Shown here: piece by piece, positions 1 through 64,000 of the stretch
How the letters are laid out: each line of letters starts with the position of its first letter
Numbering within the stretch: position 1 is the first letter of the stretch
NCBI GenBank assembly: GCA_963796275.1
Contig: CAWCKY010000003.1
Span: 768,001 to 832,000, forward strand
Reading direction: 5' to 3'
DNA from: an uncultured Acidobacteriota bacterium
GTDB lineage: Bacteria > Acidobacteriota > Blastocatellia > RBC074
Length of the DNA stretch: 64,000 bases
The notes under the pieces: generated by a model
Databases searched by the model: none
What the model saw: only the letters and a program-made list of their open reading frames with translations
Told to the model about the DNA's origin: nothing
Program-made: the position numbers and the translations under genes

Positions 1-1
1 T

Positions 2-661
2 CGATAGGTGCTTGCGATTGGGTTCGCTAACTACCAGGACGCCGACCGCTCCGCGTCGCTGGGCATTCAATATCTTCAGTCTCGAGTTGACGTGGCGCGT
101 ATTGCCGACACCGTTGAAAATGGATTTCGGGTCGTTCTCCTGCGGCTCGTGATCGAAGACCAGTACGATCTTTCTCTTGACGTCGAGCCCCTGGTAATCG
201 TCATAGTTGAATTCGGGCGCGGTGATGCCATACCCGGCGAAGACTACTGGGGCGCTGACCGTCGTTTCGAGCGGGTAGGTGCCGAAGAAATCTTTGACAT
301 ATTTGTATCGCTGCTCGCTCCCGCCGCGTTTGAGAGTAATGTTCATTTCGTGAATGTCTGGACGATACTCGATCAGTTCGACCGCCTGAAGATACGATTC
401 ACCGACCAGAGGTTTGAGACCGGCTTTGGCAAATTCAGCTGCGATGAACTGAATGGCGATATCTGAGCCCCGCTGCAACGACATCCGTCCTTCGAGGGCA
501 TCGGAAGCCAGGAAGGTCAGGTCGGCGTGCAGATTTTTGGCGTTGATGGCGTTGAAGCCGGTAGCGAGGCGTGAATCGATTCCGTTTTGTGCGAGCGCAG
601 CGGTGGCGATTAGTAAGATCGAGCAGAGTGTGAAAAATCGATTTGACTTGTGGGTCTTCAT
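2..661 (-). CDS. M28-family peptidase with PA domain (N-terminal part; runs off the left edge; absent from the ORF track)
   Basis: Manual translation from ATG at 661: MKTHKSNRFFTLCSILLIATAALAQ (signal peptide)...LTFLASDALEGR...VVFAGYGITAPEFNYDDYQGLDVKRKIVLVFDHEP; no stop before the edge. Confidence 0.85.
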   Translation of the reverse strand, partial: MKTHKSNRFFTLCSILLIATAALAQNGIDSRLATGFNAINAKNLHADLTFLASDALEGRMSLQRGSDIAIQFIAAEFAKAGLKPLVGESYLQAVELIEYRPDIHEMNITLKRGGSEQRYKYVKDFFGTYPLETTVSAPVVFAGYGITAPEFNYDDYQGLDVKRKIVLVFDHEPQENDPKSIFNGVGNTRHVNSRLKILNAQRRGAVGVLVVSEPNRKHLS

Positions 662-679
662 AGCAAGTTTCCATCCATC

Positions 680-710
680 GAATAATGTTACTTATGAATA
701 ATGTTACTTA
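680..710. repeat. Tandem 15-bp direct repeat GAATAATGTTACTTA x2 (period 16)
   Basis: Copies at 680-694 and 696-710, just upstream of the peptidase start. Confidence 0.85.
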
Positions 711-832
711 GAGCGTAGCGCGACATTCTCATACTATAATCGGAAAAGAAACATTTCTTATTTGCTCTTCAAATTTTTAAGGCTCTGATTGATTATTCTA
801 TGCGCGAGATTATCAAGTTGTACAGAATCACA

Positions 833-1289
833 CACGATGCCAGAACCGGAAAGGAGCGGTGGCACAAGCTGATCGCCGATGTGAAGCAGGAATACTTCTC
901 GACGCCGGCTCCGCTCGTCATCCGCAACCACGTGATCATCGGTATGGGCGGCGATTCTCTCGACGTCCCGGGCTGGCTGGAATCTCGCGATCCGGAGACC
1001 GGGGAACTGCAGTGGAAATGGTACACAACGCCTCGTAAAGGGGAGCCCGGATTCGAGACCTGGCCGGATGAATACGCGGCAGCTCACGGAGGCGGAATGC
1101 CCTGGCAACCCCCGACCTACGATCCCGAGCTGAATCTGCTTTACGTGCCTACCGGCAACCCGAATCCAGTGATGGCCGGTCAGAGCCGCAAAGGGGACAA
1201 CCTGTGGACGGCTTCAATCGTTGCGCTCAACCCGGATACCGGAAAGATGGTCTGGTATTTCCAGTGCTCGCCTCACGACACGCACGATG
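833..1289 (+). pseudogene. Internal fragment of a PQQ-dependent dehydrogenase-like beta-propeller (acido-empty-quinoprotein-like)
   Basis: ORF 800-1363 contains DARTGKERW...YDPELNLLYVPTGNPNP...GDNLWTASIVALNPDTGKMVWYFQCSPHDTHD. It lacks a signal peptide, the N-terminal blades and everything after HDTHD (normally followed by WD). Confidence 0.8.
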
Positions 1290-1370
1290 ATGTCGTATCA
1301 GGACTTATCAGCCATCGGCGCCTCCGAGTGCCTACGTGGTCGAATTTAGTTACACTCACATAAATCGCGT

Positions 1371-2168
1371 TTACTTGCTGCTCGTGAGCATTGAAAGCGG
1401 TCGCATCTCGAGGCTGAAATCTTGTGGATGTTCGCCGATGATAGCGGCGGCGACCAGCGCCGGCGTGTACCCCGCGCCTTCTCCTTGAAAATTCGAGCTG
1501 AGCGAATCCTTCTTTTCGGTCAATAAGCAAATGCTACAAGCCGCGCCGCGCGCTTCGCCAACCGCGCTTAGCATCTGTTCGACGGCGCGTTCCCCCTGGT
1601 TATATGCGAGCAAGCTCAACCACAAGTCTCCTGCAAAGCGTCCTTGTAATTCTGAGAGATAGCGAGCGGCTGCATCAGCTGCTTTCGTGGGATCGCTGCG
1701 TTCATCGGCGGTGAGCCCAAAGCGCGTTGCAGTCTGTTCCATGAATTGAAACATCCCTGAAGATCCCGCCGGGCTTATCAGATCATTGCGATATTCTGAT
1801 TCCATCAGTGGCAGGTAGATGCCGACCAGCGGCGAAAGATTGTACGCCCGGAAAATATTAGCGAACTCCGGCGCATGCCTGGCCCCCCGCATCAAGACCG
1901 AGCGTAAATCTTCCTTGTCCCCGTCGTTGCCGATGCGCTCGGCGTAAGCTTCGACGCGCTCGACGATGAGCGCCAGGTAGGCGTGCGATAAATCAGACGA
2001 ACGTCCGGTGATAGCGGCGCCGATCCGGTGAGCCTTATCTTTCACATAAGCCTGTTTGTCAGCTGCCGAGCGCTGCTGAAAGGTTTGCGCAATTGCGTCG
2101 ATCGATGCCCAGGAGATGAGCAGACAACAGAGAGAAGCAAATATTGGCATTTTTGAAATTTGTTTCAT
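1371..2168 (-). CDS. Secreted lytic transglycosylase (SLT domain, MltD-like)
   Basis: Signal peptide; catalytic ES (MESEY), GMFQFM, ERSDP..AARYL and AYNQGE motifs; SD GGAGGA. Confidence 0.9.
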   Translation of the reverse strand: MKQISKMPIFASLCCLLISWASIDAIAQTFQQRSAADKQAYVKDKAHRIGAAITGRSSDLSHAYLALIVERVEAYAERIGNDGDKEDLRSVLMRGARHAPEFANIFRAYNLSPLVGIYLPLMESEYRNDLISPAGSSGMFQFMEQTATRFGLTADERSDPTKAADAAARYLSELQGRFAGDLWLSLLAYNQGERAVEQMLSAVGEARGAACSICLLTEKKDSLSSNFQGEGAGYTPALVAAAIIGEHPQDFSLEMRPLSMLTSSK

Positions 2169-2241
2169 AATACGAATCCTCCTCTAAATTTTCGCGTGAA
2201 AAGAGTTGCGGTTAAGATTTCCGCAGGTTTCGATCTCAGTA

Positions 2242-3300
2242 TCATTTGCGTGCGGCGTATGCCTGCTTGACGAATTCAGGCACTTTAGGTTCAAGTTCGA
2301 ACTGCTCGATGGTAGGTTGATGTTTTTTTGTCAGCGCCCAACGTTGCAACCATGAAATCCCGGCTCGCCCTGTAAACCTATCCTCCAGGCTGTACGCTTT
2401 GTCTTGAAATGCATCTTCCAGCGAAATGAATTGATAGCCGCGCTTTTTCATCATTGCGATCAGCTTGTCAAAATGATCTGCATTGAGCATGTTTGCGTGT
2501 ACCAATAATATTTGCTTTATTTCGTAGCCCAGCAGCGTGGCGGATTGTTTTTCATAGAACTCTATCGACGCTTCCATGTACGGCACGTAAGCCTCAGCAA
2601 CGCGATTCATCATTGCACGATCATTATTTTTTAAAGCGTCTGCATAAACAGCGGCGAAGACATAGTCCTGATTATCGACAGTTACCGGAGCTACGATATA
2701 CTTCCGTTCGGCCAAAATATTTTCGAAGGCATTTTTCATTTCAAGAGATGCGCCGGTGTTGAGGTAGGGATGGCGAAAATACCGTATCTTCATCTCTCTG
2801 GCGATCAACAATTTTTGCGTAATTTTCTCGCCCGCGAGCAAATCCTGTTCGAACTTCTCGGCCGAGGCCGTGAACATATCCAGGTGCGAATACGTGTGAT
2901 TGCCGAGTTCAAATCCCGCCTCGACCCATAGCTGCAAAATGCTTGTGCGCGCCTCGACTTCATCGTGTTGATATGGAGATCCAGCGCGTTGATGTAATTT
3001 CCCTTCGTTAATGAAACCGATTACCGGGACCTTGTTTCGCTTGAGCGTCTCGATCAATTTGCTTGTCAGGGCTTTCAGTTCCTTCACCGGATAAGTCGGC
3101 ACCGATGGCAAATCGTCGAATGTGATAGCGATTTGCCTTTGTGGTTGAACGGGGCTCGTTGTCCCGGTACGAGCCGATGAGCGGTGTATTTTTGCAGCAG
3201 CTATTCGCTGATCATTCTGTGTGAACGAGCCGATAGAAAGGCCGGTAATAAGGGCACAACAGCAGGTGGCAAACAGCGCCACCACAAAAAATCTTTTCAT
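2242..3300 (-). CDS. Secreted polysaccharide deacetylase (CE4/NodB)
   Basis: TFDDLP, GNHTYSH, RYFRHPY and ILLVH motifs; start moved to ATG 3300 (SD AAGGAGG, signal MKRFFVVALF). Confidence 0.9.
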   Translation of the reverse strand: MKRFFVVALFATCCCALITGLSIGSFTQNDQRIAAAKIHRSSARTGTTSPVQPQRQIAITFDDLPSVPTYPVKELKALTSKLIETLKRNKVPVIGFINEGKLHQRAGSPYQHDEVEARTSILQLWVEAGFELGNHTYSHLDMFTASAEKFEQDLLAGEKITQKLLIAREMKIRYFRHPYLNTGASLEMKNAFENILAERKYIVAPVTVDNQDYVFAAVYADALKNNDRAMMNRVAEAYVPYMEASIEFYEKQSATLLGYEIKQILLVHANMLNADHFDKLIAMMKKRGYQFISLEDAFQDKAYSLEDRFTGRAGISWLQRWALTKKHQPTIEQFELEPKVPEFVKQAYAARK

Positions 3301-3475
3301 CTGATGGTTCTCCTCCTTATGGTATTCCCGTGAAACTCTTTTAGTATAACCGCGCATAAAAAACTGGTTGAGCATTTTGATCGATTTGTTACACTGTTTG
3401 CCTCTCTAGAACTAACGCGGCAAAAATGGCGAAATGACGACATTCTGACTGAATATTTTTTTTCTTAAGATAAAA

Positions 3476-4063
3476 ATGAGCGGATCAGCGGAACGGACAT
3501 CTGGTGAATTGACGCGATTGCTCATCGCATGGAGCAAAGGCGATGCGTGCGCGCTGGAAAAACTGGCGCCTCTCGTCTACGCCGAGATGCGCAAACTCGC
3601 GCACCGGTATATGAACCGCGAGCGCGCCGGGCATACCTTGCAAACCACGGCGCTCGTTCATGAGACGTTCTTACGTTTGCTCGGCAACCCGCAGGATAGC
3701 TGGCAAAATCGCGCGCACTTTTATGCGATCGCAGCACAAATGATGCGGCGCATACTGGTGGATTACGCGCGCGCAAATTTGCGTACGAAACGCGGTGGTG
3801 AGGCGACCCACATTGCTCTCGCGAATATCGATTTGCCGGTTGCCGACTCCGCGCTAAACCTCGATTTCATTGCGTTAGATGCGGCGCTGGAAAAGCTCGC
3901 AGCGATAGATCCGCGTCGTAGCCGCGTAGTCGAGTTGCGTTTTTTTGGCGGACTCAGCGTCGAAGAGACGGCGCTGGTGCTACAGGTTGCCCCGGATACG
4001 GTTGTGCGCGACTGGCGCGTTGCCAAGGCCTGGCTCTTTCGCTACCTGAATCATGCAAGCTAA
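3476..4063 (+). CDS. ECF sigma factor, TIGR02999/ECF43-like (kinase-associated)
   Basis: LAPLVYAEMRKLAH, HTLQTTALVHE, RAHFYAIAAQMMRRILVDYAR, VVELRFFGGLS and RDWRVAKAWL; overlaps the kinase gene by 11 bp. Confidence 0.93.
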   Translation: MSGSAERTSGELTRLLIAWSKGDACALEKLAPLVYAEMRKLAHRYMNRERAGHTLQTTALVHETFLRLLGNPQDSWQNRAHFYAIAAQMMRRILVDYARANLRTKRGGEATHIALANIDLPVADSALNLDFIALDAALEKLAAIDPRRSRVVELRFFGGLSVEETALVLQVAPDTVVRDWRVAKAWLFRYLNHAS

Positions 4064-6068
4064 CGAATGGGAAAAGATCGGCTCGCTGCTTGATCGCGCG
4101 CTGGCCTTACCGGCTGCACAACGACAGGCATATCTTGCCGAAATAGCGCGCGTCGAAGGCGAAGCGATCAGCCGAGAAGTCAAAGCTCTATTACAAGCGG
4201 ATCAGGATTCGGACGGTTTTCTCGGTACCGACGCGCTGGTGCTGGCTGCACGGCAACTCGCCGACAATGCCCAGGCAGGGGAACGGATCCTAGAGAATGC
4301 GAAGTACGGGAACTATCGCATTCTCACGAAGCTCGGGGCGGGCGGCATGGGTGAGGTCTATTTAGCTCTGGATGAAACGCTCGGCAGACGCGTGGCGCTC
4401 AAGTTCTTGCCGCATCTTTTTATGCAGGACGAGACGCAGCTAGCCCGCTTCGAACGAGAGGCTCGCGCGGCATCGGCACTCAATCACCCCAATATTTTGA
4501 CAGTCTATGAAATCGGCCGCGCGCACGGGCGCGCATTCATTGCAACGGAATACGTCGAAGGGAGAACGCTGCGCGCCACGATCGCCGAACGAAATCTCTC
4601 GTACGGCGAGATTCTCAAAATTGCCGAACAGATCGGAGCGGCGCTCAATGCCGCGCACGTTGCGGGCCTCATCCACCGTGACATCAAACCCGATAACATC
4701 ATGCTTCGCCCCGATGGCTATGTGAAGGTTCTGGACTTCGGGTTGGCCAAACCCGTCAAAATGGCAGAAGCATCAAACCCAGGTTTTACAACCGCTCAAC
4801 GGCGGCTGAAGCGACAGCCGCGGCAACAAACGCAGGAGGGAATGGTTCTCGGCACACCCGGATATATGTCGCCCGAACAAGTTCAGGGAGAAACGCTCGA
4901 CGCCCGGTCAGACCTGTGGAGCCTCGGCGCAACGCTGTATGAGATGCTCACCGGAACCGCATTATCCGCGGGCGCTGCCGCTGTGCGAACCGTTGATGTT
5001 CTGGGCAGACACGCGATGGTTGACCTGTTAATGACCGGTAAACATCGACTGTTTCAACCGATGCTGCAAAAGGCTCTCGCGCAACAGCCGAGTCACCGCT
5101 ACCAGAGCGCCCGGGAGTTTCTCATCGATGTCGATCGAGTAAAAATGGCTTGCGCACGCGGCAAACCGAAATTTCCGAGCGCCCGCTCGAAAAGACTGGC
5201 CGTGATCGCGTTTTCGCTTTTCATCGTGTCGTCCCTCGGGCTGATCCTCTGGCGCGAAGCTGCGCCGGTCGAACGCCCGGCGGTTTCACAATATTCAATC
5301 GATCGGGGGAGGGTTTCAGAAGCGGAACTCTATTGGAAACTCAGCGATGCTGAAAAAATGGCGTTTATCCGTGAGGCAGCGCAGAACATCGCGAAAATGC
5401 TGGGCGAGGATCCTTCAGCACATACACACAGACAACTTTCTAAGATCAAAAACAATCTCGAAACTTTTGTGGTGAAGCGCAACAGCCTCTCGACCGACCC
5501 CGGACGGGAGAGCATCAAAGCTACTCATGCTCGCGCGAGCGTCTACGCTCCTTTCATCATCGATGCGTTCAGCGAACGCAACCTGCCGCCGATTTTGGGC
5601 TTGTACATTGCGATGAATGAGACGGAATATCACCCGTGCACGGAATCGATAGTAGGCGCGAAAGGGCTCTTTAGTTTTATGCCGGGGACCGCGCAGCGTT
5701 ACGGATTGCGACTGACCCCGAGCGATGAGCGTTGTGATCCGCGCAAAATCGCCCAGGCCGCGGCACATTACCTGGAAGATCTGACCAAATTGTACGGCCG
5801 AAATGCGGACGCTTTGACATTGGCAATGCTGGCCTACAATTGGGGAGATACTCGAGTGTCGCGCGCGGTGGCGGAGCTTAAGGCAAAAAACGTTCATCCC
5901 ATCAACTTCTGGACTCTCCTGGAAAATAATGCGCGGTTGTCCATCCCCATGAATTCAGAGAGCCAAAATTATGCGCCCCGATTTTTTGCGGCCGCGATAC
6001 TGGGCGAAACTCCTCAGCGCTTCGGATTGGAGACTCAGAGACTCTCAGCCTACACCGCGAATAAGTGA
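4053..6068 (+). CDS. Membrane Ser/Thr protein kinase with C-terminal lytic transglycosylase (SLT) domain
   Basis: GAGGMG, VALK, HRDIKPDN, DFGLAK and GTPGYMSPEQ; one TM helix (LAVIAFSLFIVSSLGLILW); SLT motifs NETEY, GAKGLFSFMPGTA, DERCDP and AYNWGD. Confidence 0.92.
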   Translation: MQANEWEKIGSLLDRALALPAAQRQAYLAEIARVEGEAISREVKALLQADQDSDGFLGTDALVLAARQLADNAQAGERILENAKYGNYRILTKLGAGGMGEVYLALDETLGRRVALKFLPHLFMQDETQLARFEREARAASALNHPNILTVYEIGRAHGRAFIATEYVEGRTLRATIAERNLSYGEILKIAEQIGAALNAAHVAGLIHRDIKPDNIMLRPDGYVKVLDFGLAKPVKMAEASNPGFTTAQRRLKRQPRQQTQEGMVLGTPGYMSPEQVQGETLDARSDLWSLGATLYEMLTGTALSAGAAAVRTVDVLGRHAMVDLLMTGKHRLFQPMLQKALAQQPSHRYQSAREFLIDVDRVKMACARGKPKFPSARSKRLAVIAFSLFIVSSLGLILWREAAPVERPAVSQYSIDRGRVSEAELYWKLSDAEKMAFIREAAQNIAKMLGEDPSAHTHRQLSKIKNNLETFVVKRNSLSTDPGRESIKATHARASVYAPFIIDAFSERNLPPILGLYIAMNETEYHPCTESIVGAKGLFSFMPGTAQRYGLRLTPSDERCDPRKIAQAAAHYLEDLTKLYGRNADALTLAMLAYNWGDTRVSRAVAELKAKNVHPINFWTLLENNARLSIPMNSESQNYAPRFFAAAILGETPQRFGLETQRLSAYTANK

Positions 6069-6136
6069 TTTTCTGGGCTTCGCCGTTTTATGCCCGCCTT
6101 GTTTTAAAAAAAGTAGTTATATAGTTAAATAACTGC

Positions 6137-6165
6137 TTGACTACCCTCTGGCCTTGGCAGATAAT
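6137..6165 (+). promoter_or_regulatory. Putative sigma70 promoter for the SDR gene
   Basis: TTGACT-17 bp-GATAAT. Confidence 0.45.
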
Positions 6166-6227
6166 GCCGCCGAAATGTTCGATCGGAAAATAAATCAACT
6201 GACAACAATGGAAAATAGGAGGGTGGT

Positions 6228-6980
6228 ATGTCTCTTTCACTTAATGGGAAATCAGCGTTGATAACGGGGAGTTCCCGCGGGATTGGTCGTGCGATAGCCG
6301 AGCGTTTTGCCGCTGACGGCGCGTCTGTCGTCATTAATTACACGCAGAGTGAGAAATCGGCGCGTGAGGCGGTCAAAAGCATCGTCGATAAAGGAGGTCA
6401 GGCGGTTGCTATCAGGGCCGATCTCGCCAAAACCGCGGATATTAGGCGGCTTTTCGATGAAGCCGAAAAGGCTTGGGGGCGATTGGATATCGTGGTGGCC
6501 AATGCGGGTGTTTTTTTGGGGAAACCTCTGATTGAAAGCACAGTGGAAGACTATGATTACGTTTTCAACATCAATACCAGAGGTGTTTTCTTCACACTGC
6601 AGGAAGCTGCCAAGCGGGTGCGCGATGGTGGGCGCATCATTGTCGTTTCGACGGGAGGGACTAAGATGTATTTCGCCAATACCTCTCTCTATATTGGGAG
6701 CAAAGGCGCGATCGAGCAATTCGCCAGGGGACTCTCGCGCGAGCTCGGTCCGCGAAACGTGACCGTCAATATTCTCTCTCCGGGATTCACCGAAACGGAT
6801 ATGTTCGATAAAGCGGCAGATGAGCTCGGCAGCGATCAGATACGCGGCGGAGCGAGCCTTTCGCCTTTCAATCGCATCGGCACATCGGTGGAAGTGGCCG
6901 ATGTGGCTGGGTTTCTAGCTAGTGACGCCGCACGATGGGTAACTGGGCAGAATGTGCAGGCGGGCGGCGGAGTTGTCTGA
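6228..6980 (+). CDS. SDR-family NAD(P)-dependent oxidoreductase
   Basis: TGSSRGIG, ANAG and YIGSK motifs; SD AGGAGG. Confidence 0.93.
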   Translation: MSLSLNGKSALITGSSRGIGRAIAERFAADGASVVINYTQSEKSAREAVKSIVDKGGQAVAIRADLAKTADIRRLFDEAEKAWGRLDIVVANAGVFLGKPLIESTVEDYDYVFNINTRGVFFTLQEAAKRVRDGGRIIVVSTGGTKMYFANTSLYIGSKGAIEQFARGLSRELGPRNVTVNILSPGFTETDMFDKAADELGSDQIRGGASLSPFNRIGTSVEVADVAGFLASDAARWVTGQNVQAGGGVV

Positions 6981-7272
6981 ATCTGGCTTCACCGCGATCG
7001 ACACGGATGCGACAGACTCACGGAATAATTACCGCGATCATCCGTGGCACCCGGTCGATCTGCGATGAAGCGTACTGCGATGAAGCGGATAATGTTACAT
7101 CACTAATTCCTCAGTCTCTTGTCGAATCTCAGCGACCCTGATAAATTCACTTCGTGACTCAGCATAAACGAATAGAATTCTCGAGAATTAATCCAATCAA
7201 GCAATTCATCAGCCCGGACTAACGGAGAGAGCGCCGCTCTGTCGCCGGAGTTGGAAGCATTGCCGAAACCGT

Positions 7273-9930
7273 ATGTCTATTATCAAGAGCAAGAGAGGAA
7301 GGGATTTCAAGGGGCCGGTAGCATGGCTTTTTGGCCGTGAGTTACTCAGCCAGCTCAAATGGATACTGCTCTATACGGCAGCCGGTAGCCGGTTCGACCC
7401 GCGCCAGTGGATGCAGGCTAATATCTACGATTACCTCAAAGAGGAAGGGGAAGGCGAGTCGATCGGAGACGAATTCTGGTTCGATTACCTTTCAGATACA
7501 GGCGATGGAATGAAAGCTACTTATAGTATCGCTTATCTCTGTATGAGCGACCTGTACGTGGAAGATTTGTCAACTGATTCAAACGCCGATCGGAAAGCTG
7601 AGCGCGAGGTCAGGCTTCATCATAAGAGGGGAAACTACAGGAACGTGCTCCCGCGCGGTCAATTTTTATTCGTGGGTGGTGATACCAGCTACCACCTCGC
7701 CGATTACGAGACCCTGGCCAACCGTTTTCAGACTCCTTTTGAATGGGCGTATGAAGACCTGTGTGCGGACTTGAAAGATACGCCCTCCGATTTGAATGTA
7801 CGGCGGCCGTTCTTCGGAATTCCGGCCAATCACGATTATTACGACGAGATCGACGGGTTCAGGCGTCAGTTTCGCCGTCAAGTTTCCGATGAAGACCTGA
7901 AGTGTGGGATCTGCGGTGCCACCGGAAGATACATCCGTGAGACAAAAAAAGACCTCGAATACGAATGCGTATCATGTTCTCCGCCGACCATAATCAAGAG
8001 ACCGCAGTTGCAAATATCGGCCTTCAAACGCTGCCAGGAAGCGAGTTATATCGCAATCAAGCTCCCATTCGGATGGTGGTTATGGGGGCTCGATACCGAG
8101 AGAGGCGGTATCGATTACAGGCAGAAAGATTATTTCCTCACCGCTCTGAAAAAGGGTGGTGGTGAAACCGGAAGTAACAACCGGAAGCACGTACCGGATA
8201 AGTTGATAGTGGCAAACTCTGTACCGATATTCGCCTTCGGGCAACTGGCGAAACTAGACGATGAAAAATCGACCCGGGCATACGATGAACTCGATCTCGG
8301 TCTTCCGTACCACAAGGGAGCCGTCGATCCTCTCGCTGCCGGACAATGCCGCCTCGATCTATCCGGAGACGTGCATCATTACGCGCGGTATGGCGGTCCA
8401 CATTGCACGGGAGATGATCCGCGAGCTGGCGGCCAGGCACCACGCTATACCAATAATAGCTATGCCTCGGTAGTCTCCGGATTGGGTGGCGCATTTCATC
8501 ACCCGTCGCAGACCTACGCCGACGAGATCAAAGAACAGGTTTTATATCCCCCCGAGAATATATCGCGAGCTGCAATAGCGGAGAGAATCTTTAAATTCCG
8601 GACGATATGGAAGGGCGGATACGTCGGCATCATCGGGGCAGTTATCGCGACAATTTTCTATTTCGGGCTTGCAGTCGGCATTCCGTTCCGTGGTTTCTAT
8701 AACATCACCACATTCGAAAGAGCTCGAGAGCCATGGCTATTCCCATTTGCTCAAGGTCCATCACTTTTCGCATTATCATTCCTCGCCTTATCAATAGTTG
8801 GACTATGGTTAGCCTTCAAAAGGGTCTCAGGTCTTCTGCAAACCGTCAGAAAATTCAAGGCGAGCGGCAGTAGAGCGAGGGATGGTGTTCAGGATTTGAG
8901 GCGAAATGAGAAAAAAACGATCATGCTGCTCTGTGCGATCACAATCGTTACCACTATAGCCTGGCTCGCTGGATTGTATAGACTAGATAGCTATACGCAA
9001 AACATTTCGCCCTTCTTTCACAGTATCATTATCTTCCTTTGCCTGCTCTGGGCTGGTGCGGCGATATGGCTAAATATCAGGTATAGCGATCTCATATCTC
9101 ATATGTCATCCTACCGCAATATAACAGTATTTCATCTGGTATTGACGTGGATGTTATGGATTGCTGTTATTACAATCATGCTTGGTGGGATTTATTTGTA
9201 TGGCGAACAGCGGTTTTCCGTCTTGGTCTCTGACCTCGTCTTAATATCCACGCTGCTGGGACTATTGTGCGCGGTACTCTATCTGGCTATAAGCGTGAGC
9301 GGGGAGATCGGCAGTAAGATGGGGTGGCCATTTTGGTTACTCCTGGGAGCGCTGCATCTGGTATTTCAGATGGCTGTTCCGCTTGAGATAGTAGTTAAAG
9401 GAGCATGGTATGTCTGGTTTATTGCAGGTGTATTGCTCTTGTATGTGTTTCCCAGAGCAGGCGAATATCTGATGAAAAATAACATTTCTTGGTTGAAACT
9501 CGGGAACAGATGGTGGTTACTGATTGCATGGGTGATTTTCGGTGCCGGCATAATGGCACTCACCTTCATAGAGGATACGCCGTTCATTGATGTCATCACC
9601 GAAACCGCTGTTCCTTATTTGCGGTTTGTAGTAGAAGAGGGGTCGGGAAAAGATTTTACAGGGTTGATTGCGGCCTTCTTCGTAGGAGGAGTAACAAGTT
9701 GCGTCTGGCTAGGCTGGTACCTGGCAGTCTCTCTCGGGTTTAACGGCCATAACAATGAGGTGGGAGGCGCGACGCGCATCGAGAATTTTAAACAATTCGT
9801 CCGTATTAGACTTACAAGAGATACGCTTTCAGCATATGTGATAGCCGTCGATGAACCTGAGCAGAAGGGGAAACTCTTGAAACCCAGGATAGTCGACTCA
9901 TTCACGCTCGTTGTGAAACATGAAGATTAA
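7273..9930 (+). CDS. Calcineurin-like metallophosphoesterase with a large polytopic membrane domain
   Basis: DYLSDTGDG, GGDTSY, PANHDYYD, LSGDVHHY and SGLGGAFHHP; roughly ten hydrophobic segments; short soluble C-terminal tail (NGHNNEVGGATRIENFKQFVRIRL). Confidence 0.8.
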   Translation: MSIIKSKRGRDFKGPVAWLFGRELLSQLKWILLYTAAGSRFDPRQWMQANIYDYLKEEGEGESIGDEFWFDYLSDTGDGMKATYSIAYLCMSDLYVEDLSTDSNADRKAEREVRLHHKRGNYRNVLPRGQFLFVGGDTSYHLADYETLANRFQTPFEWAYEDLCADLKDTPSDLNVRRPFFGIPANHDYYDEIDGFRRQFRRQVSDEDLKCGICGATGRYIRETKKDLEYECVSCSPPTIIKRPQLQISAFKRCQEASYIAIKLPFGWWLWGLDTERGGIDYRQKDYFLTALKKGGGETGSNNRKHVPDKLIVANSVPIFAFGQLAKLDDEKSTRAYDELDLGLPYHKGAVDPLAAGQCRLDLSGDVHHYARYGGPHCTGDDPRAGGQAPRYTNNSYASVVSGLGGAFHHPSQTYADEIKEQVLYPPENISRAAIAERIFKFRTIWKGGYVGIIGAVIATIFYFGLAVGIPFRGFYNITTFERAREPWLFPFAQGPSLFALSFLALSIVGLWLAFKRVSGLLQTVRKFKASGSRARDGVQDLRRNEKKTIMLLCAITIVTTIAWLAGLYRLDSYTQNISPFFHSIIIFLCLLWAGAAIWLNIRYSDLISHMSSYRNITVFHLVLTWMLWIAVITIMLGGIYLYGEQRFSVLVSDLVLISTLLGLLCAVLYLAISVSGEIGSKMGWPFWLLLGALHLVFQMAVPLEIVVKGAWYVWFIAGVLLLYVFPRAGEYLMKNNISWLKLGNRWWLLIAWVIFGAGIMALTFIEDTPFIDVITETAVPYLRFVVEEGSGKDFTGLIAAFFVGGVTSCVWLGWYLAVSLGFNGHNNEVGGATRIENFKQFVRIRLTRDTLSAYVIAVDEPEQKGKLLKPRIVDSFTLVVKHED

Positions 9931-9987
9931 CCGTAAAAGCCATCATGTCGTTTTGATGTTACCTGGATGCGTATTTACTTGAGGGGT

Positions 9988-10208
9988 GTGTGCAAATTAA
10001 AGTTGGTTATTATCAACAGTTTCTGATTGGCTCCGGAGGAGCCCGATCTATATAGCATTTGATTACCCAAGCCTCACAAGCTCCGGAGGAGCGACATATG
10101 AATGCCTGTATGTCGCTCCTCCGAAGCTGTGAGATGTGGGAGAACGAGTTCTATAAACATCCCGCTCAGGAACGAGAACATTGATTCAATGATCTTTTAT
10201 TTGCACAC
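9988..10208. mobile_element. MITE/REP-like element with 15-bp terminal inverted repeats and an internal palindrome
   Basis: GTGTGCAAATTAAAG (9988-10002) pairs with CTTTTATTTGCACAC (10194-10208), one mismatch; internal inverted repeat 10073-10133 (GCTCCGGAGGAGCGACATA...TATGTCGCTCCTCCGAAGC). Confidence 0.6.
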
Positions 10209-10249
10209 TCTTTCATTTATTTCACTGCCTGTTCTTGCGCGCGCATAGT

Positions 10250-11779
10250 TCATCTTATCCCATGCAAGCGGTATTTCCGGGTGAACCGATTGGTGATGTC
10301 AGCGATCTCAACCTCGATAATTCCATTGGAATCACACGAATATACCTCTTCTATCAGATTACCGTACTGTTGTCCGCGAGTAATCTCAGCTTTTTTTATG
10401 CCGTCATCGGATTGTAAAGTGGGGTCGAAGGGAAAGACAATTTCATTCCATGGCGCGATGTCACCTAACGGTTGGCCCGTATGATCGACGCGGCCGCATT
10501 CGAGATAACGAAAATTACCGATATTATGTGTCGGAATATAACTTCGTTTGCGCGTTAATGGCGATTCCCCTTTGGTGGGTAGCGGGGTGTCCTTCTCGAA
10601 GAGCAAGTCGAATGAAATTGCGTCGCCGTCGTTCCATTCACGCCACACTCCGAAGTTGCGTGAGAACCGCTCGCGCAGCTTATATCCGGTGGCGGTGTCA
10701 GCCGCGATAGCCAGACCGATCGCCGTCGCCGCGTGTGGATAGGGAGAACGCCTGACCTGTCGCCCGTATCTCTCTTTGAGCAAGCGCAAGACCAGCGGCA
10801 GATCGCTCGACCCTCCTACGAGATAAACCGAAGACGGTTCGCGGATATCGAAACCGGATTCGAGCATCGATTTATCCATCGCCTGTTCCATCGACTCGAT
10901 CGTGCTTTCTACTAAAGGCCGGCATTCCTCATAAAAGTCGCTGACGTTGATTGTGACTTCGCCCGCGTCTTCGATCCCCAGGCCTAGATCGAGAGTGATG
11001 CGGCGAGTATTCGGATGCAGGCTCTCTTTTTTGTGGCGGCACTCCTCGAGCAGCCGCGCCAGCGCGATATCTGAAATTTTATTTATATCTGCTAGCTTGA
11101 GCGCCATATCGAGCAAGATAATGTCGAAGTTATCCCCGCCAAGTTTGGCGATGCCCTCGCTGCTCAGAACCTGGTGATCCCGCTCGACCAAGCTGATGAC
11201 GGAAGAATCGAAGGTGCCCCCGCCGAGATCGTAAACGAGAAGAGTCTCTCGTTTCGCAGCCGCGGCGCTTGCCGTAAGATGATGAGCGTATTCGATGCCG
11301 GCTGCCGATGGCTCATTCATCAATCCACGAACATCGAACCCCGCATCCCGAAAGGCTTCGAGCGTAATGAAACGCTGGTTGCTATTGGAATTGGCCGGCA
11401 CGGATATCATGGCTTGCAGTTTTTCGCGTGGTTTGATGTGCAGGTTCGAACGGCCGATCAGATCCTCGCGAAGGTGTGAAAGAAAATCCGTCAGCAATTC
11501 AAGCGCAAAGAAGTGCCGGTCTCCGATTTGAAGTGATTCGTAGGGACCGACCGATCCGAGCTGCCGTTTGAACGATCGCAAAACATGCCAGTCCGGATCG
11601 CTTTGCTTCGAAGCCGCATCGAAACCGAATAATAGTTCGCCGCCGCGCGTTGCTACTAACGATGGATACCAGCTGAGTGTGTCTCCGCTCTCCGGTTGAA
11701 AACTGACAATGGGATAGTTCCCCCGGTCTACTGCCGCAACAACTGTGCGGGTTGTTCCAAAATCAATTCCAAGAAGCAT
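10250..11779 (-). CDS. Hsp70-family (DnaK-like) protein, atypical
   Basis: GIDFGTT, NEPSAA, YDLGGGTFD, LGGDNFD and LVGGSS; short divergent C-terminal domain. Confidence 0.9.
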   Translation of the reverse strand: MLLGIDFGTTRTVVAAVDRGNYPIVSFQPESGDTLSWYPSLVATRGGELLFGFDAASKQSDPDWHVLRSFKRQLGSVGPYESLQIGDRHFFALELLTDFLSHLREDLIGRSNLHIKPREKLQAMISVPANSNSNQRFITLEAFRDAGFDVRGLMNEPSAAGIEYAHHLTASAAAAKRETLLVYDLGGGTFDSSVISLVERDHQVLSSEGIAKLGGDNFDIILLDMALKLADINKISDIALARLLEECRHKKESLHPNTRRITLDLGLGIEDAGEVTINVSDFYEECRPLVESTIESMEQAMDKSMLESGFDIREPSSVYLVGGSSDLPLVLRLLKERYGRQVRRSPYPHAATAIGLAIAADTATGYKLRERFSRNFGVWREWNDGDAISFDLLFEKDTPLPTKGESPLTRKRSYIPTHNIGNFRYLECGRVDHTGQPLGDIAPWNEIVFPFDPTLQSDDGIKKAEITRGQQYGNLIEEVYSCDSNGIIEVEIADITNRFTRKYRLHGIR

Positions 11780-12044
11780 ATTGATCTTTCCCGCTGATAA
11801 GTTTATTGAAGACTGCTCCGATTAAAGTAATATCTGCTCGCGAACTTTCGATTGGCTCCGATTGCGAGGATATAGCTTTCGTAAAAGGTAAATTTGTGAA
11901 TGGTCGATTGCTAAATCATTACCTGCCTTCGGCACCATCGCTTAACCGCTGATATATTGAACTTTAATTCGCAATGTCTTCCCCTGATTTAAAGTGAGGG
12001 CCTGAAAGTGGGTTTCGTTTCTTGCGTTTTTTATTTTGTGTATT

Positions 12045-12305
12045 TCATTTCCGTATCATTCTCGTTCTCTTATCTATCACGATGAGTCGCGTCTTGATGA
12101 GCATGTCTAACGCCTCCTGAAAAAGCTCTGCTTGATCACAGGGAGTTCCCCTAAACTGTTGCTCTGCCAGCTGGATCATCGCGAGTGCGCAGGCCTGGTC
12201 TTCCCGAATGTAGGTTGTGACCTCAACCAGGAGTGGTGAATCCGTTTGTGCGAGTTGAACGATCCACTCGTCATCATTTTCCTTATTCTCCTTATTCTCC
12301 TTCAT
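12045..12305 (-). CDS. Small hypothetical protein, possibly ribbon-helix-helix-like
   Basis: 86-aa ORF; beta-helix-helix-like pattern (VTTYIREDQ...QAELFQEALDMLI). Confidence 0.5.
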   Translation of the reverse strand: MKENKENKENDDEWIVQLAQTDSPLLVEVTTYIREDQACALAMIQLAEQQFRGTPCDQAELFQEALDMLIKTRLIVIDKRTRMIRK

Positions 12306-12507
12306 TGGAGCCCCCTGACCAGTGAAGATGAAGAGAGGAAAAGTGCTCTTTCCATTCGTTTCCCCGTCGTTTCATTTTGTGTTTTCATGGCCGCTGCCCC
12401 TGCGAAATGACCGACGAATCTATGTTAGCATCATTTTCGGTCAGACCTCGTATAAAAATAGAGTTTATCTCATCCTTGCATAAAAAATGTGCAGCAAGGG
12501 CGTGCAG

Positions 12508-12535
12508 TTGACAATAAGAAACTTAAACAGATAAT
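12508..12535 (+). promoter_or_regulatory. Putative sigma70 promoter for acyP-apt
   Basis: TTGACA-16 bp-GATAAT. Confidence 0.45.
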
Positions 12536-12557
12536 CGTTACGAGATTTTCCTTACAT

Positions 12558-12830
12558 ATGGTTGCGAGGCAGTTTCTCATTTCAGGCATGGTCCAGGGCG
12601 TTGGCTATCGCTTCTTTGTTCTGCGGGCGGCCGCGCGCCATCAGGTGCTAGGCATTGTTCGCAACCTGCCCGATGGGCGAGTCGAGGTGTTGGCCGAAGG
12701 CGATCGCGATGCGATGGATGAATTCAAGAAAGACCTCGCGACCGGGCCAGCCATGGCAGTCGTCACAGGTATAGACGAAATCGATTTGCAGGTAACCGCC
12801 CGTTACCGCGATTTCCATGTTGATCACTGA
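12558..12830 (+). CDS. acyP: Acylphosphatase
   Basis: GMVQGVGYRFF and VRNLPDGRVEV; start moved to ATG 12558. Confidence 0.93.
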   Translation: MVARQFLISGMVQGVGYRFFVLRAAARHQVLGIVRNLPDGRVEVLAEGDRDAMDEFKKDLATGPAMAVVTGIDEIDLQVTARYRDFHVDH

Positions 12831-12871
12831 ATCTCGAATGAGTCCGAATTCAAGGAGACGAAGATAAGAAG

Positions 12872-13417
12872 ATGTCTGCTATTGAAACGTCAGATCTACA
12901 ATCGCTGAAGAAGCTGATCCGAGAAATTCCCGATTTTCCTAAACCGGGAATTCTCTTTTACGACATCACGACCCTGTTGAAAAATGCAAATGGGCTACGA
13001 TCAGTCATCGATCACATCACGGAGAAATTTCGTGATAAGAATGTCGATACGGTGATCGGAATTGAGGCACGCGGTTTTATTTTCGGCCCCGCGATCGCAT
13101 ATCACCTGGGAGCCGGGTTTGTTCCGGTTCGGAAACCGAAGAAGTTGCCATCGGATGTCGAAAGTTACAGCTACGATCTGGAATATGGTAAAGACACGCT
13201 CGAAATACATCGCGATGCGGTCGGCAAGGGACATAATGTCATCATCGCCGATGATTTGCTCGCGACAGGTGGGACGGCGGGAGCGGTGGTAAAGCTTGTC
13301 GAGAAACTCGGAGGCAATGTCGTCGGTTTATCGTTTGTCATCGAGCTGGAATTTTTGAATGGGCGCGAAAGGCTAGCCGGATATGATGTTTTCTCTCTGC
13401 TGAAATATCAGAGCTAG
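12872..13417 (+). CDS. apt: Adenine phosphoribosyltransferase
   Basis: [32 protein letters not shown] and DDLLATGGT. Confidence 0.97.
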
Positions 13418-13477
13418 CTAGACTATGGCCGCCAGTGCTGATAAAGTTGCGATATGCCTTCGTTTTATATTTGTAGT

Positions 13478-13552
<75 letters not shown>

Positions 13553-14047
13553 TTTTCCCGCACCTCAGCTTATTTCCTCAAATTTAACCGCATACTTACC
13601 TGCCGAATTCTTCATATCCCTCGATATGTTACACGATGTTACTTCAGGCAGTATTCATTCAACTCTACATGTACTGTCAGGTAAATCATTATCGCTACCT
13701 CATTATTAGTAAGTAGTTTTTATTACTAAGACTCGTACTTATCCTAATTACACAATAAGAGATGAATTTGATATTTGTAATATAGTAGTTACTTTAGCTT
13801 GGCGCATTATGAAAAGCCGATTCACGATGAAAGCCGATTCACGGAAAAAGGATCAAAAAGATAAAACAAGAAGAAAGAAGGTAAAAAGAAATTCCAAATT
13901 GCGACAGATATTGTGCCCTTCCTCACAGTTGGAGTTGTTAAGTGGGCTTAACGCCGCTCGTATTTTACCGAAGAGATTGAGGAAAAAAGAGAGAATATGG
14001 CTGCGTGAAAGCAATGAAGCGGTCAAACTTAATGGAGGGTAAAGCAT

Positions 14048-15316
14048 ATGACCACTAATCTTATTAGCCAGTTATCAAGAGAGTTTGGTGGGGATGCCAT
14101 AAACAAGATTGCCGGAGCCCTTGGTGAAGACAGCAGCCGAACGCAGGCTGCAATGGATGGAACATTGCAGGCGCTAGTTGGTGGTCTTGTCAACAAAGGT
14201 GCGACCAGAGATGGAGCCTCCGACCTCCTCGATCTCCTTAAAAGAAATAATCTTGACGGCACTCGTTTTACTAATGTGGCAAGCGCGATCTCGGGACCCG
14301 ATGGAATTTCGCGCATGGTCGAAACCGGTGGCCCGCTACTGAACTCGGTCCTCGGATCGCGTGCCAATTCAGTGATCGATTGGGTAACTTCGCTGGGAGG
14401 AATCAAGAAATCATCAGCCACGTCTCTATTGAGTCTGGCGTTGCCGGTTGTCCTGGGACAGATCGGAAGGTTAGTGAGCAGCGGTGGGTGGAATGTATCG
14501 AGTTTGATGAATCTATTGAACGACCAGAAGAATTATCTCAGGAATATGCCGACCGGATTGACGAACGCGCTCGGATATGGAGGGACAGAGTGGACCGGGG
14601 ATCGTGAGCGTGAACGGCGGGCAGCCCCCTCATATGTAAGCGAACCGATTCGCCGAGAGCGTGAAGGGACGGCTTGGTGGAAGTGGGCGCTGCCTCTGCT
14701 GGCTTTGCTGGCGCTGGGTTGGCTTTTGAGTCGCCTTTTCACCGGAAGAGAACGGCAGGTCCAAACCAATATTGCAGTTCCGACGGCGACCGCTACTCTG
14801 AGGGCCGAAGCGACAGCGACCATTGCACCGACGGGGGCTCCGGGCCGGCCTGAACTCGGTGCATTTATCGATAAGAGACTGCCCGACGGGACGATGCTGA
14901 GAATTCCTACGTATGGCGTAGAGAGCAAGATGCTCGTGTTCATCGAAGACCCTTCAAAGAGAGCTGACCAGGTAACCTGGTTCAGCTTCGATCGCCTGGA
15001 GTTCGAAACAGATTCAGCGACACTCAGGCCATCTTCGATGGAACAACTGCGAAATATCGCCGAGATAATGAAGGCATATCCAAATGTGACCGTGAAGATT
15101 GGCGGATATACGGATAACGTCGGAGACGACGCTTATAACATAAAGCTATCGCAGGAGCGGGCGAATAGAACGATGAATGAGATAGCTAGGCTGGGTATAA
15201 ATCCGTCGCGTGTGACGGCAGAAGGATACGGTGAGCAGCATCCGGTGGCGGACAATGCAACGGAGGAAGGACGTCAACGCAACAGGAGGATAGATATCCT
15301 TATAACCAAGAAATAG
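14048..15316 (+). CDS. OmpA-family protein with N-terminal DUF937-like domain and one TM helix
   Basis: N-terminal helical domain (INKIAGALGED), TM WWKWALPLLALL, FSFDRLEFETDSA, GYTDNVG, LSQERA and GYGEQHPVADN..GRQRNRRID. Confidence 0.9.
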   Translation: MTTNLISQLSREFGGDAINKIAGALGEDSSRTQAAMDGTLQALVGGLVNKGATRDGASDLLDLLKRNNLDGTRFTNVASAISGPDGISRMVETGGPLLNSVLGSRANSVIDWVTSLGGIKKSSATSLLSLALPVVLGQIGRLVSSGGWNVSSLMNLLNDQKNYLRNMPTGLTNALGYGGTEWTGDRERERRAAPSYVSEPIRREREGTAWWKWALPLLALLALGWLLSRLFTGRERQVQTNIAVPTATATLRAEATATIAPTGAPGRPELGAFIDKRLPDGTMLRIPTYGVESKMLVFIEDPSKRADQVTWFSFDRLEFETDSATLRPSSMEQLRNIAEIMKAYPNVTVKIGGYTDNVGDDAYNIKLSQERANRTMNEIARLGINPSRVTAEGYGEQHPVADNATEEGRQRNRRIDILITKK

Positions 15317-15641
15317 GAGATTGCGGTGTGCAAGGAGTGCGGATTGCGGAGTTTTCTTCATTAACCGGCACTACCGCCAGCACAACTGCAATAAAAGATT
15401 AGCCGGTGATTCAGCTACGTGACAGTAGTTTTGTTGGGGAAAGTACTGTCAAAGCGGTGCTTTGTAACCAAGGGAGGCCAAGACCATTTGGGATTTATAG
15501 GAGTAATGGTTTTGGTGGTTCAGGCACTAGTTCGAAATGTAAGGAGGAGCATTTCGAGCAATGGTAGTTGAATCACCGGCTAATGCTTACGACCGGGGCG
15601 CACGCCCCTGTCCATACGTAACAGACGTAACAGGAGAAATT

Positions 15642-16397
15642 ATGTTTCTGAGAAAGTACCAGATTATTTCAGTTATCATCTGCCTGGTTTCAGCATTGAG
15701 TCTTTCCGCGTTAGCAGATATGCAACAGGAGACCAAGGAGACCAAGCAACCGAAGGAATCGAAGGATACGAAGGAAGGAGCAGATCAGTCGCAAAAAGCC
15801 GCCACGGTATTTAAGGAAATTATGAGCGCACCGGATAAAGCGATCCCACAGAAGGTGTTGAACGGCGCCGAGTGTATCGCTGTCTTTCCGCAGGTGATCA
15901 AAGGTGGCTTTATTGTCGGCGGCCGCGGTGGCCGCGGTGTGGCCAGCTGTCGCACCGCCGGGGGGAGCTGGAGTGCACCTGCATACTTCGGCATGAAGGG
16001 CGGCAGCTTTGGGCTTCAGATTGGCGCAGAGGCGACCGATTTCGTGCTCTTGTTTATGAATGATACCGCGATGCAGAGTTTGCTCAAGAGCAAGGTCACA
16101 CTTGGAGGCGAAGCATCGGTGGCAGCCGGTCCAGTCGGACGCGAAGCCGGCGCCGAGACCGACGCGGCGATGAACGCGCAGGTTCTCTCCTATTCGCGGA
16201 GCAAAGGGGTCTTCGGCGGTCTCGAGCTTAAAGGGACTACGATCACAGCTGAGAAGAAAGTGATTTCTGAATCATACGGTCAAGGGATGACTGCGGAACA
16301 AGTGCTGAAGATGGATAAAAGCAAGGCGCCATCCGATGTCCAGACTTATCCGGATACCCTGACAAGTTACTCTGCAACGAAATCAGCAAAGAAATAG
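15642..16397 (+). CDS. Lipid-binding SYLF (Ysc84-like) domain protein, secreted
   Basis: APDKAIP, KGGFIVGG, GGSFGLQIG, AAGPVGR and YSRSKGVFGG; ATG 15642 with SD AGGAG. Confidence 0.92.
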   Translation: MFLRKYQIISVIICLVSALSLSALADMQQETKETKQPKESKDTKEGADQSQKAATVFKEIMSAPDKAIPQKVLNGAECIAVFPQVIKGGFIVGGRGGRGVASCRTAGGSWSAPAYFGMKGGSFGLQIGAEATDFVLLFMNDTAMQSLLKSKVTLGGEASVAAGPVGREAGAETDAAMNAQVLSYSRSKGVFGGLELKGTTITAEKKVISESYGQGMTAEQVLKMDKSKAPSDVQTYPDTLTSYSATKSAKK

Positions 16398-16431
16398 AGA
16401 ACGAGTATTTGTTTGTATACCCCCGTCGATG

Positions 16432-16487
16432 CTCGGTGCCCTTAGGTGCCCTTAGGTGCCCCGTTGCCCTCAGTTTGCCCCGTAGCC
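16432..16487. repeat. Degenerate 10-bp tandem repeat (CTTAGGTGCC)
   Basis: Exact copies at 16441 and 16451 with decayed flanking copies. Confidence 0.7.
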
Positions 16488-16490
16488 TTT

Positions 16491-16597
16491 GTGATATAGA
16501 ACGCGGATATGGCCAGAGCGGTCGGTCAATGAGAGATTGGACCAGGAAGGTGAGGTAAGCGATACCGATATTCTGCTCAATTCTCGTTCTATATCAC
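16491..16597. mobile_element. 107-bp element bounded by perfect 13-bp inverted repeats (MITE or IS remnant)
   Basis: GTGATATAGAACG (16491-16503) and CGTTCTATATCAC (16585-16597). Confidence 0.5.
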
Positions 16598-16787
16598 CTA
16601 GGGATTAATGCAAATCAACATTGACATTAATTTACCCAAGAACTCAATTGGGTTTACACACCTCAGCTGACAATATAGAATCCGCTCACCCTCTTAATTA
16701 CCCTTTCTTATTTCAGGCTTGTTGATTCTGGTCAACGTGTCTTTACCCCCACTCGCAAAGTTCTATCTGCGAAAAAAGGAGGTCGGT

Positions 16788-17120
16788 GTGAATAAAACGA
16801 CAATTTTTACTCACATAGGGCGAATCTTCATTGTCGTAATGATTATGACAACTGTCATGCCGAGTTTCGCCATGGCAAACGGCTGGCGCGGCCGCGGCCG
16901 AGACAGGAAGTTCGGTAGGTTTATCAATCGCCATGACGGGCGCCATGGCCGATTCGATGACAGAGGCCCGAGAGGGGACCGGAGGTACGACAGGTGGTAC
17001 CGCGGCGATCGTGGTCGTTGGGACCGAGGTCGTAACAGATGGATGGATTGGGACCGCGATCGATTTGATAGACGGCACCATCACCATGATCGGCGCTTTG
17101 ACCGGCGCAGATTCTGGTAA
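16788..17120 (+). CDS. Small secreted Arg/Asp-rich low-complexity protein
   Basis: GTG start with SD AAGGAGG; signal peptide ending AMA; mature part rich in R/D/G/W/H. Confidence 0.7.
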   Translation: MNKTTIFTHIGRIFIVVMIMTTVMPSFAMANGWRGRGRDRKFGRFINRHDGRHGRFDDRGPRGDRRYDRWYRGDRGRWDRGRNRWMDWDRDRFDRRHHHHDRRFDRRRFW

Positions 17121-17214
17121 ACTGCTTTTCCCAACAATTTAGGGGCTCGTAAACGATGAAGCGCTCGGCAGCCGCGGCTCCGTCGCTTGTGGGTTTACAG
17201 CCCCTTATTGAAAT

Positions 17215-18375
17215 TCAGTTGACGAAATTTGGATGGCCTATGCTGGTTTGCCAATTCCGATTGATTACCTGCTGCGCGAATTCCCGGAGAGCCAGATAAT
17301 GATCGCTGAAAATATTTTTCTGGTCGTGAGAGAGCGATGCTGTCCCACGACAGACCTCGCTGAAAGAAATCAGGCCGTCGATCTCGAGCGCGTATTTTAA
17401 ACACGCGATCATCTTCGGCACACACGCGCCGGACTCTTCGAACTTGCAGATCGCCTCAAATCGGGAGCACAAATCCCGATACTGCTCGATCATCTCTTCA
17501 TCCCCAGCCCAACAAACGCGCCAGGCTTTCTGCCATTCGCGAGGCATGACATTGGCGGGTCCGGATACCACTCCGATCGGCGGCGTATCGTTCAAGAGAT
17601 AGTCGCGCCACCCTTCGCGGAGGCGTCCGAACAGGCCGTGGCTTGGGCGATAGAGTTCGAAAATCAACATAGCGTTCCCGATGTAAACGCCGAACTCATC
17701 CCGTTGTTTGTAATGCAGAGCCGCCTTGGTGTAATTGCCGAGCGCACGCCGCGGAGCGGATACCTTGATTCCGCGGATCCACGGCAACCGGCTGAGGTGT
17801 TTGACTATCCCCGTTCGAATATGGGGAGCGCGGCCGGGAGCGGAGATTTCGGCATTGTCGTAAAGGAATACCGGTAATTCACGCCGGGATGCCTCCAGCA
17901 GATTCGTCAGGTCGCGTTGAAAAAAACGCACAATGCCGATCTCTTCCAGGTCCTCGATCGCCAGCGGCGCGATAACCGCCGCGTCAGCGCCGAGCTGGAT
18001 TGCGGCATCGAGGTTGGACAAAACTTCAGCGCGCGTACTGCCATTGATTCCGACCCAGGCTTCAACTTTTGATTGCGGACTGCGAGTCGCTGCTGATCCG
18101 GCTTGCTGGCTAAAGGCGGAGGGTTCACGAGAGACGAGTTCTTCATTGATGCGACGCACTTCATCAACTTCGATCTCCATGACTCGTTGGCGTTGTGAAT
18201 TGGAAAGGCGATTCCATTCACCAGTCGTCCCAACGCCGAAGACTATATCGGCGCCGCAACCGTCTTGGATGATGTGACGCAGGACGCGCCGTTGCTCCTT
18301 TTCGTTAACACGCCCTGTTTCATCCAGAACGGTGATAACGGGAATATTCAGCCCTCGTTTCAAGGTGTAAATCAT
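17215..18375 (-). CDS. Dihydrodipicolinate synthase/N-acetylneuraminate lyase family protein (divergent)
   Basis: GVGTTGE, LYDN, GIKVS (Schiff-base Lys) and GVVSGPANV; start at ATG 18375. Confidence 0.85.
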
Positions 18376-18379
18376 GTTT

Positions 18380-19831
18380 TTACCTTCTTCTCCACAATAC
18401 ACATACAAAAAATCCTTCCGTCCCATGCCGGTGAGAAAAAGTTCGAGCTCCGAATGAAGACGTCAACAAAGTCACGGGGTCGAGACCCAGTCCCGTCAAA
18501 CGTTCGCGCGTAAGATCGCGAAACTCAGGATGATTTTGACGGAACCGCGCGATAACATCTTCGCCCTCCTCCACCTCGGTCGAGCAGACAGAATAAGTGA
18601 GCAGACCGCCAGGACGCACTTGTCCGGCTGCATTTGTGATCAACCTATCCTGCAGGGCGGCCAGCTCGCGTATTTTTTCGATGCTCATACGCCATTTGAT
18701 CTCGGGATTTCGTTGAAGAGTTCCCAACCCGGAACACGGAGCATCGACCAGGACCGTATCGAATGAACCTGGTCGCGGAAATGGCAGCTCGCCTGCGGCA
18801 TCGAGTTGCACAGGATTTATCCTCGTCTTCCCAAGTTTTGATGCAAGCTCTTTCATCGTCCGCAGGCGATGCAGATGGAGGTCTCCCGCAACGATCAAAG
18901 AGTTTGCGGGTAGGAGGGAGGCGAGGAGCGTAGTTTTGTTTCCCGGAGCGGCGCAGAGATCGATGAGGCGAATGCGATTTGTGGATATGGACGATTGGGC
19001 GACAGTGCGGCTGGGTGAATTTTTTTCATCGCCACCTTCCCCGGTCGCACCGTCCCCATGTCGCAAATCCGCGCTCAGATGCGCGACAAGCTGAGAGGCT
19101 TCGTCTTGCAGGTAAATCCAACCGTCACGTACGGGGTCTGGCGCGAGACTTCCGGATTCGATGATTTCGGCTCCCGGCGTCAGTTCGGATTTACGAGTTT
19201 TGATCCCGTGGTCATCGAGCCAGGCGCGCGTCGCTTCCTCGGATAAGGATTCCGTGTTGAACCGGAACGCAGTGCGCGGCGCATAGTTATGCGACAGCGC
19301 AAGCGCGCGGGTTTCATCCTCGCCGAAGCGATCGATCCATCGCCGGATAAGCCAAGATGGATGCGACGTCTCAATCGCCATTCTTGCAAGAGGGTCATTG
19401 ATCGGAAAAATTAGGTCCGGGTTCCTCTGCGCCGCTCGCAGCACGGCATTGACGAGCGGGGCTGCGCTGGCCTTCTTGTCCTCCTTGACCAGATTGACCG
19501 ATTCGTTGATTGCCGCGTGAGGTGGGATACGCGAGAGATTTCGCAGTTGATAAAGTCCCAGCCGTAAGGCTATGACGACTTCGGGGTCGAACTTGTTCAG
19601 ATCTCTTTGCGCGTAATGCTCGATGAGAAAATCGAGCTGTCCTTGCCAGCGCAAAACACCGAGTGTTAGCTCCTGAGCGAGCGCGTGGTCCTCTCGCGTC
19701 AGATCGTCATAGCGGTTGGAAGCCAGCAAATTGCCGGCGTAGGCGCCCTCACTGATAACCCGCCGGAGCACATCGAACGCCGCCCGCCGCGCAGCGGCCA
19801 CTCTGGACCTACCTCTATCCAAATCGATCAC
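18380..19831 (-). CDS. rsmB: 16S rRNA m5C967 methyltransferase (RsmB/Sun, with NusB-like N-domain)
   Basis: [43 protein letters not shown] and YSVCS; follows fmt. Confidence 0.93.
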
Positions 19832-20762
19832 CTCTGCTGAGCTTAACTCCGTTGAGGAAATCGCGGGCCGACATGGCGCGCTTTCCTTCAGGCTGAACCT
19901 CAGTAATGCGCAATCTTGTCCCCTCGCTGCAAGTTACAACAAAGCTCTCCTTCGTGACTTCGCACACAACGCCGGGTTCAATTGGCGGCAAAGATGCGCC
20001 TGCGGTCTCGATCTGAGCTCCGACGATCTCCAACCGCCGGCCATCAAAATATGTATAGCAACCGGGGAACGGGGTGAATCCGCGCAGCCGATCGAATATC
20101 TCCTGCGCGCCGGTCTCCCAGTTCACCTGGCCGTCTTCACGCTTGAGGATTGGGGCCAGGGTCGCTTCATCATCGTTTTGCCGGCTCGGGGTTATTTCGC
20201 CGCGCTCGAGTTTGCTCAGTGTCTCGATCAGAAGCTGAGCGCCTATCTCTGCCAAACGATGCGTCAGCGAGACGGCATTCTCGTCTCTCCCGATCTCCGT
20301 CGCGCGCAGTCCGAGGATTGCTCCTGTATCGAGTCCCGCATCCATCTGCATGATGGTGACGCCTGTCACACGTTCACCTCGCGCGATCGCCCAATTGATC
20401 GGCGCGGCGCCGCGGTATTTGGGAAGCAGAGAAGAATGAACGTTGATGCATCCGTAACGCGGCGCCGCGAGCATCCAGCCGGGCAGAATTCGACCGTAGG
20501 CCGCAATAATTCCCGCGCATGCATCTTTGAAGACCGGTTCGAAACGTTCGCGTGCCTCGGCATTCTTGATTTTTTCCGGCTGAAGAATCAGTAGCCCGTG
20601 TTGCGATGCAAAGGCTTTAACCGGAGGCGGAGTGATGGTCTGTCTGCGGCCGACTGGGCGATCCGGTTGCGTAAAGACCGCAATTATTTCGTGTTCGGCT
20701 TCGATGAGCCTGCTAAGAGAGGGAACCGCGAACTCTGGGGTTCCCATAAATACGAGTTTCAT
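19815..20762 (-). CDS. fmt: Methionyl-tRNA formyltransferase
   Basis: [39 protein letters not shown] and MDAGLDTG. Confidence 0.97.
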
Positions 20763-21001
20763 AATTTACCCTTGATGTTAAGTAGGGTGTCATATGGTTG
20801 ATTTACTTGCAAGATTTGTTTGATTCGGGATGGAATGGCTGTGGAGAAATAGTCGTGAGCGATTTATATTGCGGTTCGATAAGGATGCGTCGGGTCAAAC
20901 ACGGGGTTATAAGCCGAAAGCGCAAGGGCTTCTGTGGCCCACCAGATCAAAGAGAAGTAGACCAGATCAGTTTCTTCATAAACCTGTCCTCGCTGTCGAC
21001 T

Positions 21002-21229
21002 TCAAGATTTCGCGCGGCGTTTCACGCCGGTCAGGATAACGAGCGATTTCGGGTCATAATTTCGCCCCGTCTTTTTTGCCGCGGTTTCAAGTCGATCACG
21101 AATGGCGTCTATCCCCGGTCCCTCTTTGAGGGCGTTCTGCCAGTCCTTGCATTTATCCCGGAATTTGCATATCCAGTAGCAGACCTCGACAGCTTTTTGA
21201 CATCCGAATCGCGTACATTCGATCTGCAT
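21002..21229 (-). CDS. Small Cys-rich hypothetical protein (75 aa)
   Basis: ATG 21229 with SD AAGGAG; CTRFGC..VCYWIC..DKC cluster. Confidence 0.65.
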   Translation of the reverse strand: MQIECTRFGCQKAVEVCYWICKFRDKCKDWQNALKEGPGIDAIRDRLETAAKKTGRNYDPKSLVILTGVKRRAKS

Positions 21230-21300
21230 AAAAATCTCCTTTTTTATGTCACTGCTGATTGGCGCGTATGGTTTATGGCATTCGATCATCTACAATTCGC

Positions 21301-21386
21301 CAACTCCGAAGGTGCGACATCCCTCCAGTATCAGCTGCCGTTTCTTCGGAGCTGGAGATTTAAATCATCACCAAAGCTATAAACAA
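21301..21386. repeat. Decayed copy of the REP-like palindrome found at about 10080
   Basis: AACTCCGAAGGTGCGACAT...CTTCGGAGCTGG...CTATAAACA compared with AGCTCCGGAGGAGCGACAT...CTCCGAAGCTG...CTATAAACA. Confidence 0.55.
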
Positions 21387-21417
21387 CTACTACAAAATGA
21401 AGCTGAATTACGAATTG

Positions 21418-21532
21418 CATATGAAAACTGGCCACAGAAGCACAGAGAGAGGGAGAAATGGAGATTGCCGCCTGACATGATCAATTTTCCTTTTCTCCGT
21501 TCATCTGTGCCTCTACGACCAGTTTTCATATG
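21418..21532. repeat. Inverted-repeat element with 29-bp arms (25/29 match)
   Basis: CATATGAAAACTGGCCACAGAAGCACAGA and TCTGTGCCTCTACGACCAGTTTTCATATG. Confidence 0.7.
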
Positions 21533-21626
21533 TTTAACGCAAATGAGCAAAGACCAGTGTAAAAGATATATATTCTCCTTGAGTCTTTGCGTCTTTGCGT
21601 CAAATCGAAATTAAAGGCGCATGGAG

Positions 21627-22139
21627 TTAGAATGGAATGTCGTCCTCTTCTATGCTCACGAGCTCCTTGCCAGCCATCTCTCGGTTAGGCGTGCGTCGGG
21701 GTTTTCCCGATGATCTGCCCGGCTTCTCGTCTTCCATTCTTAAAATAGGTTCTTCGGCCTGATTGCTCTGCTCGGCTGCCTTTCCATTCTGGCTCGGTAC
21801 CGCCGCATCGCCGCGCTGACCTAGGAATTGAATGTCCGTGGCGTTGACCTCGGGGCTGATTCGCTGACTCCCTTCACGGTTGGTATACTCTTCCAAACGC
21901 AATCGCCCTTCGATATATACCTGGCGCCCTCTTGATAGATACTCATTGGCCAGTTCAGCCTGACGCCCCCAGACCGTTATGCGAAACCACGTCGTATGAT
22001 CCTCAGGCTCGCCGGCCACATTTTTTCTTCTCTCCGTCGTCGCTACGCTTAACTTGCAGACCGCGGTCCCTTGCGGCGTGTAACGCAACTCCGGATCCCG
22101 ACCGAGATACCCGACGATCATGACCTTATTGAATGACAT
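21627..22139 (-). CDS. ssb: Single-stranded DNA-binding protein
   Basis: SFNKVMIVGYLGRDPELRYT, GRQVYIEGRL and C-terminal EDDIPF. Confidence 0.97.
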   Translation of the reverse strand: MSFNKVMIVGYLGRDPELRYTPQGTAVCKLSVATTERRKNVAGEPEDHTTWFRITVWGRQAELANEYLSRGRQVYIEGRLRLEEYTNREGSQRISPEVNATDIQFLGQRGDAAVPSQNGKAAEQSNQAEEPILRMEDEKPGRSSGKPRRTPNREMAGKELVSIEEDDIPF

Positions 22140-22187
22140 TTTTTTACCCCCCTCCCCTCTGTGACTATTGACCTCAACAACATCCTG

Positions 22188-22216
22188 ATTCTAGCGGGAT
22201 ATTATCCGTGTGTCAA
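22188..22216 (-). promoter_or_regulatory. sigma70 promoter for ssb
   Basis: TTGACA-17 bp-TAGAAT on the minus strand. Confidence 0.65.
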
Positions 22217-22335
22217 GTATGAAACGCTTGATTTGTTGGTGAAACGCGAAAAATTGGGAGGGATGTCAAAAAAGTGCAGGGTATGGCAGCGCCCGTAGCA
22301 CGCATTAAGTATGTAATATATTGGAGGCTCTCAGG

Positions 22336-22842
<507 letters not shown>

Positions 22843-22907
22843 TTCCTCTTTGTAACTCCTCTTCTCAAATTGCTATGCCTCGTTCCCTGATCGAAACGCT
22901 CATCTCT

Positions 22908-24083
22908 TCAATATTCCGTGAGCTGCCGTTTGTAGCTCTCGAAATTGCGTTTCATCTCGCCCAACGAATCTCCGCCGAACTTCTCTCGCATCGCCCTCGC
23001 CAGGACGATCGCAACCATCGCTTCGCCGATCACCCCTGCTGCCGGTACCGCGGTGACATCCGATCGCTCGAAGTCCGAATCCATCGGCTCTTTCGTCTCG
23101 ATGTTAACGCTACGGAGGCGTTTACGCAAAGTAGCGATCGGTTTCAAATAGCCGCGAACGCGAACTTCTTCTCCATTCGTCATGCCGCCTTCTAGCCCGC
23201 CGGCCTTATTGGATGTCCGTCCGAACGCATGCGAACCGAAATTATAACAGATTTCGTCGTGTACTTGTGATCCGGGCTTCGATGCATTCGCCACTCCCTC
23301 GCCGATCTCGACCGCTTTTACCGCGTGGATGGACATCATGGCCTGAGCAAGTTGACCATCGATCTTGGCCGTCCAGCTGGTGTGCGATCCGAGACCGGGC
23401 AGGGAACCTCTAGCAACTACCTCGAAGATTCCACCCAGAGTGTCGCCCTCCTCCACCCCCGCCTCATCGATTCGCGCGATCATCCGTGCTTCCGCCTCTT
23501 TATCGGTGCATCTAAGTACCGCATCGTCGTAGACCGCTTCTATCTGCTCCCAGCCCGCATTCTGGTTTTCTATGGAGATCCCCCCGAGGTTGATGACGTG
23601 ACTGGCGATTCGCATATCGAATTCGCGCAGCAGCAATTTGGCGAATGCTCCGACCGCGACGCGCATCGTCGTTTCGCGCGCGCTTGCGCGTTCCAGAATG
23701 TCCCGCAGGTCGTGTCTATCGTATTTCAGTCCGCCTACCAGATCGGCGTGTCCGGGTCTCGGGCGGATCACTTTGCGGGCGCGTTCAGGCGGCGTATCCC
23801 TTTTTTCCGCCGCCATCACCTCGAGCCAGTTCGGGAAATCCCTGTTTTCGACCATTATCGCCACGGGTGATCCAAGCGTTTCACCGTGCCGGACACCTGA
23901 AAGGATTTGCATGGAGTCGGACTCGATCTTCATCCGGCCGCCGCGGCCATAACCCTGCTGGCGCCGCCAGAGTTCGTGGTTGATGAAGTCCTGCTCGATG
24001 GCCAATCCGGCGGGCAAACCTTCGATCGTTGCCACCAGAGCGCGACCGTGAGATTCGCCTGCGGTTGTGAATGTGATAGCCAT
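22908..24083 (-). CDS. aroC: Chorismate synthase
   Basis: [32 protein letters not shown] and ERSD; start at ATG 24083. Confidence 0.97.
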
Positions 24084-24225
24084 GAAGGAATTGTAGGATA
24101 TCCCATGTATTATGGGCAATTAGCTTATGCCTCCAGTTTGTTTGAACTCTTGTTTCTTCACCCCCCCTCCCTGTAAACTTTGCCCTCATTGCTCATTTTC
24201 AACTTCACCCACACTACGGAGAGCT

Positions 24226-25458
24226 ATGGAGAATACGAATAAGATCAGTCGCCGCACCTTTGTCTCGGGGTCTGCCGCCTCGGTCATCATGACTGCAGCC
24301 GGCGCGCAGAATATTCTGGGCGCCAACGAGCGGTTACGAATAGGAGTAATCGGATGCGGCGGGATGGCCAACAATCATATGCAGGCGCTTCTCAAGATGA
24401 AGGAGGATGACAATCTCGAGATTACGGCTGTCTGCGATATCTGGGAGAAACGCCTCGACGCCGCCGCATCTTTGACCGGCGGCCGACCATTCAAAGACTA
24501 TCGCGAACTACTCGATCAAAAAGAGATCGACTATGTTCTGATCGCCACCCCCGAACACTGGCACGCGCGGATGACCCTCGATGCTGCCGATGCTGGGAAG
24601 CACATATACTGCGAAAAACCAATGACTTACTCGATTGACGAGGCGAAGAAGGTGGTCAGGAAAATCGAGCAGTCGAAGGTCAAGATGCAGGTAGGCGTTC
24701 AGGGAATGTCTGACGATTCATATGAGACTGCGGCCACATACGTCAAAGAAGGCGCGCTCGGCAAAGTAGTTCAGGCGCAGATCGATTATTCGCGGAATCA
24801 CCGCGGCGATTTCTGGACCGGGGATATGGACGGAGATCTCAAGCCGGGAGAGAACCTGGACTGGAATGCGTGGCTCGGCCCGGCGCCCAAGCGCCCGTTC
24901 GATCCGGAACGTTTCTTTCACTGGCGGCGCTATTGGGATTACTCGGGCGGCATCGCGACCGATCTCTTCGTCCATCGCATAACGCGAATAATCAAAGCGC
25001 TCAATCTCAATTGTCCAGAGCGTGTAGTCGCCACCGGGGGCAAGTGGGAATTCACCAAGGGGCCAGCGGAAGTTCCCGATACCTTCGATATGATGTGCGA
25101 TTATCCGGGCGGTCCGACAGTCGTAGTCATTTCATCTATGGCGAATGACACGCCGATTCCGCACGTCATCCGCGGGCATCTGGCGACGCTCGAATTCACG
25201 CGCGACGGCTTCGTTATTCGCCCACAGGGATTGTACGCCGAAGGCAAGAGCGAGATCGTTCACAAGAAGACGGGAGGTGAAAACGTCACCTTCCACCATC
25301 GCAACCTGTGCGAGGCAATTCGCAGCGGTGCAGCTCTCAAGTGCGATGCCAAGCTCGGTTATTACGGCGTGGTTGCCGTACGGATGGCGATCGATTCTTA
25401 TCGGAAGAAGAAATATATGGCGTGGGATGAGAGGCGCGAAAAAGCAGTCGAGGCCTGA
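24226..25458 (+). CDS. Gfo/Idh/MocA oxidoreductase with Tat signal
   Basis: [22 protein letters not shown] and YCEKP; start at ATG 24226. Confidence 0.93.
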
Positions 25459-25503
25459 TGCTTCGCGCATCGGATGTCAAGGCGCACCGAAAGACACCGG
25501 CTG

Positions 25504-25610
25504 CATTTATCATTTATCATTTTACATTTTACATTTGTCATTTCACTGCGGTTGTGCGAGTCAGTGACAAATGTAAGATGTAAAATGACAAATGTGAAAT
25601 GATAAATGAT
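25504..25610. repeat. Inverted arrays of 7-bp repeats (CATTTAT/CATTTTA-type) forming a long hairpin
   Basis: About six heptamers followed by about six complementary heptamers, between convergent genes. Confidence 0.85.
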
Positions 25611-25657
25611 CGGGTACGGAGCAGAAATCGCGAGAATTCAGGTACGACAATATCTAC

Positions 25658-26500
25658 CTATCCCCAGATAGTATCGCGTATCACCCACCATAAGATGCGC
25701 GGATTTTTCTGGATCTGAGAGAAAGCGTAGGGCAACCACGAGTGTCCATATGGAATGTACAGCCGCACTCGCACGTCCAGCTCGCGTGCCACCTTCATGG
25801 CAGATTTCAAAGGTAGGCCGAACAGCAGCTCCATCTCACATGGTGTCCCGGAATCACGAAGACGTCGTAGCGCTTCGCGCGCCAGCGGCGGGTCATGCGT
25901 TGCGACTGCAACCTGACGAGCCTTCCCGGCGAGCCGGTCGACGACGGCTAAAAATCCTTCACGCAGGTCTCGTCCCGGGTCATCGGTTTCAACCCACTGG
26001 CCTTTAACGACGCGCACTCTCACGCCGGCATCGATTGCCAGTGACGCATCACGGACGCTCCTTCGCCAGCGACCGGGAAGCGTGCATCCGATACCGGGAT
26101 GATCCCGGGCAGCTTCGGTTATGAGCTCAAATGTGCGATCGGCAACTTCCGGTCCCAAAGAATCGAAGTGAATGCCGGCCCGCATGTTCTTTCCAGCCTC
26201 GATAACTTGAGTTAATAGACCTCGGTCGAAACCAATGGCTGGGGCCTTTATCGAAAGATAACAGTCAAGCTGGTTTGCCTTCAGCGCATTCAGAGCCGCG
26301 ACATATGCGTCGGCGACTTTTTCTTTGGTATCGCCATCGCCATCCCAATATCCGATGGTACTGGCCACCTTCTGCTCAGAAAACCTGTGGCAAGCCCGTA
26401 TTGCATCCGTCAGGTCAGGACCGGCGACATAAGCGCGACTGGCCAATCGGGCAATGGGAAGCGCGGAGGCGCGCATTATTCTCTGCAGATGCCGGTTCAC
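25658..26500 (-). CDS. Proline-dehydrogenase-fold flavoprotein (degenerate)
   Basis: YVAG, YLSIK, RVRVVKG, AVATHD, ELLFG and RLYIPYG; GTG start overlapping the GNAT stop. Confidence 0.8.
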   Translation of the reverse strand: MNRHLQRIMRASALPIARLASRAYVAGPDLTDAIRACHRFSEQKVASTIGYWDGDGDTKEKVADAYVAALNALKANQLDCYLSIKAPAIGFDRGLLTQVIEAGKNMRAGIHFDSLGPEVADRTFELITEAARDHPGIGCTLPGRWRRSVRDASLAIDAGVRVRVVKGQWVETDDPGRDLREGFLAVVDRLAGKARQVAVATHDPPLAREALRRLRDSGTPCEMELLFGLPLKSAMKVARELDVRVRLYIPYGHSWLPYAFSQIQKNPRILWWVIRDTIWG

Positions 26501-27582
26501 TTTTCACCTCCATTTTTCCTCAGTCTTCTGTTTATTCTCGCCCAAATGGAATTGGTCGCATCGGAAGCCATAACTGCGATGCCGCCAAAACTCAATGGAT
26601 AGCCACGCAGAGCAACGCAGGGGCGTAACAACTCGGTCCATGTGCGCGTCCAAGGTTCGGCTACTCCCAGAAATTCATATGATTTCAAAGCGCGCATAGC
26701 GGCATACCTGACAGAATAGAGCATCAGCAGATTCCCGGGAGAGCATTTTGAGAACTTGTCATCGTGACCTATTTTCAGGAGCCAGAATCGATCATCGCAT
26801 TCGATGGCTATTTGCATCCCCGCGGCCTGTCCGTCAATGCGTAAAAATACCAATCTCAATATTCCACGCGCGCTGGCAGCCAGGGCGTATTGTCGGTAAA
26901 AGGCCCCGCGTACCGGATCGGCCGCCAGAGCAGTACCCTGGGCGCCCTTCCAACTCGCCATCTCGATCTGATAAGCCTCTTCCAGAAGTGGGCCTACCTC
27001 TTCGGGCTTCGGCGACAGTATCTCGTAATTGACCTCTCCCAACTGGGCGGCGTGGCGTTGCGCCCGGCGGAAATCGGAGCGCCGGCCTGAATTGAAACAA
27101 CTTTCGGGTTCAACCCAGCTCGGATTTAGTTCAAGGTAAGGATAAGGATCGACCGGCAGTATGTGTACGATCCCACGTCTTCGGAAAGCGCTCTGAATTG
27201 CTGATATCGCGGGCGAATCTGCCGGCACCCGCCGTAACAAGATGGCGAGTCCCTGTTTCACCAGATTCCCCGCCAGAATATCGAGGGAAGCGCGGTCCGA
27301 ATATAGAAAATCCATCGGCTCATAGAGCTCTTTCACTCCGATCATTTCCAAGCGCGAAAAAAAATGCCTTCGTTTGATGAGCGGAGCGAGCGCGGTCGGC
27401 TGTCCTGCAGATCCGACCATGACGAATTGCGGTTTTCCGGCAGACTGAAATGTCTCGGCACAGGCAAGCGACCAAATGAAATGTTGCATCGGGCTATTCA
27501 TCGTGGTGCCGATGGTATTCCATGTTTGATTCAGTTCTTCGAGCTTGGTGAAAATCCGTATCTCAGTGTTATTACTAACCAT
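26497..27582 (-). CDS. GNAT acetyltransferase, CelD/BcsL (Acetyltransf_6) type
   Basis: RRSDFRRAQR, IEMASWKG, LRLVFLRIDG, KIGHDDKFSKCSPGNLL and YEFLG. Confidence 0.88.
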   Translation of the reverse strand: MVSNNTEIRIFTKLEELNQTWNTIGTTMNSPMQHFIWSLACAETFQSAGKPQFVMVGSAGQPTALAPLIKRRHFFSRLEMIGVKELYEPMDFLYSDRASLDILAGNLVKQGLAILLRRVPADSPAISAIQSAFRRRGIVHILPVDPYPYLELNPSWVEPESCFNSGRRSDFRRAQRHAAQLGEVNYEILSPKPEEVGPLLEEAYQIEMASWKGAQGTALAADPVRGAFYRQYALAASARGILRLVFLRIDGQAAGMQIAIECDDRFWLLKIGHDDKFSKCSPGNLLMLYSVRYAAMRALKSYEFLGVAEPWTRTWTELLRPCVALRGYPLSFGGIAVMASDATNSIWARINRRLRKNGGEK

Positions 27583-27808
27583 AGTATTCAAGAATAATCA
27601 GTGGCAAAGCCAGATTACCAGAGAAGCGCCGTGCAGGAGAATTGAAACTGCAACTGGTCTTCACTGGACTCGTTAAATCCGGTTTACCGCTGAAGGGATA
27701 ATAACTGCAACCGATTACCCTCTGCTCCTCTCTCTGTGTTAGGACACCGGATTTCAGATAAAACCCGGCCGAGCTGAGAAGGCATTACAGAGATCGAAAG
27801 GGATATAT

Positions 27809-29587
27809 TCAGGATTTTGCCGTAGAACTGGTTACTACCTGATCAGCCGTTCTTTCTGAGGCATTAAGATGTTCTGGCGTATTCGACCAGCTTTTTGCTT
27901 TCCCGAATACCTTCCTCTTGAATAGGCTATAACGGTAGGTAAACCCGGTCTCCTTGACGGCGCCTAGTAGGGAGTGATTATCAGCCGGTACGCAGATGTA
28001 GGCGTACTTTGCGCCTTGTATCTGGGAAGCATCGCTTAAGATCTGGCAAAGCGAATCTCGCGTTAAACCAGCGTCCCGCGAACAGGTGTAGTAATCCGTC
28101 AACACGGCTGATTCGGGTGGTAAATCTGAAAACCATTCATTATCAATAGCAGGGTTGAGATTTTTGGGAATAGTCAGCCAGGCGAATTGCACCAACCTTT
28201 CGCGTTCAACGCGCGTGTATACGTGATGACCGTTCTCGATGTTCTTCATCGCCTGCTTCAAAAATTTATTTACCGGCGGCTGCCATGCTTCCATCGGCCG
28301 GTAAACCATCAGGTCGGGAAGATGGTCTCTGTTCATCGTCCGCGAATCGTATGAACAGGTTGTTTGACCCAGATCGAAAATATATATCAACAACTCCTCG
28401 GTGTGCCAGATGCTCCTTTTTATTATCCGTCCGATCTCCGCGAGCAGGCTGGTGAACTTCAAATGCGATAATTTTTCCCGATGATCCAGAAGCGTCGATT
28501 GCGCATTTCTCGCTTGCGCGGGAAGAATGTTTATTGTTGAAGCGAGGTATTTGATCGATTCGCTGATCTTCCTCCGAATCCTATAACGCAAGGATTGTGC
28601 GCGATTGAAGAATATATTCAACACATAGGCATGGTCGTAATCTGTCGCATATCGATCTTTATACTCGCCGCCTGGCGTCAGGTCGAAAATGGGAATTCCT
28701 TTTTTGGCTAGTTCGACGCCGAGCATCAAAAGATGGAGCGTTCCGGGTGAATATTTTGAATAGAATGGAGAATGCGTGATCAAACCCAGTAGGACTTGAT
28801 CCCGGTTATGCATGTGTATTTGCCCAGACACAAACTTATCGCCGACGCGCAGAACGGTGACGTTGAGAATGCCGGGCAATCTCAAGAGATTTGTCAAGAA
28901 CGTCTTTTTAAGCTGGTCGTGTTCGTTCTCGGTTATTTTATAGATCGCGCGCAGTCGAAAATTCTGGCAACAGATTATCTCATCTACGATCTCCTGAAAC
29001 TCCTCGGGGTCCTCGATCCGGTCGAACCGGAGCTCGCCCGTTCGTTTGAGCCGGTTGATCTTATTCTGATTCCTCTTTCTTAAGGAGTCTTTGAAAATGC
29101 TGCCGTCGCCGACCGCCATCAGACCGCGCGGGATCGTTCTCAGATGGCAGTTCCCGCTAAAGCGATTGCCAGGATTGGTCCATTCAACCGGCAAAGCTGG
29201 GTGGGCGAATAATAACGTGAGTTTTTGATTGGGGAACTTCTCGCGGAGCTTCTCGATAGCTGTTTCTATGAATTCATTGCCGTACTGGGGATCGGCCAGC
29301 CACCCCCCATACTCGGTATAGCGGTCGCCAGCCACTACCAGTTCACCGGAATCTTGGCGAGTAGCCAGGGTGAAGAGCCCTGCTATCTCAAAATGTTCGT
29401 GCTTACCAGTGACGATGACCGGTGTATATTGATTCCGGTAAGTGGAATACCATGTCGTAACGAAATCCAGTTCCTGAAATACCGACGCCCATGGGCATGC
29501 CTCAGCTAACCTTCTCCAACTTTCGCAGAATTCTATATTATCTAATAGTTTTTCTGCCTCTGTACCTATAAAAACATCAACCTTCAT
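27809..29587 (-). CDS. CelD/BcsL-type GNAT with an additional C-terminal GNAT-like domain
   Basis: WRRLAEACPWASVFQ..W, KYSPGTLHL and FDLTPGGEYKDRYA; C-terminal VPADNHSLLGAVKETGF. Confidence 0.85.
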   Translation of the reverse strand: MKVDVFIGTEAEKLLDNIEFCESWRRLAEACPWASVFQELDFVTTWYSTYRNQYTPVIVTGKHEHFEIAGLFTLATRQDSGELVVAGDRYTEYGGWLADPQYGNEFIETAIEKLREKFPNQKLTLLFAHPALPVEWTNPGNRFSGNCHLRTIPRGLMAVGDGSIFKDSLRKRNQNKINRLKRTGELRFDRIEDPEEFQEIVDEIICCQNFRLRAIYKITENEHDQLKKTFLTNLLRLPGILNVTVLRVGDKFVSGQIHMHNRDQVLLGLITHSPFYSKYSPGTLHLLMLGVELAKKGIPIFDLTPGGEYKDRYATDYDHAYVLNIFFNRAQSLRYRIRRKISESIKYLASTINILPAQARNAQSTLLDHREKLSHLKFTSLLAEIGRIIKRSIWHTEELLIYIFDLGQTTCSYDSRTMNRDHLPDLMVYRPMEAWQPPVNKFLKQAMKNIENGHHVYTRVERERLVQFAWLTIPKNLNPAIDNEWFSDLPPESAVLTDYYTCSRDAGLTRDSLCQILSDASQIQGAKYAYICVPADNHSLLGAVKETGFTYRYSLFKRKVFGKAKSWSNTPEHLNASERTADQVVTSSTAKS

Positions 29588-29881
29588 ACACAACCTAGTA
29601 CCTCAAGTGAGTGATAAGTAACAAACAGTACTTATACCTGGTTATTACTACAGTGTCGAAGGATATTCAAACTAACAATCTAAAGCTTTAGTAACTAAGG
29701 TTTAGTTATTAATTGTATAGACACAAGAGAACACCGCCAGACGTTGCCAGACTCACACTACATTTACTAATATAACCATCAGTTTCACGCTGTATTGAGA
29801 GCTTGTCGTGAGGCTGTGTACCCCAATCAAAGCTTATTATAGATGCCTTAGATTAGTCAATAGTGTTATTATACTTTTGTT

Positions 29882-30325
29882 ATGGGAAGCTCTGGTTCAT
29901 CGCGACGAATCTGCTTGCTCTATGGGCTGGCGATGCTGATATCACTGATAGGGCTCGGCGATGCCGTTTATCTGACCGTGCATCACTTGACTGGTCAAAG
30001 CGTCAGATGCGCGGTTTCAAGCGGCTGTTCGGCAGTACTTGGTAGCGCCTACGCTAACTTGGCCGGCATTCCCGTCGCGGCTATCGGAGCGGCGGCTTAT
30101 TTCCTGGCCTTCAGTCTTGCGACACTGGCGGCGTTCGGTTACTCCCAGGCGCGGAATTGGTTTGCCCTGGTCATCATTCCGATGCTGATATCGACTCTCT
30201 GGTTGCTTTATCTTCAGGCGTTCGTGCTGCGGGCCTACTGCGACTTCTGCCTTGTATCTGCGGGGATGACGATCTTGCTTACGACTCTGGTTGCGGCCGA
30301 CCGGTTAACCAGCCGGCGCGGATGA
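29882..30325 (+). CDS. Vitamin K epoxide reductase (VKOR) family protein
   Basis: C..GCSAVLGSAYA loop, TM helices and the CDFC redox motif. Confidence 0.92.
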   Translation: MGSSGSSRRICLLYGLAMLISLIGLGDAVYLTVHHLTGQSVRCAVSSGCSAVLGSAYANLAGIPVAAIGAAAYFLAFSLATLAAFGYSQARNWFALVIIPMLISTLWLLYLQAFVLRAYCDFCLVSAGMTILLTTLVAADRLTSRRG

Positions 30326-30454
30326 GCGGTCACAAAAAATTGCGATCGGACATCAAGATAAACGAAAGCGAGGCGTTTTCGAGAAACGCCGGAGTCTTAT
30401 CATATGTCTTATCGTAATTTTGTGATGAAAAGTTGATTCTGGATTGGGCTTCGA

Positions 30455-31099
30455 TCACCCCCCATTCAACCTGCTCCTGATCTCGTTTCTCAAATTATCG
30501 AGTGTAAGAGATTTGAATGGTATCTCGCGACCGTCGATGAACACAGTCGGCGTGCTGTTGACGCCGAGAGTCTGGCCGCGCTGTAAATCTGAGTTGATGA
30601 TCGCGTATGTCCGGGGGTTGGCGGCATCGTTCATAAAACGGGAAACATCGATCCCCAGCTGCCTGGCATAACTGAGAAAGAAAGGTTGCACGTCCACGGC
30701 GCTGCTCCATGCCAGTTGATTTTTATAGATCAGATCGTGCATCTCCCAGAACCGCCCCTGAAAACCGGCAGCCACTGCCGCCTGTGCCGCGGGGTAAGCG
30801 TGCTGGTGGATTTGCTGAAGCGGAAAATGATGGAAGACGAACTTAATGCGATCCCCGAATTCTTCTTTTATCGTTTTCAGTGTCGGATGGAGATTTCCGC
30901 ATGGCGGGCACTGATAGTCTCCAAACTCCTCCAACGTTATCGTACCCGGTGGCTTGCCCGGATCGGCGGGCGTAGTTCCTGGCGTCGGCGGCGGAGTCGC
31001 GGAGGTTTGGGGAGCACTCGATTGATACATTACAGCGCCGACGACGAGCGCCATAATTAGAGCTGCGGCAATTATCGCAAATGGTAGATAGCGTTTCAT
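30455..31099 (-). CDS. DsbA-family thioredoxin-fold protein, membrane anchored
   Basis: EFGDYQCPPC, HFPL, FWEMHD and GVNSTPT. Confidence 0.93.
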   Translation of the reverse strand: MKRYLPFAIIAAALIMALVVGAVMYQSSAPQTSATPPPTPGTTPADPGKPPGTITLEEFGDYQCPPCGNLHPTLKTIKEEFGDRIKFVFHHFPLQQIHQHAYPAAQAAVAAGFQGRFWEMHDLIYKNQLAWSSAVDVQPFFLSYARQLGIDVSRFMNDAANPRTYAIINSDLQRGQTLGVNSTPTVFIDGREIPFKSLTLDNLRNEIRSRLNGG

Positions 31100-31309
31100 A
31101 TAAAAAAACTTTACAACACCGACTGGTGACAGGGCAATTCATAATTATCTTGTTTCTCATATCTGCTTGCTGTAGGCTTCCGCGATATCGAAAGATGGGT
31201 TTTGAGGCAAAGGCGCAACGTAAAAAAAGCGAACACTAGGCTGCCTTGTGACAAAACTAAGCTAAATTCCCCCCAGCGACTATTTTCGTAAGAAAGGAAT
31301 TGATTCAAG

Positions 31310-32257
31310 GTGGGAGAACAAGGTCTATATCTGGTGACCGGCGGCGCCGGTTTTATCGGTTCGCACATTGTCGAGGCTCTGGTGAGACGGGGCGAGCGCG
31401 TTCGCGTGCTGGACAGTCTGATCACAGGCAAACAAGTCAATCTCGCACACTTTGCTTCCAGGATCGAATTTATCGAGGGAGACATCCGGGACATAGAAAC
31501 TACCAGGCGCGCAATGAAGGATGTCGGCATCGTCTTTCATGAAGCCGCGATCCCGTCTGTTCCCCGGTCCGTCCAAGATCCTCTGCTGAACCATGAATCC
31601 AATGTCAATGGGACATTCAATGTCCTGCTGGCGGCGCGTGATGCCGGTGTGCGCCGGCTTGTTTATGCCGCCTCGAGCTCCGCTTATGGCGAAAAGGGCA
31701 CCGGGGCGAAGGTTGAAGATCAGCTCCCTGACCCCCTCTCTCCCTATGCCGTCGCCAAACTGGTCGGCGAATATTATTGTCAGGTCTTCACACACGTCTA
31801 TGGTCTGGAGACGGTCGCGTTGCGGTACTTCAACGTCTTCGGCCCGAGGCAGGACCCATCTTCGCCCTATTCGGGCGTGATCTCGAAGTTCATCACCTCA
31901 CTGCTCGGCGGCGAACCGCCTGTCGTTTTCGGTGACGGAGAGCAATCACGAGATTTCACTTACGTAGCAAACGTCGTCGAGGCAAATCTGCGCGCGGCTG
32001 AAGCTCCGGGTGCAGCGGGACAGGTCATCAATCTCGGCCTCAACCAGCGTACCACGCTCAATCAAGTGCTGGACGAACTGCAGAAGATCATCGGGACCAA
32101 TCTCACCCCACGTTATGAATCTCCTCGGATCGGAGACATCCGGCATTCCCTGGCCGAAACCACGAGAGCTGAAAAATTGCTCGGGTTTAAACCGGTCGTC
32201 GGCCTGACCGAGGGTTTGCGTTATACGGTCGAGTGGTATCGCGAAAATGAGTTGTGA
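31310..32257 (+). CDS. NAD-dependent nucleotide-sugar epimerase/dehydratase (WbpP-like)
   Basis: TGGAGFIGSH, SPYAVAK, LRYFNVFGPRQ and GDGEQSRDF. Confidence 0.93.
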   Translation: MGEQGLYLVTGGAGFIGSHIVEALVRRGERVRVLDSLITGKQVNLAHFASRIEFIEGDIRDIETTRRAMKDVGIVFHEAAIPSVPRSVQDPLLNHESNVNGTFNVLLAARDAGVRRLVYAASSSAYGEKGTGAKVEDQLPDPLSPYAVAKLVGEYYCQVFTHVYGLETVALRYFNVFGPRQDPSSPYSGVISKFITSLLGGEPPVVFGDGEQSRDFTYVANVVEANLRAAEAPGAAGQVINLGLNQRTTLNQVLDELQKIIGTNLTPRYESPRIGDIRHSLAETTRAEKLLGFKPVVGLTEGLRYTVEWYRENEL

Positions 32258-33377
32258 AAATGATCGCGCACAGCGGATTGCTGTTTGCCGATGGTGGATT
32301 GTAGGATTGCTCTTGATGTCAGGACACGCATATAAATTCCGGTCACAGCGCGAAAGGCGAACAGGGAACAACCAGGAAAAAAAGCGTCAAATAGGGCAAA
32401 AAAGCTTGAATCTTTGCCTCATTTGTCTTTTTTTGCCATTTTTATTTCCCGTCCAGATTTATGGCGGCATAAGGGCGGTGGCGCAAAAGCAACGCGTGAG
32501 TTATGGCCCCATCGTGACCGCTTATCTGACCGGCTTGGCTGAGGAGTTGAATGAGCTCGATTTTCAACTGAGACATCGGGAAATCAGCCGCTCATATCAT
32601 GACCGGTCCAAGCGACGATTGGTGATTCTGCGCCGATATACCGAGCGTCTCGCCGCACTAAGCATAGAAGACCGGGTGCCTGAACTTCAGATACTTGCAG
32701 ATGAAGAGTTGGGGATGATGGGACCGAACGCCAAACGGAATCCGGGCGAATTGCAGGTGGGCGACTATTTCGAGAGCGAATGGAAGATTCTCGGGATCGA
32801 ACGCGGGCGGATTCGTTTTTTCGTCTTCGGCAGAAACGCGCAACCGGAGCGAGCATACGCGATGACGGATCGTATGATGAACAGAAAGATCGATCCGCAA
32901 GAGGTAATCGAGACGATCGTAATCCAGGAACCGCAATTGCCCCAGGCTGGGCGGCAACCGCAGCCGGAACCCCGGTCGAGCGCTGCACAGGCAATCGACC
33001 AGGAAAAGACGCTTGCGCTGGCAAGTAAAGGCGAGACGATCGGACAAACGCGCCTGCAGACTCTCCGTGTAATCTACATATACCTGCCTCAATACACGGA
33101 TAAAGCCCGTAATAGAAGTATCGAAGGAGATCTGGTCCTACACGCTTTATTTCAAAGCGACGGAAGTATCAGCGAGGTCAAGGTTGAAAAAGGGCTGGGG
33201 TACGGTCTGGATCAAAGGGCGGTCGACGCCGTCAAGCGGATAGGATTTATCCCCGCGCAACTGGATGGTAAGGCTGTCGATGCTCACGCGCAAATAGTCT
33301 ACACTTTTAAAATCGAGAAAGTCACTTTCAACCTCAACCTGGAAGGGAAATCATCGACGCCGGACGTCAAGCCGTGA
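32247..33377 (+). CDS. Protein with C-terminal TonB domain (start uncertain)
   Basis: PQYTDKARNRSIEG..V..KGLGYGLDQRAVDAVKRIGFIPAQLDGKAV; Pro/Gln linker. Confidence 0.75.
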   Translation: MSCENDRAQRIAVCRWWIVGLLLMSGHAYKFRSQRERRTGNNQEKKRQIGQKSLNLCLICLFLPFLFPVQIYGGIRAVAQKQRVSYGPIVTAYLTGLAEELNELDFQLRHREISRSYHDRSKRRLVILRRYTERLAALSIEDRVPELQILADEELGMMGPNAKRNPGELQVGDYFESEWKILGIERGRIRFFVFGRNAQPERAYAMTDRMMNRKIDPQEVIETIVIQEPQLPQAGRQPQPEPRSSAAQAIDQEKTLALASKGETIGQTRLQTLRVIYIYLPQYTDKARNRSIEGDLVLHALFQSDGSISEVKVEKGLGYGLDQRAVDAVKRIGFIPAQLDGKAVDAHAQIVYTFKIEKVTFNLNLEGKSSTPDVKP

Positions 33378-34276
33378 ATATAGGGGATGCCGGCATGAGA
33401 GGTCTGTTCAAAAATTTGCCAAGGATTTGCCGGGAGCGGCAGTGGACGAGGCGTGATGTGATCAAAGTTTCTCTCGGCTCGGCCGCCGCTTTCGGGGCCG
33501 GTAGTCTTGCTTACGGGGCGCTGGTCAGAAAAAATGTCGAGGTTTCACGCGTCGAAGTGAGAGTTACAAATCTTCCCGGCGCATTCAATGGCCTGACTAT
33601 TGCCCAATTGAGCGATATCCACCATGGACCGTATACAGCGCTCGATTACATCGGCCACTGCGTCGAGCTCGTCAATGGATTGAATCCTGACGTGATCACG
33701 CTCACTGGCGACTTCACATTTGGGGGAAAAAGATACATCGAGCCATGCGTCGAGGCGCTCAAAACACTGAAGGCCCGCGTCGGAGTCTATGCCGTCCTGG
33801 GCAACCATGATTACTATGTGGGTGCCGGAAATGTCGCGCGCGCTTTGAAAGGCCGCGGATTCAACCTGCTCATCGATGCGAAGGACCGAATCGAAATGGG
33901 CGGGGCGAAATTGTGGTTGCTTGGAGTGGACGATCTGCTCTACGGCCGGACCGATGTCAACCGATTGATGCGAGGACTGCCCGATGATGAACCAAGGATC
34001 GCGTTCTCGCATAATCCCGATTTCATCGAGGAGTTCGCGATCAAGAAGAAACATATCGATCTGATGATCTCGGGACACACGCATGGCGGTCAGATCCGTT
34101 TTCCCATTATCGGCGCGCCGCACATTTCGTCCGCATACGGCCAGCGGTATGCCATCGGGTTGAACAGGAAGGGGGCGATGCAGGTCTACACGACGCGCGG
34201 CATCGGAACGATCTTGTTACCCGCGCGCTTGAACTGTCCTCCGGAACTCGTTTTATTCACCCTGAAGGCGGCATAA
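33374..34276 (+). CDS. YkuE-like metallophosphoesterase with Tat-like signal
   Basis: TRRDVIK, LSDIH, LTGDF, LGNHD, SHNPD and SGHTHGGQ. Confidence 0.93.
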   Translation: MNIGDAGMRGLFKNLPRICRERQWTRRDVIKVSLGSAAAFGAGSLAYGALVRKNVEVSRVEVRVTNLPGAFNGLTIAQLSDIHHGPYTALDYIGHCVELVNGLNPDVITLTGDFTFGGKRYIEPCVEALKTLKARVGVYAVLGNHDYYVGAGNVARALKGRGFNLLIDAKDRIEMGGAKLWLLGVDDLLYGRTDVNRLMRGLPDDEPRIAFSHNPDFIEEFAIKKKHIDLMISGHTHGGQIRFPIIGAPHISSAYGQRYAIGLNRKGAMQVYTTRGIGTILLPARLNCPPELVLFTLKAA

Positions 34277-34395
34277 GCGGGTTCAGTTTTCAATTTCGAG
34301 TATACGGATGTAAGAATGTATCTGAAGTCTTAAATTGAAAAAGCTGTAGACTGAAATCCATTCTGAGAAGTTCTGAGAATATCTGGGAAGAAAAG

Positions 34396-34731
34396 ATGGG
34401 TCTATTAACGCAAAACGAAGTTTACGAAGAGATCGCCAATGCTCAATCCGAAGGTCGCAAGATTGCGGTCGCTACGATCGTAACCACCTCCGGGTCGACG
34501 CCGCAGCGTACTGGCGCAAAACTGCTGGTCTTCGAAGATGGGAAGATGAAGGGGACCGTCGGTGGCGGTTGTGTGGAGGCAGACGTCTGGGCGGAGGCGC
34601 GCGAAGCGCTGATTCAAGCGAAGCCTCGGCTGTCACGGTTCACCTTACGCGATGCGCCGGATGTGCCGCCGGATGAAGAAGGGATGATCTGCGGCGGCGA
34701 TATGGAAGTGTTCATCGAGGTTTGGGTTTAG
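34396..34731 (+). CDS. XdhC/CoxI-family protein (stand-alone domain)
   Basis: GSTPQRTGAK, GTVGGGCVE and MICGGDMEVFIE. Confidence 0.9.
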   Translation: MGLLTQNEVYEEIANAQSEGRKIAVATIVTTSGSTPQRTGAKLLVFEDGKMKGTVGGGCVEADVWAEAREALIQAKPRLSRFTLRDAPDVPPDEEGMICGGDMEVFIEVWV

Positions 34732-34733
34732 TT

Positions 34734-35585
34734 ATGTTGACGGCAGCCGAAATTTCATCTGCGCTCAAGCGATCTCTTGATGAAGGACATTCACTCGCCA
34801 TCATCACTCTGATGGAGGGGGAGGCAGCGTCTGCTCGGCGGAATGCGCGCCTGCTGGTAGAGGAAGGGGGCGAAATCAGGGGCGGGACGCTGGGCGACCG
34901 GGAGCTGGACCAAATAGCGGCGCGCCACGCGCACGAGCTGATTGGCGACGAAAAAGAGGAGATAAGCGTCGCCAAATGCAGCGATTTGATCGCACGGTTT
35001 TCGCAAGAATATGATGGCGACGTGCTCAAGCGTTTGGTCGGCGGCGATCGCCTGCTCTTTGAGATTTCACGGCCGCCGCTCGAATTGATCGTATGCGGCG
35101 GCGGTCACGTCGGACAGGCAGTCGCCAGGGCCGCTCGGTTTCTGGGGTTCAACGTGACGGTGATCGACGATCGGGCAGAATTCGCTTCGCGCGAGAAGTT
35201 TCCTGACCCGACCATACGATTGATCGCTGACGATTTTATCGCCGGGCTCCGCTCGTTGAAGATAACGCCTGCCGCACATCTCGTCATCGTCACGCGCGGG
35301 CACAAGCATGACGAAATCTGTCTCAGGGAAGTGATCGGCAAACCTGCGCGATATATCGGCATGATCGGCAGCCGCCGGCGCACGACGACCATCCGTGAGC
35401 ATCTGCGCCGCGAGGGTATGGCGGCCGAGCTATTGCGCGGCATTCGCTCGCCCATCGGATTGGATATCGGTGCGCAGACTCCCGAAGAGATTGCCATCTC
35501 AATACTGGGCGAGATCGTGCTGGTGCGACGTGGCGGAAGCGGAAAACCGAAAAGCGAGGAAGGCCCGATGGCTCGCGTGCGTTGA
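34734..35585 (+). CDS. XdhC-family protein (degenerate CoxI domain plus Rossmann domain)
   Basis: GGGHVG, DDRAEF, VTRGHKHD, YIGMIGS and PIGLDIGAQTPEEIA. Confidence 0.92.
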   Translation: MLTAAEISSALKRSLDEGHSLAIITLMEGEAASARRNARLLVEEGGEIRGGTLGDRELDQIAARHAHELIGDEKEEISVAKCSDLIARFSQEYDGDVLKRLVGGDRLLFEISRPPLELIVCGGGHVGQAVARAARFLGFNVTVIDDRAEFASREKFPDPTIRLIADDFIAGLRSLKITPAAHLVIVTRGHKHDEICLREVIGKPARYIGMIGSRRRTTTIREHLRREGMAAELLRGIRSPIGLDIGAQTPEEIAISILGEIVLVRRGGSGKPKSEEGPMARVR

Positions 35586-35842
35586 CCGCAGATTACTGCT
35601 TAGGATCCGCGCCGAACAGGCGAAAACTCAGAAATCAAATCTTTCGTGTGTTGTTGCACTTTGGCGACTTGCGCGGGCGCGCATCTTAATCATAATCCGT
35701 CATTAGTAGGCCGCAATCAACTGGCAACGAAATAGGGTTTCGGTTAGTATTGGTATGGTTCATCACACTTATTCAAGTGGTTGAACGGTTTGAACATAAT
35801 GAGTAACAAAAAAATTGAAAAGAGAGAGAGGCGATTCGGTAA

Positions 35843-36190
35843 ATGGACAACAATATCCAAAACTCCCAAAACGTACAGGACGGGTTCTTGAATAACCTGC
35901 GCAAAGATCGCGTCAATGTGACGATCTACTTGATGGGAGGCGTAAAACTAACGGGCAAGATTCGCAGCTTCGATAAATTCTCCCTCGTGCTTGAATCGGG
36001 GAATCTTGAACAATTGATATTCAAGCATGCGATCTCGACGATCTCCGTGCCACGAGGAAGTTTCCATCACGCGCGACCCGAGAGTCACCAACAACAGTCG
36101 CAACAGCCGGCATCACCTGCTCCTGCATCGCCGGCAACGCCGACCTCGACTGTCGGAGGGGGTTCTTCATCGGCCATTTCGGGGAGCTAG
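35843..36190 (+). CDS. hfq: RNA chaperone Hfq
   Basis: [23 protein letters not shown] and [11 protein letters not shown]; low-complexity C-terminal tail. Confidence 0.97.
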
Positions 36191-36229
36191 GCGGATAATT
36201 TGAACGGGTTCCCGGCGGGAAGTATTCCG

Positions 36230-36268
36230 AGAGCTTCAGTCAGATCAATCCAGTCTGGCTGAAGCTCT
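36230..36268 (+). terminator. Stem-loop after hfq
   Basis: AGAGCTTCAGTCAGA/TCTGGCTGAAGCTCT followed by a T-rich run. Confidence 0.55.
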
Positions 36269-36279
36269 TGTTATGTAGG

Positions 36280-36942
36280 ATGAAACGCGGCAAGCTGATC
36301 ACATTCGAAGGCATCGACGGTTGCGGAAAATCAACGCAAATCCGATTGCTCGGGCAATATCTGAACGAGCGCGCGCTTGACTTCATTGCGACTTGCGAGC
36401 CGGGTGGAACCGAGCTGGGCAGGGAGATTCGTTCGGCATTGCTCGATGGAGCTCAAGGTTCAGTCGAGCCGTCAGCTGAGCTTCTTCTTTATGCCGCCGA
36501 TCGCGCCCAGCACGTGCGCCGAGTAGTTCACCCCGCGCTCGATGCCGGCGTCATGGTACTGAGCGACCGCTTTTACGATGCGACCACTGTCTATCAGGGC
36601 TACGTGCGCGGTTTCGATTTGGGGTTTGTCCGCCAGTTGAACGAATTTGCAGCCGGCGGCCTAAAACCCGATTTGACGCTGCTCTTCGACCTGGATGTCG
36701 AAGATGGGATCCGCCGTACGCAAAAACGAGTCGATGAAACGAAGGGCGCAGGTACGCCGGACCGCTTGGACCGCGAGCCCCCGGAATTTCACAGGCGCGT
36801 GCGCCATGCCTACCTCGAGATAGCTGCGCTGGAACCGCAGCGGTTCCGCGTCATCCCAGCCGGCGGATCGATAGAAGCGACATACGAATTGATGATCAGG
36901 GAATATGTCATTCACGAAACTCATCGGCAACGAGCGCAATAA
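36280..36942 (+). CDS. tmk: Thymidylate kinase
   Basis: TFEGIDGCGKST, EPGGT, DRAQH, SDRF and YQG. Confidence 0.96.
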   Translation: MKRGKLITFEGIDGCGKSTQIRLLGQYLNERALDFIATCEPGGTELGREIRSALLDGAQGSVEPSAELLLYAADRAQHVRRVVHPALDAGVMVLSDRFYDATTVYQGYVRGFDLGFVRQLNEFAAGGLKPDLTLLFDLDVEDGIRRTQKRVDETKGAGTPDRLDREPPEFHRRVRHAYLEIAALEPQRFRVIPAGGSIEATYELMIREYVIHETHRQRAQ

Positions 36943-37894
36943 ACAGATTCTGCAGCGGCTGCTCGGCCGCGGAAGCATTGCGTCGACTTTGATCTTTTCA
37001 GGGCCTGAGGGAGTCGGGAAACGCCAATTCGCGCTAACTATGGCTAAGGCCGCAAACTGTCAGAATGCGCCAGCCGGCCGGTTCGCGATCGACAGTTGCG
37101 ATACGTGTTCGGCGTGCCGCCGCATCGATGAGGCGACTTATGGCGATGTGATCACAGTTGAGCCCGACGGCCAATCGATCAAGATCGCTCAGACGCGCGC
37201 GCTGACATCGGAGGTCTACTATCGGCCGCGCGAAGGGCGACAGCGGTTTTTCATCATCGATGAAGCCGACCGTTTGCGCGATGAATCCGCCAATTCGATA
37301 CTCAAAACCCTCGAAGAACCGCCGCCGACATCGACCATCATCCTGCTCACTTCGCGGCCCGATGCCTTGTTGTCGACTATCCGGTCGAGAGCGCAAAGAT
37401 TGACGTTCATTCCGCTCACGGTTGCCGAGATTGAGAACTATCTCAAGCAAAACTATGCGCGTCCGGCGGATGAAACGAAACTGCTCGCACGTTTGACCGA
37501 GGGCCGCATCGGTCAGGCCACCGCATTCGATCTGTCTGTTTATCGACAGGAGCGCCGCGCATTGCTGGGGATGATCGAACTGATGATAGCGGGCGAAGAT
37601 CTTTTTCGTCTGCTCAAGGCCGCGGAGTATTTAGGCAAGAAGGAGAAAGACGATTTCGAGAAGGCGCTTGATTTACTGGCGTCACTATTGCGGGATATGT
37701 TCCTGCTGGCGGCTGGCGGTTCGCGTGACGCGATAACGAATATCGATGCCGCCGACCGGTTGGAGGAACTCGCGCCGAAGATCGAACTGAAGCGGCTGAT
37801 CGGCTGGGTCGCAAAATTCGACGAGCTGCGCGCAAAGATGAAGATCAACATCAATCGGCAGATCGCCACTGAAGCGCTGCTGCTTGAGTCGTGA
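36905..37894 (+). CDS. holB: DNA polymerase III delta-prime subunit
   Basis: GPEGVGK, Zn-binding cysteines, IIDEAD, NSILKTLEEP and TIRSRA; follows tmk. Confidence 0.93.
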   Translation: MSFTKLIGNERNKQILQRLLGRGSIASTLIFSGPEGVGKRQFALTMAKAANCQNAPAGRFAIDSCDTCSACRRIDEATYGDVITVEPDGQSIKIAQTRALTSEVYYRPREGRQRFFIIDEADRLRDESANSILKTLEEPPPTSTIILLTSRPDALLSTIRSRAQRLTFIPLTVAEIENYLKQNYARPADETKLLARLTEGRIGQATAFDLSVYRQERRALLGMIELMIAGEDLFRLLKAAEYLGKKEKDDFEKALDLLASLLRDMFLLAAGGSRDAITNIDAADRLEELAPKIELKRLIGWVAKFDELRAKMKININRQIATEALLLES

Positions 37895-37984
37895 GGAAGT
37901 ACGAAACTCATAAAATTGCCAAAAATCCGCAAAAATTAAGCGAACCTGCGGAGTGAAATGCCACGGTATTTATCGGCCGGCTCC

Positions 37985-38014
37985 TTGACAACATAAGGCA
38001 ATGGTCTTTATGCT
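37985..38014 (+). promoter_or_regulatory. Putative sigma70 promoter for the ffh operon
   Basis: TTGACA-18 bp-TATGCT. Confidence 0.5.
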
Positions 38015-38081
38015 CTATCTTTTGCGCCCAGCGCAATTTCCATGACTTATTGCATGACTATGCAGACTGATTGATCGACCC

Positions 38082-39488
<1,407 letters not shown>

Positions 39489-39603
39489 ATATACAGATTA
39501 CGGATGGGGAATCCGTCTTCCGCAATCTGTAAGCAAAAGCTAGCCTCTACCGAGGCACTCAACTATAATTTATACGCCCTATAACGTTTGGAGGTAATTT
39601 ACC

Positions 39604-39879
39604 TTGTTAGCGATTAGATTGACACGACAAGGAGCGAAGAAGAAGCCGTTTTATCGGGTGGTTGTGGCAGAAAAGCGCGCCAAGCGTGATGGCCGCTTCG
39701 TCGAAATTGTGGGCCATTACAATCCCTGCCGCGAACCGGCGCAGTTGGAGCTGAAGCTCGATCGCATCAGTTATTGGATTAAATGTGGCGCGCAGCCGAC
39801 CGATACGGTTAAGAACCTGATCCGCAAGAGCGAACTACAGCGGCAAATTATCCAGAGTCCGGCGGAGAGCGCTGAATGA
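39604..39879 (+). CDS. rpsP: 30S ribosomal protein S16 (TTG start)
   Basis: [30 protein letters not shown]. Confidence 0.97.
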
Positions 39880-40106
39880 AAGAGCTTGTTGAGTTGATTG
39901 CAATATCTCTGGTCGATTACCCCGATAAGGTGAAAGTCAAAGAGATCGAGGGTGATCAGGCCACGGTGCTCGAGCTGCGCGTCGCTGATGGCGACCTGGG
40001 GAAGGTGATCGGCAAACAGGGGCGCACTGCGCGCGCGATTCGCACGGTCCTCAACGCTTCCGGAATAAAGCTCAAGAAACGATTCGTGCTTGAGATTCTA
40101 GAATGA
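39876..40106 (+). CDS. khpA: KH-domain RNA-binding protein
   Basis: [17 protein letters not shown]; lies between rpsP and rimM. Confidence 0.93.
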
Positions 40107-40675
40107 GCGCCTCGCCCTTATTGCCAGTTGCAATGACCGGGCCCGCCGAGGTTGAGGAACTGATCAGCGTCGCTCGGATCGTTCGCCCGCAGGGGAGGCG
40201 GGGAGAGGTGATAGCCGAACTCCTCACCGATTTCCCCGAACGATTCGCCAGGCTGGGGGACATGACTCTGAGATTCGCAACCGGTGAAACGAGGGTCATC
40301 CAACTCGAGAACTCTTGGCTTCACAAAGGACGGATAGTTTTAAAAATCGACGGCTACGAGAACATCAATCAAGCGGAAGAGCTGCGCGACGCTCTCATTC
40401 TGGTGACCCGAGACCAGCTGGTAGAATTGCCGGTTGATACATATTACGAATTTGATCTGGTTGACTGTGAAGTAATTACCCGAGACGCCCGCGAGGTCGG
40501 ACGCGTCAGCGGAATACAACGCTATGGCGCCGCCCCGCTGCTAGCCGTTCAGGACATCGAGAAACGCGAACATCTGATTCCACTCACACAAAACATTTGT
40601 GTCGAGATCGATGTGACGCGCAAACGGATAATCATCGATCCGCCTGATGGGTTACTTGAATTAATGGATAATTGA
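40103..40675 (+). CDS. rimM: 16S rRNA processing protein RimM
   Basis: [23 protein letters not shown] and [12 protein letters not shown]. Confidence 0.95.
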
Positions 40676-40730
40676 TAGTTGATATTCTTTCAGTTGTAAG
40701 TTTTTTTGCTGATCGAAATTAATTGCACAG

Positions 40731-40919
40731 CCTCTTCGCCGCGTTAGCGGCGGTTGATTCTAGCCATGGGTTTTAACCCACGGTAGGCTTGAAGGATATT
40801 ACCGCGTCGCGTTAGCGACGCCTGAATTCAACCGTCGCTGACGCGACGTGAAAAAATTTACTGCCACCGTGGGTTAAAACCCACGGCTACAATCAACCGC
40901 CGCTAACGCGGCGAAGAGG
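40731..40919. repeat. Large REP-type palindromic element (about 54-bp near-perfect arms with nested hairpins)
   Basis: CCTCTTCGCCGCGTTAGCGGCGGTTGATTCTAGCCATGGGTTTTAACCCACGGT and its reverse complement at about 40866-40919; central GCGTCGCGTTAGCGACG/CGTCGCTGACGCGACG. Confidence 0.9.
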
Positions 40920-41007
40920 TTTTTCAGTCACTAATAGTTTTTAGTTTTTTGCCAACTGTTGACACCGACTTTACGAACTATCAACTATCAACTATCAATT
41001 CTCTTAT

Positions 41008-41760
41008 ATGCGTTTCGACGTATTGACCATTTTTCCGGATTTTTTTACGGGGCCGTTCGATTTCGGAATAATACGGCGGGCGCGGCAGGAAGGCTTGATA
41101 GAGATCGTAATACACGATCTTCGCTCTTTTACATCAGATAAACATCACGTCGTTGACGATCGGCCTTTCGGCGGCGGTGATGGGATGGTTTTGAAACCGG
41201 AACCGATCTTTCGCGCGGTTGAATCGTTGATGGCAGCCGGTAGTCGGGAGGAAGGCGAGAAGCGCGTGGCGGTCGTCCTGCTTTCGCCACAGGGACATCT
41301 GTTCGATCAAAGTCGGGCGGCGTCTTTTGCTCGCGAATGCTCGCAGATGATATTGATTTGCGGAAGATACGAAGGCGTCGATGAGCGCGTCGCAGAGCAG
41401 CTGGTAACCGATGAGGTTTCGATCGGCGATTATGTGCTCACCGGTGGTGAAATCCCGGCGATGGCGATCGTGGATGCAGTTACTCGATTGCTGCCGGACG
41501 CTCTTGGCAGCGATACTTCGGCGGCGCACGATTCATTTTCGGTCAATTCCAGCGGATTGCTCGATTATCCGCATTACACTCGCCCTGCCGATTTTCGAGG
41601 ATGGCAGGTGCCGGAAGTTTTGATAAGCGGGCATCATGGAGAGGTGGCCAGATGGAGGCGGCGAGCGGCGCTGCTCAAGACACTTAAGATGCGGCCCGAT
41701 CTGCTCCCAGATGCTGAGTTGAGTGATGAAGAACGACGATGGCTCTCGGAAAGGACTTGA
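41008..41760 (+). CDS. trmD: tRNA (guanine-N1)-methyltransferase
   Basis: [39 protein letters not shown] and PHYTRP. Confidence 0.98.
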
Positions 41761-41795
41761 GAGTTGAAATTTGAGATTTGATGAGGTGAGTGACA

Positions 41796-42179
41796 ATGAA
41801 CATACTTGATACCATTGATAAGGCTCAATTGAAGAGCAATATTCCTGATTTCATTCCGGGTGACACCGTTCGCGTCCACGTGCGGATCAAAGAGAGTGAG
41901 ACTAAAGAGCGGTTGCAGGCCTTTGAAGGCGTCGTGATCGCACGCAGAGGCAAAGGTGTGAGCGAGACAATCACTGTTCGCAAAACATCCTTCGGCGTCG
42001 GCGTCGAACGCATTTTCCCATTACATGCGACTATCATCGATCACATCGATGTGATCAAGCGCGGCCGCGTGCGACGCGCCAAACTCTATTTCCTGCGAGG
42101 ATTGCGTGGAAAGGCCGCGCGCATTCGCGAACGCGATACCCGTACACACGCTTCGGCTGCCGGCGGGAAGGAAAACTAG
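41796..42179 (+). CDS. rplS: 50S ribosomal protein L19
   Basis: [24 protein letters not shown] and [10 protein letters not shown]. Confidence 0.98.
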
Positions 42180-42386
42180 AGCGACTGGTGTTCAAATCAT
42201 ATTTTCTGATACCTGATAACTGTCACCTGAGACCGACAAATATTTCGACAGACTTCTCCGCTATATTGTTGGGAGAAGAGATATCCGTCCAGTCGGTTTC
42301 AGGTTTCATGCTAAAAGCTCTCACCGCAACCAAGATGCAGAGTAATTCGGTATAGGCCTTATCCAATTCGGGCTTTTTCTCGCCTG

Positions 42387-44844
42387 ATGAGCACACCTCG
42401 ATCCGCAACTCTCGTTTGCGTCGTCTTTCTGGCATTGTTGCCCTTCTACTTTTTTGGGCGCGAGACCCTGGGATGGCTCACTCTTGGAGATCAGGATGCG
42501 ATCTTCTTCTTCTTCCCTGCCTTTCAATTCATAGGTGAACAACTTAAATCCGGAAATCTCCCTTTGTGGACGAATTATCAATACAGCGGGTCGCCGCTTT
42601 TCGCTCAATGGCATACAGGAATACTCGATCCGATCAACTGGATTTATGTGATCGAGACGAGTTCGCGTACGCTGACGATGTCCATTGAGATCGGCTTCGC
42701 CCTCTCGTTGCTTGCGACATTCGTTTACACGCGAAGTTTGGGTTTCACTCGGAGGGCCTGCGTCATCTCGGCGGTAATTTATGCATTGAGCGGGTTTGCC
42801 GTCGGCCGCACGCTTTATCCCTGCTTTCTTCACATAGTAGCGCTCGTCCCTCTCGTACTCTTCTTTGTCGAGAGGCTTTATCAACGAGGGAAGTGGCTCG
42901 ATGTCGCCGCCGGCGCTTTGATCATCGCATGGCAAATATTCGCGGCGCACGCGCAACCGCTCGTCTACTCTTCATTGCTGGCTGGCGCCTATGCGCTCTT
43001 CAGATGGCAAACCGGGAAAAAGGTGGCGATGAATCGGAGAAGCGGGGTAGAGCAAGAGAACGCCGGAGTAGCAGCTGAGAAAGATCTCGCCTCCCCGTTC
43101 TTTCTTCTTCAATTCGCCTTGATGTTTATCATCGGTGCCGCGCTGGCCGCGGTGCAACTGATCCCGGCAGTTGAGACGGCTGGCCAATCGGTGCGCAAGG
43201 AGTGGCCTTATGACCTCTTCACGATGAATTCGCTGCATCCGATCTCTCTTTTGACCACTCTCTTTCCGTTTTTGCACGGTTCGGGTAAGACGATCTATCA
43301 GCTGCCTTATTGGGGCAATTACTGGCATCACAACGAAGCGCAGTTTTATTTGGGACTGCCGGCGATCTCATTGGCGATAGCCGGAGCGATCTTCGCTTGG
43401 CGCAGGAAAGACCGGATTGTCGTCTTCTGGAGCCTGGTGGCGGTTGTGGGCATCATCCTCTCCCTCGGGAAATATAGCGGGCCGATTGCTCGATTGCTCT
43501 TTCACGTCCCGTTGATCAGTCATTTCCGCAGCCCCAACCGCCATTGGATGGAAGTGACTCTAGCAGTAGCTGTTCTTGCGGGATACGCGATTGATCGCTT
43601 ACTGCGGGAACGGGAGAGAGAGCTCGGCATACTGGTGCAGAGAACCGCAGCGATTCTTTTGCTGTTGTGCTGCGTCGTTGCCGGATTCGTATTATGGCAA
43701 AGGCGACTGGCGGAATCTGTCATCCGGCGGCTACCTGGTCTGGATAAAGTGTCCGAGGGGTTTCTGCAGGCTGCCGGAGCAGAATTTTATTTGCCGGTGA
43801 TTTTTGCCGCGTGCGGCGCCCTTACTTTGATCTTCTTTGTTCGCACACAAACACGCGCCTATTGGTATGTGCCATTGCTCGTTTGGCTGCTCATCGATTT
43901 CAATCACTACGCGGCGTTCGCTCCCATCAACTCCCCGGCCAGACTGGAGACGCTCATCGGGCGGGGGATGCCCGCCTCGCTTGCCGCAAAACAGAGCGAG
44001 CGTGACCCGATACGCTACCACGTGATGCTCAACCCGGCTGCCGGAGAGTTCGACTCACTATTGTTCTACGGGCATGAAGATGGCTACGGGTTATGATCCG
44101 ATCATCAATGATCGCTATAAAACTTTCAGCGGGATGGATGAGGCGGGACGCAGCTTTCACCTGGATATGCTTCAGGGCCGGGACCGCACGCTCGATCTTC
44201 TCAATGTACATTTTGTCCTGGTGGCCCCACCTATCTTCGAAACGACAGCCAGCCGCGCCCTGAGCGACGGAACGCGCTGGCGCGCGATCGATGATCGCAG
44301 CCCGGCCGAGCCTTACCGAAACTATCGCATCTTCGAAAATTTGAACGCACTTCCGCGCGTATGGCTGGTGAATCATATCAAGGTTGCCTATGAAGGCGAT
44401 CAGCACAAACTGATTCGCGGAGAAGTTGCGACTACTGGAGAGCGTGACTTCGATCCCCGGACGACCGCGCTCGTCGATCACGAAACCGCAGGCAAGCTGG
44501 ATGAGGCTCTATTGAAATTCCAGGGCGGGGATGCGGCCCCGCAAGCATCGCCGCCCACTATAATCGATCGCAAAACAACGCGTATGCTGATCGAAGCGGA
44601 TGCTGCGAAACCATCGGTGCTGGTATTGAGCGAAATAGCATATCCGGGCTGGCAGGCGGAGGTCGATGGTAAAACGGCTGAATTGATGCGGGTGAATTAC
44701 GATCTCCGCGGCGTTGCTCTGAGTCCTGGGAAACACAGGATAGAGCTTATTTATCGGCCGCTTTCATTGAAAATCGGGTCTGCAGTGTCAGTGATAACCG
44801 CGATATTTGTGTTGTTGAGCATAAGGTTCGCGAGAAGGAGATAG
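42387..44844 (+). pseudogene. YfhO-family GT-C glycosyltransferase-like membrane protein split by a +1 frameshift at about 44077 (or a sequencing error)
   Basis: GNLPLWTNYQYSGSPLFA at the N-terminus; ORF2 ends LVLSEIAYPGWQAEVDG..VNYDLRGV.L.PGKHRIELIYRP; deleting one base in CATGAAGATG joins FYGHE to MATGYDP. Confidence 0.8.
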
Positions 44845-45053
44845 TCAACGGATCGAAAAATAAGGGATTCCGCATGACCGATAACGAGCAGTAGGACGGG
44901 GTGTTTACAAAAAATGAGTGCTCCGCAAAAGACAGACACTTCAGAGTGAACCTGAGATTCATCCTAAACGTAAAAGATTTTGCCGCTCTTACTCTTTGAT
45001 TGAAATGGCCTGAGGGCAATGTTGGGACTATCGCATGATTATGGAGGTTCGTA

Positions 45054-46064
45054 ATGTTCTGCCCGAGATGTGGGACGGAAAACCTTGAGACGAACAAATA
45101 TTGCCGAAACTGCCGCGAGGATTTGCAACTGGTCGTGCATGCGATGAGCAATCGCCTGCCCGTGCTGTTGTTCACCAAAATAGATGCTGCATTAGACCGT
45201 AAAAGCGAACGTTTCCGTCGAGATAGCGCTCTTTGGCTGCTTGCCAGTATCTGCTTTTGCCTGAACGCCGTTTTGGGATATCCCTCCCCAGGCGAGGGCC
45301 ATTATCAAATAATAATGTTTTCGCTTTCAGTCATATCCTGTGGTTATGGACTTTTCATCAGCATCTGGAGTTATTTGGCTTTCAGACACAGTTTATTAGT
45401 TGGGCGAGAAATATTTCTTCCCAACAACGACTCCGTCAGTGCTGCTCATAACCGAATCGTCAACTCGCTCCAGACGGATACTTCATCGGTTGAGACTCTC
45501 CGGCTGCCAGTCCCCAACGCCACTGAACAAACGACAAGAAAATTATCAGATACGACGTGTGAGGCAGGCGCTTTTACGGAAGTGAACTACTCATGCTGTT
45601 CGAGTTGCGGAGCGGAGAGTTCATCTGACCTTAAGTTCTGCCGTAACTGTGGCGCTAATCTTAAGCTTCTCAGAAAAATAACGAGGAGCGGTCGGTTCCA
45701 AACATGGCTTAATTCAAAGTTGGACCAGTATATCAAAGCGAAAAGCACTCATGAAATTGGCTATGGCTCGAGCGCGATGCTTTTTCTTATGGCGGTCATG
45801 TATCTGGCAATCGCCGTCAGCAAAATTGCAATAACAGGTATTGATTGGGCATTTTTATACTATGCGGCATTTCTCTTTTCATTTCTCATAATAGGAGCCT
45901 GGGACTATCTGTATTATCGGCGTTTGCGAAAAACCAACGCGGAGACTCCACGAGCAATATCCATAGCAACCTTTGATACTGCCCCTCAAACGGTACCGGA
46001 TCAGGTGAAAGCGGGCCTGACTACAGACCGGCTCCCAGTCAATAAATCCGCCCCCGATAGATGA
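45054..46064 (+). CDS. Zinc-ribbon membrane protein with an internal duplication (true end probably 46122 via a frameshift)
   Basis: MFCPRCG..NKYCRNC and CSSCG..LKFCRNCG, each followed by two TM helices. Confidence 0.8.
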   Translation: MFCPRCGTENLETNKYCRNCREDLQLVVHAMSNRLPVLLFTKIDAALDRKSERFRRDSALWLLASICFCLNAVLGYPSPGEGHYQIIMFSLSVISCGYGLFISIWSYLAFRHSLLVGREIFLPNNDSVSAAHNRIVNSLQTDTSSVETLRLPVPNATEQTTRKLSDTTCEAGAFTEVNYSCCSSCGAESSSDLKFCRNCGANLKLLRKITRSGRFQTWLNSKLDQYIKAKSTHEIGYGSSAMLFLMAVMYLAIAVSKIAITGIDWAFLYYAAFLFSFLIIGAWDYLYYRRLRKTNAETPRAISIATFDTAPQTVPDQVKAGLTTDRLPVNKSAPDR

Positions 46065-46320
46065 ATCTCTTAGCATCACCGAAAATACAACAAGACAACT
46101 GATCGATCGCAATGCGCCATAATAAACTCGTGATCTAGCAACGGTCGGCAAGCCCAACATCCTCGTAACTGTCTAAATCGTACACATCGATTACATCGAT
46201 GCAGAATCGACCAACTCGTCAGCATACTGCCGCTTCGGCGGCCGGCCTGTGTTTTTCTCGTTCGCTGCAGCATTCGCATGCTGCTGCGTAATACTCCAAG
46301 CGAAATCTCAAACGCGCAAG

Positions 46321-46344
46321 GTTTGGAGTTCCGCCTTCAGGCGG
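46321..46344. repeat. REP-like hairpin GTTTGGAGTTCCGCCTTCAGGCGG
   Basis: CCGCC-TTCA-GGCGG palindrome directly abutting the stop codon of the beta-helix gene. Confidence 0.6.
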
Positions 46345-48477
46345 TCAGAAAATCGCGTGCAGAAAGGAAATGACCGGCGCGGTGAGCGCGGGATTGATGG
46401 TGAAGTTGTCGACGAAAATCGAGCCGCCTGGAGTCGCGACGACTGAGACGACCACCTTGTCTAAGCTAGTCACGGACGCTTGAGGGCTACGGAAGGTGAA
46501 ATTCTCGCCGACGATCAGTTCGTTGCCGCCGGGCGGCGTCGCAAAGACCGAATAAGTGTGCGCAGGGACGTTTACGACCATGCGGAAATGGTAGGTTTCT
46601 CCCGCCGCGTAAGAAATGCTCGTGGCGGCGCCGTAGCCCGAGCCATTGTAGGCGTCGATCAAGCCGGCGTTGTTAAAACGCACGATGGCCGCTATCCCGG
46701 AGTAGGCCGTCGGCGAGCCGAGCGAGAACCCGAACAAGGCATCGATCGGCGAGATCGAGGGCGTTACGTCGAATTGCGCAGTAAACTCGCCTGTTTGCGC
46801 GGATGGCAACGGCGAGGCGTAGAAGCCCATCGCGGGCGTGACGGTTGCGCTCGTGCTAATGACATAGTCGCCGGCTCTCACGAAGCTGTTGTGCATGCCG
46901 TCTTTAATGGCGACCGCTTTCAGCTTGGCGCTGGCTCCGATCGCCACCGGGCCGGTGTAGATCACGCCCGCCCTCGATGTAGGAGGTCTGCCGTCGGTCG
47001 TGTAGCGGATCACCGCCCCGCTGGTCGCGGAGGTTATAGTGATATTCTGAGCGCCGAAATACTCGCCGGGCGGGAGACTGAAAACAGGGGCCAAGACTGT
47101 GTTGGGATCGCTCTCGAAATCATATGCGCCCGCATCGATGGGCAGCGTGCGCGGATTGCCTTCGACGTCAGTTGGCGGCGCGAGGTCCGGTGTGCCCGCG
47201 GCGACCGCCGCGCTGAGGCGCCGCAGGTGAAAATTGAGCCGTTGATAATTGACAAAGAGCGAAGCATAGTCGCTCGAAACGATGTTGAAATCGACGGCGC
47301 CGACGCTCTCATCGGTGTTGAGCCAGGGCGTGATATTGTTGCGGACGACATTGCCGGTGGACGGCGTGCCGTCTTTGTGCGCTGCGATCTGAATCCACGG
47401 CCTCATCGTGCCGGCGCCCAAGGGATTATGCGCGACCGTGTTATTCACGACGCGGCAGTTTCTCGCGCCGAGCAACGAGATCGAGTTCCAGTGGCCCGTA
47501 GCGACGAGGTTGTTTTCCACGATCCAGTCGTCGAACCATCCGTCGAAAGCGCCTATGCCCTGGGCTTCGTGAATCAGCGGGCGACTCGAGGTGGCACTCA
47601 GGATGATGTTGTTGCGGATCACGACGCGCGCGGAGGCAAAGCCCTGGATCATGTCGTAGTGGTTCCCGTTGGTCGCGTAAACATCTCGGATGACGTTGTT
47701 TTCAATGATCAGATCGTCGCAACTGGCCCGCAGGGCGTCGCCGCAAAAGTTCCGCACAATAGAGTTCTTGATTGTGAGGTGATGCGTCGTATTATTCATG
47801 TTGATGCCGAAGAAGACGTTCTTTACGTGGCATTTATCGATAGTGACGTGATGGCTGTTGTTGTTGATGTAGATGCCGTTCCACGCTTTGGTATTCCAAT
47901 CGTCGGCGGTCCAGGCCGATGAATTGCCGATCGAGTAGATCGAGCAGTTCCTCAAGGATATCTCGGAACTGGCGTTGGTGATTCGCAGCAGGGTGTTCTC
48001 ATAAACCGGGAAAACGGGATGCGTCAAGGGGTGCGCCGCAGGGAGCGGGGCGGTCGTGTGAACTTCCACGCCGTCCAGAACCCAGTGGGTGGCGCCGATG
48101 AAATCGAGCCGATTGATGACCGGCTCGTGGCCGGCCTGTTTGGTGATTGTGACGTCGCCGACGTTGTCGCCGGTGATGACCGGGAAGCCGTGATTGCCGG
48201 AGCGGAGGTAGATGACATCCCCCGCGCTAAACGTCTTCCCCGCAGCGAAGACCTCCTGCAACGTGCTCCATGGGGCCGCGGCGGTGCCCGGATTGCTCAT
48301 GCTGCCGCAGACGGGATCTACATAATAGGCCGCTCTGAACGACGGATTATCGGCGGGCCCCGTGAGCGTGGCGGCATTCAAGGCGCCGGCACCCGAGCTA
48401 TTGTTCACGATGACGGCGCATGCCGCTAGCAACAATGCTGCACGTAATACTCCGATAAATGTTTGCGTGATTTTCAT
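46345..48477 (-). CDS. Secreted right-handed beta-helix (pectin-lyase-like) protein with a CHB_HEX_C/Fn3-like domain and a C-terminal beta-sandwich
   Basis: YYVDP..GS..NPGTAAAPWSTLQ, Asn-ladder repeats, DVEGNPR...DAGAY and PVFSLPPGEY...IRYTTDG. Confidence 0.85.
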   Translation of the reverse strand: MKITQTFIGVLRAALLLAACAVIVNNSSGAGALNAATLTGPADNPSFRAAYYVDPVCGSMSNPGTAAAPWSTLQEVFAAGKTFSAGDVIYLRSGNHGFPVITGDNVGDVTITKQAGHEPVINRLDFIGATHWVLDGVEVHTTAPLPAAHPLTHPVFPVYENTLLRITNASSEISLRNCSIYSIGNSSAWTADDWNTKAWNGIYINNNSHHVTIDKCHVKNVFFGINMNNTTHHLTIKNSIVRNFCGDALRASCDDLIIENNVIRDVYATNGNHYDMIQGFASARVVIRNNIILSATSSRPLIHEAQGIGAFDGWFDDWIVENNLVATGHWNSISLLGARNCRVVNNTVAHNPLGAGTMRPWIQIAAHKDGTPSTGNVVRNNITPWLNTDESVGAVDFNIVSSDYASLFVNYQRLNFHLRRLSAAVAAGTPDLAPPTDVEGNPRTLPIDAGAYDFESDPNTVLAPVFSLPPGEYFGAQNITITSATSGAVIRYTTDGRPPTSRAGVIYTGPVAIGASAKLKAVAIKDGMHNSFVRAGDYVISTSATVTPAMGFYASPLPSAQTGEFTAQFDVTPSISPIDALFGFSLGSPTAYSGIAAIVRFNNAGLIDAYNGSGYGAATSISYAAGETYHFRMVVNVPAHTYSVFATPPGGNELIVGENFTFRSPQASVTSLDKVVVSVVATPGGSIFVDNFTINPALTAPVISFLHAIF

Positions 48478-48511
48478 TGAAATTCCCCATTGGTGATTGA
48501 ATTGAGATTGA

Positions 48512-49459
48512 TCAATTGCTTTTCTTAGTAGCAGGTTGTTTTAACTGATCATACAATTCCTTCATCCCGTCGTAATACTCCGCGAGAGGTTCGATTCCAA
48601 GCGCTTTTCTGCGGTTATCTACATTTGCGGCATCCTCTATCGGATCTGGTACGATTTCTCCACCCTCACCGAATTTCGTTTGTGTTCCATATAACTGCTT
48701 TTTACCATCTCTAACTAGAACCCGATCTGTTAGGAGCGCGAAATCCTGCACCTTGGCCTCGCCTTTTTTTACGGATGCCTCCAGCAGCGGCAGGCATTCT
48801 TTTTGAAACGGGAGGCTCATATGCTGCACGAGTAACCAGGCAGCACCGCCCCCATCTTCTGCCACGAGGCTTCTGCCAGGCCAGCCGAACTGGCTGATGA
48901 TTTCACGCATTCGTTTCTCATTCCTCTTATCTATTTCCTCTATCTTCGCCCAGTAATGCGGATCTCCGGCGGACGGGTCACCCGCCTTCCGAGCGGCCTG
49001 ATCTTCTTCCGCCATGCGTAACAATTCAGCGCGAAGCGGGTCATTAAGTTTCGCTCGAAACGCCTTAACTCTTGCGACAAAGCTCGGCCAACGCGCATCC
49101 GCGCGCAATGCCGACAATTTCTGTGACTTCTCATAGGCTTCGAATTGAGGAAACCCAAGGTCCAGGGACTTGTTTAAATAACGATATCCCTCATCGAGTT
49201 TCCCGGAGAACGCCAGGCAAGCAGCAGCGGCTAAGGCAATATTCGATTCCCGATATCCTTTCTCGAATTGTGATATCCAGATTCGTGCGCACTCCGCGTA
49301 ATCACCCCGAGCCTCAGCGGCGTTCGCCTGATTCAGGATTTTGTTCTTGGTAGATTGGGCGTGCGCCTTGATCGTGAGCATGAGCAGCGCAATTAGCGCG
49401 CATTTCAACAATGGTAAGATCGACAATCTATTTCTCCTTTCAGGGAAAAATAAATACAT
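48512..49459 (-). CDS. Secreted TPR plus DUF6624-like protein
   Basis: Signal peptide, TPR-like helices, LRAELLRMAEEDQAAR, GWPG, AWLLVQH, LTDRV..KKQLYGTQ and VDNRRK.LG. Confidence 0.85.
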   Translation of the reverse strand: MYLFFPERRNRLSILPLLKCALIALLMLTIKAHAQSTKNKILNQANAAEARGDYAECARIWISQFEKGYRESNIALAAAACLAFSGKLDEGYRYLNKSLDLGFPQFEAYEKSQKLSALRADARWPSFVARVKAFRAKLNDPLRAELLRMAEEDQAARKAGDPSAGDPHYWAKIEEIDKRNEKRMREIISQFGWPGRSLVAEDGGGAAWLLVQHMSLPFQKECLPLLEASVKKGEAKVQDFALLTDRVLVRDGKKQLYGTQTKFGEGGEIVPDPIEDAANVDNRRKALGIEPLAEYYDGMKELYDQLKQPATKKSN

Positions 49460-49762
49460 TTAGATGTTTCAGTCTATTGACGTCTGTGCATATTAAAGTA
49501 ACCCACCGAAGAGACGCAAAGATTGCAGAGGTAGCGCAGATGTTAACTTGTACAGGGTGACCGAAGCAGCCTCAATTTTCCACCGGTGGTAGTCTTCCTG
49601 GTTGAAATGGAGACCATTTCGACCGAGTTGATTGTCTACTTAGTCAAGCGAGAAGCGCTCAAATAAAAGGCAAGGGTTTATTTCAGTTTGACTGAAGATT
49701 TAGGAAGCCCTGCTCAAAGAATAGTGAAAAAATATCCATACCTGGCTGGAAGCCCTAAATGT

Positions 49763-49805
49763 TGAAAGGCCAAACGCCTGCGCGAGTGGCGGGTTTGGCC
49801 TTTCA
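49763..49805. terminator. Stem-loop, probable intrinsic terminator
   Basis: TGAAAGGCCAAAC...GTTTGGCCTTTCA with T-rich tails. Confidence 0.6.
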
Positions 49806-49894
49806 TTCTTTTACGCTTCGAGTGTTGCTAGCATTAAATGCCGCAACTTGTTCAAGATCACGGTTGGAGCACCCTATCTCCGGTTTCACATTCT

Positions 49895-50809
49895 CTATGG
49901 ACGCGGATTCGGTGGCTTGGTTTTGCCCGGCTCTTCCTTCTTCACTTCTCCGGGTTTGCCAGCTTCCTTCGGATCGACTTCCTCTTCGACGCCGGTGAGC
50001 TTCACGTCTGACTGGAACTGGCGATAGTTCTTGTACCTGGTCACCATCCGGACATGGATGCGGCCGCTATCGAATTCAAGCACATCGTCACCATAGGTGT
50101 ATGTCGGGAACCAGTAACGACCATCAACATTTTCGCGATAGGTTTCGAATTTCGGGAAGCGTTGAGTGAATTCGGGAACGACCTTGCCTGCCGATTTCAC
50201 GATTTGCAGGTCCTGATCGTCAACCCATATCCTCCCCTGAAAGAATTTGCCCTCGATCTTCTGCTTACGCAGTTTATCCAACTCCTTTTTATTGGAGATC
50301 GCCTTCGGGGTTACATCGAAGACATAGGTATCCAATTGATCGACCTTCTCTTTACCTACGTAGCTCACGTTGTAGTTCGGCAAATCTTCGCCAGTTAAGG
50401 CGAATGGCTGAAGGTTGATGAATGCGTTCTTATCTTCTTGGGTCATGGTCAAGCCAGCCTGGTCCAGGGTCGACTGGGGGGCTTTGAGGATGCGCTCGAT
50501 TCTTTTTCCCGCATCATTAAAAACGAATTCCGAAACCTGATAGAACTCACCCGAGATGGTATCGGCAGGGCCGATCACCTGGAGTTTGGATTCCTGAATA
50601 TAGGAATACTCTTTAAAAGTCTCGCGCAGTTCGGTCTCCCGAGACGTAAACCGTTGGATGATTTCATCCGGTCTGAGAGACTTGTTCGTCTGAGTATTTG
50701 TCTCAAGACTCACCTCTCTGGGCCTGTTCGTATCCTGAGCTGAAATCGACCAGAGCGAGCCGAACAGGCAAAAGATGGATAGAATTGCAAAGCGACTTGT
50801 TTTCCTCAT
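49895..50809 (-). CDS. Secreted hypothetical protein (LolA-like/outer-membrane lipoprotein-sorting-like, Acidobacteria type)
   Basis: Signal peptide, YVGKEKVDQLDTYVFDVTP, FQGRIWVDDQDLQIVK and YWFPTYT; SD AGGAGG before ATG 50809. Confidence 0.75.
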   Translation of the reverse strand: MRKTSRFAILSIFCLFGSLWSISAQDTNRPREVSLETNTQTNKSLRPDEIIQRFTSRETELRETFKEYSYIQESKLQVIGPADTISGEFYQVSEFVFNDAGKRIERILKAPQSTLDQAGLTMTQEDKNAFINLQPFALTGEDLPNYNVSYVGKEKVDQLDTYVFDVTPKAISNKKELDKLRKQKIEGKFFQGRIWVDDQDLQIVKSAGKVVPEFTQRFPKFETYRENVDGRYWFPTYTYGDDVLEFDSGRIHVRMVTRYKNYRQFQSDVKLTGVEEEVDPKEAGKPGEVKKEEPGKTKPPNPRP

Positions 50810-50962
50810 AACTTTCCTCCTACAAGGTCTGTTGTACCCGCGCATTTATGTATGAATGATTATAACGAAAAATGTTGCGTTAAGTAACTGAGGCGGCACG
50901 CAGAATTCAGAACGGGGAAAATCACCAAAATTTTATAATGTTTGCAGTGAATACCGGCCGTT

Positions 50963-51454
50963 TTAGTATTCTTCATCTGAAACCCCAATTCCCAGTGCTC
51001 GAATTTTCCGAAGCACGAGATCATAACTGAATCCACGGCGCAGTAAATAATCGAACAGCTTCTTCGATTCCTTGCGCGTCTCCGGACAACCTCTCAACCT
51101 TATACGTTTGTTGATGGCGCGGTCGATTAATTCCTCTTCGCTTTGCATCGAGTAGGTTTCCTCGATGGTATTTTCGACAGTTTGCAGCGGCAATTTCTTG
51201 CGTTGCAAATCGCGGCGCAGGCGTGTGGGGCCCAGAGGCTTGGCGGCGAGACGCGATGTCGCGAATGAAATGGCAAATTGCCGGTCGTTTAAATACCCGA
51301 GCTCCTCGAGGCGCGCTATGACCTGGTTGACCGCCGTCTCATCCGCCCAATCTTTTTCAAGCAGTCGGCCGCGCAATTCCTCAATGCTTCGCGGCTTGTA
51401 TGAAAGCAGCCGAAACGCGCGTTCCAGCAATTTCTCATAGATTGAGGCAGCCAT
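50963..51454 (-). CDS. recX: Regulatory protein RecX
   Basis: LLSYKPRSIEELR.RL, LGYLNDRQFA, GPTRL and YLLRRGFS. Confidence 0.92.
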   Translation of the reverse strand: MAASIYEKLLERAFRLLSYKPRSIEELRGRLLEKDWADETAVNQVIARLEELGYLNDRQFAISFATSRLAAKPLGPTRLRRDLQRKKLPLQTVENTIEETYSMQSEEELIDRAINKRIRLRGCPETRKESKKLFDYLLRRGFSYDLVLRKIRALGIGVSDEEY

Positions 51455-51575
51455 ATTCCAATCCTGATACCGATAAACGAATCAGTCAAGCTCGAACTCA
51501 TTTTACGATTTCTTGATGGGCGTGCTATATTTGCGTCCTGCTACTCAAAATCATACCACAGTTGAGGTACGGAAT

Positions 51576-52325
51576 ATGTCAGGGCATTCAAAATGGCATT
51601 CAATAAAACATAAAAAGGGCGCGCTCGATGCCAAGCGCGGAAAACTCTTTACTAAATTGATCAAGGAAATAACCATCGCGGCGCGGAGCGGAGGCAGCGG
51701 AGACCCTAATCAAAATCCGCGTCTGCGCAAAGCGATCCTCGACGCCAAAGCCGCTAATATGCCGAACGATACGATCGATCGTGCGACCAAACGTGGCACG
51801 GGTGAGCTGGAGGGCGCGAACTATGAAGAAGTGACCTACGAAGGCTATGGGCCCGGTGGAATTGCGCTGATGATTCAGACCACCACGGACAACCGTAATC
51901 GCACGGTATCGGAGATCCGCCATATCTTTTCAAAGTACGGCGGCAACCTGGGTGAAGCGGGTTCGGTCGGCTGGATGTTCAACAAGAAAGGGCAGATCAT
52001 CGTCGATTCGACGCTCAAGGGCGAGGACCAGATGATGGAGATTGCGGTGGACGCGGGCGCTGAGGATATGCAGAATTACGGTGATACTTATCAAATTCTC
52101 GCGGCTCCCGATGACTTCCATGCAGTGCTCGAAAAGATCAAAGGCGCCGGCATCGAGCCGATCTCCGCAGAGATCACTATGATCCCACAGAACACAATTA
52201 AACTCGAAGGCGGCTCAGCCACCCAGATGCTCAAGCTTTATGAAGCTCTTGACGACCAAGAGGACGTACAGAGTGTCTCCGCTAACTTCGAGATCGATGA
52301 TGCTGTCATGGAACAGCAGGCGTAA
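51576..52325 (+). CDS. yebC: YebC/PmpR-family protein
   Basis: MSGHSKWHSIKHKK, YEGYGPGG, TDNRNRT and DDQEDVQ. Confidence 0.97.
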   Translation: MSGHSKWHSIKHKKGALDAKRGKLFTKLIKEITIAARSGGSGDPNQNPRLRKAILDAKAANMPNDTIDRATKRGTGELEGANYEEVTYEGYGPGGIALMIQTTTDNRNRTVSEIRHIFSKYGGNLGEAGSVGWMFNKKGQIIVDSTLKGEDQMMEIAVDAGAEDMQNYGDTYQILAAPDDFHAVLEKIKGAGIEPISAEITMIPQNTIKLEGGSATQMLKLYEALDDQEDVQSVSANFEIDDAVMEQQA

Positions 52326-52328
52326 TGA

Positions 52329-52438
52329 CGGTTGTCGGTTGCCGGTTAATCGCTCATATATCTCAGTTCACTGTCGGTTGCCTGAAAACTTGAGGCCGGA
52401 ACCGACTATCGAAACAAACCGACGACCGACAACTGACT
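52329..52438. repeat. Inverted heptamer arrays (CGGTTGT/AACCGAC type)
   Basis: CGGTTGTCGGTTGCCGGTT...AACCGACGACCGACAACTGAC; a related element lies at 58198-58278. Confidence 0.7.
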
Positions 52439-52439
52439 T

Positions 52440-53135
52440 ATGAATTTCAAAAGGCGCGGAGCTGAGACAGGCAGCGGTTTTCAGGAAGCGATCAACCGAA
52501 CCAACGAGGGTTACGAACGTAACGGACGGGCCTGCATCACACGCAAGGCGATTCCCGGAAAATATCTGATCGAACGCGGCGAATCGCGCCGGGGGCTTTC
52601 ATTGCCTCCGATCGATAAACCTCCGGGCAGAGGGCAGACGCGCCTTGATTCGGCTGAATTAGCTCGTCTGGTCAAAAAGCACAAAGTGACCGACTGGCGC
52701 CGATTCGTTCCAGAATCGAAAGCGGAACCCGACTATGGCGGCGTTCTGGCTGGCGATGGGCGGGCGATTTTTTACGATGCCAAAACCACCAGGCGTGACG
52801 CGCTCGATTTCGATAATCTGCACGCGCATCAGATTTTGTTTCTCGAGCGGACTGCTGGCTTTGGGGCAGTCGCTGGTTTTCTCGTCGAGTTCAGCAAATA
52901 TGGCGAGGTCTATTTTCTCCCGATCCAGATTTTGTCGCTCTGGCGCGATGCAAGCGCGCGCAAGAGCATTCCGCGCCGGTTTTTTAATGATAACCTGGTT
53001 CCGGCTCAACCGGGCAAAGGGTTGATCATTTTCGATTACCTCACGGCAATCGAAGAGCAGGAGCGACGCTACAGTCGCGACTTTTCCGGGTTTCGTATAA
53101 CGATCCATCGCAAAATCAAAAGTAAGATCAAATAA
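52440..53135 (+). CDS. recU: RecU-like Holliday junction resolvase
   Basis: GSGFQEAINRTNEGY, RKAIP, PDYGGV, IFYDAKTT, NLHAHQI.FL and GAVAGFLVEF (PD-(D/E)xK RecU signature). Confidence 0.82.
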   Translation: MNFKRRGAETGSGFQEAINRTNEGYERNGRACITRKAIPGKYLIERGESRRGLSLPPIDKPPGRGQTRLDSAELARLVKKHKVTDWRRFVPESKAEPDYGGVLAGDGRAIFYDAKTTRRDALDFDNLHAHQILFLERTAGFGAVAGFLVEFSKYGEVYFLPIQILSLWRDASARKSIPRRFFNDNLVPAQPGKGLIIFDYLTAIEEQERRYSRDFSGFRITIHRKIKSKIK

Positions 53136-53165
53136 CTCTCGGCCACCCCGATAGGAGAGACTTCA

Positions 53166-53921
53166 ATGATTTCAAAACAAAAAGTTCTACGTGTGTCTTT
53201 TCAGCAGGCCGGTGGCTTAATAATTCTTACCGTTCTGTTTTGTGTTCAGGTCGACGCGAAGCGGGTCGTCTTCGTGCCGGGGCAGCGCGCCATTGTATTC
53301 GATGAAAGGATATCCGCATTACGCACACAGCCTGATCTCAAAGCGCCACTACGACAACGACTCCGTCGCGGACGTGTGGTTGGCATTCTGCGGACAGCGA
53401 AGAACGATTCCGGCGCTCGTTTCTTTCGGGTTGCGATCTCGCGTAATACTCAAGGCTGGGTGTTGGCTGATGCTGTGGCGAGGAAGGGAAATCTCGCGGA
53501 CGCTCAAAGACTGATTTGGCTCATCGAAGCGACAAGCGACGAATTCACAAAGATGAAACTCGCGCGATTATGCGCTGATGAATATCGTATGACGAAATTC
53601 GCCCACCGCGCCTTGTTGCTATTGGGAAAAGCGGCCGAGGGTGCGGCCGATCGCCTGACTCGTGAGGCGATCCGAAGAATCGGTGATGGCGACTCAACCG
53701 GCGAATTGACTAGACGCTTCTATTTTTTGAACTATGTTGGGTTGGATCGTTATAACCGCATCGGCGTGACGTTCGATTACGATGAGACGGAAAATCGGAT
53801 AATTTACGATGGAAAGGCCTACCGCGAATTGCTGCGGCGCTATCCGCGGAGCGACGAGGCTGGTGAGGCGAGAGAGAGGCAGGATCGATTAAAACGGAAA
53901 ATCAGTAGCGCCGACGAGTAG
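53166..53921 (+). CDS. Secreted hypothetical protein (SH3-like N-domain plus helical/TPR-like domain)
   Basis: Signal peptide, ALRTQPD...QRLRRG..GWV and YRELLRRYPRSDEA. Confidence 0.7.
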   Translation: MISKQKVLRVSFQQAGGLIILTVLFCVQVDAKRVVFVPGQRAIVFDERISALRTQPDLKAPLRQRLRRGRVVGILRTAKNDSGARFFRVAISRNTQGWVLADAVARKGNLADAQRLIWLIEATSDEFTKMKLARLCADEYRMTKFAHRALLLLGKAAEGAADRLTREAIRRIGDGDSTGELTRRFYFLNYVGLDRYNRIGVTFDYDETENRIIYDGKAYRELLRRYPRSDEAGEARERQDRLKRKISSADE

Positions 53922-53982
53922 ATGGTTGGTGAGAAATCAATGGAGAAACTCAAACCCATACGCCCATTGATTTTCCCTCGCC

Positions 53983-54510
53983 TTACTTGCGAGGCCCATA
54001 ACTCTTGGATAGAAAATCGATCAGAGGCTCTTTTTCGGCCTCGGTTACCTGGGCGCCCCAGCGGATCATCTTATCGACCTCGCGCGTCCATCCGGGACGA
54101 GATAATCGCTGCTGCTGAGTCAAATCGGCCTCGTGGCAAAGCAGACATTTCTTCGCGAATATCTCTTTGCCCTGTGTTTCGCCAGAAGATGGGTGATTGG
54201 TGGCTTCAACCTTTTTCGGCCCGAAATTCGCCGCCAGATAATCTATCAATGCAGCTTTCTCCGCCTCCGCCACGGTCGCACCCCAGCGGATCATCTTATC
54301 GACCTCGCGCGTCCAGCCCTGCCGCGAGAGCCGCTGCGAAACGATCAGATCGGATTCGTGACAAGATAGACAGCTATCGCGCGCTACCTCGACGCCTTTG
54401 CCTTCAGGTAAATCCTGGCGTGCAGCCGAGACCGTGAGCAAGCCGTCGATGAGCATCGCAGCCATAATCAATGCTATTTTCAGTTTCACTATATTATGCG
54501 GCCTCGACAT
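53983..54510 (-). CDS. Diheme c-type cytochrome (duplicated SorB-like)
   Basis: CLSCH and CLLCH, each followed by QRLSR.GWTREVDKMIRWGA. Confidence 0.9.
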   Translation of the reverse strand: MSRPHNIVKLKIALIMAAMLIDGLLTVSAARQDLPEGKGVEVARDSCLSCHESDLIVSQRLSRQGWTREVDKMIRWGATVAEAEKAALIDYLAANFGPKKVEATNHPSSGETQGKEIFAKKCLLCHEADLTQQQRLSRPGWTREVDKMIRWGAQVTEAEKEPLIDFLSKSYGPRK

Positions 54511-55690
54511 TGATCCTCACTTTATCGATAACATTCCAGAGGTAACCCGATGGATTCCATTGCGGCGCCACTGGTTGAATCTGCCCTTTTTCATCGGTGG
54601 CGCGCGACATAACCAGGTAAGAGCCGGGCGCGCTGATGTTCAGCTCGTGTTCGAATGACTGCCAGGCGTAGCGTTCTCGCTCCTTTCCCAGCCGGGCTGG
54701 CGTCCACGTGCTTCCGTTGTCAATTGAAATATCGACCTTCGCTATCTTCGATTCTCCGGCCCAGGCAAAACCAGTCACACGAAGTTTGCCTGGTTTCACG
54801 GCCGCACCCTCGATGGGCGAGTTGATGAACGATTTAACCACCAATCCGGTTAATGGAACCATGAATTTCGGATCGACTGTAGCGCCCGGCGACACACGCC
54901 GGTTCGGGTAGCGATAGGCTGTCTTGACGAAAAATCCGTCATGCTCTTTTTCGATCACCTGAACGTGATTGAGCCATTTCACCGCGTAAGCCCCTTCCCA
55001 TCCCGGAATGATAGCGCGAAGCGGAAACCCGTGAAGTGCCGGCACCGGTTCACCGTTCATCTCGTATGCGAGAATTGTATCGGGATTCATAGCCTTAGCG
55101 AGCGGGACGTTGCGCACGAAATCGGGCATGCTGCCGACAGGTTTGTCCGCGCCGCCCAGCAGAACGTATTTGCCGATCGGCTTGACGCCGGCCTTCCCCA
55201 GCAGCTCGGACAGGCGTACGCCGGTCCACCGCGCAGTTCCGACCGCGCCCTTCTCCCACTGGATTCCCGCCACCGGCGGATCGAAAAATGCGCGTCCATT
55301 GCCAGCGCATTCGAGCGTGACTGTGACTGTCGCTCGTGCCATCTTTTTCAGCTCATCGATTGAGATAGTGAGCGGTCGTTCGACCTCGCCATCGACTTTG
55401 ATTGACCATTCCTTCGCAGCTGCGTCGTCGATGCTCGGAGCATAAGTATGAGTACGCACATAGAAAAGATCGTTCGGCGTTATCCAGGTATTGAGCAGAC
55501 TGACCGGAGTCTCTAGGTCTTCCGGCCTCACAGAACGGACGATGAGCCGCTCTTTGCCTTTGATTATAGTCTGGGCGAATCCCTGGTTCGGGACTAACCG
55601 GCTCAGTGCAAAAGCCGCCCCCGCCAATCCTCCGGCGGCCATAAAATCGCGGCGCGTGCTGTGCTTATCATTTTTATTATTATTATTCAT
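54494..55690 (-). CDS. Sulfite oxidase family molybdoenzyme (SorA-like), Tat exported
   Basis: TRRDFM, TPNDLFYVR, LECAGNGR, MNGEP.P.LHGFPLR, VKWL and WNPSGYLWN. Confidence 0.93.
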   Translation of the reverse strand: MNNNNKNDKHSTRRDFMAAGGLAGAAFALSRLVPNQGFAQTIIKGKERLIVRSVRPEDLETPVSLLNTWITPNDLFYVRTHTYAPSIDDAAAKEWSIKVDGEVERPLTISIDELKKMARATVTVTLECAGNGRAFFDPPVAGIQWEKGAVGTARWTGVRLSELLGKAGVKPIGKYVLLGGADKPVGSMPDFVRNVPLAKAMNPDTILAYEMNGEPVPALHGFPLRAIIPGWEGAYAVKWLNHVQVIEKEHDGFFVKTAYRYPNRRVSPGATVDPKFMVPLTGLVVKSFINSPIEGAAVKPGKLRVTGFAWAGESKIAKVDISIDNGSTWTPARLGKERERYAWQSFEHELNISAPGSYLVMSRATDEKGQIQPVAPQWNPSGYLWNVIDKVRINVEAA

Positions 55691-55853
55691 CTACTACTCC
55701 ATGAATTTGTGACTGCCTCGACCTGTGGTGCGGTCAGGTGAGTTTTCCGGTGTGCGTACATAAAATATGATGATTGCATAAAAAGTGACAAAACGAAACA
55801 TTTGACTCTTCCTCTGAGTCGTTTCAAAATTCGCCACGGCCAGAATAGATGCT

Positions 55854-56495
55854 ATGATTGATCACCTGCAAAAGAGTTATGTGGAAAAGCGCACGGCGAT
55901 CTGTGCCCGGTTGGCACAGTTCGCGGAGGTAGGGCGTGAGTCCGATGATGCCCGTTTATTCGAAGAGCTGGTTTTCTGTATATTCACGGCCGGCGCGAGC
56001 GCGAAGATGGGATTGAATTCGATCGAGCGGGTTCGGCCGCATCTGCTCAAGGCTAATCATCGAAAGCTCATGACTGTGCTGGTCGGATCGCACCGCTATC
56101 CGCGCGCGCGTTCCGGCTACATCGTACACACGAGAGCTTATCTGCGGAGAGAGTGTGACTTGCGTTTACGGGAAAAACTCGCATCATTTGATGAGGATAT
56201 GGAGGCGCGGCGAGATTTTTTCGCCAGAAACCCCGGCATTAAAGGGATCGGATATAAGGAGGCCAGTCATTATCTGCGAAACATCGGCTATCGCGGATAT
56301 GGGATACTTGACAAACATATTCTCCGCACTCTGCATGAATGCGGAGTTATTGATTCGCCGCAACCGCCCACGACGAAAAAAAACTATCTCGTTATTGAAG
56401 AAAGCATGAGAAAATTTGCCGGGGATATTAAAATCAATTTCGACGAACTCGATCTCCTCCTTTGGTCGAATAAAACCGGTGAGATACTGAAATAA
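55854..56495 (+). CDS. ogg: 8-oxoguanine DNA glycosylase/AP lyase (Ogg2, archaeal/Thermotoga type)
   Basis: LFEELVFCIFTA, IKGIGYKEASHYLRNIG, ILDKHILR, ELDLLLW and C-terminal GEILK. Confidence 0.9.
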   Translation: MIDHLQKSYVEKRTAICARLAQFAEVGRESDDARLFEELVFCIFTAGASAKMGLNSIERVRPHLLKANHRKLMTVLVGSHRYPRARSGYIVHTRAYLRRECDLRLREKLASFDEDMEARRDFFARNPGIKGIGYKEASHYLRNIGYRGYGILDKHILRTLHECGVIDSPQPPTTKKNYLVIEESMRKFAGDIKINFDELDLLLWSNKTGEILK

Positions 56496-56501
56496 CCCCT
56501 T

Positions 56502-58195
56502 GTGAGGTGTCTTATGAAAACTATGCTCCGGTTAGAGGTTGTATTCCTGCTGTTAACGCTCGTGTTGCTGCCGGCGGCCGGACTGGCCGAATCTCGCGGC
56601 AAGGCGCTCAAACGCGCCGAGAAAGAACTGAGACAGGCGAATTTCGGAGAGGCTGAGAAAATTTATCGGCAACTTGTCGAACGCGATCAGAAGGATAAGG
56701 ATGCGCGCCTGGGATTGAGCTTTGCATTGATAAAGCAGGGCAAATTACAGGATTCGTACGAACAGGCTGCACAGGTTATTGCCGCGGACCCGCTGAGCTC
56801 GCGCGCGCACGCGCTGCTGGGAACGTCACTTTTGCGTTCAGGCGAGTTTCGCAATTCGATCGAGGCGCTTTACACGGCCGTCAAATTCAACAACCGCGAA
56901 TCGCTCGCCATCGCGGGGCTGGCCGAGATCGAATATTTCGAGAACAGATCGCGCACAGCCTATGAATGGTTGAAACGAGCCGTGCAGCTCGATCCGCTCG
57001 AGCCGGATTATTACATCTCGCTCGCACGGTCCTGCTCACGTCTGGAGTATTACGGTGAAGCGGCGGACGCCTACCAGCGCTTCCTCGACGTCTCGCCCAA
57101 GACGGATATCGAGCGGCGCGCGCGCATCCGAGGCCTGATCGATTTTTACAGGTATCTCGGCACCACCAAGATACACAGGACTGTGGGGAAGGAATCTCCA
57201 CGATCCCCATCAATCTGGTCAACCATCGACCATTTATCGATATAACGGTCAATGGCAAAGGGACATTGAAATTTGTCGTCGATACGGGCGCCAGTCTCTC
57301 CGTCATTTCGGATAAGGCTGCCGAGCGTTTGGGGATCAAGCAGGTCGCGCGCGGCGGGAATGCGCGAGCCATAGGCGGAACCGGAACATTCCCGATCATC
57401 TATGGCCTGCTCGATTCTATCGCAATCGGTGAGGCGAGGATCGAAGCCGTACCGGTCTATATCCGCACGGTACACAGCGCTCCGGACACCGCCGAAGCGG
57501 AGAGAGCCGACGGTTACATCGGATTATCCGTGCTCTCAAACTTCGCGGTGACGCTCGATTATCAAACCCGGCGAATGGTGCTCGATCGTACGCCGGTCCG
57601 GGAGGAGCCAACTGCCGCCAAACCCGATCAAGGGAAGACCGATCTGCCCGTATCCGATCCCGCTCGGGTCGACCCGTTGAAGAGTGAGACGAAGAGTGAG
57701 ACGAAGCCCGATACGCCCCCGGCGGTCAGCGGCACTCTGGCGGAGGCCGATACGTATGAGATCCCGATCCGGAGCACGAGCGGCGGACTGGCGAGCGCTG
57801 AAACGCGGCTGCCTGATATGGATCGTCCGCTCAACTTCATCATCGATACGGGCGCGACCGTCAGCGTGGTCTCCAAAGCGATCGTCAAGAAATATAGCCT
57901 CGAAGGGTTGAAGCTGCAGGGGCTGAAGTATCGCGTCATCGGCGCCGCCGGGATCGAGGAGGGAGCCGAAGCGTTGGGGCTTTCAACGCTCACCGTCAGC
58001 GGTTTGAAGAAGCAGAATGCGAGAGCCTTGATCCTCGACCTCGAAGCGGTCAATGAGACATCGGGGTTCGAACAACACGGAATTCTGGGGGGAGATTATC
58101 TATCGCATTTCCGGATCGTGCTCGATCTGCGGCGATATCAATTCAAACTCACGCCCCAGACTGCCGCGATCACGGTGGCTGCGGAGAAACAGTAA
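56502..58195 (+). pseudogene. Secreted TPR plus double retropepsin-like aspartyl protease split by a -1 frameshift at about 57194 (or a sequencing error)
   Basis: Signal peptide and TPRs; the -1 frame continues ISTIPINLVNHRPFIDITVNGKGTLKFVVDTGAS; a second domain has FIIDTGAT and GILGGDYL. Confidence 0.8.
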
Positions 58196-58281
58196 GGCAG
58201 TCGGTTGCCGGTTCGCCTCTAACGTTCCGTAGTTTTTTGAAACCACCGGTAGCGACCGACTATCGGTAACCGGCAACTTAT

Positions 58282-58743
58282 ATGGTCACCAGCATCTATC
58301 TCGAAACATCGGTAATCGGCGCCTATCTCGACAAAGGCGAATCGTTTCGTCGGGACCTGACGATCCGCTGGTGGGAACATGAGTCGAAAAATTATCGTGC
58401 GTTCGTCTCGCCGCTGGTCGAAAGAGAGCTCGAACGAACGCGCGAACCGTATCGACAGAGTTATCTCCTGTTGATCCAAGGATTGCCGCAACTCGAGATT
58501 ACGGAAGAAGCGGCTATTCTGGCCGATGGATATGTTGCGCGCGGGATCTTTCAGAGGAAGTATCTGGGTGACGCTCTGCACGTGGCCCTCGCGTCATACC
58601 ACAAAATCGATTTTCTGGTGACCTGGAATTTCGGTTATCTCGCAAATGTCCACCGGCAGGCCCGGATCAAGCTATTCAACACCGCCGCCGGATTCTTCGT
58701 CCCCGAGATCGTGACGCCGGAGTTTTTGGTAAGCGAACTTTAG
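58282..58743 (+). CDS. PIN-domain protein (VapC-like)
   Basis: IYLETSVI, VSPLVEREL, DALHVALA and LVTWNF. Confidence 0.9.
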   Translation: MVTSIYLETSVIGAYLDKGESFRRDLTIRWWEHESKNYRAFVSPLVERELERTREPYRQSYLLLIQGLPQLEITEEAAILADGYVARGIFQRKYLGDALHVALASYHKIDFLVTWNFGYLANVHRQARIKLFNTAAGFFVPEIVTPEFLVSEL

Positions 58744-58748
58744 TAAAA

Positions 58749-58823
58749 CAGTTTTCAGTTGTCAGTTTTCAGTCTTTGATTCCGCTCTCAACTGAAAACT
58801 AAAAACTGAAAACTAAAAAACTG
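58749..58823. repeat. Inverted heptamer arrays (CAGTTTT / AAAACTG)
   Basis: CAGTTTTCAGTTGTCAGTTTTCAGT...AACTGAAAACTAAAAACTGAAAACTAAA. Confidence 0.8.
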
Positions 58824-58827
58824 ATTT

Positions 58828-59043
58828 ATGTATCAACGTCCGAGATTTTTGGAAGAATTGCATGCCATACGCGAAGAGATGTCGCGCGAATGCGATTATG
58901 ATGTCGACCTCTTCGCTGAAATGGTACGTAGTAATCAACCGCCTAAACATGGCCCCGCGCGGAATATTCGTGGATTCCGGCAGTATGTTCCTCCGAACGC
59001 CGCCTTCGTCGAGAAGATCAGGAGGTTAGGTAAAAAGAAGTAG
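58828..59043 (+). CDS. Small hypothetical protein, possible antitoxin partner of the PIN gene
   Basis: LEELHAIREEMSRECDYDV pattern, as seen in small proteins next to this PIN subfamily. Confidence 0.65.
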   Translation: MYQRPRFLEELHAIREEMSRECDYDVDLFAEMVRSNQPPKHGPARNIRGFRQYVPPNAAFVEKIRRLGKKK

Positions 59044-59082
59044 CCCGAGATTAATGAGATGTTCAGCACTCAGCACTGAAAT

Positions 59083-59865
59083 ATGGGTGAGCCATTCTAC
59101 GCAATAGGATTTAAAATTACAGACGAAGCTTCATACCAGGCATTGGCTGAAGAAGCACACCAACGCGGGACGCTCAGCAAAGCCCGGAGAGCTCAAGGCA
59201 TTTTACATGGTTGCTGCTGGAGTTTGGGCGCTGGTCTCGAGGTCTGGACCGTGCTTTATGAATCGAAAGAGGGATTGTTTTATGCGGATTGTCGACCCGC
59301 ATTTCGATCCCAGCAGATATTCAGCTTTTACCCATGGGAGATTGTCGAATACGAAGAGGACGGCGAGGCCATTGCGCGCGGCGTGACAGCCGAAACGGAT
59401 ACCGAGATGATATTCGAGTTGCAAAACCTTACCGAAATCAATCCGGATGAGTTCCGCGAGCGGCCTCTGACGGCTGTCGTCTCGGGATTAGCCTATCGCG
59501 CTCACGCCCACAACCGCCGTGGGACGCCCGCGTTTGCGCCTCTCTCATCTCGCTCTCGGCGGAAAAAGGCGGCCGAGAACGACTACATCATATCCGGAAC
59601 AATAGTTTCTTGGCGGGAGATAAAAAATCGGCATACCACCAGTGATTTGATCTGGACCAGCATCGATGCAGGGAAGCTCAGGCTCGAAGTGCTCGTAAAT
59701 CGCGCTGACTTGAAGGGTGAGCTGAAATGCGGCGGATGGTTGAGCTCCGAAATCTGGTTGCAGGGACACGTCTTGAATGACAAGGAATTGCAGGCTCGCT
59801 ACGAAGGTGTAGACCTCGATATCCCGCGCGGCGATCACTGGAAAAAATTCCGGCGAGAGAACTGA
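59083..59865 (+). CDS. Hypothetical protein, DUF3881-like
   Basis: AIGF at the N-terminus, GAGLEVW, IFELQN, SGLA, Y.ISGTI and WLQG near the C-terminus; family assignment from memory. Confidence 0.6.
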   Translation: MGEPFYAIGFKITDEASYQALAEEAHQRGTLSKARRAQGILHGCCWSLGAGLEVWTVLYESKEGLFYADCRPAFRSQQIFSFYPWEIVEYEEDGEAIARGVTAETDTEMIFELQNLTEINPDEFRERPLTAVVSGLAYRAHAHNRRGTPAFAPLSSRSRRKKAAENDYIISGTIVSWREIKNRHTTSDLIWTSIDAGKLRLEVLVNRADLKGELKCGGWLSSEIWLQGHVLNDKELQARYEGVDLDIPRGDHWKKFRREN

Positions 59866-59959
59866 CCGCGTATTTTTCACGGATGCAATTTTCAATGACC
59901 GGCTTTAACCCGTCTTGTTCCTGCGCTTTCGTGAAGATCCGTGGTTATTTGTTTCAATT

Positions 59960-61318
59960 ATGGTCTCGATAATCACCGCACGCTGGGTGCTCCCGATAAC
60001 ATCTCAGCCGATCGAATTGGGCGCTGTCGCAATCGAATCCGGTTGCATCGCCGCCGCTGGCTCACTCTCCGAAGTCCGCCTAAAATTTCCCGATGCACGC
60101 GTAAAAGACTTGGGTGAAGCTGCGATCCTGCCTGGTCTGGTGAACGTTCACACGCATCTCGAACTGACCGTATTCCGCGGGCGTCTGGAAGAGGCGCAAT
60201 TTCAGCGCTGGATTTCCGGACTGGTTCGGCTTAAAGCCGAAAAGCTGGACGCAGATGATGTGTATGCGAGCGCACAGCTCGGATGTATCGAGGCGATCAG
60301 GTCGGGCATTACTACGCTCGCCGATACTTCGGACGCGAGCGCTCCCATGGTCGCCTTGATCGAAAGCGGGCAGCGGGGGGTGATATTTCAGGAATGTTTC
60401 GGAATACGGCCTGAACAGGCCGAGGCCAGCATGGGCGATTTGCAAACGAAACTTGAAGCTCACGCTGATCGACTGGCCAGAGCGGGCGGTGAAGCTCAGG
60501 CGCGATTGAGCGTTGGCATCTCGCCTCACGCTCCTTATTCAGTCGCTGACAGCCTCTATCGGCTCACGACACGGTTCGCCCTTGACCATAAATTCGATAT
60601 TGCGATTCATACCGCGGAATCCGCCGATGAAGCGGCGCTAATGCGCGATGGCAGCGGGGCTTTCGGCGACTCACTGAGGAAGCGGGGGATCACACCCAGC
60701 GGTATGGGCGTCTCGACGGTCAGGTATTTCGACCGGCTCGGAGTGCTCGATGCGGCGCCGCTTTTGATCCATTGCGTCACGGTCGATGAAGAAGAGATCG
60801 CGCTAATGAGTGAACGGGGTGCTCGCGTGGCGCACTGCCCCAAATCTAACGCGAAGTTCGGCCACGGCAACTCGCCATTGATCGAGATGCGCCGGGCCGG
60901 CATTAGTCTCGGTCTCGGAACGGACAGCGTCGCGAGCAATAACTCCTGCGATCTGCTGGAAGAAGCGCGCTTCTGTTCTCTGCTCCATCGGGCATCGCAT
61001 AAAGATGCGACCGTTTGCACGGCGGAAGAGATGCTGAGATTTATGACGATTGACGGCGCGCGCGCGCTGAAGATGGGTGATCGGATAGGCTCGATTGAAA
61101 CGGGGAAGCAGGCTGATCTGATTGCGATCGATCTTCAGAGGGTTCATCACAACCCATATTATGATCTGGCGACGGCGATCACCTTCAGTTGCTCGGCGCG
61201 CGATGTTGTATTTACGATGGTAGCCGGACGGGTGCTTTATGAAGGCGGGCGCGTATTAACGATGGATGAAACAGATGTAATGATGCGGATTCGGGAAATA
61301 CACCGTAAACTAGCCTGA
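59960..61318 (+). CDS. Amidohydrolase (MTA/SAH deaminase-like)
   Basis: PGLVNVHTHLE, SPHAPYS, IHTAES, HCPKSN and LGTDS. Confidence 0.92.
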   Translation: MVSIITARWVLPITSQPIELGAVAIESGCIAAAGSLSEVRLKFPDARVKDLGEAAILPGLVNVHTHLELTVFRGRLEEAQFQRWISGLVRLKAEKLDADDVYASAQLGCIEAIRSGITTLADTSDASAPMVALIESGQRGVIFQECFGIRPEQAEASMGDLQTKLEAHADRLARAGGEAQARLSVGISPHAPYSVADSLYRLTTRFALDHKFDIAIHTAESADEAALMRDGSGAFGDSLRKRGITPSGMGVSTVRYFDRLGVLDAAPLLIHCVTVDEEEIALMSERGARVAHCPKSNAKFGHGNSPLIEMRRAGISLGLGTDSVASNNSCDLLEEARFCSLLHRASHKDATVCTAEEMLRFMTIDGARALKMGDRIGSIETGKQADLIAIDLQRVHHNPYYDLATAITFSCSARDVVFTMVAGRVLYEGGRVLTMDETDVMMRIREIHRKLA

Positions 61319-61361
61319 GAGTTGATGTAAAGATACTGTACGCGCGCAATTCCAAGGGAAT

Positions 61362-61402
61362 ATCACAAAAAGCACAAAAGATATTTTTGTGCTTTTTGTG
61401 GT
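61362..61402. terminator. Hairpin between convergent genes
   Basis: ATCACAAAAAGCACAAAA-GATAT-TTTTGTGCTTTTTGTGGT. Confidence 0.6.
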
Positions 61403-61409
61403 GGACATA

Positions 61410-61904
61410 CTATTTCACCTGGATATGCGCTTCGAGAAACCAGAGCGACTTATCCAGATCGCGCGAGACCTCGGTGAAGATGTCCGAGGTGTCGATATCA
61501 CCCAGTTTATCCGCCTTCTCGATCGCCTCGCGGGTGGTTGCGGCAAGAGCGGCATAGCGCTCGGTCAATGTTTCAACGCTCTCCATGCTGCCCGTGACAG
61601 TCGCCGGATATTCCGGCAGACGAGATGAGGCCGCCGACATCCGCGCAGTTCCGAGCGCGGTTCCACCGAGGGCGGTCGCACGCTCTGCGATCGTATCGAC
61701 ATGCCCGAGCACACTGCCCGCCAGTTGATCGAAGAGCTCATGAAGTTGGAAAAACTGTGGCCCCTTCACATTCCAATGTGCCTGCTTGGTCTGGCTATAG
61801 AGATCGAAAGTGTCGGCCAGTTGCTGATTTAGCAGGGAAATCATCTGTTCGCGAGTTTCGACGTCGACATCGATGCTGGTTTTATATGTTTTTGGCTTCG
61901 CCAT
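61410..61904 (-). CDS. dps: DNA starvation/stationary phase protection protein Dps
   Basis: KQAHWNVKGPQFFQLHELFD, DTIAERATALGG and LDKSLWFLEAH. Confidence 0.96.
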   Translation of the reverse strand: MAKPKTYKTSIDVDVETREQMISLLNQQLADTFDLYSQTKQAHWNVKGPQFFQLHELFDQLAGSVLGHVDTIAERATALGGTALGTARMSAASSRLPEYPATVTGSMESVETLTERYAALAATTREAIEKADKLGDIDTSDIFTEVSRDLDKSLWFLEAHIQVK

Positions 61905-62006
61905 GCTTCATCATCCTCCTCCTTAAAAATAAAACCACAAAGACGAAGGGAATAAAACACACCCTCTTCATATCTTCGTGGTTTTTATTCTATCACTAAT
62001 TCTTAA

Positions 62007-63998
62007 TTACTTCCGACCCAGGAACCGGATGCGCCCGACAAAGGCGCGTTTCTGAAAATTACCGTAATTCAAAAAGTTTCCCGAATCAAGATTGTTATCA
62101 ACCGTGGATGGGTTCGCGCGATCAGTGACATTATTGAAGCCTCCGCGTACCGCCCAATGATAGCCGATCAGCCGGAACCTCTTCTCGGCATGGAGGTTCA
62201 GTGAGAAATAGTCAGGGAATCTGATTGAATTGGGAGGTCCAATGATCTGTTGATCGCGATTCACGATATTGAAAGGGAATCCGTCGCGCCAATCGAGCGC
62301 ATAGGAGAGATCGAATCCTTTGATCAGAGGCAGCCAGCCCCAGGAGATCAGACGGTTCGGCGAATCCCAGGGCAGCGGCCCTCCCGCCTGCTGGCTGAAG
62401 ATCGGATTATCTATATCGATCTCAAAGGTGGCGTTCGAACGCGCTTTGGAACGCGTATAGGATAAGAGCATCATGTAATTCTGCTTGATCTTTCGGCGCA
62501 GCGTGACCTGTACCGCATCGTAACGATCACGCCGGAAGCTGCTCAACTGAAAAAGGCCGCTTCGCTGATCGGGCAGTAGCGGGTTGTTCAGGCCGTTGTT
62601 GATAAAGGCGAGCCCGTCGCTGCCGCGTCTTCCGATGAAATCCAGGCGCATGTAGACTGATGCCGGCAACTTGTCTTCGATTCCCACACTCCAGTTCAAA
62701 AAGCGCGGGGCTTCCAACTCGTCATCGTTAACCTGTAATGCCGTATCGATTGGGGTGCTGCTTACTCCATCGGTCGAGATGAATGTGTCAATTCGGCGCC
62801 CGGTATATGGTTGTGTGATATAACTAAGGTTCGTTGTATCGTAGTAAAGGCCGACGCCTGCGGAGAGCTTGGTATCACGGCTCGCCTTCAGCAGATATGT
62901 GGTAGCAATCCGCGGTGAGATCAGGACATCGCGAATGATTTCATCCCAATCGTACCTCAAACCTATCTCCATCAGCCATCGATCGGAGATAGACCATCTA
63001 TCCTGCGCATACCCGCTCACTTCAAAGTTATATCGGTCGGATCCCGGGCTATCGATGTAGTCGATTTGACGAGAAATGGAACCGTCCCGGCGTTTGATGA
63101 GCACCGAATTCCTCTCAGCCGACTGCTCGAAAAAGACCCGGTCAAAATCAACCCCCACCTTGAACTCGTGCCTTCCGTTAAATTGAACGGTTGGTAAAGT
63201 CAAATTGCTAAGAAATTGCAGTCGGCGCGCCAGACTGGTAGTGGTCTTGAAATAGTTTCCAGCTCTCGATCCGGGGAAAAGCTCAAGCGGCATATCGCCG
63301 AGTGGAGATTCAAGAGCATCGAACTGGTTAAACCCTAATCCGAATTCCAAAACCATTCCGCCCGTGAAATAGGTCTGGTTTTTGACTGTGAAAAGGTATG
63401 CGGACTGGTCAAGGTTCCTCGTGGTCTCGATCGGGCTGAACTGCGATAATCCGTTGAAAGACGAGTTGTACCGATTTATGAGAAAACTCGTGGTCAGGAT
63501 ATTCGTCTGATTCAGATTAACCTGCGCCTTGGACAAATTGTTCAAACGCCAGGTGCGACCTCGATCGAGGCCTTCCGGGAGCTCGTCTATGATATTCAGA
63601 TTGTACTCGCCATCGACGGCATTGAAAAACCATGCCTTTTGCTTGCGCAACGGGCCGGAAAATGTCGCGCGCGGCGTCCAGTCATTGAGATTGATGCCGT
63701 TGCGAATCTGAGGTGAAGGGATGAAATCGGTTATCGCAAAGCGGTAACGATCATCGCCCATTGAGGTCGTCAAACCCAGTATGCCGGCCGATCCCTTACC
63801 GTATTCAGCCGAATAGCGGCTGCTTTTGACGTCAATCGATCGCAACGCATCCGGGCTGACGCGCAGCTCGAGCAGGCCGCTGGCCGGATGAGATGTGCTG
63901 AAGCCATCGAATTGGCTGTTAATCTGGTTCGATGCCGCGCCATTTATATGAACATTTCCGGAATTGTCGCGCACGATGCCGGGAACGTACGGCAGGAT
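62007..63998 (-). CDS. TonB-dependent receptor-like outer-membrane protein (N-terminus beyond the right edge)
   Basis: Frame open to the edge (ILPYVPGIVRD); plug motif YSAEYGKGSAG; YAQDRW..GLRYDW; LSYTRS; terminal beta-strand. Confidence 0.9.
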   Translation of the reverse strand: MLPYVPGIVRDNSGNVHINGAASNQINSQFDGFSTSHPASGLLELRVSPDALRSIDVKSSRYSAEYGKGSAGILGLTTSMGDDRYRFAITDFIPSPQIRNGINLNDWTPRATFSGPLRKQKAWFFNAVDGEYNLNIIDELPEGLDRGRTWRLNNLSKAQVNLNQTNILTTSFLINRYNSSFNGLSQFSPIETTRNLDQSAYLFTVKNQTYFTGGMVLEFGLGFNQFDALESPLGDMPLELFPGSRAGNYFKTTTSLARRLQFLSNLTLPTVQFNGRHEFKVGVDFDRVFFEQSAERNSVLIKRRDGSISRQIDYIDSPGSDRYNFEVSGYAQDRWSISDRWLMEIGLRYDWDEIIRDVLISPRIATTYLLKASRDTKLSAGVGLYYDTTNLSYITQPYTGRRIDTFISTDGVSSTPIDTALQVNDDELEAPRFLNWSVGIEDKLPASVYMRLDFIGRRGSDGLAFINNGLNNPLLPDQRSGLFQLSSFRRDRYDAVQVTLRRKIKQNYMMLLSYTRSKARSNATFEIDIDNPIFSQQAGGPLPWDSPNRLISWGWLPLIKGFDLSYALDWRDGFPFNIVNRDQQIIGPPNSIRFPDYFSLNLHAEKRFRLIGYHWAVRGGFNNVTDRANPSTVDNNLDSGNFLNYGNFQKRAFVGRIRFLGRK

Positions 63999-64000
63999 AT

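Follow-up and report, generated by a model that had tools for sequence, protein, structure and literature searches.

A putative peptidoglycan-sensing receptor kinase with an MltD-like ectodomain next to an ECF43-type sigma factor in an uncultured Acidobacteriota bacterium

It is poorly understood how bacteria with a Gram-negative-type envelope sense the state of their cell wall. The known receptor kinases with such a function, the PASTA kinases, recognise stem peptides and occur mainly in Gram-positive bacteria. A sensor that is derived from a wall enzyme is known from BlaR1/MecR1, where the sensor domain of BlaR1 has a penicillin-binding fold, and in the SigV-RsiV lysozyme response the ECF sigma factor SigV induces a peptidoglycan deacetylase upon attack on the glycan. 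Sigma factors can also be activated by phosphorylation, and to our knowledge few of their input signals are known. In group ECF43, a QTTA consensus contains a Thr that is phosphorylated by the adjacent kinase, as described for EcfK/PknS and EcfP/PknT (PMC13147305, PMC8999054).

The locus described here is located in a stretch of 64,000 nt, called the window in the following, from an uncultured Acidobacteriota bacterium (GCA_963796275.1, contig CAWCKY010000003.1, positions 768,001 to 832,000). The features are, in the order of their positions in the window:

1371..2168, minus strand: free secreted lytic transglycosylase (free SLT), 265 aa, with signal peptide; MltD-like catalytic module without LysM
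2242..3375, minus strand: polysaccharide (peptidoglycan-type) deacetylase; Pfam Polysacc_deac_1, E 1.3e-17
3367..3396, minus strand: conserved non-coding block GTGTAACAAAWCGAT...AAATGCTCAAC, facing the deacetylase/free-SLT operon
3409..3443, plus strand: conserved non-coding block GAACTAACGCGRCAAAAA...GACGAC, 66 nt upstream of the sigma gene
3476..4063, plus strand: ECF sigma factor, 195 aa; Pfam Sigma70_ECF, TIGR02999
4053..5195, plus strand: receptor kinase, cytoplasmic part; Pkinase and a conserved N-terminal extension of 85 aa
5196..5252, plus strand: single transmembrane helix of the kinase, residues 382-400
5253..6068, plus strand: extracytoplasmic MltD-like lytic-transglycosylase module of the kinase; Pfam SLT, AlphaFold model

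The locus probably represents a self-contained cell-wall signalling module of two divergent operons, with the sigma factor and the kinase on one side and the deacetylase and the secreted lytic transglycosylase on the other. The end of the sigma gene and the start of the kinase gene overlap by 11 nt. The deacetylase gene is on the same strand as the free SLT gene and upstream of it. Its first ATG falls within a conserved non-coding block, so that translation probably begins at M26 (nt 3300).

[quoted passage not shown] The canonical acidic DAED patch of region 2.2 is replaced by QTTA at residues 56-59 (nt 3641-3652), in the context HTLQTTALVHE. The same is true for the characterised pairs EcfP-PknT of Vibrio parahaemolyticus and EcfK-PknS of Xanthomonas citri, in which the sigma factor also lacks DAED and has a phospho-acceptor Thr in QTTA, the kinase gene lies directly downstream, no anti-sigma gene is adjacent, and the kinase is a single-pass protein with an outer domain. 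Here, the kinase gene directly adjoins the sigma gene, and the scanned neighbouring gene products had no match to anti-sigma families. ETTA, QPTA or QTTA was also found in the sigma factors of four further loci (L011, L012, L013 and L017). The QTTA motif, the two profile matches and the adjacent kinase point to an ECF43-type sigma factor, a putative assignment that was made from these features. The locus differs from the two characterised pairs in its outer domain, which is a lytic-transglycosylase module, and in its putative regulon, which would be a wall-modifying operon instead of the polymyxin-resistance or type VI secretion genes of these pairs.

The Ser/Thr kinase has 671 aa (window 4053-6068) and contains a Hanks-type kinase domain (Pfam Pkinase, residues 88-309, E 7e-45). 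The catalytic motifs are intact (GxGxxG 95, VALK 114, HRD 208, DFG 228, SPE 273), and together with one membrane helix and an outer domain all features of a Hanks-type receptor are present. The earlier note had assigned the interval 5250-6068 to the ectodomain, and this agrees with the position of the lone hydrophobic helix (residues 382-400, nt 5196-5252). Pfam did not reveal any PASTA match in the kinase, and the NCBIfam model PknB_PASTA matched the kinase part only, with 267 bits at a cut-off of 450.

BLASTP aligned kinase residues 411-671 with residues 18-265 of the free SLT, with 87 identities in 261 positions (33%), 52% positives and an E value of 2e-38. The alignment extends from just behind the membrane helix or the signal peptide, respectively, to the final residue of both proteins. 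The proposal that the ectodomain and the free SLT are full-length paralogs was thus verified over 261 aa. The same holds for the proposed colinearity beyond the catalytic core, since Pfam SLT covers just residues 503-613 of the kinase (E 2.1e-14) and 108-206 of the free protein (E 5.5e-20), and all three peptide pairs that had been quoted for it are inside the alignment.

An AlphaFold model of the ectodomain was obtained with a pLDDT of 94.7 and a pTM of 0.90. For the whole ectodomain, the best match in sequence and fold among solved structures was MltD of P. aeruginosa (PaMltD, a family 1D lytic transglycosylase; PDB 8RHE/8RHF/8RHI), with a phmmer E value of 7e-17 and a Foldseek TM of 0.62. 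VIA-align superimposed 194 residues of the model (41-267) on PaMltD with a Z score of 19.8 and an rmsd of 2.7 A. Past the Pfam SLT core, the extensions of the ectodomain for the most part match the larger catalytic domain of MltD, and the first helix (28-46) is largely unaligned. With a goose-lysozyme-like fold and a match to the SLT profile, the ectodomain shows two features of the GH23 family 1 lytic transglycosylases, subfamily 1D (MltD-like). Unlike PaMltD, to which it is about 27% identical, it has neither LysM nor a lipoprotein anchor and is tethered to a kinase by an N-terminal membrane helix. Pfam LysM matches were absent from both the kinase and the free SLT, and the two proteins scored 55.8 and 35.4 bits with the NCBIfam MltD model, which has a cut-off of 508. 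A true MltD-like gene with LysM (L010) is present elsewhere in the genome.

The ectodomain shares with PaMltD the catalytic Glu, the Tyr-Asn of motif III and the Tyr of motif IV. It also shares a Thr, a Tyr and a Glu that contact bulgecin or chito-oligosaccharide in PaMltD (PMC11327851); these ligand residues were mapped onto the ectodomain via the alignment of the phmmer match. The active-site positions of the kinase module include E523 (nt 5619), T524 instead of Ser, S541 (nt 5673) instead of the motif II Gln, Y595-N596, E636 and Y640. The free SLT has the canonical motifs E123-S124, GMFQFM, AYNQG and Y234. The catalytic Glu had been claimed for both copies and was found in both, as E523 and E123, and motif III (A-Y-N-x-G) and the Tyr of motif IV are likewise common to the ectodomain (AYNWG, Y640) and the free copy (AYNQG, Y234).

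Two active-site positions differ. The reported exchange of Gln for Ser in motif II is real: GLFSFM (538-543) in the kinase stands against GMFQFM (138-143) in the free SLT, so that the pattern G-L-x-Q was found in the free copy alone. The second difference, which was absent from the earlier note, concerns the Glu-Ser of motif I, where the kinase copy retains the Glu and has Thr in place of Ser (NETEY versus MESEY). In PaMltD, the motif II Gln (Q162) forms a hydrogen bond to the +1 sugar, jointly with E144 and N215, and position 162 (printed as N162) also contacts subsite -1 via water, as stated in PMC11327851. Judged from the alignment with PaMltD, both changed residues adjoin the scissile-bond site, and the replaced Gln is a contact at subsites -1/+1. 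A measured effect of a replacement of the motif II Gln was not found in the consulted literature on lytic transglycosylases.

Both changes were followed in 67 tethered homologs of the kinase type, with pairwise identities down to 40%. None of them has Gln in motif II (62 Ser, 4 Gly, 1 Ala), and the residue after the catalytic Glu is Thr in all 67 and Ser in none. The two exchanges are therefore fixed in the kinase lineage and not a one-off. Among the free homologs listed the Gln was present in 120 of 120, and thus Q to S is not common in the family of the free neighbour. The other groove residues of the tethered homologs are highly conserved: the Glu, the motif III Tyr and the motif IV Tyr are present in 67/67, the motif III Asn in 66/67, and the equivalents of PaMltD Glu245 and Thr167 in 64/67 and 63/67, respectively. 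The equivalent of Tyr195 is a Tyr in 54 of the 67 (9 Phe, 3 Cys, 1 His).

The distinction between kinase-fused and free copies, clear in this lineage, does not extend to the wider family. Among representative rows of the wider family the Gln was kept in 16/22 kinase fusions, 35/35 FHA fusions, 9/9 Trans_reg_C fusions and 61/69 proteins with SLT only. Most fused copies have fully canonical motifs, and, therefore, fusion by itself does not imply a loss of catalysis. The catalytic Glu is missing in a few fused copies, e.g., in the kinase P0282. Among the best 150 of 12,010 hits, the whole module was found behind kinase, FHA, Trans_reg_C (ToxR-like), TIR and adenylate/guanylate cyclase domains. 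In these best 150 of 12,010 hits, one hydrophobic helix precedes the module in 16/18 kinases, 31/35 FHA proteins, 9/9 Trans_reg_C proteins and 5/5 TIR proteins, and the lone cyclase row has two hydrophobic segments before the module. Type VI secretion genes adjoin FHA-fused copies and also the third paralog of this genome; the locus L008 adjoins a TssK/VasE gene.

The ectodomain and the free SLT turned out not to be close duplicates. They belong to different starred clades of one large MltD-like family and are deep paralogs, in two trees that were rooted at the midpoint only and from which the LysM-type MltD outgroup rows, with matched stretches of less than 190 residues, had been dropped. On the basis of these trees, an origin of the two SLT genes by recent tandem duplication was rejected. 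A third paralog, which is encoded elsewhere in the genome, matches the ectodomain better than the free SLT does (E 4e-41 versus 3e-34).

The pairing of the genes is conserved, which fits an enzyme/sensor pair. The free SLT gene is divergent from the sigma and kinase genes in four of six related loci, and the divergent layout is also present in distant genomes (L011 and L012), the kinases of which are 37-39% identical. In the window, L011 and L012, the free neighbours fall into one clade of 15 rows (99*) and the kinase ectodomains into a second one with 51 rows (99*), showing that the pair is old and was co-inherited. The tethered copies of L011 and L012 have kept the motif II Gln and are fully canonical, and, thus, the pairing predates the changed motif and is independent of it. 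In L013 an analogous pair was found, with members from other clades of the family. The deacetylase gene is part of only two of the seven examined loci with the pair; in L012 it occupies the same position, and its product is 38% identical. One locus, L005, contains the sigma and kinase genes and no free SLT gene within 4.2 kb upstream.

The two non-coding blocks between the operons were conserved in 5/5 loci compared (window, L001, L002, L003 and L006). In the genome of 9.46 Mb, the 15-nt core of the block at 3367-3396 occurs exactly only here, and its 27-nt pattern with up to four mismatches detected its own site and one site with four mismatches on contig C6. For the block at 3409-3443, the sole exact match in the genome is at the locus. 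Relaxed genome scans for both blocks yielded other sites only with 2-4 mismatches. From their positions and their conservation, the first block is a candidate sigma-dependent promoter and the second a candidate autoregulated promoter. A published ECF43 promoter consensus for comparison with the blocks was not found. A sigma-70-like promoter was not called in the spacer between the operons, and a scan of 1200-6300 for sigma-70 promoters and terminators gave counts equal to the shuffle level. An RNA run that contains the locus was not listed. The two blocks were also compared as a possible single motif; inspection by eye showed agreement at about 15/24 positions, and neither block was recovered with a degenerate joint pattern, so that a shared element is not claimed.

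The kinase is best interpreted as a peptidoglycan-sensing receptor kinase with a sensor derived from an enzyme, for which we estimate a probability of about 0.6. We infer the following chain of events. The ectodomain would bind glycan strands of peptidoglycan, or products of lytic transglycosylases, in its active-site groove, and it would probably turn over the ligand slowly or with an altered specificity. Occupancy of the groove would activate the kinase, which in turn would phosphorylate the Thr of QTTA in the sigma factor. The phosphorylated Thr could supply the negative charge that the sigma factor would need for binding to RNA polymerase. The sigma factor would then transcribe its own operon and the divergent operon for the deacetylase and the lytic transglycosylase from the two conserved intergenic blocks.

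The conservation of the Glu and of the groove fits equally well to an active membrane-tethered enzyme as to a sensor. The ectodomain could be an anchored lytic transglycosylase without a sensor function, which the kinase positions or regulates from inside, or the two activities could be independent. The exchanges of Q to S and S to T would then tune the substrate preference, possibly towards glycan that has been de-N-acetylated by the neighbouring deacetylase. This is clearly less probable than a sensor, even though 63-67 of the 67 homologs retain the Glu, the Tyr-Asn, the motif IV Tyr and most groove residues (54/67 for the Tyr195 equivalent), most fused relatives keep the canonical motifs, and type VI secretion genes, next to which cutting of the wall is plausibly needed, are neighbours of the FHA copies and of the third paralog. 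The partners Trans_reg_C, TIR and cyclase are outputs and not known regulators of periplasmic enzymes, the catalytic Glu is missing from some fused copies, and the outer domain of a characterised ECF43 kinase, PknS, modulates signalling (PMC13147305). The earlier note had considered a binding-only domain or a heterodimer with the free copy. In such a version, the tethered copy would be catalytically dead and would act by pairing with the free enzyme, or would bind the 1,6-anhydro products of the latter. A Glu and a groove that are so strictly conserved would not be expected of a dead domain. The location of both exchanges next to the catalytic Glu, their fixation in 67/67 homologs and the conserved neighbourhood of the free enzyme would agree with such a role. 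The same pairing exists, however, in L011 and L012 with fully canonical tethered copies, and the two copies are deep paralogs. A binding-only domain is doubtful, in view of the conserved Glu, motif III Tyr-Asn, motif IV Tyr and other equivalents of PaMltD contacts, and we regard this explanation as improbable. A complex prediction without controls, in which the ectodomain (P0076, residues 18-267) was paired with the mature form of the free SLT (residues 28-265), resulted in a score of 0.00 (mark 0.32), which counts neither for nor against binding.

The neighbourhood of the genes might also be fortuitous, in which case the sigma/kinase pair would sense something other than peptidoglycan and the free SLT and the deacetylase would be housekeeping enzymes. 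The locus L005 with its lack of a free SLT gene in the 4.2 kb upstream and the presence of the deacetylase gene in only 2/7 loci are in line with this. It is nevertheless very improbable, because the divergent layout is still present at kinase identities of only 37-39%, with both partners in matching clades, an analogous pair from other clades of the family exists in L013, and the intergenic non-coding blocks are conserved. Taken together, the interpretation given in the earlier note was partly supported, namely with respect to paralogy, fixation of the exchange and conserved pairing. The two copies are not the closest relatives of each other, the loss of Gln is not general among kinase fusions, and a binding-only role is doubtful.

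The proposed receptor kinase would follow the same logic as the PASTA kinases PknB, PrkC and StkP, which are single-pass Hanks kinases with an outer domain that binds peptidoglycan fragments, as cited in PMC13147305. In contrast to these, the fold of the sensor is derived from an enzyme (GH23), it would read the glycan backbone and not stem peptides, and the output would be a sigma factor. In BlaR1/MecR1 and SigV-RsiV the signal is transduced by proteolysis, whereas Ser/Thr phosphorylation would be used here, and the sequences are unrelated. The locus offers a putative glycan-reading sensor from the very enzyme family that cuts glycan, and this sensor would be coupled to a sigma factor that belongs to the type activated by phosphorylation. 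The free enzyme and its tethered relative with two fixed active-site changes form a clean natural experiment on the way from an enzyme to a receptor. An earlier description of the SLT-kinase architecture was not found in the literature searched, and the survey of outer domains by Iyer et al. 2020 may list one. The word 'transglycosylase' is absent from PMC13147305 and PMC7826278, and no mention was found in the ECF43 literature searched.

The fusions with kinase, FHA, ToxR-like, TIR and cyclase domains suggest that the principle is used repeatedly in Acidobacteriota. As a tentative generalisation, the MltD-like module could be a widespread, previously unrecognised class of extracytoplasmic peptidoglycan sensors that read the state of the glycan strand and are located behind one membrane helix, with at least five kinds of cytoplasmic partners. 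The lineage of the window may have been retuned by the exchanges of Gln to Ser and Ser to Thr to hold the substrate or product instead of turning it over. It may then drive a sigma factor that is activated by phosphorylation and has a free member of this enzyme family under its control. In soil DNA, one run contained a fraction of 0.23 of the words sampled from the locus.

Open reading frame (ORF) listing, translation, and Pfam and NCBIfam scans revealed two divergent gene pairs:

1371-2168, minus strand: secreted lytic transglycosylase (LT), the free SLT, 265 aa, one SLT domain (ORF and Pfam)
2242-3375, minus strand: polysaccharide deacetylase, upstream of the free SLT
3476-4063, plus strand: ECF sigma factor, 195 aa (Sigma70_ECF, E 1.8e-51; TIGR02999, 212 bits against a cut-off of 126)
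4053-6068, plus strand: Hanks-type kinase with SLT, 671 aa (Pkinase at residues 88-309, E 7e-45; Pfam SLT at 503-613, C-terminal)

The start of the kinase ORF overlaps the end of the sigma factor gene by 11 nt. The kinase has a single hydrophobic helix (residues 382-400, nt 5196-5252) and its SLT domain is C-terminal, and thus the interval 5250-6068 is exactly its extracytoplasmic part. The first 85 residues (4053-4310), ahead of the kinase domain, had no Pfam match; they align from residue 1 in the kinases of three related loci (L011, L012, L016), which are only 37-39% identical to the window's kinase, and may be a conserved region where the sigma factor docks.

The earlier note had described the ectodomain as colinear with the free SLT beyond the catalytic core, with the catalytic Glu kept and motif II altered. 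BLASTP analysis bore this out: the two proteins are identical in 87 of 261 columns (33%, E 2e-38). The alignment spans kinase residues 411-671 and free SLT residues 18-265, i.e., it starts just past the membrane helix or signal peptide and ends at the last residue of each protein. It contains all three peptide pairs quoted in that note, and the Pfam SLT domain covers only about 100 residues of each protein. The catalytic Glu is present in both copies (E523 in the kinase, E123 in the free SLT), and motif II is GLFSFM in the kinase copy versus GMFQFM in the free SLT. The earlier list did not include a second difference: where family 1 enzymes have Ser after the catalytic Glu, the kinase copy has Thr.

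The AlphaFold prediction for the ectodomain, from a 78-row alignment, was confident (mean pLDDT 94.7, pTM 0.90), and residues 21-265 formed one compact helical domain. The best solved relative by sequence and by fold was Pseudomonas aeruginosa MltD (PaMltD; phmmer E 7e-17; Foldseek E 4.8e-7, TM 0.62). VIA-align superimposed model residues 41-267 on residues 84-278 of the PaMltD chain with a Z of 19.8 and an rmsd of 2.7 Å over 194 residues, and MltF, MltE, Slt and goose lysozyme ranked lower, with lower Z. Most of the colinear extensions (model residues 41-267) thus correspond to the 1D (MltD) subfamily's larger catalytic domain, and the greater part of the first helix (28-46) is not covered by the alignment. 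In contrast to MltD, both window proteins have this catalytic domain without the LysM repeats. A true LysM-bearing MltD-like gene is present elsewhere in the same genome (L010).

A search with the ectodomain for proteins of similar total length yielded 72 proteins, of which 62 carry Pkinase and SLT (precomputed Pfam domains), mostly with 640-690 aa. The named examples are from Blastocatellia or Chloracidobacterium metagenome-assembled genomes. The free SLT yielded 797 proteins, of which the best 120 were used. Both sets were aligned to the ectodomain and the motif columns were read. In the 67 kinase-type rows that hold the region, the Gln position of motif II was occupied by Ser (62), Gly (4) or Ala (1), and motif I was always Glu-Thr. 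The remaining five rows were an FHA fusion with Glu-Thr and Gln, three LysM-type MltD proteins with Glu-Ser and Gln, and a protein without the region. The 120 free homologs had Glu-Ser (118) or Glu-Ala (2) at motif I and Gln throughout at motif II. Thus, both substitutions are fixed differences between the kinase-type and the free lineages.

According to excerpts of the PaMltD report (PMC11327851), motif I is E144-S145, Y249 hydrogen-bonds E144, and Q162 hydrogen-bonds the sugar in subsite +1 jointly with E144 and N215; position 162 (once printed N162) contacts the -1 moiety of bulgecin through water, and T167, Y195, Y214 and E245 are further contacts. These residues were mapped via the phmmer alignment and counted in both sets. 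Across the 67 rows of the tethered clade, with pairwise identities as low as 40%, the equivalents of the catalytic E144, Tyr214 and Tyr249 are present in 67/67 rows, Asn215 in 66/67, Glu245 in 64/67, Thr167 in 63/67 and Tyr195 in 54/67 (otherwise 9 Phe, 3 Cys, 1 His). Gln162 and Ser145 were found in 0/67 each, the latter being always Thr, and these two positions, nearest to the scissile bond, are the only ones changed. The counts indicate that, in the tethered clade, purifying selection acts on both groove and catalytic machinery.

Scanned without a profile against 1.84 billion representatives, the ectodomain had 12,010 matches at E <= 1e-3, 108 of them at E <= 1e-30. Most of the best 150 of the 12,010 cover the whole module (query about 20-264). 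A FastTree tree of 149 module rows contained two large clades, each starred 99, and an IQ-TREE quick tree of 86 rows (a chosen subset plus the modules of newly fetched loci) agreed in the main points. In the latter, the ectodomain is in a 51-row clade (99*) of mainly kinase and Trans_reg_C fusions and the free neighbour in a 15-row clade of free proteins (99*). Rows with a matched stretch below 190 residues, LysM-type outgroups included, were left out, and therefore both trees are unrooted in effect. A third full-length paralog in the genome is closer to the ectodomain than the neighbour is (E 4e-41 versus 3e-34). From this and the separate clades, the two neighbours are deep paralogs rather than the product of a recent duplication.

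Pfam was run on 146 of the best 150 representatives and on the protein P0071 to assign architectures; the other four were known from the homolog sets, and 153 rows were counted.

Conservation of the motif II Gln and the catalytic Glu by architecture
Kinase-fused: Gln 16/22; Glu 21/22
FHA-fused: Gln 35/35; Glu 35/35
Trans_reg_C-fused: Gln 9/9; Glu 9/9
TIR-fused: Gln 4/5; Glu 4/5
Other fusions: Gln 9/13; Glu 12/13
SLT-only: Gln 61/69; Glu 65/69

The survey of this position suggested in the earlier note thus had a divided outcome: the difference between kinase-type and free homologs stood (Gln in 0/67 versus 120/120), but Gln loss is not tied to kinase fusion, as most kinase-fused representatives keep it. 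The Gln-less rows cluster in two supported subclades adjoining the window's protein. One consists of Blastocatellia kinases (100*), the other of 9 rows (95*) with kinase, cyclase, FGE-sulfatase and short forms, 8 of them without Gln. FastTree joined the two (support 92); the IQ-TREE quick tree left them unresolved.

Six related loci (L001-L006), all from species-representative genomes, were compared. The free SLT is divergent from sigma factor and kinase in four of them (L001, L002, L003, L006). L005 has sigma factor and kinase, the free SLT being absent from the 4.2 kb upstream examined, and L004 ends at a contig end. The deacetylase was found in none of the six. Of 61 sampled genomes of the class, 20 had a match at E <= 1e-25, and in three of these a long and a short match lie a few kb apart on opposite strands (L011, L012, L013). 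In L012 kinase and sigma factor are divergent from deacetylase (38% identical to the window's) and free SLT, the exact four-gene order of the window; L011 has this order minus the deacetylase. The kinases of both loci are 37-39% identical to the window's and have the canonical Glu-Ser and Gln, and their free neighbours share the 15-row clade with the window's free SLT. The same order, the canonical kinases and the common free clade thus indicate that the pairing of enzyme and receptor is old, co-inherited, and earlier than the Gln loss. In L013 (G021:C164:9000-16442) a QPTA sigma factor and a module-bearing kinase are divergent from an SLT protein of 317 aa. Neither module falls in the clades of the window pair, and thus the layout recurs with different family members.

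Alignment of the inter-operon spacer of the window, L001, L002, L003 and L006 revealed two conserved non-coding blocks:

3367-3396, minus strand: block facing the deacetylase/free SLT operon
3409-3443: block on the sigma factor side, 66-86 nt upstream of the sigma factor start

The former contains the first ATG of the deacetylase ORF, so the true start is probably M26, which opens a signal-peptide-like stretch. Genome-wide, the core of each block has an exact match at this locus only, and scans with 2-4 mismatches found other, imperfect sites. A sigma-70-like promoter was not called in the spacer. From position and conservation, the blocks are candidate sigma-dependent promoters.

Residues 52-62 of the sigma factor are HTLQTTALVHE. 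As described in excerpts of two reports (PMC13147305, PMC8999054), ECF43 sigma factors have a QTTA-type motif in place of the acidic DAED patch of region 2.2, the adjacent Hanks kinase phosphorylates the motif Thr, and this supplies the charge for binding the RNA polymerase beta-prime subunit; the mechanism was shown for EcfP/PknT and direct phosphorylation for EcfK/PknS. ECF43 is also listed among the kinase-linked groups (PMC7826278). The putative assignment of the window's sigma factor to the ECF43 type rests on motif, family matches and gene context. The window's kinase has all catalytic motifs.

Among the best 150 of the 12,010 matches, the whole module follows Ser/Thr kinase, FHA, Trans_reg_C (a ToxR-like layout), TIR_2 and, once, Guanylate_cyc domains, and it is also combined with FGE-sulfatase, TPR, PASTA, WD40, META, a BlaR1-type M56 peptidase and DUF5715. 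By a simple hydropathy scan, exactly one hydrophobic helix precedes the module in 16/18 kinase, 31/35 FHA, 9/9 Trans_reg_C and 5/5 TIR fusions. A single outer module that recurs with many cytoplasmic signalling domains is what usually marks a sensor domain. The few named family members are from Acidobacteriota.

The favoured reading, with a probability of roughly 0.6, is that the locus encodes a peptidoglycan-sensing receptor kinase feeding an ECF43-type sigma factor. Beyond the observed paralogy, fold, fixed residue pattern, conserved groove, QTTA motif, gene order and non-coding blocks, it holds that the sensor would be an MltD-type enzyme module retuned at its catalytic centre. The ectodomain would bind a ligand and signal outside-in through the kinase, which would phosphorylate the sigma factor, and the latter would control both its own operon and the divergent one of deacetylase and LT. 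The main rival, a tethered active enzyme with a kinase that is not its read-out, is considered rather unlikely. Most fused copies look fully catalytic, and the conserved residues are compatible either with catalysis that is slow or altered or with a binder for which the Glu remains necessary. A few fused copies are without the Glu, e.g., the kinase fusion P0282 (705 aa), in which all four motifs are degenerate, and thus at least some members work without catalysis. In the family members P0282, P0306, P0318, P0300, P0299 and P0269 it is replaced by Met, Tyr, Arg, Val, Gln or Asp. The version of the earlier note, in which the tethered copy is a dead domain or a heterodimer partner, appears more doubtful still, and the conserved groove and catalytic residues argue against a decayed pseudo-enzyme.

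Each half of the receptor kinase reading is already known, i.e., lytic transglycosylases of family 1D and signalling by ECF43 sigma factor and kinase. The combination of kinase and SLT is visible to automatic annotation (some JGI names are 'serine/threonine protein kinase/soluble lytic murein transglycosylase-like protein'). In full-text searches of the articles themselves, no paper described an LT outer domain, either for a receptor kinase or as a sensor module in general, although a table may already list one.

The third paralog (L008, C3:1485637-1489380, ORF 1216-2844) is a 542-aa protein with a membrane helix at its N-terminus and the canonical motifs Glu-Ser and GLFQFM, and it is extended at the C-terminus by about 190 aa. 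The gene directly downstream encodes the type VI secretion protein TssK/VasE (Pfam T6SS_VasE, E 9e-72), and in the tree the paralog groups with the FHA-fused forms. Because of this gene, the paralog and the FHA-fused forms may be no more than enzymes that a type VI secretion machine has recruited. From the grouping, FHA-SLT fusions may be wall-cutting parts of such systems under the control of threonine phosphorylation. The ORF upstream of the paralog (L008 3-1010, 335 aa) has a weak Big_7 match and is without catalytic motifs; its end resembles the C-terminal helices of the module (…FLAAGIVAENPDKFGI…), and it may be a degenerate relative. L014 and L015 (G034, G044) encode a protein of about 650 aa with FHA, membrane helix and module and about 200 further residues past it, preceded by a 500-aa ORF with a weak second SLT-like match (E about 1e-17).

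Two further ORFs lie near the window's gene pairs. The 187-aa ORF at 800-1363 (plus strand) is flanked by the gene of an M28-type peptidase and by the free SLT. Of the 595 positions in the PQQ dehydrogenase propeller profile it matches 156-293 only (E 9e-29), and it looks like the remnant of a quinoprotein dehydrogenase gene. The 885-aa protein at 7273-9930 (plus strand) had no Pfam match at E <= 1e-3; by eye, its N-terminal half is metallophosphoesterase-like (GDTSYH, NHDYYD) and is followed by many hydrophobic segments.
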